A stretch of 63,978 nt of DNA, the filler included, from Octopus bimaculoides (taxonomy: Eukaryota): the NCBI RefSeq assembly GCF_001194135.2. It is 6 parts of 5 records of this genome, joined end to end, with 100 filler letters (N's around TTAATTAATTAA, not from the genome) between each part and the next. Parts side by side here need not be neighbours in the genome. Positions count along the whole stretch, not along the records: positions 14,300 to 19,504 come from NC_068994.1; 5 more parts are not named here. One strand, 5' to 3'. Below the pieces are notes generated by a model that was given only the letters and a program-made list of their open reading frames with translations, was not told the origin of the DNA and searched no databases. Numbering within the stretch: the stretch's first letter is position 1; each line of letters starts with the position of its first letter. The position numbers were made by a program, and so were the translations under genes. Of the stretch, positions 1-63,978 are shown piece after piece.

Positions 1-379
1 ATATATATATATATATATATATATATACCTATTGTAAACACTTTCTATCCCCAACATATTCTAGTCACAATCTAGCAAAAAGAAAAAAAAATCTTGTTTG
101 GTTTTGAAGATGTTTGTATTTGGAAAATGAGACTTACACTCATTCGCATATATATATATGCCTGAATATTTTCACACCTTTATCCTGCTCTTACACATAT
201 GTTGACAACAATAAGCATGGAAGAATAACTGGATCACATCACGCTTAACCTCAGAGTCCAAAAGTCCAACACGGTAGCCCACCAAGATAACAAGTCAAAC
301 ACTAACGCCCAGCTATCTCTCCCAGCTTGACTTCCAGTGGTACCTACCACCACCACCACCACCACCACTACTACTACTG

Positions 380-417
<38 letters not shown>

Positions 418-748
418 GTTGTATAGACGTGGTTGGTGTGTTGTTAAACACAACTCATCACCTTTTGTCACTTACAAACGTTGGAGGAACTTGTCAACGT
501 GTTGTGTTCACTGCTGGCACTCACAAAGGATCGGTCGGCAAGTGACATTCGTTGTAACAAGTTTGCAGCAATGAGTCTTTAATTAATTCTCTGCTTTTTT
601 GACTTTTCACAGAGTTATGTCTTCATGTTCTCCACCAAATTGTTTTTTTTAAATCTTTATTTCTTTATTTCATCAATTCGTTACATACATGCGTACATAT
701 ATGCACTCGCATTCGTGCACACTCACACAGACACAAAGACACACTCTC

Positions 749-779
<31 letters not shown>

Positions 780-1096
780 GAGAGANNNNNNNNNNNNNNN
801 NNNNNNNNNNNNNNNNNNNNNNNNNNNNNNNNNNNNNNNNNNNNNNNNNNNNNNNNNNNNNNNNNNNNNNNNNNNNNNNNNNNNNNNNNNNNNNNNNNNN
901 NNNNNNNNNNNNNNNNNNNNNNNNNNNNNNNNNNNNNNNNNNNNNNNNNNNNNNNNNNNNNNNNNNNNNNNNNNNNNNNNNNNNNNNNNNNNNNNNNNNN
1001 NNNNNNNNNNNNNNNNNNNNNNNNNNNNNNNNNNNNNNNNNNNNNNNNNNNNNNNNNNNNNNNNNNNNNNNNNNNNNNNNNNNNNNNNNNNNNNNN

Positions 1097-1133
<37 letters not shown>

Positions 1134-1294
1134 ATGTGTGTATGTGTGTGTGATACACAAGCATTTTACACACGGGTGCGCTCGCACTCACACGCATGCA
1201 CACGCACGCATACACATACACGCTTATATATGCAAATACACACGTATTAAATATACATAATTTATATATATATACATACATAAATACATACAGA

Positions 1295-1330
<36 letters not shown>

Positions 1331-3592
1331 CAAATATATATGTATGCATATATATATATACACACACATATACACACACATATACACATACACATATATA
1401 CATACATGTACACAGTATGCCAGTACACGTATAGTTATTACTTTACTCATACACATGCATACACAAATATAAACATACATATTTATGTGTGTATGTGTGT
1501 GAGAGAGAGAATGAGAGAGAGAAAGAGGGAGAGAGGAGAGAGAGGAAGACATGCAGAGACACAAACACGCCGTCACTCACCTGCGCATAGACCTCTCACG
1601 TACATGTAGACATACATACGTACGTACAACAAACAGCCATGTTTGAATGAGTATGTGCGTCTTTCTGCATATGTGGGGACGTTTTTGAGTGAGTGTGTTT
1701 GTAAAAGTGAAAAGTCAATTTGTATTGAGACAGCCGACAATATGTGAATTGGACATCTCGTGAAGGGAATAATAAATTATAACATTACTGCTTCTATTGT
1801 TTTTCATGTTGTTCTTACTGTCATGGTTTAAGATAATTCTTGCTTTCGTGTTGTCCTTGTGTTTTCAAGGGTTTATGGCGGGCGTGTGGGGTGACGGTGT
1901 TTGCTGTCGTCATCATCATCATCACCATCATATTAGTAGTAGTAGTAGGAGGAGTAGGAGGAGGAGGAGGAGTAAAGCTTATTTTATTGTCAGTTGTTCT
2001 GGAATGTCGGAGTTGGTGCTTGTAAGGGTGACGCTGATGCGTTTTATTTTTCTTTGGTTGTTTTTGCAATTTATTGCTGATGTCGCTGTGATGGTAATGG
2101 TGCTGGTGGTGGGGGTTAGTACTAGTTTTGTTTATCTGTATGTTTCTTTTTTCTGTGTGGGGCGGTGGTTGCTGGTAGTGGTGATTGATTGTCCTGAGAG
2201 TGGTTTTTGTTGGTGAATTTCTGATCTGCTTGGAGGGCGCTATAATTCATAGTTACTATTGATATCATTGTTGTGATGTTTAACCCCAGGTCAGCCCTGT
2301 TAATCAAGCAGACCTGTGATCAAAGAGGTTTCAGTATTGGCTATAACGTCTAACGTACATCCATCCATCCATCCATCCATCCATACATACATACATACAT
2401 ACATATATACATACATGCGTACATACAAATATATGTATGTATATATATATATATATATATATNNNNNNNNNNNNNNNNNNNNNNNNNNNNNNNNNNNNNN
2501 NNNNNNNNNNNNNNNNNNNNNNNNNNNNNNNNNNNNNNNNNNNNNNNNNNNNNNNNNNNNNNNNNNNNNNNNNNNNNNNNNNNNNNNNNNNNNNNNNNNN
2601 NNNNNNNNNNNNNNNNNNNNNNNNNNNNNNNNNNNNNNNNNNNNNNNNNNNNNNNNNNNNNNNNNNNNNNNNNNNNNNNNNNNNNNNNNNNNNNNNNNNN
2701 NNNNNNNNNNNNNNNNNNNNNNNNNNNNNNNNNNNNNNNNNNNNNNNNNNNNNNNNNNNNNNNNNNNNNNNNNNNNNNNNNNNNNNNNNNNNNNNNNNNN
2801 NNNNNNNNNNNNNNNNNNNNNNNNNNNNNNNNNNNNNNNNNNNNNNNNNNNNNNNNNNNNNNNNNNNNNNNNNNNNNNNNNNNNNNNNNNNNNNNNNNNN
2901 NATAATCGGTGGTGAACTGATTATTACTAGTCGAATATGTTATAATTCTGCTTATATTTCACGAATATGTGAAATACATAAATATATTTGTGAAAAGTCC
3001 GTTAATCTACAAGCTATAATCATTCTCAGTTTATAATAACGTCTGTTGTACAAGTCATATACACTAAACATACAACCAACTTGGCTGTGACATAGTTTCA
3101 GTCAATTTCAATTAATTGACAGTTTTTCACTTTTCTTGCGACCAATATCTTTCGGTAAAGCATTCTGCCATGGTCAACTTTGCCTTTCATCCACTTGGAA
3201 TCGATTAAATAAGTATCAGTTGAGCACTGGAGTCGATGTCATCGACTAGCCTCCTCGTCCGAAATTTTTGGCTTTGCGCCAATAAATGCCAATCTTTCTG
3301 TAAAGTAAAAGTGTCAGCAATCTTATTTTCTCTATTTTATAAAATATTGTGTACTTTAAAATAAGATGTAGATGCTTGAAAACCAAATTCAATAACTGAT
3401 TTCAAAACTATGTTAAATCTATTTTATATCCTTTAGGTTACCACTTCTTGGGAGGTATGGGTATCGCACACTACCACTTTCCCTCCCTAAGCTTTCACTC
3501 ATACTGTAACCTCTCTTATCCTTCACTTGCCTTAGGACGCTGGGTGTATATCGGTAAGTGATTGTAACAAACATGCAGATTAAAAGTAAATA

Positions 3593-3639
<47 letters not shown>

Positions 3640-3678
3640 ATTAATAATAAAAATAACGACAACAACAACAAGAACAAG

Positions 3679-3788
<110 letters not shown>

Positions 3789-3879
3789 TAATAATAATNN
3801 NNNNNNNNNNNNNNNNNNNNNNNNNNNNNNNNNNNNNNNNNNNNNNNNNNNNNNNNNNNNNNNNNNNNNNNNNNNNNNN

Positions 3880-4520
3880 ACAGACAATGTAATTCTCCAA
3901 TAGGTGGGAGTTACACCAAGGTGATCAAAAAACACCACACACTTTGGACCTTCGAACACCAAAGGCATCTCAGGGGCCTCTCCTCCCCATTCTATCGTTG
4001 TAAGACGCAGTGAGTGGTATATTCTCTTTCGGATGTTCGTTTTGACGTTTGTGGTTGTTGTTGCTGCTGTTCCTGCTACTGTTGCTTCCGCTATTGCTGC
4101 TGGTGCTACTCCCACTACCATCTTTGCTATTCTGTCTCTCTAGATGCAATACCTGCTTCAATTTCCATGCCTTCCTGCTGTTGTTGTTCTTGTTGTTTTT
4201 GTTGTTCCGAAGGTTATGTCGGTTGCATTTGGGCTTTCCTTTCTGCCCTTTTGTTTTGGGTGCGTGAGCAGAAAGCCTATAACTGACCCGTTGATTCACA
4301 AACGTGGCATCTCGGCCACCTGCCTTCCACATTTACTCGTAGCTCTGCTCCATTCGGGAGGGAAATCAAGTCTGGGACTCTCTCCACCTGTCCGGTTTTA
4401 AATGGAGAAGCACCTCCAGGGTAGTCCCAACCCAATTCTCCCTCCCTGATTTGTTTACGTCCAGAAGATTTTCGCCTCTGTCTGCACAAATACAACATTG
4501 TCTGTACGAAAATCAATCAG
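3880..4520 (-). mobile_element. Decayed non-LTR retrotransposon ORF1-like region with a zinc-knuckle relic
   Basis: WPRCHVCESTGQL*AFC has C-x2-C-x4-(H>Q)-x4-C spacing with an in-frame stop. Confidence 0.5.
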
Positions 4521-4572
4521 TCTGCTATATCTAGCTCAACCTTTATTATTTTCTTAATATGGTCGTGAGAAT

Positions 4573-4772
4573 GAGGCGTCGAGCTGGCAGAAACGTTAGC
4601 ACACTGGGCGAAATGCTTAGCGGCTTTTCGTCTGTCTTTACGTTCTGAGTTCAAATTCCACCGAGGTCATCCTTTCGGGGTCGATAAATTAAGTACCACT
4701 TGTATACTGGGTCGATCTAATCGATTGATTCCCTCCCTCCAAATTTCGGGCCCTGTGCACAGAGTAGAAAAG
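4573..4772 (+). mobile_element. tRNA-derived SINE with a 17-bp target-site duplication
   Basis: AATATGGTCGTGAGAAT at 4556-4572 and 4773-4789 flanks a tRNA-like head (A/B-box-like tggcagaaacgttag / gagttcaaattcc); same family as many other copies in the window. Confidence 0.88.
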
Positions 4773-4789
4773 AATATGGTCGTGAGAAT

Positions 4790-5250
4790 TTCCCTGTAGA
4801 ACGTGAGCTTTTTGTATTAATAGCCTACTATAACGTCGCCCTCGGGTGATTTTCCTTTTGTTAGTTTCGTATTATTGATCAGGTGGGTTTCTCTTGTGGT
4901 GTTATATATTTTGGGAGAGGCAAGTGCACAGTACTCCCTTTGTGGTTCATTTGACCGTGCAGCATCGAGATTGTGTTCTTTGTTTACATTCCACATTCCT
5001 CGCCAGAATAACTCTAGACCCTCATGGGCTGGAGTAGTTGCAACCTTGATGGTGTGGCCTTTTACACTGCGATATACAGCTTGTGGGGTTTCAGGCTAAC
5101 TTGTGGTTTATATTTTCCGTTCATGTAATTTTTACGATAATAAGTTTTTCACTTACCACTCGTAGATGGTGTTTGAAGGCGACCAGTTTGATTAGTGTTT
5201 TCTCAGCGGCAGTTTTCATAAAATTTGGAGAATCTATCATGCAGTCATAG
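4790..5250 (-). mobile_element. R4/Dong-like retrotransposon fragment (pre-RT region)
   Basis: Reads VYRSVKG..LELFWRGMWNVNKEHNLDA..KGKSPEGDVIVGY*YKKL, matching the FW..IW....HN and KSPGxD....WYKKL motifs. Confidence 0.6.
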
Positions 5251-6617
5251 TTGGTGATTTGTAAAGTTAGTTTTCACTTTGATGATAGTGTCCAACAATA
5301 CAATGTTTCTCCTGACTCTATGTATGTATGTATGTATGTATGTATGTATGTATGTGTGTATGTATGTATGTATGTATGTACGTACGTACGTACGTACGTA
5401 TCTGTGTATGTGTATATATATATGTGTGTGTGTGCATGCGTGCGTGTGTGCGTGTGTGTGTCTGCTGATCTAACTAGCAAGCCAGTCACAAACATCCCCT
5501 TCTCTCCCTCTCTATCTGCCTTCCTATAACTTTCTAAAAGTCTTATCTTTTTCGTTTGAGTGTGTGTTCGAACTAATTAGTGCCTTACTTAAACATCAAA
5601 CCAACGGTTGAGCATTGGTGTGTGGATTCAGTTTTGAACCTGAAAAATCGGTTATACAAAAGTACTGACTGTCATTGTTTAGTTTTGTTTTTTGTTTTTT
5701 TTTTCTTAATATTTTTCTTTAAATATTTATACATATTCATGCATTTTCTTGTCATCATCGGTTTTCATCAACACATCGTCAACCCACGCTCAACTGTAAT
5801 CACATTCACGGCTGTGTTGAAACAATTACAAAATGAATGCAAACATAAGATTTCACACTTTCAGTTAAATTCTCTCTCTCTCTTTCTCTCACTCTCTCTC
5901 TCTCACGCACGTGCTCCCAGGATTCATTCTCCTCCACCGATTACTAACGCACAAACGCACCCACCCACCCACCTACCTACACACACACACAGACACAAAC
6001 ACACACACACACACACACATATATATACACACACATACAGGCGTCATTCTAGATTTCCTTTTCTACTCTTGTTTCCTTTTCTTTTTTTCGTAGTGGAGGT
6101 GGCCGATGGACGATGGTGGTGATGCGTTCGCATGTGTGTGTATGTGTCCATGTGTGTGTGTGTGTTGGTAACATTTCATTTTTACATACGGAGATTCATT
6201 AGGGTCGTCAATGTGTATATTGAACGAAATGCGGACGGCTTGCCGAGTGACGACCGCAAATGCCAGACGACCAGCCGGTCAGCTAGTAAACAAACAAACG
6301 TACATTGTGTGTGTGTGTGTGAAGCCAAGCAATGACGGGTCTCGGCAAACCTGTTGTTTATGGCTATTCATCTATATCCGATACGTGAAACTTCCACTAT
6401 AAGGATTTCTGTAAGCCAAACCTATACACCAGCTAACTGATGACAGCAACAGATGTGGTGAGAGATTATAACTCGTGGGAGGAGAATGGGAATGGGACAA
6501 AATATAGGAGAGTGGGTGAAATTATGTTTGTGAGGAGCAAAATGAGATTGAGGGTAGAGTGTGGATAATAGTGGGAGATAAAATGGAAAACGAAAGCGAG
6601 AGGGAGGGAGAGAGAGA

Positions 6618-6683
<66 letters not shown>

Positions 6684-7136
6684 GTGTGTGTGTACAGAAT
6701 TAAAAGGACGAGAAAGGATAAACGATGTAAATGTGTGGGAGAGAAAAATAAGAGTAGCAAGAAAATATTCTAAACTACAACATTTGAGGAGATCAAGAGA
6801 ATAAAGAAAAGAGATTAATTGGAAGACAGAAGGCAAAACAGGGAGGAAGAGAGAGGAGAAAAGAAAAGGAGAGAAAATGAATGAGAAATGAGCTGAACGA
6901 GAGATGTTGTGATGAGAATGGAAGACAAAGAATAGCAGGAAAGACAGAATAACAGTGAAGCATTTAACCGAATTGACTGCCTAAACGACCTTGGCAAAAA
7001 ATTTAGTGAAAGAAAAGTCCAAATCTCTGTGGTAAAAGCAAGAATTTTCGATTGCAACAAGACAAAACTGGGTGCGAAGCCATTTCCAAGATAAAAAATA
7101 TCAACACACGAAATGTATTTTAAATGAGACTGTTGA

Positions 7137-7197
<61 letters not shown>

Positions 7198-7899
7198 CCC
7201 CTCTTTCCTTCTCTCTGTATATATGCGCGTACGCGTGTGTGTGATGTCTCAGTAAACTGGGAGCACCATTGAGCCAACGACGGAATCTCTTACGAAGCTA
7301 CTCAACATGTAGAAATAGCAGTTTCTTTTCGCTATCAAATTATATTGGACAATCTTAAATATGTGAAGGAACCATTGGACAATATTCATGCATATGGCGT
7401 TTTTCATTTACTTAATTTCTAAAGTGATCATTTTTAACGAAAGACATACTGAATCTTTTGAGCCGCTAATGTATACGAAAGGATCACAAACTGAAAACGT
7501 TTGAAGGAGACGGCTTCTAAAAACGGCATGAAGAACACAATGGGTAACAGGACAGATAAAATATTCAAGAAATATTTTATACATGGAACACTGTAGGAAG
7601 TGTTCGACAGAATAGGAAGCGGTTGATATTTAATGAAAACAAGTTCACTTAAAATTGAAACACCGGGATCAAGCTTACCACCGTCTATATAACAGTAAGT
7701 ATTTACTTACAAAAGCATTAATTTTGTAATATAAATTTAGATGTAATATAGAGACCTGCATGAGCATGATGGCAATAGAATATCTAAGTAGTTTCGTAGA
7801 TCACATAAAACTGACAATAAATAACAAAACAGCGAAGAGTAAAAGTATGTAATTACGCTATAAAGGAGGAACAGGGGAGAATTCAAGATTTCGGACAGT

Positions 7900-8820
7900 G
7901 CATTTTTATTTTTATGGTTGTGTTCAACCCAGACCGAAGCAAAAACGTGCACCCGCCAATCTTCTCGGTCCTACATCACTGCCTCGAGCTCCTAGATACA
8001 TTCCAGTCCGGTGTCGATGTAAGTGTGACGATGTTTTCCTCTTCTTACATTACCATGAAGTGGGTCCCACAAGACTAATTTGGATGCTTCCAGCTCAGGC
8101 TGGCGCACGCAGTAACCAGATAGTCGCAGTTGTCTATGCCTGATCTTCTCGCTAGTTTTCAGCAGGTCTTCATAAAGGTATTCGATTGTCATGTGCTGCA
8201 TGCCACGGTTCTCCTACTTCACACTTGCCTTCTCGTGCAACAACTAATTCTCCATTTTAACATACCCAGTCAAACAGAATATATATTATGTTCCTTGCCT
8301 ATAACAACAGCGTTTCACTTTTATAGGTCCAAACAACTGAAAACGCCCTAATGTTCACTTCAAACCTTACCCCAACAAATTCAACCTCACCAAACACGAT
8401 TACAAGGTTGAACACGACAAAGAATTTCTAAATGACCGAAAAATCAAAATATCAAGACAATTCGGCCTGGATGTCCGATCTCAGGACATCTTGTAACTTC
8501 TGAAGATAATTTTTTCTCTTTCCTCCTACTGGTTCCGGTGACTTAGAGGCTACTTACTAATCCGTAAGTTATATATAAAAAATTAGTAAAAGAGACAATT
8601 ATCATTTGTATGGAATTACCTGTAACCCAGTACAAGTCAGGTTCTTGGGAACAGCAAATGGAAGAGATAGTTTCAATTACATTTCCGACTGTACACATGG
8701 CTGGCAAAGCCAGCCATGAAATAGAAAGCATCTCATATACTTTTTTTCTATGGTACAATGCATAAATATTTGACCGACGCATGCAGGACAACTTCATGCT
8801 AGATTCATAAATTATTATTT
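7900..8820 (-). mobile_element. RTE-clade LINE 3' remnant
   Basis: QHMTIEYLYEDLLKTSEKIRHRQLRLSGYCVRQPELEASKLVLWDPLHGNVRRGK matches the RTE ORF C-terminus (RRLRLAGHC.RH......VLW.P.HG..RRGR). Confidence 0.7.
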
Positions 8821-8821
8821 C

Positions 8822-9037
8822 TACTCTAGGCACAAGGCCTTGAACACTTATGGGGAAGGAGACTAGTCGATTACATGGACCTCAGTGCGTAACTGGTACT
8901 TATTTCATCGACCCCCCGAAAGGAGCGAAAGGCAACGTCGACCTCGGCGGAATTTTAACTGAGAACGTTGCGGCGCAGACGAAATACCGCTGAGCATTCA
9001 CCCAGCGTTCTAACGATTCTGCAAGCTCACCGCCTTG
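8822..9037 (-). mobile_element. tRNA-derived SINE, same family as 4573-4772, CpG-rich copy
   Basis: Reverse complement of the family body (gtcgacctcggcggaatt..gctaacgattctgc). Confidence 0.8.
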
Positions 9038-10198
9038 CTACATTCATTAATTATACTAATTCTAAGTTGTCTATTGTTTTCTACGCAGATGGCGTATGTA
9101 AGTATTTAATTTCAGTCAGTAAAAGGGGAAAAAAAAATTTTGTCGCCTACTTGTGTAAAATAATTCTACAACATATCGCAGACGTAGCTGTGTTGTAAGA
9201 AGTTTACTTCCCAACTACTTGGTTCCGGGTTCAGTGTCACTGCGTGGCACTCTGGGCAGGTGTCTTGCGAATGAATTTGGTAGACAGAAGCTGAAAGAAG
9301 CCCGTCGTGTATATATATATANNNNNNNNNNNNNNNNNNNNNNNNNNNNNNNNNNNNNNNNNNNNNNNNNNNNNNNNNNNNNNNNNNNNNNNNNNNNNNN
9401 NNNNNNNNNNNNNNNNNNNNNNNNNNNNNNNNNNNNNNNNNNNNNNNNNNNNNNNNNNNNNNNNNNNNNNNNNNNNNNNNNNNNNNNNNNNNNNNNNNNN
9501 NNNNNNNNNNNNNNNNNNNNNNNNNNNNNNNNNNNNNNNNNNNNNNNNNNNNNNNNNNNNNNNNNNNNNNNNNNNNNNNNNNNNNNNNNNNNNNNNNNNN
9601 NNNNNNNNNNNNNNNNNNNNNNNNNNNNNNNNNNNNNNNNNNNNNNNNNNNNNNNNNNNNNNNNNNNNNNNNNNNNNNNNNNNNNNNNNNNNNNNNNNNN
9701 NNNNNNNNNNNNNNNNNNNNNNNNNNNNNNNNNNNNNNNNNNNNNNNNNNNNNNNNNNNNNNNNNNNNNNNNNNNNNNNNNNNNNNNNNNNNNNNNNNNN
9801 NNNNNNNNNNNNNNNNNNNNNNNNNNNNNNNNNNNNNNNNNNNNNNNNNNNNNNNNNNNNNNNNNNNNNNNNNNNNNNNNNNNNNNNNNNNNNNNNNNNN
9901 NNNNNNNNNNNNNNNNNNNNNNNNNNNNNNNNNNNNNNNNNNNNNNNNNNNNNNNNNNNNNNNNNNNNNNNNNNNNNNNNNNNNNNNNNNNNNNNNNNAA
10001 ACAAACTATAAACATTTCTGGTCCAAAAAAAGAAAAAAAAAAGAAAGAAGTAAAATGTTTCCATTTAGATATTTATTTTCACAAACTACTGGAAAATCAA
10101 TTAAGATTCGAGAGAAGGTGTTTGATAATAATGCCATACACATATACTTAACGTAAATTTACGGATAGATACAAATATATACGCATATATACTTACGC

Positions 10199-10229
<31 letters not shown>

Positions 10230-11419
10230 CGTCTACGTATGTATGCATGGTAAATGGTGATTATTGTCGCAAGGTGAGCTTCTCGATTACTTCGCGATTT
10301 GTTTTTTATAAAATGGGCGAAATGGTGGTTATATTTGTTCACTTGAATGAAGTATCTCCCACTACATACATACAGACATACATACATACATACATACATA
10401 CAAACAGACATACATACATACATACATACATACATACGTATCAAGGAGCTAACTTTACTCGTCAACAGACTCGCATTTCAATTTGGTTTAATCCTATTTC
10501 TCTTGGCTTATTTTATTTTTCTGAATATTTATTGTATTTATTGTTAGGTATCAAAAATTACGACTAGATTATATCTCTATCTTTTGTCTGTTTCAGTTAT
10601 TAGATTGCGGCCATGCTGGAGCAGCGCTTTGAAGAGCTTTTTAGCCAAATGAATCGACCCCACTATATATTTTTTAGGCCTGGTACTTATTGTAGAGATC
10701 TTTTTTTGCCGAACCACTAAGTTACGGGAACGTAACCAAAACAACACCGGTTTTTAAGTGGTGGGGGACAAACAGACAGACAGACACACACACACACATA
10801 TATACGACGAGCTTCTTTCAGTTTTCGTCTAACAAATCCACTTAGAAGGCTTTGATCGGCATGAGGATATGGTAGAAGATACTTGCCCAAGGTAACACTG
10901 AATTCGGAACCATGTGGTTGGGAAGCAACTTTTTACTTCACTGCGAAGTCTGCGCCAAGTATAAGCAGAAACTATTATAAAGTAAATTATCCCAAAGTCT
11001 CGGGTAAAGAATGTTTAATTAATTTTGGTATACTTCTCCCCACAAAAGCCACCAAGGGATGTCCTTTTGGAATGCCGCTCATCGTTCGATCCATATTTTT
11101 GTGAATCTCATGTTAACTAGTCATTTGCACACTGCCATATCTTGATAAAAATAACTGTTGAGTTTGCATTGCTTTCTCAGAACAACTGCCACATCATTAC
11201 AAAAAAAAAAACAGCTCTGTTTTTCTTTTTAAATCATTCGAATCGTTAGCACGTCGGACAAGATATTTAGTTCTGAGTTTAAATTTCGCCGAAGTCGATT
11301 TTGCCTTTATCTCTCGAGAAGAGTGCTAGTCGATATAATCTCAAAATTTCTTGTCTGGTACCTATAGTAGAACGGATTATTATTATTATTATTCGTCCGT
11401 CCTTACATNNNNNNNNNNG

Positions 11420-12740
11420 ATTTATGCGGGTAGCGGGTTACTGTTTGTAACCTTAGGTATCCACAAGTTTTCATCTGTCTTTGACGTGCTTAGAAGCTTC
11501 CTGATAATCCTTGCTTTCCTTAAGAGACAAACTTTCTGTAGGAGCTCTACCGGGAATTCTATTCCATTCTCCTTCAGACGTTTGTCTATATCTTTGCTTA
11601 CTCTTCCGAACACACCAATTATTATAGGCACGATCTTTACTGTTCTCATGCTCCAAATTCTTCCTATTTCAAATTTTAAGGGATTGATTTTTTTTCTTGT
11701 TTGTTTGTTTTTCGTCCTCTTTCTTTACGATCCTGGAATCAAACGGGCATGATGGGTTGATTAGTAAGCAATTAGCTTTTCCTTATCTATAATTGTTATG
11801 TCCGGTTTATTATATTCTAACTTCTTGTCCGTTTGAATAGGAAAGCCCCACAAAATCTTATATTTCTCCGACTCCAGTACTCTTTCGACTTGATGATTGT
11901 ACCATGTGTTTCCACCTTCAAATTCCCATTTCTGGTACAGTTTCCAGTGTAAAGCTTTTACAACCTCTATCTCTTATATTCTTCCTGTGACAACTTGGAG
12001 CATTCTGTCACAATGTGTGCCACTACTGCCTCGTTTCAAGTTCCACAAGCTCTACATTTTTGTGTCATATTCTCTCTCTATATATCTTCTTTAGTTGTTT
12101 ATTTTTATCGCTTGATCTTCGGCAGCTGCAATTAGGCTCTCTGTTTCTTTTTGTAATTGCCCCTTTTTTTAACCAAGCTCAGGATTTTGTTCCACATACG
12201 TCTTCAGTGGCCCTCCAAAATTGGCCATGCAGAAGTTTCTCTTCAATCTGTCTGACGTACTCACTTTGTATTTCATTCTTGTCTTTTTCTCTTATTAAGC
12301 GCTTGATCACCTGTTCTTTATTCACTGTCTTTTGTAGTTTTTCTGTGCTGCTCTGGAAATACTCTACTAGGTTTTTTTGTTGCATTTGTACACATTCTTC
12401 TGCTGCTATTAAGCCTTATCCACCCTGCTCTCTCCTCAAGTCCAACCGGTTGATATCAGTTTTCGGATGGTGGGCCCCATACATTGTCAACAACTTACAT
12501 CTTTTTCTCTCCAGTTTCTTTATATTGTCTATAATTCCAACGCCATAACTGATTAATGGTATTGCTCTTGAATTTATTGCTTCAATACGACTTTTTGGAA
12601 TTCAACTTTAACTGCAATAATTTTGTTACTCTCCTTGTGTACTCCCTACTGGTAATTTGTTTCATTTCTTCATTTTTTACTTTCGTCTGCTCCCAGTATT
12701 CCCAAGTACTTATACCGCTGTCGTTTCTCAACCGCTCTCA
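11420..12740 (-). mobile_element. R4/Dong-like non-LTR retrotransposon, 3' part (RT end to restriction-like endonuclease), decayed
   Basis: Minus-strand fragments YKYLGIL, LLTMYGAHHPKTDINRLDLRREQGG, LHGQFWRATEDVCGTKS, VKIVPIIIGVFG...LQKVCLLRKARIIRKLL. Confidence 0.8.
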
Positions 12741-12799
12741 TTGTTTACCAATTTGGCATTTGTATGTATGTATATGTATGTATGTATGTATATGTATAA

Positions 12800-13960
12800 A
12801 AGTTAATTGGAAATGCATGAGTTCGATCATATAATAATATAAATAACATATAAGTATATGCATATATACATACATATATGTACATACCTACATGTATATG
12901 TATATATACATGCATATATGGGTACAGGACATAAAAAAACGTGAACAAAAAGAGAAACAAGAACATAAAAAACATACAGAACGATTTTTTTTCGAACAAT
13001 GAAAGAAACAAATAGAGAAATGAGACAGGCAACATAAAGGACATTCCCTTCATTAGGTGACCCCTGTTTTATCTACTCCGCGTTTCGAAGGTAGGGGCAA
13101 GATGCGACTTCCTTAAAACAGTCCTTCCCGCAAAGCAAATTGAATAAAATATGGGATTTTTTGCAGAGGGTTACAGTGGTAACAAAAACAAGACAGTGAA
13201 TACAAGACAGTAAAAACAAATGGTGAGGGCTGTTAAGCCAAGACGATGTGAAGTGGTGAACGCTGAAAAAACGAGCTTTGAGAAGAGACAGGTAAAAGCA
13301 CGTCTTGTCTTTAGGAAGGAAGTGGATGAAAGAAAGATGGATAACCGTTGGTCATGTGTGAGCAGCGAGATAGTCAAGGAAGAAGAGTTAGAGAGAGAGG
13401 GGGGGAACGGTGAAGGAGAGAGGAGAAGAATAGGGAAAGGGTGGGAGAGAATAACAGAAAGGAAGAAGAACAAGAGAGGGAGATAGATAGAAAGAATAGA
13501 GATAGAAATATGTACATATGCATATACTTATATATTATTTATATTATTAGATGATCGAACGCCATGTATCCATTTCCAAGAAAGTTTTATCTTAATAATT
13601 ACGATGCGCACTCTTATTCTATCTCTATTCTCCGCAAAAAATCCCAAATTTGATTTAATTTGCTTTACAGGAAGGACTGTTTAACGAAGTCACGTCTTGT
13701 CCCTACCTTCGAAACACGAAGTAAATAAAACAGGGGACAACTGATGAAGGAAATGTTCTTTATGTTGCCTGTCTCGTTTCTCTATTTCTTTCTTTTGTTG
13801 TTCGAAAAAGTTGGTTTTCTATGATTTTTTATGTGCTCGTTTCTCTTTTTGTTCACTTTCTCTTGATGTCCTATACCCATATATGAATGTATATATACAT
13901 ATATATGGAGGTATGTACATATATGTATGTATATATTTATATATTATTTATATATATGTA
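12800..13960. repeat. Inverted repeat pair (about 12800-13170 vs about 13505-13960)
   Basis: 13046-13170 is the reverse complement of about 13630-13760, and the similarity extends through the flanks; the right arm is circularly permuted relative to the left. Confidence 0.85.
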
Positions 13961-14026
13961 AATAATTAATAATTAATAATTTAACCAAGTAGTTCAGTAC
14001 GTTACCTTTTTTAGGTAAAATTATAC

Positions 14027-14190
14027 AAATATTCTATAATTATAAACATAATTATAATCAAGGGTCAGGTTATTGCTTCGCCACGCACCGAATTTAGAAA
14101 TAGGAGTTAACTCCTATTTCTAAATTTGGTGCGTGGCGAAGCAATTATCTGACCCCTGATTATAATTATGTCTATGATTATTGAATATTT
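14027..14190. repeat. 164-bp loopless imperfect palindrome centred on GTT|AAC (14108/14109)
   Basis: ...gcttcgccacgcaccgaatttagaaataggagtt|aactcctatttctaaatttggtgcgtggcgaagc...; only a handful of mismatches between the arms. Confidence 0.95.
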
Positions 14191-14199
14191 ATGTGTTTA

Positions 14200-14299
14200 N
14201 NNNNNNNNNNNNNNNNNNNNNNNNNNNNNNNNNNNNNNNNNNNTTAATTAATTAANNNNNNNNNNNNNNNNNNNNNNNNNNNNNNNNNNNNNNNNNNNN
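14200..14299. other. Artificial 100-bp scaffold spacer (44N-TTAATTAATTAA-44N)
   Basis: The identical 12-mer within N runs occurs at 14244, 19549, 41594, 54317 and 62028; it contains stops in all six frames. Confidence 0.95.
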
Positions 14300-14672
14300 A
14301 TACACACATATATGAGCAGGGATAGAGAATTTCACATCTTCATTTGATGATTACTCCATACAGAACCGACGATTGTTTCTATCGTACCAATATATATTAA
14401 TATAGTGAAAGGTATTAATTGCCAATCAATCCAATATATCTGAAATCTGTGCGAACACTTTTATCAAGCAAACCTATAACAGTCTGAATTTAAAGCGAAC
14501 TGGTATAATTTATTTCTTTATTGCTCACAGGACGCTAAACATAGAGGGGACAAAGAAGGACAGACAAAGGGCTTAAGTCGATTATATCGACCCCAGTGCG
14601 TAACTGGTACTTATTTAAACGACCCCGAAAGGATGAAAGGCAAAATATGTTTACTGTATCATTAATACTTAC

Positions 14673-14705
14673 TTTTTCTGGGGTGATAAGGTTGCAACTA
14701 TCATC
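14673..14705 (-). CDS. Candidate 33-nt micro-exon A of an unidentified gene
   Basis: ttttctctattgcag|GATGATAGTTGCAACCTTATCACCCCAGAAAAA|gtaagtat; phase 0 reads DDSCNLITPEK, phase 2 reads MIVATLSPQK; phase 1 has TGA. Confidence 0.62.
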
Positions 14706-15169
14706 CTGCAATAGAGAAAATAAGATAGTAAGATTGATAAAGAATTTAGTACATGTAAATTCGTAAACTATTAAGTATATGTAACGTTGCATCTGTCCAC
14801 TGTATCTTGGGTCATCCCGTAAATAATGCGGGTTTTTCAATTGCCTCTTAAAATTCTTAGGTTGCTTGATTGTTATAATGGTCTTATTCATACCAAGTTT
14901 GCTGCCGAGGTTCAGGTAGCCACCTTTGCTCTTCATTTCACTATTTCTATTAATTAGAGACATTTTTCCTTGTTGTTCACTTTATTTACACTGCTTTTTC
15001 TATTATCAATAAAGATTGTCTTACTATTCATCCTAATGACGCATGCCATAATGTTTTATTTTTATCGTTATGGTGATGGATATCATTATTCATGTTCCAG
15101 TTCATATGCATCTTTTATTCTTAATCTCGTCTTCATGCATATGATAATTTTTCTCCTTTTAACCAGTTC

Positions 15170-15760
15170 CAGTTAAAGCTGAATTGTAGTATTTAACGTT
15201 TTGCTTAGATATGTTTTCATTAGCTGAAAATATAGAGATTCTAAAGGAGACGCTTCCAATTATAGAATTTGTAATTGCTTCGGATGGTTAGAATTTCTAC
15301 TCACATATCTGAAGTTCTCATTTGGTTTGTGATACTGATTAAAAAGGCCCGTGTTACAATCCAAGGTAAAATCTAGAAAATTTACATATATACATGCATT
15401 CTCCAGGAAGGTAGATAGTCCTAAGGCCTTAAAAAATTCAAAGTGTTTTTTCTACACCTTTCTCAGTTAACCTTACTTCACATATAAACAGCAAATAAAC
15501 TGCCATCCGTTTATAATCTCTTCATTAGTTCGGGATATTGCCTATTTAAGTACTGAAATATATGAACGTCTACTAAATCAGTAATTTGTGCTGGACCCCT
15601 TTGTGATATGAAAGTTGTTCGGTCTGCCGTCTTTTGTCCATTATTTACACTCAAATTAGTTATAAGCTTCGTACCTGCTAAAATAATATTTACCCCTTTC
15701 TAAATAAATTGGAGTTGTTCATCACAAAGATGAGCACCTTATTTAGTAAAATAGGGTTTA
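15170..15760 (-). mobile_element. Penelope-like element RT remnant
   Basis: VNFLDFTLDCNTGLFNQYHKPNENFRYVSRNSNHPK matches the PLE RT motif NFLD.T....G....Y.KPN....Y....SNHP. Confidence 0.75.
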
Positions 15761-16093
15761 TGGAAAGATAATAATTAAATATATCAATTTGGATAAACTT
15801 AGTATTTTATGTATGTATGTATGTATGAATGCATGTATGTATGTATATGTGTGTGCGTGCACAAGTACTGGAATAAGTAAAAGAATAAAGTCAAAGAATA
15901 TACGCGTACTTACATACAGATACACATATATAAATATGTGTGTGCGTGTGTGTGTGTGTTTCTATGTGTATGTGTCTATGCGTGTTTGTGTGTGAGCGTG
16001 TGTGTTTTCTGTGTGTGATATTCCCAGTAAACTCACAGTCATGAAACTTTGTCATGTCTTGTAAAATATGTTTACTGTATCATTAATACTTAC

Positions 16094-16126
16094 TTTTGGG
16101 GGGCACGAAGATTTGCAACCATCACC
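16094..16126 (-). CDS. Candidate 33-nt micro-exon B of an unidentified gene
   Basis: ttttctctattgcag|GGTGATGGTTGCAAATCTTCGTGCCCCCCAAAA|gtaagtat; phase 0 GDGCKSSCPPK, phase 2 VMVANLRAPQ. Confidence 0.62.
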
Positions 16127-16615
16127 CTGCAATAGAGAAAATAAGACAGTAAGATTGATAAAGAATTTAGTACATGTAAATTCGTAAATTATTAAGTATA
16201 TGTAATGTTGCATCTGTCCGCTATGTCTTGGGTCATCCCGTAAATAATGCGGGTTTTTCAATTGCATGAACTAAAAGTCGGAGAAATTTGTCCAGATTCC
16301 GTTTAAAGGTCATGGGATCCTTTATGTCTTTGATCTGTTTTGGGATAAACAATGATAAACAGGGCTGTTCTTGTTGAGGAAAAGAAGTTGTTGCAACAAT
16401 ACCAACAATACTAGCAGCAGCAGCAGCAGAAGCAGCAGCAGCAATAGTATCAACAACAACAGCAATTCTTAGAACAACACTAGCAGAGTCATATTTTTAT
16501 AGTTCTTGGATGCCTTAAACCTCTTCTCATCCAACTTTGCCTACAAGATAACATGAACAATAATAAGATGGATTCATATGTCCCTAAAGTATTTTCTTTT
16601 CTTGCTTACATCAGG

Positions 16616-16948
16616 AGTGGAGGCACAATGGCCCAGGGGTTAGGGCAGCGGACTCGTGGTCATAGGATCGTGGTTTCGATACCCATGTGAGTGTTTATTG
16701 AGCGAAAACACCTAAAAGCTCCACCAGGCTCCGGCATGGGATGGTGGCGAACCCTGCTGTACTCTTTCACCACAACTTTCTCTCACTCTTTCTTCCTGTT
16801 TCTGTTGTGCCTGTATTTTAAAGGGACCAGCTTTATCACACTGTGTCACGCTGAACATCCCCGAGAACTACGTTAAGGGTACACGTGTCTGTGGAGTGCT
16901 CAGCCACTTGCACGTTAATTTCACGAGCAGGCTGGAACCCTCGACAAA
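16616..16948 (+). mobile_element. tRNA-derived SINE of a second family, 11-bp TSD
   Basis: CTTACATCAGG at 16605-16615 and 16949-16959; tRNA-like head; absent from the paralogous site near 18890. Confidence 0.85.
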
Positions 16949-17642
16949 CTTACATCAGGTCTCTACACCGCCATGTAAAGGCAGGTCACCAATTGGTTAA
17001 TGTGTTGGACTCACGAAGTGGGTTCGATTCATACACCGGGAGGCGTGCTACGATATCGCATTGTTCAAGTCTACTCAGCCAAAGGTTTTCAGGCCGAATT
17101 TGATGTTTTTTATGCCTCCTTCTTTCAGAAACAGTTTAATGTATTATTGGACAACCAAGGGCTTTGGAGATCATAAAGATAAAAGCTGTAGTTGAGAAAC
17201 AGTTAGCTGACATAGAGAACTAGAAGCCATCTAAATATTGTCTAGAGCTACGAAAAAATTAACTAGTGTATTAATGGTTATTTAGGTCCCATATGGAACA
17301 TTATATCATGTAACTTCTCTCATGCAAGTACTCCACTTTCTAGGGTTTAATACTATAATCATTACACTTTACTATATACCCATGTATATAGGCTTTAGTA
17401 AAAATGTGAGAGAAACCAACCTCTGGGTTCGGGTCATTCACATTATTATCATTCCTATTACTATATGTTTTTTTTTTGTTATTACTACTACTATTATTAT
17501 CATCTTTACCAGCATTACTATCATTAATTTCATTATCAATATTATTATTATCCCTCTTAAAATTCTTAGGTTACTTGGTTGTTATAACGGTCTTATTCAT
17601 ACCAAGATTGCTTCCGAGGTTCACGTACATGCACGTACACAT

Positions 17643-17689
<47 letters not shown>

Positions 17690-17854
17690 AGTGTGTGTGT
17701 GTGTGTGTGTGTGTACCTGTATGTGTATGCACGTAAGTGTGCATGTGTGTGTATGTGTGTGTGTTTGTGTGTGTGCATGTGTGAGAGCGTGTATGTGTGC
17801 GTGTGTGTGTGCGCGCGTGTGTGCGCGCGTGTGTGCGTGTGTGTGTGAGCCTGT

Positions 17855-18024
17855 GTGTAGTTGTGTGGTAAGTAGCTTGCTTATCAACCACATGCTTATG
17901 AACCACATGGTTCAGGGTTCAGTCCCACTGCGTGGCACTTTGGGCAAGTGTCTTCTACTATAGCCTTGGGCCGACCAGAGCCTTGTGAGTGGATCTGGTA
18001 GACGGAAACTGAAAGAAGCCCGTC

Positions 18025-18061
<37 letters not shown>

Positions 18062-18143
18062 NNNNNNNNNNNNNNNNNNNNNNNNNNNNNNNNNNNNNNN
18101 NNNNNNNNNNNNNNNNNNNNNNNNNNNNNNNNNNNNNNNNNNN

Positions 18144-18183
<40 letters not shown>

Positions 18184-18357
18184 TTTGTGTGTCTGTGTTT
18201 GTCCCCCAACATCGCTTGACAACCGATGCTGGTAAAAAGGGACCGATAGAATAAGTACTAGGCTTCCAAAGAATAAGTCCTGTGGTCGATTTGCTCGACT
18301 AAAAGCGGTGCTCCAGCATGGCCACAGTAAAATGACTGAAATAAGTAAAAGAGTAAA
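17855..18357 (+). mobile_element. tRNA-derived SINE of a third family (internal TA/TG microsatellite)
   Basis: gtggtaag..ggttcagtcccactgcgtggcac head, ..actgaaataagtaaaagagt tail; sister copies at about 9195, 10600-10950 (-), 33620-33960, 37808, 38460-38745, 42165-42470 (-), 52888-53322 and 61460. Confidence 0.85.
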
Positions 18358-18420
18358 ACTCACAGTCATTAAATTTTGTAAAATATGTTTGTAAAATGCT
18401 TACTGTATCATTATACTTAC

Positions 18421-18453
18421 TTCTGTTGAGAATAAATATTTGCAATCGTCACT
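18421..18453 (-). CDS. Candidate 33-nt micro-exon C of an unidentified gene
   Basis: ttttctctattgcag|AGTGACGATTGCAAATATTTATTCTCAACAGAA|gtaagtat; phase 0 SDDCKYLFSTE, phase 2 VTIANIYSQQ. Confidence 0.62.
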
Positions 18454-19204
18454 CTGCAATAGAGAAAATAAGACAGTAAGATTGATAAAGAATTTAGTAC
18501 ATGTAAATTCGTAAATTATTAAGTATATGTAAATGTTGCATCTGTCCGCTATGTCTTGGGTCATCCTGTAAATAATGCGGGTTTTTCAATTGCATGTACT
18601 AAAAGTCGGAGAAATTTGTCCAGATTCCGTTTAAAGGTGATGGGATCCTTTACCTCTTTGATCTGTTTTGGGATAAACAATGATAAACAGGGCTGTTCTT
18701 GTTGAGGAAAAGAAGTTGTTGCAACAATACCAACAATACCAGTAGCAATTCTTAGAACAACACTAGTAGAGTCATATTTTTATAGTTCTTGAATGCCTTA
18801 AACTTTTTCTCATTCAACTTTGTCTACAAGATAACATGAACAATAATAATAAGATGAGTTTTTATGTCCCAAAAGTATTTTCTTTTCTTGCTCACGTCAG
18901 GTCTCTACACTGCCATGTAAAGTTAGGTCACCAAGTGGTTAATGTGTTAGACCCACGAAATGGGCTCGATTCCTGTACCGGGCGGCGTGCTGAGTCCACC
19001 GGCCGGTGTGCTTCGATGTCGCATTGTTCAAGTCTACTCAGCCAAAGGATTTCAGGTTGAATTTGGTGATTTCTTTATGCCTCCTTTTTTCAGAAACAGT
19101 TTGATGTATTATTGAACAGTCAAGGGCGTTGGTGAGCATAAAAATTAAAGTTGTAGTTGAGAATCAGTTAGTTGACATGGAGAACTAGAAGCCATCTGAA
19201 TATT

Positions 19205-19490
19205 GGAAAATAATTACCGGAAACATGATGGTTCGAGCCGGGTAATAAAATGCCACCATGACTGCAGAACACTACTCTGTGAACACAGTAAAAGCTGTAA
19301 GACATGACATGGACAGCCGCAGACTACGAAGCCGTGACTAACAGCAAGATTAACAGAAGGCGTTCTGACTGCGACCGCAGGCCAGGCTTTACCCTACATC
19401 TTTGAACAGGACCTTAGGCTCAGTTCAGACGGCTATGTGAAGCTGCTGGGGACTGGCCACATCCTGATTAGAAAACGACGGCCATATATA
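19205..19490 (+). mobile_element. Tc1/mariner-superfamily transposase N-terminal fragment
   Basis: Fragments VNTVKAVR and DYEAVTNSKINRRRSDC resemble the DNA-binding region of Tc1/mariner transposases (recalled similarity, not searched). Confidence 0.4.
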
Positions 19491-19923
19491 TGTATGTATA
19501 TATANNNNNNNNNNNNNNNNNNNNNNNNNNNNNNNNNNNNNNNNNNNNTTAATTAATTAANNNNNNNNNNNNNNNNNNNNNNNNNNNNNNNNNNNNNNNN
19601 NNNNTATATATATATATATATGTATGTATGTAAAGACAACATACTTGCACACAGTTTCCATGAACCAAATTCCCTGACAAGCCATTGTTTGTCTCAGGGC
19701 CATATTAGAAAATACTTGTCCATAGAACTGGGCAGTGAGACTTTACCTGAAACCATGTAGTTGCAAAGTCAGCTTCTTAACCACACAGTCATGCTACTAT
19801 TTCAAAGCTGAGACATCAAACTTTATGCAATTTGCTACAAAACGAAACAGAGATATAAGAAATTTTCTACAGTTAAATATTCAACAAAATTTATCAAAAT
19901 ATAAATAAAAAATGTTTTCTTAC

Positions 19924-20018
19924 TGATATCTTTTATAAGAAGCTTCCAAGTTCCAATCGGAGATTCACCCCAGCATCTAACAGTACTAAACCACCAGCCT
20001 TTTAAACCTCTGTCAGAC
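19924..20018 (-). CDS. PCSK7: PCSK7 internal exon, P domain (last one visible)
   Basis: 95 nt, phase 2 to 1; (K)SDRGLKGWWFSTVRCWGESPIGTWKLLIKDI; FSTVRCWGE is PC7-diagnostic. The 12 exons total 1306 nt in one frame. Confidence 0.94.
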
Positions 20019-20988
20019 CTATTTTGAAAAGCAAATAAACATTTTAACATACAATTTTTATGATACTGTTTTCGTATTTAATCATATTCACAGTAATCAT
20101 CAACATCATAATTCCCAATTTAGTATGATTTGAATAGATATTTTCTATAATGTGTCTAGTTTGTCAACAGAAAGCCTCTGCTTGCTATAAATATTAGCCA
20201 AATATCCTTCATATTACACATTCCATCTTATAAAAGGTGAGACATATTGAGAATTGTAGGCCTAAATAAACAATCCCTGAGTAAAAGATGGAATGGTCAC
20301 AGTTGGAATGTCTTTAAATATTGGTCTGCTCAGTCAGAGCTGACATCATTTCTTTCCATATCTTCAGACTACCATTGCCACAAATCTCTTCCTCTTTCTC
20401 ATTCAGCATGTATAACCCATTTATATCACATATTCATACCACCACAACCATCCATCTTGCATACATGAAGTGATACCTTTAATGCTCTAACTTTCATGAA
20501 GGTAAATAAATTTCTTTTACATTCATTTCACAATACAAGCACAGGTGAAATGAATTTGCCAATTTGGATATTAGCATACTGTTGAAATAGTTATATTTAC
20601 AATTGAAAGAAGTGCTGACCACCTGAACATGAAAAATCAGATTGAGAAAAGCATAGCAACACCTGGAAAATGGCTTTCATAAAGCTTGAACTCACGGCAT
20701 TTGGTTTAGCTTATATAGCTAGTTACTTGTATTGTGTCTTACTTGCTAGATTCTGCACTAAACTCTGATACAATCCTTCCTCCTCCAAACAACTGAATTC
20801 TTCACTTATCCACGTTTTCTTTACAAACATTGACCTACAGATATTTAAACTGAACATCAATAATACTGATCTCACTTTCTCTTTCCTTTGACCAACTTAT
20901 TTTTTAAAAATATGAATCTTTTAAATGTAGAATGAAGAAGATATTTTCAATTGAAAACTAATAATATAAAAACTGAAATGATAATTAC

Positions 20989-21145
20989 TTGTCACTTGCT
21001 CTAGGTGGAGCAATCATTGAATTAGTACCACTTGGACACAGTAGTCGGATATCTAACTGACCACGAAAATAGTGAGTTACATTAACTGTAACTAATACAT
21101 GTTCAAGAACATTCAGTACATATCCTTGTAGGTCTTTCTCAGTTA
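20989..21145 (-). CDS. PCSK7: PCSK7 internal exon, P domain
   Basis: 157 nt, phase 1 to 2; (V)TEKDLQGYVLNVLEHVLVTVNVTHYFRGQLDIRLLCPSGTNSMIAPPRASD; LEHV..RGxL..CPSG P-domain motifs (RGQ at the RGD-like site). Confidence 0.94.
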
Positions 21146-23058
21146 CTGCAAAATATAATTTTCAAATAAGTAAATATAATTCATATGGTTTTTTACAAAC
21201 TTCTGAAATTATCAGCTACACTTGTCCAGAAAAGCCAAACTACAATTGTAAAAATTTATTAAAAGAGAATGCAGCTGTGAAAGCAACAGAATTTTAAATT
21301 AAGCTGAGAAGCATATAAAAATAGTAATGTTATTTAATCTAAACTTTCTGCTGCCTATCTCATTTTTTTAAACTCTCATTACAGTTATTTTAAAAATTTT
21401 GGAATAGAAAGAATTACAATTACTGAGAAACACTTCCTTTCTGATTTTGTGACGTTGTTTCTAATGAAATACGTTGCCAATGTTTTTGATTAGGTTTGAA
21501 AATAATCAAGAATATGGATTTAGTAAAACAATGTTTTTCATCAAGCTGGAGTATAGAATATAACAAAACATTCTTCATTAAGATCACGACAGAAGGTTTT
21601 AATAAAAACATGAACTATAAAACAGGGAGTTTTGTATTATAAAACCAGAGGCTGTCTAGGAATGATTGGTATCAAATGGGTAAGGTATAAGCTTTTGGGT
21701 ATAAAATTACCTTTAAATCTTTTCATTGTTATTAGAATGTTTGGATAGAAGAAAAAGATTTGATACATTTAAATAAGCATAAAAAATGTTTTAGGGTCAT
21801 TTTCCCTGCTAAAGTTAGGGTTAATCATGTAGGTTTCATGACAGTTTACTCATCATGGTTCCATGATTTTTGAAGTAGTGTTTTAGTTTGAATGTCCTTC
21901 CTGTCACCAACCTTTTTACTTGCTTCTTACAATAATGTTTCCTTGTTTATAATTTGAGACAATTACCAAAAACAAAACCAAAAATCAATATTTTAATGCT
22001 TTAGTATTTAAACCAGCCACATCTGGCCCAAATAGCCTATCTGTTTTATGTGCAAACTGGCCAGATCTGATCTCTTACAACTATCCTACAATGTCATTTA
22101 CAGCATTTAATAAAGAAAAAGCACAATTTACATTAGAAAAGTCTTCTTAGTCCAAAATTCGATACTAAATGAATTTTAATATCAACTTGCCCCTCAGTGT
22201 AATCCATGTAATATGTAAAGAAGTTTCTTCAACTTCAATTAGATGCTAAAGTTTAATTTCTGCATTAGTTCACTTTTGAAACTATTAAAATGAAATACAT
22301 TAATACTATAAGTCAATAAAATCTTTAATCTTTAAAAATTAAACTGTTTCAGATCTCATTGACATTATTGGATCACAAATGATCTTTAACAAAAAAGTAT
22401 TCTACGAATGAAAGACAAACAAATTTAATGAATTTATATACTATAAAATAGCTATTTATAACAGAAAAAGCTTAACACCACAAATATCCATAATTCAAGT
22501 TTGAGTAGCATTAAGTGAATAAGAAAATAAAATTTTCCTGGATAGGATGTTGGGTTATTGCAGATAACTTTTCTTCATAAAGAAACTGAACTTAGTACTT
22601 ACTCCAAAGCAGCAAATTTTTGAGTTGCCATTGCTTATAGTAATGAACCATATCATCCATGATAATTTAGAGCCACATGAACTCATGAGAGATCTGCTAC
22701 ATGGTTATTCTAATTTCTAGAAATAGCAACTAAATCTCCTTCAAATTAAAATTTACTGTCATAATAATGACAACACATAGGATAATGTGGCAATGCAAGT
22801 ACACTGCCAGGGGAAAGTGGAAATGTTCATGGCTGGAATGTCTGCTCAATCAAACTGACTTGAGTGTTCAATAATGTTTTAGAGCTAGGTGGACTCAAGT
22901 ATTAAAAATTAATTGATATGGCCACTGACACATTACAGTACCAATACCAGGCATAAATGACCACTCTCTCAGCTGGTTTACCAATCCTCCATAAACATGA
23001 TCATCAGAAAGTTATATTAAAAAACAAATTATCAGTTAAATAAAAATAATTCTCAAAC

Positions 23059-23158
23059 CTTCATAAGTTGACACAGACCAGTTTTCTTTAGGTATTACTT
23101 TGTTAAGTGTTATAATTTCAGTTTCATACTCAGTAAGCCATGGAACAATCTTCCAAAC
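23059..23158 (-). CDS. PCSK7: PCSK7 internal exon (catalytic to P-domain linker)
   Basis: 100 nt, phase 0 to 1; VWKIVPWLTEYETEIITLNKVIPKENWSVSTYE; phases fit both neighbouring exons. Confidence 0.88.
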
Positions 23159-23586
23159 CTATAATGCTCATCATGAAAAATAACATTATTGTCAATTGAA
23201 ACCAATATATAAAATATATATAAAAACTATCAGCTGAATACCATTAAATGTGCTTCTAAGTTTCTATATAATATTATCATATTGACTTTTTAATCTTTTC
23301 AATCTTCTTAGTCAGTTTGGAAAGAACCCATAATTAAAGATTTGAACCAAAGACAGGTTTTGGGTTAAAAACTAGTTTGAGTATTAACAAAGTATTTGTT
23401 TTTCAAAATCCATTTTTGTTTTATTCTTACATTAAATTCAAACAAGAATTAAAAAAATAGAAACTGATTCAGTAACTAAATTGAAAGAAAGGAAAAGAAG
23501 AACATAAACATTTCTTTAAAACACTTAATAAGAATATGATGCTATTATAAAATAAGCTTATTAAGATGATTGACATGTTGACATAC

Positions 23587-23691
23587 CTTGGCTGCATTGA
23601 CCAGATGCCATGCTTTCATCAAACCAAATCCATGTTGATGGCTATGTTTCAAGCCAGCTGCATTCAGTGTCCATTTGGCATTAGTATCGAC
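23587..23691 (-). CDS. PCSK7: PCSK7 internal exon
   Basis: 105 nt, phase 0-0; [35 protein letters not shown], matching PC7 [20 protein letters not shown]. Confidence 0.95.
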
Positions 23692-24243
23692 CTGACATAT
23701 TAAGAAATTTATTTACATATTATCATTGTGGTTATGTGAAGAGAATTAGAGCTGTTTTTTTTTTAATTAGTCCTACAGAAAGTTGAAAGGGATATAAATT
23801 GAACAAATCAGCTAGATTCAAGGAATTATTTTACGTTAGTTATTTTTATAACTAATCACTAATTATATTCACACAAGAGATCAATAATATTTCAAGAGAC
23901 AACACTAGTAAAAATGCTGCCAGATCAAATAAAATTTAAAATCTAAAATATTTAATGAATAGTATAAATATATCAAATGCTTATTTTGATTCTAATTAAA
24001 AAAGTAAACAACCCAAATATTTTTATTTATTTTTTCCATCTGCAAGACTGTTATTAGTTTATAAATTTAGGTATTTTATGTGAGTTTCAAGTCAGTGTCA
24101 GACTGGATGTTTTCCTTAGTTAAGCTTCAAAATTATAAAATTTACCTTATTGCTTAGATAGTGGCTTGTAATATTTATGTATTATTAGGCTCACATAAAA
24201 AAAATATATACCCAACCTATTTGTAAACAAACATCATACTAAC

Positions 24244-24411
24244 TGAAACTGCTGATAATATAATCAAGTGCTGAACATCTCTCCATGTAAGGCAGGGCTG
24301 CACTTCCAATAATAACGCAATCATCCCAGCTGCAATTGGTGCTGCAGCACTTGTTCCTGTATGATCAGATGTGCAGCCATCCCCTGTGTTTTTCGACCAG
24401 TCAGTGGTCAC
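24244..24411 (-). CDS. PCSK7: PCSK7 internal exon with catalytic Ser
   Basis: 168 nt, phase 0-0; [56 protein letters not shown] contains HTGTSAAAP and LTWRDVQH. Confidence 0.96.
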
Positions 24412-25033
24412 CTGACATAAATGAATATCAAGTATTTTTTTCAAGTATTAAAATGAAGTTCCTATATTAAATTAGTATAAATTGTTTATTAATTGAAATC
24501 TCTAATAGATTTACTTCATAAACATTATACTGAAGGTTACCAAATAATCTTTCCACAAAATTTTCATATCTTAATTCAGTTCTCATTTACTCAGATGCTA
24601 GTTGTGAAACATTCACCTGCCCAGTTGGAATGCTGATGAAATCATTCCATGCCATTGATACCTTAGTGTTACATTTAAGTAGAACTGACCAAAAATATTA
24701 AGCAATAATGAATGCTTAATTAGGAGCTGTATAAAGCAAAAATAAATAAATAAATGAAGTGTTTAGAAAATTGGTAGAGGGAAAATTGTTATAAATAAAG
24801 TAATTTATTAACTACTTTAGATATCACACAAACACCCAAAGTTTCATATATATATATATATAGGATTTGAGGGGAAAATAGAAAGAAATCAATTCAAAAA
24901 CATATAAGAGACATTTCCCAATATTAGGGTTGTGTAATTCATTAAGGATTATTCAAATTATTACAAAAAAATACTACTAAGCTAGTTATTTTAGCTTGTT
25001 AGTGAAGAAATGTTTGCTACAGGAAGTACTTAC

Positions 25034-25134
25034 AATAGAACGGGCATTACTTCCACCACTGCTAAAGGTCACAGCTAGCATGGCAGCACATTTTTCAGCA
25101 TAATAGGGCATCTGACCATATTCATCAACAGCAC
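25034..25134 (-). CDS. PCSK7: PCSK7 internal exon
   Basis: 101 nt, phase 1 to 0; (G)AVDEYGQMPYYAEKCAAMLAVTFSSGGSNARSI; gtaagt donor. Confidence 0.95.
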
Positions 25135-25234
25135 CTAGATATTTGGAAAGGGCAAATTCATTTCCATATGAAACTTTAGTACATTACAAAGATAAAGGTG
25201 ATTCTTTCAAAAAAAGAATGAGACAGGAGGAATA

Positions 25235-26848
25235 CAGTAGCAACCATAATATAAGGGTCAGTAAGAACAAGTGTATTGAAATAGTTATTATAGAAGATTA
25301 ACAACATGTTGAGACTATATATTTTACACATATTTAGATATATCTAATATCTATCTTTCATGAAAATTCCAAGTGAATGGAATAAATATTTCGTAAGTTA
25401 TGAAGAAATAAACAATCTCCCAAATTGAAGTGGCCAAAAGTTAAGGGTCACTTAGAAAAAATTGAACTACTAACCGATGTATTTGTTGTTTTGAAGGTTG
25501 TTAATGGGCTAACAGTTACTTCTTATGATCTCACATTATCAGAACATTCAACTGTCAACATGGCAGCTTGTGAGAGACGATTGATGTCTTGTGATGAAAA
25601 ACAAAGGATTGTGTGCTTCCACCAAGAGGGCTAGTCAAATTCTGTGATAGCAACTACTGTATGAAGGTCTAGAAGTGTTGTACAACAAATTGTAGCTCGT
25701 TTTAAGTCATCAGGATCAACAGATGCTAAACCCATAACTGGTAGACCTTATAAAACTTCACCAAGATAGGATTATATTATGGTTAGAATGTCACTGAAGG
25801 ACAGGTATAAGAGTGCTGCTGAGATGTCCCACAACTTTAGCTCCACTTCTGATGTCAATGTATTGCACAAAACAGTTTCTCAGAGGTTACAAGGTTCTGG
25901 GTTGCTTGCTTGGGCACTGGCAAAGAAACCTCTAATCTCCAAGAAGAATCAAAGAAGCCCTCTTCATTTCGCTCACAAACATGTCATTTGGACAGAAGAA
26001 CAGTGGTCACAGGTTCATTTTAGCGATGAACTGAAGTTTAATGTGACTGGGTCTGATGGCGGGATGTATGTCTGACAAAGAAGTGGCAAAAGGTTATCTC
26101 GTGTAAGTGTGAAGAAGACAGTGAAATATGGAGGAGGCAGTGTAATGGTATGGGGAATGATCTCTGCTGCTGGTCCTGGTCCACTTATTCGCCTACAAGG
26201 GACTGTCAATGCTGAAATTTACAAGCAGATTCTTAGACAGCATGCCCTTCCCCATCTCCAATCCTTGTCAGTTCAACCTCCTATCCTCAACGCTGCCTGT
26301 CATACTGCGAAGAGAGTCAGACTTTTTGAGTGATGAAGGGGTTGTTCTCATGGACTGGCCACCTCAAAGTCCCGATCACAATGCTATAAAAAACGTTTGG
26401 AAGATTATTGGAGATAGGGCATGAAGGAGAAATCCAAAGAACGAAGATGAACTCTGGGAATTATTGAAAAACGAATGGAACAATATTACTCCATCATTTT
26501 GCAAGAAATTAATTCAGTCCTGTGGTAACAGATATCAGGAGGTTATTGATAGTAAAGGGATATTCACAAAACATTAATAGTAAGGATTTCTTTTTTGTTC
26601 TCATTCCATTTTTTATTGTTTTTCTAAGTGACCCTTAACTTTTGGTCGTTGTAATTTTGAAGATTATTTGTTTATTTCCTCATAACTTATGAAACATTTA
26701 TTCCATTCACTTGAAATTTCCATGAAAGATAGATATTAGATATATCTAAATATGTGAAAAATATCTAGTCTCACTGTTTTGTGAATCTTCTATAATAAAT
26801 ATTTCAAGACATTTGTCCTTACTGACCCTTATATTATGATCGCTGCTG
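25235..26848 (+). mobile_element. Full-length but defective Tc1-family (DD34E) DNA transposon with long (about 220 bp) TIRs, in a PCSK7 intron
   Basis: TA|CAGTAGC...GCTGCTG|TA; arms about 25235-25455 and 26620-26848 are reverse complements; transposase fragments KKPLISKKN, WSQVHFSDELKF, VKYGGGSVMVWGMIS, DWPPQSPDHNAIKNVW, broken by stops and frameshifts. Confidence 0.93.
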
Positions 26849-27649
26849 TATGGTGGCAATGCATTTAGAATAAATAAATTAAATCAATTACATAAAAATA
26901 CCAATTATATAATTGTATTCTCATTTCATGTATTACATATAGAAAAACAGAGATGCATGTGATGTGTATGTCATCAAATAATACATAAAACTGAAGAAAA
27001 AATTATGAAACAATTCATTAAAAAAAAAATTGAAAATAAATATCAAGATCAATAATACCCAACCCTCAAATTTTAACGATCTTGATAAATTACCATGCTA
27101 TTAAGCAGTTAGTTCATAAAACAATTTTAAAGTGTTAATTCAAACATCTAAACATTTCATTCAAAGAATAAGTGGCCTCTAATTTACATTCATTATTTAT
27201 AACTGTTGATTGAGAACCACAGTTGCAGGAAAGCTTGGAAGTTCAAGTCTTAAACTGGCACTATGTCAGTCTAGTAGCTCAGCCTACTAATAAATTAGTA
27301 TTTCAGAGTGACACAGTTCCCTGCTGCAAGCATAAATGGCTCTGCATTATTGATATTTTGTTGGCTTGAAGTGCAGCTGAAAGCTTGTCCTGGGTTGTTG
27401 AAGAGGAGACATTTTTGGGGATAGTTAATACCAGCACTAATTGTTTATCAATGGATATCTTTGTGAATGATTAAGGAATGCTCCCTGTTTGATGCATTTG
27501 ATTAAGATAGATGAACTATTGATTGGTTAACTCTCAAAGTTGATTAACAACATTGTTACTGAGAGATGCACAATTACCTATTTTTAAGAATGCGATAACA
27601 GATACTACTACTACTACTAAATAATAATAATAATAATAATAATAATAAT

Positions 27650-30380
27650 TCTGAGGAAGGGGACAGACTGATTCGATCAACCCTAGCATTCGACTGGTAC
27701 TTATTTTATCGACCCTGAAAGGATGAAAGGCAAAGTTGACCTCAGCAGCATTTGAACTCAGAATGTAAAGACAAGCAAAATGCTGCTAATAATAATAATC
27801 CTTTCTACTATAGGCTCAAGGCCTGAAATTTTGGGGAAGATGGTAAATTGATTACATTGACCTCAGTACACAACTGGTGCTTAATTTATTGACCTTGAAA
27901 AGATGAAAGGCAAAGTCAACCTCAGTGGAATTTGAACTCAGAACACGAAGATAGATGAAATATCACTAAGAATTTTGCCCAGTGTGCTAACAATTCTGCC
28001 AGCTTACCACCTTCAAAAATGATAATGATAATGATAATAAATACCCTGATGCAATAGCAGGCAGTGGCTCTCATGGTTTCTAATCTTAACTGATGGGAAG
28101 TGTTATTGTTGTATAGTGAAACTGTCACCCCTCCCGGTAAAAAGTGATAGTTGCCAGCCATTATGAATAGACCAGTAGCTGGTCGACAGGGGGAGGTCAG
28201 AAGGTTGAGAGTACAAGTCATGTCTGTGCTGATATAGTAATTATATTGTGATACTGTGTGGCGTTATAATGATCCAGCTTATTGAGGATAATAACACTGT
28301 ATGACTGGGGATCGTACAGTGCCAGATAGAAACATTCTATCAACAAGTTCGGAAGAACAATATCTGTCAGAGTGACAACCATTGTCAAAAGAGAAATACA
28401 ACAGTGGCAAAAGACCGCTTTACAACAGTTATTATGTACATGTTTTGCTTTGTTGTGAATGATAGGCTACAACAAATATTCTGCTAATACCACAGATTTG
28501 CTTGTCAATTGCTTGACCTTAACCAGTTAAGCATGACCCTTAGTGGCTGATGATATGTGCATCTCTGATCATGTACAGGTGTAGTGGGGGAGTATCATAG
28601 CCATGTTTAAAGAGGGATTCTTTGGGATTTGAATAATTCACATCAGGAAACATAGATGTTTCATTCATAATTTTTAAACAACCTTTATTCAGGAACTTTT
28701 TGAGTGGGATGGGCTACTCAACCTCAAGAAAATTCCAAATGGGACCCACCTGCAAAGTCATACAATGTTTATCTTGATATGAAGTCACCATGTCATGCGC
28801 AAATGGTTGTGTTGCATGTACCTAGTGTACCCTTATCAGACAGGTAGTCATGATAAGTATTTTGGGCTTCATATATTTGTACTCTAACATAACTTTGATG
28901 ACATGTTTTGCTCTCTTTCACTCAATAATAATAATAACCATTTCTAATATTGGCACAAGTTGATTACATTGACCCCAGTACTTGATAGGTACTTATGTTA
29001 TTGACCCTGAAAGGATGAAGGGCAAAGACAACCCCAGTGGAATTTGAGTCAGAAGAAATACCACTAATATGCTAATGATTTTGCCATCTTGTCACTCTAA
29101 TAATAATAATAATGGTTGCAAAGTTTGGCATAAGGCCATCAAGTTCAGAAAGGGGTAAGTTGATTACATCAATACCAGTGCTCAAGTGATAGTTATTTTA
29201 TCAACCCTGAAAAGATAAATGGCAAAGTTGACCTCAACAGAATTTTACCTCAGAACATATGAGTATTTTGTCCAGAGTGCTAACGATTCTGCCAGTTCCC
29301 CACCTTCACAATAATAATAAGGATTTCAAATTTTGGCACAAGGCCAGCAAGTTTGGGGGAGGGGGTATGTCGATTACATCAGCCCCAGTGTGCAACTGGT
29401 ACTTATTTCATTGACTCTGAAAGGATGAAAGGCAAAGATGACCTTGGCAGAATTTGAACTCAGAACATAAAGACAGACAAAATGCCACTGAGCATTTTAT
29501 CTGGTGTGATAATGATTCTGCCAGCTTGCCACCTTCACAATAATAATGATAACAATAACAACAACAGCAATACAATATGTAATAAATATAGACTGACACT
29601 GTTTATTGAATTGAACAATATTGAATGCTTTTCACCAAAATGTGTGATTGTTTGAAGAACTTCAAGAAAAAAAATTTGGTCCTAAGGACAAAAAATAAAA
29701 ATAAACTGAAAAATTTGAAGGTTTCCTTTTCCACTGAGCCAATGAGTGCTGAACCAATGAGTAACAACTTGGTTAAAACATTTAATTTGACATCATATTT
29801 ACACAAAACCTTTTGACAAAGTCATCTCTTTCTTGTTTTCTTTTGTTTCTTCTTTTTTGTTGCCTGTTATGAGCAAGAAAAACTTCATGTTGTTTTTGTC
29901 TGGAAAGGAATGCAGGAAATTCCAGTTCAAATTTTGAATTCTTGTATTTCTGTGCATTTTTCATTTGAACGAGAGGAAAACAAACATACGGTGGAAATAT
30001 TGTTCAATTCAATAAACAGAATCAGTCTGTATTTAGTACATATTGTATTGTGTTCTTCTTGTTGTGTATTGACCTTTGTGAAGAGTTATGTCAATCTTCA
30101 TAAAGTAATAATAATAATAATAATAATAATTTTTCAGAAAGTTAAAATAATAATAATATCCCTTTCTACTATAGGCACAAGGCCTAAAATTTGGTAGGAG
30201 GAGGCTAGTTGATTACATCGACCCCAGTGCTCAAGTGATACTTATTTCATCAACCTTGAAAGGATGAAAGGCAAAGTCAACCTTGGTGGAATTTGAACTC
30301 AATTCAGAATGTAGAAATGGATGAAATGCCAACAAGCATTTTGTCTGTCATGCTAACAATTCTGCCAGCTCACCACTTTA
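27650..30380 (-). mobile_element. Cluster of at least six co-oriented SINE copies separated by (AAT)n
   Basis: Copies at about 27650-27790, 27800-28015, 28935-29100, 29110-29310, 29320-29540 and 30160-30380. Confidence 0.85.
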
Positions 30381-30696
30381 AGAATAAGTTAGCAGTGACT
30401 GTAGCATCATCATCATTTTTCATCCAATTTCTACACTGGCATGAGTTCAACAGATCATCATGGTCCAACTCAAATCTTATTTGGAATTACTGCTCCCTAA
30501 ATAAGTTGGAGGACCACATATTGCTTAATTTCAGTATGGTTTCTTTGGCTGGATACTCTTCCTGATATTAACCACTTTACAGAGTGTTACTGGTGTCATC
30601 ATAACTAACAATGTCATATGCTTGGCAAGACTTAAGAGTTTTAAACTCTTAAAATTATAATTAATATAATTTCAACTCTAAAAAATAAATACTCAC

Positions 30697-30835
30697 CTAT
30701 AGTCACAGTATAAATTGAATTTGCATATCCATCATAATTACAATTGTCGAAATTGCTACCACCATTACCACTGGCAACCACATAAATAGTTCCATAACCA
30801 TTACGGCCATAATTGATACCATGTTTCATAGCTTG
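30697..30835 (-). CDS. PCSK7: PCSK7 internal exon with oxyanion-hole Asn
   Basis: 139 nt, phase 0 to 1; [46 protein letters not shown](G); gtgagt donor. Confidence 0.96.
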
Positions 30836-31079
30836 CTACCAAAAGATGAAGAGTAATTTTGAAAAAATGATGTGTGTGCTGCATGTATTTTCATGCAATT
30901 TAGAAATTAGTGGTAAATTATTGCAATAAAAAATTTTCTATTTTAGTAATAAAATGTTTAGTATTAAAGATATATATTTATTTGTTGGGGAGAATATCTC
31001 CTATGTGTCACACACAATATACGTTATCAATATCTCCTACACCCCTCAAAAAGCATGACAGCTTGATACCTAAACTTTT

Positions 31080-31560
31080 TCTGCCCGCCTAGCACTATGT
31101 AGACAACCACATTCTCAATTACCCAGAAGAACTCTGAAACCCCTCCTTCAAATTCAACCTTTACTCACATAACAAAGATCATTTTTATGCCTAATCATAT
31201 TAGACTAGCACATGCCCCCAACCACCAACAGGTAGCTGTGGTCCTCTTCTAAACTGTGGAGAAAACCTTTATTCATAGCAACTCGAAGTTGCCACTCTGA
31301 ACACCCTTAGCAGAAAACCTCCTATCACTATGGAGAGTCACAGCTTCTCAGTAATAATGAAAGTGACCCATCTATGAAGCTGGACGCTCTGAATAAACCC
31401 AACATTGTTTGAAACTACATCGAAAAAGATGTGGATACAACAAGCTGCAGATAAAGCAACCCATCTATAACAGTAGGAACTCAAATAAAAACTGGTATAA
31501 TGTAGAGGGGATACTTTAACCTATCTAGTGCTGGCAACATGATAAAATACACCTAGTCTG
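31080..31560 (+). mobile_element. Possible piggyBac transposase relic
   Basis: NKPNIV*NYIEKDVDT resembles KPxIVxxYNxxxxGVD; heavily decayed. Confidence 0.35.
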
Positions 31561-32539
31561 TACTATAAATTGTTAGTGACAGGAAGGGTAAAAAGTACAG
31601 CTAGTGAGTATGGCTTGGTAACATGTGTCATGCTTTTGCTTGTTTTAGGTACCTATGAGTAGAAATAAACAACTTCTTGGTTCCCTTCACCTTTGAGCCA
31701 GTGGAACATCCAGGATGTGACAAATGGCACGATGAAGAGCAACACTTGCACCTGGCTGGTACTGATTGCAATGGAGTAGATTAGAGCAATGTGAAACTAA
31801 GCGCTTTATTCAAGGACATAATGTGCCACCAATTTTAGGAATTGCAACAACAACTTTATGATCATGAGCTGAACTCTATAACCAATTAGGTCATGTAGCT
31901 TCAAGAGAGAAAGGGTATCCAGTCATAAAAACAACCTAATTCATACAGAGCAACAACACATACCATGACAGCAATGATAATATAAAGGTTGCTAGGTGTG
32001 AGTGTCATTCAACTAACATCAAACAACCCACCACCACAAATGACAACTCTCTTATGTTTAGGCACAGGACTTCAGGGCCCATACCATTAAAGTTCGTATG
32101 ATGGAAAATAGATCTGGAGAGTTTGTTGATGCTAGAGAGAAGGTGAAAAAAAATATAAATTAAATTCTTTGTATAGAATGGAATATTGGTAGCAAATAAA
32201 AAAGGAGGAGAAAGGAATGGTATCAGGTAGCTACAAGAGAAGCTAGAAGTTATATATACTTTGCAAGCAAGGAAGCTGAACAAGCTATGACAAAAATTAG
32301 AACAAATAAAATGATAAACTTTTTACATAGTGGCTCACCCAAGAGGTTTCCCAATGTTCTACACTGTAGTGTATTAGAATAGAAAAGGACAGCAATGGTG
32401 AAAGGTATGTTTAGACTGATAACAGTATAGTTATCCCTATCAATGCTAAGTTGGAAAAGGCACAAATGATACAAACAGTTGTCAAATGAGGAAAAGGGAT
32501 TTCTCCAAGGGGATCCAACAGTAGGAATAGCTATTGGGG

Positions 32540-33010
32540 TTGACTGCTATATGATAGAAAGGGGCCATTAAGAATGTGAAGGCAAGGACAGCAGCTGAAC
32601 CATTCGGGATGGTCACTGAAATGCTAAAAATATCTGGTAAAGTAGGACATGCATTGGTTATTCACATAGTCAATTAAATAATGAAAGGAAGTGTCATCCC
32701 CATCAACTAATATAGCAGCAGTATTGTGAACTGCAACAAAAGAAAGGAGATGCTTTAGAAAGAAGTAGCCAGAGAGACATTAAATTAATGTATCAAGTCA
32801 TGAAAGTGGCACTGTTGATGCCTCCTTAGAGAGGAAACTACAAAAATAAAAAAAACTTTTAAGCCAAGAACAAAATATACTTAGCATTTGTTGACTTGAA
32901 GGTAGCCTTTTAAGGCTATCTACTATGCTTGGCAGTTTTGTGATTGCTAGAAAAACTGGGAGATAGAGAAATGGATGGGTTTTGGGAGTTATGCAAGCTA
33001 GACAAAAATT
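32540..33010 (+). mobile_element. RTE-clade LINE RT fragment, decayed
   Basis: Decayed copy of the 41230 fragment (AAxPFGMVTEMLKISGKVGHALV...). Confidence 0.65.
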
Positions 33011-33969
33011 AGACTAAATAAAAAGATAGTGGCTATTTCCTAAGTTTCAATAATTTTTAGTCCGCTCAAGATTAGTGCTGAAAGAACTGAAAATAAGGTT
33101 GCATTGATAGTTTTTCTGTCATAGCCCATGCCCACAAAAGAGCTTAGCTCAGTAATGTGAGCTAGAGAAACATTTATGCATATTTTAGTTCCACTGTTGC
33201 AGCAATTTGGAAATGAGCTACTTTTACCCATGGTTCCTACTTACATCAGGGTGGACAGAGTCACTGATAATCAAATGTTTTGGCTATGATGAAAACTACA
33301 GGATACAAACCTCTGACTCTTCATCAACTCAGTAATTTGTATTTCATCTCTCATTAGATCTTAATTATTAAAATATGTATATTGATAGTAAGTTTTCAGT
33401 CTGCATCCAGATATTGTCAACTTAAATTTTAAAGAAGAAATATGTTTGTTTTGGTTAACAAATATATGAAAGAACGCACTAACTCATGATATGTCAATTT
33501 TAATTTATATAATTTTTATGTTCAATAAATTTTGCTGAAAGATCTATGTTGTTAACATACCTAAAATTACACTGAAATAAATTGCATTTAAGATACTGAA
33601 AAAAACTACAATACATAGGTACAAGCATGACTGTGTGATAAGAAGATTGCTTCCCAGATACATGATTTTGTGTTCAGTCCCATTGCGTGACACCTTGGGT
33701 AGGTATCTTCTCTACTGTAGCCCCAGGCTGACCAAAGCCTTGTGAGTGGATTTGGTAGACAGAAACTAAAAGAAGTCCATCATACACATATCCACGCGCT
33801 TGCATGTGTTTGTGTGTGCATGTGTGTCTTTGTTTGTCTCTTACTGCAGCTTGACAACTGATGTTGGTTTGTTTACACCCCTATAACTTACTGGTTCAGC
33901 AAAAAGAGACCAATAGAATAAGTACCAGGTTTAAAAATATGTACTGAGGTTAATCTGTACAACTAAAAA

Positions 33970-34560
33970 AAATTACATCATTTACATTATTTACATTTGA
34001 CGGATATTTGTCCTCATCTTGTTTGCTGTTAACACAACATTTCAGCTGATATACCCTCAGCCTTCATCAGGTGTCTTGGGGAAATTTCGAACCTGGGTTC
34101 TCATTCCTAAGGTATTTTTCAATGTTATTACTATTATTATTATTCAGGTCACTGCTTGGAATCAAACTCGGAATCTTGGGATTAGTAGCCCGCGCTCTTA
34201 ACCACTATGCCATATGCCTGTAGGCAATTACGGAGTGAATTTTAGGGCTTATAAATCTAATATTTTCCTAGCATATGAGCTGCTTCTTTTAGTTTTCATA
34301 TTTCCTAGTGGTGTTCTCTGTCTATTATTTTAACTTCATCCCACAGGGGGAGGTGGTCTCCATTTTTCCATACATGATCAGCTATACCCGATTTATCAAT
34401 ATCTCCTCATATCACAGCTTTGGATGTTTGTCTACCCTTATTTTGAGGGGGCGACATGTTTCGCCTTTGTATAACCTACCACAGCTGCATGGGATGGGGT
34501 ACAAGCAGTCTTTGGTCATATTCTCTTCTATTGGTGGTTTTACTCGAAGGAGTAAATATA
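33970..34560 (-). mobile_element. Penelope-like element 3' end: GIY-YIG endonuclease relic plus terminal repeat
   Basis: KDCLYPIPCSCGRLYKGETCRPLKIRVDKH is the GIY-YIG signature of Penelope/Poseidon elements; followed by a hammerhead-like terminal motif. Confidence 0.85.
34031..34075 (-). ncRNA. Minimal type I hammerhead-ribozyme-like motif of the Penelope element (probably degenerate)
   Basis: GACAC-CUGAUGA-A-GGCUGA-GGGUAUA-UCAGCU-GAAA-UGUU-GUGUU; stem I GACAC/GUGUU, stem II GGCUGA/UCAGCU, catalytic core intact. Confidence 0.6.
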
Positions 34561-34798
34561 GAACTGTAAAAAAAAATTGTTCAAGGTGGTAACCAGCATG
34601 GCCACAGTCCAATGACTGAGACAAGTATAAGATAAAAGATACAAGCCATTTAATATTTTCTCGCACAAGCATGAAATATCAAGGGTAGAAAATGGAAAAT
34701 CTGAAGTTAAGTCAATCATTTGCTATACACAGTACATTATTGATGCATGTAAAATCACTGCAACTGGGATTCACAATCAGAGAACAATGACAATAGTA

Positions 34799-35780
34799 TT
34801 AGGTTAACCAAAAAGTCTGTTCGTTTTTTTAAGTAAAATTAAGACAAAAGTTTTAAACACAAAGTAATTTATCTGATCAATGATGTAATTATCATTTCAT
34901 TGCATTATCTTCAGCTAACTGATGCATCACTGCATTTAAATTGTCAAGCTGGTCCCAGTACACATCTGAATTGATGGTCTAGTTCATGGGAAGAAGATCA
35001 TAAAAAACAACATCCTTCCAAAACCAACCAAATTGAGATCATAACCTTCTTTGGGTGAAGTCATGCTTTGGAGATTGTTTGTGGTGGTTCGTCAAACTTC
35101 TCCCATGATCAGTTGCACTTCACTATGTTTAGACAATTCCTTTTTCATCCTCTGTCACCATTCTCTTCAAAAAAGGATCATTTTCTTTATTTTCTGAAAC
35201 TGCCAATGGAAAAACCACTGGGCAAGGATAGCTTTATTCAATTGGTGTGGGACCTAAACATTGAGCCTGCTGATGTAACCAAATTGATTCAGATGATTTT
35301 AAATACTCAATTTGAATATTTGAAGAATATCTGCAATCATCTTGGTCATATAATGGAAGGTTGGTGTTGACTAACTATTTTGTTTTGTCACCATTAATTT
35401 CAGTTGGCCAGCCGGAGTGAGGACTAAGTAATTTCTCAATCAAAATCTTGAAAACCACTTCTGATATACCCATTCTGTAAACAGTATCCTCTCCTCACAC
35501 AGTGCATATTTTTCTGCAGGTTTCTACTGCTTCCTTGCTGTTTTTAAAATAAAAAAAGCATGAAGTGTCAGTAATGTTCGTTTTGGTCCTCTATTTTGAG
35601 GGTGATCTCCAGAACACAAAATACAGCCTGTCTTATTGCAAGTTCGCGTTGAACTATTTTGAAGTGTAACATATCTAATGAGTGTGCATGCATAAGGAGC
35701 AGAGTGAAGTTAGCTACCTGTTAGAATGCTTGAAGTTTAGTGTTAACAGAAATCAAATGGACTTTTTGGCCAAATCAGCA
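34799..35780 (-). mobile_element. Old mariner-like remnant in a PCSK7 intron
   Basis: Degenerate TIRs (TTAGGTTAACCAAAAAGTC / ACTTTTTGGCCAAATC); minus-strand LHPKKVMISIW and TINSDVY..QLDNL-like remnants. Confidence 0.65.
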
Positions 35781-35923
35781 TATTTATTAATTCAATACAG
35801 CTTTGAAACAAAATTATAAAAGAAAAAATAAAACAACAAAAAAGGAGATTTCTGTATCATTAGTTTCAACGTTAACAATCAAATTCAGTTTTTCCAAGCC
35901 TCAATTTAAAATTCCTTTCTTAC

Positions 35924-35978
35924 CAAAGCTAGAGTATGAGGACCATCGACAGTCATTCCATCATCATCAGGGCCCCAA
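35924..35978 (-). CDS. PCSK7: PCSK7 internal exon
   Basis: 55 nt, phase 2 to 0; (S)WGPDDDGMTVDGPHTLAL; tttttcag acceptor, gtaag donor. Confidence 0.93.
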
Positions 35979-36136
35979 CTGAAAAACAATTGAAAAAACA
36001 ATCACCTAAATATAATGTAAAAGAAGGGAATAACAGTTAGGAAATAACAACAGTTTTTCACATCAAAATGTAAAATAGTGAAGCAATAAATAGTATACAA
36101 AACTCTAGTAAAAGACATAGGGAAAAGAAAACTGAC

Positions 36137-36227
36137 CTGCAGCTGTATATGTCATTAATTTGCATATTTTTGTTAAATGCTGTTGCTTCCAGACCATCTG
36201 TAAGGGGACCATCTAGTACCCGCAATC
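36137..36227 (-). CDS. PCSK7: PCSK7 internal exon
   Basis: 91 nt, phase 1 to 2; (G)[29 protein letters not shown](S); LDGPLTD and QINDIYSCS are PC7-type rather than furin-type. Confidence 0.95.
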
Positions 36228-36841
36228 CTGTAAATAAGAAATTGTTACTTTTTTTTTCAAGCATCATCATGTTTTGACTTGTAATCTTCTGTGGTTATTG
36301 AAACAGGATACACTGGGCTTTAAATAGAGTAAGCCTGAACAATATATTATGTCACAGATCTGGTGACATTATGAGACAGAAAAATGAATTAGTGTATTAA
36401 TATTACAATTTCAATACACATTGCAAATTTAGACATCAATTTGTCATAAAATGTTGCATTGTGCAGTAAAAGGTATCTATTTCAGATTGAATTCCTTTGT
36501 ATCAATGTTTATTATAGATTGTAGTGCAACTTATTAAAAAGACACGATAAATTAAATTTAATCTAATGAAGAGTGGATGTTTGTTAACGCTTTGCTAAAT
36601 ATGAGGAAACTATGACAAATGACTTCCTATCTAATTTCCAGCATTAATTTTGCTAACCCAATATTAACAAGTGTTATACTAGGATATGAGTATAGAAATA
36701 CCCACCAACCTTTTTTTACTGTGTAATATACCATTCCTATTGTTTCATGCATAACAAATTTTCTTCAAGGTCTAGGTTTAATGACTTTATAATATATTTC
36801 AAAATATGACATTAACACTTGAAATGTAGAGATAAACCAAC

Positions 36842-36937
36842 CTGAAACTTTAGCACCATATGCTACACCAACTGCACAAACTTTATTAGGGACGGCAGCA
36901 ATTTCTCCAGCACAACGTGTGCCATGATGATTAGTAT
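36842..36937 (-). CDS. PCSK7: PCSK7 internal exon with catalytic His
   Basis: 96 nt, phase 1-1; (D)[31 protein letters not shown] contains HGTRCAGE. Confidence 0.95.
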
Positions 36938-37974
36938 CTACAAGAAAAATAAACCTTCAACTTATGTTTGTATTGACAGGTTTTATAAATGCATAAATAT
37001 TAAATTAAATAATCTAATCTTTTAATTGGGTTTAAACCTGTCTTTTGTGATGTTCATTATGATACATACTGCAGAAAAAATTTTGCGTGAAGTTAATGGA
37101 AGACACCTGCAATAGAAGTAAACTACTCGCAAAAGGAGAGTTGAGTGATTACTGATGAATTGTTTAATAACAATATTGTCAGTTTAACCTTTATTCCAAG
37201 TTGCTGAAAAGGCCTTGTTGGGTTTAATTTCACAGCAAGACTCAATACAAATGATATGTAAATGAGACCATATGTTTATTCATTCATAATCCACATTGAA
37301 TGTACATATTGTTCAGTTGTCAATCATGTAAATTTATATAACTGACAACTGGACAATATAGACATATAACTGTCTACAATTTAATAGTCATCAACTACTA
37401 TCACTGTCAATTTGGGGAGCAATGAAACCAGTCAGTCTATTACTCAGACCAAGCTACCAAAAAGTAGAAGACTAAATACATATGATATTAGTCCCTACAC
37501 TTATATAAAATTAAGACTAGTTGTATCAAATGTGAAATCAATGTGTCTCACAAATGGTATTGTATGAGTTTTAGATTCATAGAAAAATGCTCTATGAATC
37601 TCAATGAAGAATGAAAGACCTGTACAACAGACTAGCTTAGAAGAGCAGTTATTATAATAATAATAGTAGTTGTGACAAAGAAGATGGAAACACAAGTTAT
37701 ATGAATCTGAAAATTTACAAGACTAATCAAAGTAGGTGTTTTACTATTGAATATTCTTCATAATGGCCCAAAAATAAATTAAAATATTCTTTTTGTGTTT
37801 TAAGTGGCACAAGCATGGCTGTGTGGTAAGAAGCTTGTTCCCTAACCACATAGTGTTCCAGGTTCAGTCTCACTGCATGGCACCTTGGGCAAATGTCTCC
37901 TACTACAGCCTTGGGCCAACCAAATCCTTGTGAGTAGATTTTATAGACAGAAACTGGAAGAAGTCCGTCAAAGT

Positions 37975-38510
37975 GTGTATTGTACGATACAAATAAGATG
38001 ATATTTTTTTCAAAAGCAGAGTTGCTATTAGAGCAGTAGAAATACTGTGTAAATTACCCTTAGAAAGCAGAAAAATTTGTCAACAACCAGGCTTGGGACT
38101 TGAACCCATATCTCTCAAAGACTCCAACTGCCCGCTGACAAATTCATCTGCCAAATTAGACACTAAATACTTTAGCTTTAATAGAACAGCTGTGTATGTA
38201 TAAATGTAAACAAACATTTGTTTTTTATTAGAAGTGTTGAAATGTGTATTGTACGATACAAATAAGAAGATATTTTTTCAAACATGGCTGTTCTATAGAA
38301 CAAGTATTTAGAATCTAATTTGTCAGTGGGCAGTTTAGCTTAATGGTAAAGCACTCAGCTGGAGTCTTTGAGGGATATGGGTTCAAGTGCCATGGCTGGT
38401 TGTTGACAAATTTTTCTGCCTTTTAAGGGTAATTTACCCAGTATTTCTGTTGTTCTAACAGCAACTCTGGTTTTGAAAAAAATATCATCTTCTTATTTGT
38501 ATCGCAATAT
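37975..38510. repeat. Fold-back pair of a tRNA-headed repeat in a PCSK7 intron
   Basis: About 37980-38135 is the reverse complement of about 38355-38510; direct repeat tgtgtattgtacgatacaaataaga at about 37975 and 38245. Confidence 0.85.
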
Positions 38511-63483: not shown

Positions 63484-63978
63484 TACATATATATACAGAC
63501 TGGGATAGCTGTGAATTTGTATCATTGTCAGTAAGAGAAATAGCTAAATCGAATGCAATGCTTCCAGTATTTTGTGCAATCCTCTATATACACAAACGTA
63601 CTTGCTTGTGCATACACACACACATGTACATTTATACACACAGATACTCAAGTCGTCCAAAGAATGTATACACATTTTAACAGGTGATAACTAACTTTGT
63701 AGTGGCGCGTGTGGCCGCCATTGGCCGGCTCGGCTATCTCTCCCCAGTTCTTATATTAATCATTAAAATCCAGAAATACAACAACATGAGAGATAACGGT
63801 AACAACAGATCAATAATTTATTCTAGGTTGGTGTAGAGCCGTTTTGTTCCTGGGTGAACAGGCATGCCGCTAGAATACCAAGGAAGCTTCGACCACATGT
63901 CGGTATCGAGTTGAGAGAGCACTGGAAGATACGTGTTGTCACGACCGCTGCTAGATAGAGAAGAGAACGAACGCTATC

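Follow-up and report, generated by a model that had tools for sequence, protein, structure and literature searches.

Three tandem 33-nt micro-exons of Octopus bimaculoides are more diverged than the introns that flank them

Results

The window analyzed here is a 63,978-nucleotide stretch of Octopus bimaculoides DNA (assembly GCF_001194135.2) made of joined parts, and the array lies in the piece from NC_068994.1 (positions 14,300 to 19,504). On the minus strand of this piece, three units are composed of ttttctctattgcag, exactly 33 nt and gtaagtat, each 33-nt exon having tcttattttctctattgcag upstream and gtaagtat downstream. An earlier note had described these units of acceptor, 33 nt and donor, and we find them with the same boundaries as those used by an existing gene model. 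In transcript order, the micro-exons are E1 (18421-18453), E2 (16094-16126) and E3 (14673-14705); the labels A/B/C of the note run in plus-strand order, its A being E3. The pattern TTTTCTCTATTGCAG-N33-GTAAGTAT has exactly three matches in the piece, with zero mismatches, and none in dinucleotide-preserving shuffles (n=200), showing that the three units are not a chance occurrence. Scanning JGI metagenome contigs with the splice-frame pattern gave 0 matches, a blastn search of the piece with the core revealed no degenerate copies beyond the known three, and ARAGORN finds no tRNA in the piece. Translation confirms the peptides given for both open frames, which are SDDCKYLFSTE (E1), GDGCKSSCPPK (E2) and DDSCNLITPEK (E3) in frame 0, and VTIANIYSQQ(K), VMVANLRAPQ(K) and MIVATLSPQK(K), respectively, in frame +1. 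The remaining frame is blocked by TGA in all three exons.

Although exons this short are, as the note remarked, easily missed by annotation, these are already part of UniProt entry A0A0L8FVT6 (A0A0L8FVT6_OCTBM), an uncharacterized 46-residue Octopus bimaculoides protein in which E1, E2 and E3 are joined consecutively at exactly these AG/GT sites. The match is 100% over 32 residues and extends across two exon-exon junctions, the three exons translated in frame +1 giving exactly residues 10-41 of the protein (E1, residues 10-20; E2, 21-31; E3, 32-41). The annotated frame is therefore the one previously called phase 2 (VTIANIYSQQK-VMVANLRAPQK-MIVATLSPQK) rather than the xDxC frame, and reading it places a lysine codon (AA|G) at each junction. 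This placement of the exons in an existing model, consecutively and in phase 2, is new. Together the micro-exons, each a multiple of three in length, supply 99 of the 141 coding nucleotides, and the flanking exons for the outer residues (MKIFARIY.. and ..KFAMC) are absent from the piece.

A HMMER search of 1.84 billion representatives returned no homologue of A0A0L8FVT6, only the protein itself and one match to a bacterial SprB-repeat-like adhesin that is spurious and due to 'VTITDAN'-type low-complexity repeats. There is no Pfam match for A0A0L8FVT6, for the frame-0 concatenate or for translations of 19206-19504. Moreover, five-residue words from either open frame occur in no other protein of a 5.8-billion collection, so that no second annotation or other octopus protein with these exons was found. 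An alignment of the frame-0 read-through ORFs, used as query against the protein collection to look for more genomic copies of the unit, gave 40 word-sharing candidates, none of which scored. The AlphaFold2 model (pLDDT 63) is a single low-confidence helix. At the N-terminus, the highest 11-residue Kyte-Doolittle mean is 1.54 and an arginine occupies position 6, values that indicate no typical hydrophobic core; the 5' end of the model may be incomplete. Literature searches found no paper mentioning A0A0L8FVT6 and none on micro-exon genes in cephalopods. The case for A0A0L8FVT6 being coding is weak. A 46-residue orphan that matches no Pfam family and shows no evident signal peptide gives no backing to the proposed link with venom, immunity, gamete recognition or adhesion.

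The gene model also bears on the suggestion that the array is a Dscam-type cluster, in which competing RNA pairing would select one of the three exons per transcript. As in Dscam-type arrays, the octopus exons are tandem, homologous and of equal length and phase, and each has a conserved intronic element upstream. The only available transcript model, however, keeps all three in series; this argues against mutual exclusion, although other isoforms are possible and the model is silent on cassette skipping. Because 33 nt is a multiple of three, joint inclusion preserves the frame, which also counts against exclusion. In addition, no docking/selector pairing is seen in the sequence of the piece, where complements of the conserved flank reach at most 10-11 nt, the level expected by chance (around the array, the piece covers ~1 kb of upstream and 0.4 kb of downstream sequence). 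We regard mutually exclusive splicing as very unlikely here.

All of the intronic features that follow are on the minus strand. The proximal upstream introns of E1 (18454-18747) and E2 (16127-16419) share 97.6% identity, with 7 differences in 293 nt; the first 139 nt of the latter differ at 6 positions from the E3 copy (14706-14844), which retains 139 nt and lacks ~1.29 kb of unit 2. E1 and E3 differ at 7 of these 139 positions. On the other side of the exons, the E1 donor gtaagta is followed by a short conserved downstream intron; relative to the E2 region, this stretch (18366-18420) has lost 1 nt and gained a small internal duplication. The E2 donor gtaagtat and conserved downstream intron span 16026-16093, the first 31 nt being the same as the E3 copy (0/31 differences), and the E3 donor gtaagtat with its 31 nt of conserved downstream intron (14642-14672) adjoins a SINE-like fragment. 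Further upstream, the distal intron of unit 1 (18748-19205), which by eye looks like old repeat-derived sequence, has ~89% identity to that of unit 2 (16420-17240) and serves as our near-neutral yardstick. The unit 2 distal intron carries a young SINE-like insertion (16609-16948) that is specific to this unit and has a target-site duplication of 11 nt (CTTACATCAGG). In the E1-to-E2 intron, segment X (17553-17627) is 92% identical to 14844-14918, which directly adjoins the proximal intron of E3; this marks the boundary of the unit as well as a deletion that unit 3 has undergone. Some 850 nt are common to units 1 and 2, including the old repeat-like segment in the same place; together with the insertion confined to unit 2, this identifies tandem segmental duplication rather than independent insertions. 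The array thus consists of a segmental duplication of 1.4-2.3 kb present in three tandem copies, each with one 33-nt internal exon.

An assembly gap (18062-18143) interrupts a compound (TA)n/(TG)n microsatellite in the E1-to-E2 intron, with (TA)n on one side and (TG)n on the other; the closest exon is 277 nt away, and the same compound repeat is present without a gap at ~17645-17860. No reading frame crosses the gap, the uncertainty being limited to intron length, and the annotated protein joins E1, to the right of the gap, to E2, to its left, in scaffold order and orientation.

The exon difference counts in the note are reproduced after relabelling, being 11 of 33 for E1-E2, 13 for E2-E3 and 16 for E1-E3. 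Its observation that adjacent introns are far more alike than the exons also stands (2-5% versus 33-48% difference), with Fisher p values of 4e-8, 6e-7 and 1e-8 for the exon against adjacent upstream intron (p <= 6e-7 throughout). Eighteen of the 33 exon columns are variable, mostly at nt 15-31 as had been noted, and the edges are sharp, the 139 nt upstream having 7 variable columns and one single-base indel. Units 1 and 2 display three rate classes: exon (11/33), proximal intron (7/293) and distal intron (49/450; 10.9%). The proximal intron differs from the distal (p = 6.6e-6), as does the exon (p = 9.6e-4), so that the exon is about three times more and the proximal intron about four times less diverged than the distal intron of these units. 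Similarly, the E2-E3 exon difference (13/33) exceeds that of segment X (6/75; p = 2e-4). Exon bodies are therefore significantly more diverged than both proximal and distal intron in this sample of three exons, although the 11% yardstick could have been lowered by older conversion, in which case "faster than neutral" would be unproven. This pattern of exon-over-intron divergence is real and unusual.

The exon length of 33 nt is kept in three of three exons even though the 3' half is nearly randomized, the similarity of the E1 and E3 3' halves being no greater than that of shuffles (793/2000). E1-E2 and E1-E3 align best without gaps. The statement that no exon has an indel thus holds for length; for E2-E3, however, one compensated pair of 1-nt indels scores slightly higher, albeit not significantly. 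Alignment tests give no support to a micro-inversion or a frame-shifted alignment as the cause of the variable exon half.

The conserved flanks could also belong to a small-RNA host gene, in which the ~140-300 nt upstream of each exon would be a tandem snoRNA or miRNA and the exons would be disposable. Host genes with tandem units or disposable short exons include UHG, GAS5, SNORD115/116 and C19MC, and conserved introns with variable exons are reportedly a signature of snoRNA host genes. As in UHG, SNORD115/116 and C19MC, the octopus units are tandem, their introns are better conserved than their short exons, and the ORF is unconvincing. Unlike those introns, the conserved octopus intron has no box C/D, hairpin or Rfam signal. 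Rfam gives no match to the conserved flanks at E <= 1; its hits are all microsatellites that resemble miRNA families and score below the gathering thresholds. The CUGA D box is absent from both strands of all units, leaving no canonical C/D pair; flank folding (z = +0.75 and -0.12) is no better than that of shuffles; and unit 3 has lost half of the tract over which units 1 and 2 are conserved. There is little likelihood of such a host gene.

The signals around the exons are of the micro-exon type. In the intron upstream of E1, a UACUAAA branch-point-like site ~40 nt before the AG is accompanied by a pyrimidine tract and by UCUCU..UGC directly before the AG, and the order uacuaaa...cuuacugucuuauuuucucuauUGCag, exon, GUAAGUAU is present in three of three units. 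Because the units are duplicates, this agreement counts as one observation. These are features described for SRRM3/4 (eMIC)-type micro-exons (bioRxiv 10.1101/2024.09.17.613571), namely UCUC..UGC between branch point and AG, a strong 5' splice site and a distant branch point. Neural micro-exons of this type resemble the octopus exons in being short, with a strong 5' splice site, a conserved flanking intron, a branch point and pyrimidine tract set away from the AG, and UCUC..UGC just upstream of it. They differ in being highly conserved and in residing in conserved neuronal genes, whereas in octopus it is the exon body that varies most, and the host is an orphan model; moreover, exons of 33 nt are too long for the strict limit, which is 27 nt or less.

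Discussion

We give about even credence to an account in which these tandem segmental units carry exons, spliced E1-E2-E3 in the gene model, that would be recognized from their flanks and would have escaped homogenization while diverging faster than their surroundings. Recognition might depend on the distant UACUAAA-like branch point, the long pyrimidine tract, UCUCU..UGC and an GUAAGUAU donor fully complementary to U1, an architecture that would be the one described for SRRM3/4-type micro-exons. If so, splicing would need little of the exon body beyond its conserved 5' half (GAYnnTTGCAA). The likeness of the flanks may reflect partly recency and partly gene conversion between units 1 and 2. 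In support of conversion, units 1 and 2 differ at only 4 of 150 nt in the stretch 16266-16419, yet this stretch is absent from unit 3, whose exon nevertheless stays in the model; this points to gene conversion rather than splicing constraint there. For part of the intron conservation, gene conversion is therefore probably a better explanation than constraint. The exon bodies would have escaped this homogenization and diverged faster than the surrounding sequence, which would require either selection for different contents or the rejection of heteroduplexes where an island had already diverged.

The earlier note regarded exon divergence in excess of intron divergence as a mark of diversifying selection, a reading that the substitutions themselves do not establish. 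Values of pN/pS, which rest on only 6-7 silent sites, are 0.65, 2.0 and 2.0 in frame 0 and 0.94, 0.88 and 0.44 in the annotated frame +1 (range 0.44-2.0). In both frames, silent-site divergence (0.22-0.88) is far above that of the intron and at the same level as replacement sites; peptide-level diversifying selection is consequently not demonstrated. Such equality is unlike the prediction of simple positive selection on a young duplicate, and dN/dS over 33-nt exons is uninformative. Accelerated exons with conserved introns are reportedly found in crotaline PLA2 and conotoxin genes, and the octopus array resembles these in having exon divergence far above that of adjacent introns among recent duplicates. 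Their excess, however, is at replacement sites (dN/dS > 1), whereas octopus silent sites are equally diverged, with low power over 33 nt. In addition, the annotated octopus frame has no cysteine framework, and no signal or pro-region is evident.

The same substitutions might be read as those of old exons within introns that merely look young. The exons would then be ancient paralogues under weak purifying selection in the annotated frame, the introns having been homogenized by concerted evolution, and selection would have removed those conversions that overwrote an exon, as has been proposed for MHC exon 2. Frame +1 does show a conservative pattern (V/M, I/V, I/L) with an invariant alanine and junction lysine; its variable columns fall at codon positions 3, 1 and 2 in the order 8, 6 and 4, as is usual under coding constraint; pN/pS is 0.44-0.94 with pS near saturation; and the proximal and distal intron have diverged to different degrees. 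The codon-position trend is nevertheless not significant over 18 sites. Moreover, whole units are shared, with the old repeat-like segment in the same position, which speaks for segmental duplication rather than patchwise conversion, and in every unit conversion would have to end only a few bases from each splice site. MHC exon 2 is said to lie within homogenized flanking introns, and the likeness is that of a diverged exon in flanks homogenized by recombination or conversion; there, however, the sequences are alleles of one locus under balancing selection, and the octopus exons are tandem paralogues in one transcript. We consider this explanation doubtful.

A stronger alternative, unlikely though still to be taken seriously, is that the exons are non-coding, belonging to a lncRNA or to an untranslated part of a longer mRNA, and that the 46-residue ORF is a longest-ORF artefact of annotation. 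Possibly only the splice signals and the exon 5' half would then matter, leaving the 3' half to drift freely; once diverged, this half might block conversion tracts that homogenize the flanks up to the exon edges. This proposal is consistent with a tiny orphan ORF that has no evident signal peptide and no domain or homologue, with the finding that words of neither frame occur in other proteins, with equal silent and replacement divergence in both frames, and with the evidence for gene conversion in the flank. Set against it is a 19-nt island 3-8x more diverged than the repeat-like neighbouring intron, for which drift alone is insufficient. The retention of 33 nt and two open frames in three of three copies is also mildly unexpected in exons free of constraint, the estimated chances being ~0.07 for no stop codons in the variable parts and ~0.1 for no net indel.

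Returning to flank-recognized exons that escape homogenization, the case in which selection drives their divergence would yield a small fast-evolving peptide of 11-residue modules resembling the products of schistosome micro-exon genes (MEGs). MEGs are defined by a coding region lying mostly in very small symmetrical exons (PMC4350168), as holds for the annotated octopus coding region (99/141 nt); further likenesses are an orphan product, fast-diverging exon contents, and a recently duplicated locus rich in repeat-like insertions. Every MEG product carries a signal peptide and is either secreted or anchored in the membrane, and reports of MEGs are confined to platyhelminths (PMC4350168). In contrast, a signal peptide is not evident in the octopus model, HMMER and Pfam detect no sequence homology for it, and its exons are paralogous to one another. 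It seems improbable that this is a MEG-like octopus gene in which selection keeps or drives the 33-nt exons apart while the introns are homogenized and exon combinations give variable 11-residue modules. Were it so, the MEG principle would have arisen independently outside flatworms.

If the exons are untranslated, the locus would be a clean natural case in which a micro-exon retains its splice signals although its body is free to change, and it would show gene conversion stopping at a short diverged island. If they are translated, it would provide a compact case, from neither a parasite nor a venomous snail, in which exon bodies far outpace their introns in divergence; the micro-exons could be shuffled in frame, and they would point to an unrecognized class of small, fast-evolving cephalopod peptides.

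Three serial micro-exons in an annotated gene model

The piece at positions 14300-19504 is AT-rich (GC 0.37), with many microsatellites and SINE-like repeats. On its minus strand an identical build occurs three times, tcttattttctctattgcag being followed by exactly 33 nt and then by gtaagtat, which gives the exon units E1 (18421-18453), E2 (16094-16126) and E3 (14673-14705) in transcript order. The pattern TTTTCTCTATTGCAG-N33-GTAAGTAT has exactly 3 matches, with zero mismatches, and 0 in 200 shuffles; a sensitive self-comparison found no fourth copy of the unit within the piece.

When a collection of 5.8 billion proteins was searched with the joined exons in both open frames, a single candidate was returned, at 100% identity over half of the query: UniProt A0A0L8FVT6 (P0001), an uncharacterised Octopus bimaculoides protein of 46 residues (MKIFARIYT-VTIANIYSQQK-VMVANLRAPQK-MIVATLSPQK-KFAMC). 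Translated from the second base, E1, E2 and E3 together give residues 10-41 exactly, and the junction lysines combine AA from one exon with G from the next. This match therefore bears out the strand and AG/GT boundaries proposed in the earlier note. It also means that the exons, of a length described there as easily missed by annotation, are already in a gene model that has all three in series. The frame of this model is the "phase 2" of that note, one of the two frames considered there, and not the frame with the xDxC motif (frame 0). Mutually exclusive splicing of a Dscam-type exon cluster, also suggested earlier, is contradicted by this serial inclusion in the one available model, and complementarity is at chance level in the little flanking sequence within the piece. 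The outer coding exons of P0001 are absent from the piece. Five-exon genes that encode 46 residues and have 33-nt exons are seldom called by ab initio predictors, and we therefore infer that the model was founded on transcript evidence.

No relatives of P0001 were found among 1.84 billion representative proteins; a bacterial repeat adhesin was rejected as a relative because it matched via low-complexity VTITDAN repeats. Pfam gives no match to the product in either frame, and no link was found to venom or immunity, two of the roles that had been suggested as possible. The 5-residue words of either frame occur in no other protein of the 5.8-billion collection, so that neither a second annotation nor another octopus protein with these exons was found. 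An AlphaFold2 model of P0001 is helical, at low confidence; the protein has 7 basic and 0 acidic residues, and its N-terminus is without a hydrophobic core of signal-peptide strength. We regard the coding status of P0001 as weak. Frame 0 is open from the exon back about 46 codons into the conserved intron, and also beyond the donor, with minus-strand ORFs in this AT-rich region at 14535-14963 (142 aa), 16052-16267 (71 aa) and 18400-18564 (54 aa). Because these ORFs have no homologues and the read-through in unit 1, the segment carrying E1, is interrupted by a 1-nt indel, they are probably due to chance, with the 142-aa ORF exceeding the expected length.

The E1-to-E2 intron contains an N run (18062-18143), 277 nt from the closest exon and between a (TA)n run on one side and a (TG)n run on the other; an uninterrupted copy of this compound microsatellite is present at about 17645-17860. 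The gap interrupts no reading frame, the units either side share orientation, and the annotated protein connects E1 to E2 over it; only the length of the intron is left uncertain. The sequence at 17866-18365 resembles a single SINE-type element, of a kind abundant in octopus, whose two halves may belong together around a (TA)n/(TG)n microsatellite that houses the gap.

Splice signals and the conserved introns

In each 3' splice region a branch-point-like uacuaaa lies about 40 nt upstream of the AG and is followed by a long pyrimidine tract, by UCUCU, and by a UGC that abuts the AG; each donor is GUAAGUAU, which has complete complementarity to U1. In micro-exons that depend on SRRM3/4, the 5' splice site is strong, branch point and pyrimidine tract are distanced from the AG, and the enhancer is a bipartite UCUC..UGC (bioRxiv 10.1101/2024.09.17.613571). 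The architecture of E1-E3, as read from genomic sequence, is the one reported for that class, and a 33-nt exon of this type should therefore be spliceable with little contribution from its own body. Since the copies are duplicates, the occurrence of this architecture in three units counts as one observation.

An alternative is that the conserved introns are themselves the product, as hosts of an intron-encoded small RNA, which would likewise yield tandem units with introns conserved above exons. Rfam, however, returns microsatellite artefacts only: hits to mir-3149, mir-1277, mir-297 and others (15805-15990 and 17616-17826) are far below gathering scores and lie on TA/TG microsatellites. Moreover, CUGA is missing from both strands of the conserved flanks, and these flanks fold no better than shuffles.

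Divergence of exons and introns

The exons differ at 11/33 (E1-E2), 13/33 (E2-E3) and 16/33 (E1-E3) positions, which reproduces the earlier counts once their labels are taken in plus-strand order. Eighteen of the 33 columns vary, four of them with three different bases; the variation is concentrated at nt 15-31, while GAYnnTTGCAA is kept in the 5' half. By comparison, the adjacent upstream introns (18454-18747, 16127-16419 and 14706-14844 for E1, E2 and E3) differ at 7/293 (E1-E2), 6/139 (E2-E3) and 7/139 (E1-E3) sites, and exon and adjacent intron are distinguished by Fisher p values of 4e-8 to 6e-7. The 31 nt following the donor are identical in E2 and E3. The edges are sharp: 7 variable columns and one single-base indel occur over the 139 nt that precede the AG, against 18/33 in the exon. 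In their 3' halves, E1 and E3 resemble each other only at shuffle level (793/2000 shuffles as good), whereas a relationship between E1 and E2 can still be recognised (5/2000).

Units 1 and 2 can be aligned across about 850 nt, and divergence falls into rate classes: 49/450 (10.9%) in the distal intron (18748-19205 and 16420-17240), 7/293 (2.4%) in the proximal intron, and 11/33 (33%) in the exon (proximal versus distal, p = 6.6e-6; exon versus distal, p = 9.6e-4). As a near-neutral yardstick we used an old repeat-like stretch, judged by eye, at the same position in both units (16949-17240 and 18891-19205; 82-88% identity, GGTTCGATTC-like motif). For E2 and E3, the exon is likewise more diverged than segment X (17553-17627, with a copy at 14844-14918; p = 2e-4). 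The reality of the exon units and the exceptional divergence of their bodies, as the earlier note had it, are thus upheld, and the pattern is statistically solid.

Origin of the array and gene conversion

The array is a tandem segmental duplication modified by later deletions and insertions, and not the outcome of three mobile-element insertions made independently. The unit might instead be a transposon dispersed in the genome and variable in its middle, but the long flanks common to the units argue otherwise. A SINE-like insertion of 340 nt (16609-16948; GC 0.51), with the 11-nt target-site duplication CTTACATCAGG, is present in unit 2 only and is younger than the duplication that gave units 1 and 2. 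Box A/B motifs like those of tRNA can be seen in it by eye, but ARAGORN and Rfam both report no tRNA there.

The upstream intron of unit 3 keeps 139 nt and is fused directly to segment X, from which it is separated by 1.29 kb in unit 2. Comparison of junction 14844/14845 with 16265/16266 and 17552/17553 places the missing stretch of about 1.29 kb between proximal intron and segment X of unit 2, and the difference arose either because unit 3 underwent a deletion or because the other units received insertions. Downstream, another SINE-like fragment (14500-14641) begins 31 nt past the E3 donor, in sense to the transcript, and substitutes for the intron common to units 1 and 2. Upstream of unit 1, the GC-richer segment 19206-19504 (GC 0.47) is homologous to nothing else within the piece, and its translations have no Pfam match.

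Low proximal divergence is not wholly a matter of splicing constraint, because the stretch 16266-16419 is near-identical in units 1 and 2 (4 differences/150 nt) and is deleted from unit 3, whose exon stays in the gene model. It is simpler to invoke gene conversion between units 1 and 2, with a tract that terminates at the exon. The exon body was therefore either shielded from conversion or has since diverged at many times the flank rate. Unit 2 carries a (GCA)n-type microsatellite at 16405-16460 with no counterpart in unit 1 (a 45-nt alignment gap), placed exactly where an identity of about 98% gives way to one of about 89%, and it may mark the end of the tract. Across the 139-nt upstream flank E1 groups with E2 (1 difference versus 6-7), and across the 31-nt downstream flank E2 groups with E3 (0 differences), E1 having one indel and one substitution. 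Such a change of affinity from one side of the exon to the other may point to breakpoints of recombination or conversion there, the sites being too few for significance.

Readings of the exon divergence

By Nei-Gojobori counts, with only 6-7 silent sites, pN/pS is 0.65, 2.0 and 2.0 for frame 0, while the annotated frame has values of 0.94, 0.88 and 0.44. These values do not establish the diversifying selection on a peptide that was proposed earlier; pS (0.22-0.88) itself greatly exceeds intron divergence, whichever frame is used. Read in the annotated frame, 8, 6 and 4 of the variable columns occupy third, first and second codon positions, which is not significant and is the order expected for ordinary constrained coding sequence. 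That two frames are open at a constant length of 33 nt is only mildly unexpected.

Three readings are roughly level in how well or poorly they fit the data: positive selection on young exons, for which frame 0 gives the best fit; old exons in the annotated frame, around which the introns have been homogenised; and a non-coding exon with a free 3' half, where conversion tracts were blocked after divergence. We place an exon-centred functional reading first, at roughly even chances, because a neutral 19-nt island would not alone reach 3-8x the divergence of the adjoining repeat-like sequence.

In build, the closest analogue is provided by the schistosome micro-exon genes (MEGs). Small symmetrical exons make up the greater part of the coding region in MEGs, their products are orphans that all have a signal peptide, their loci are transposon-rich, recently duplicated and fast-evolving, and the family is reported from flatworms only (PMC4350168). 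P0001 differs from them in having no evident signal peptide and no homology. In evolutionary pattern, toxin genes are the closest analogue. Their exons outrun their introns, and the case is defined by an excess of replacement over silent change. E1-E3 share the first property, but their pN/pS values, at 6-7 silent sites, are without a clear excess of this kind. The array is a set of tandemly duplicated cassette exons, with bodies that diverge faster than their introns, in an annotated but uncharacterised orphan gene model of Octopus bimaculoides.
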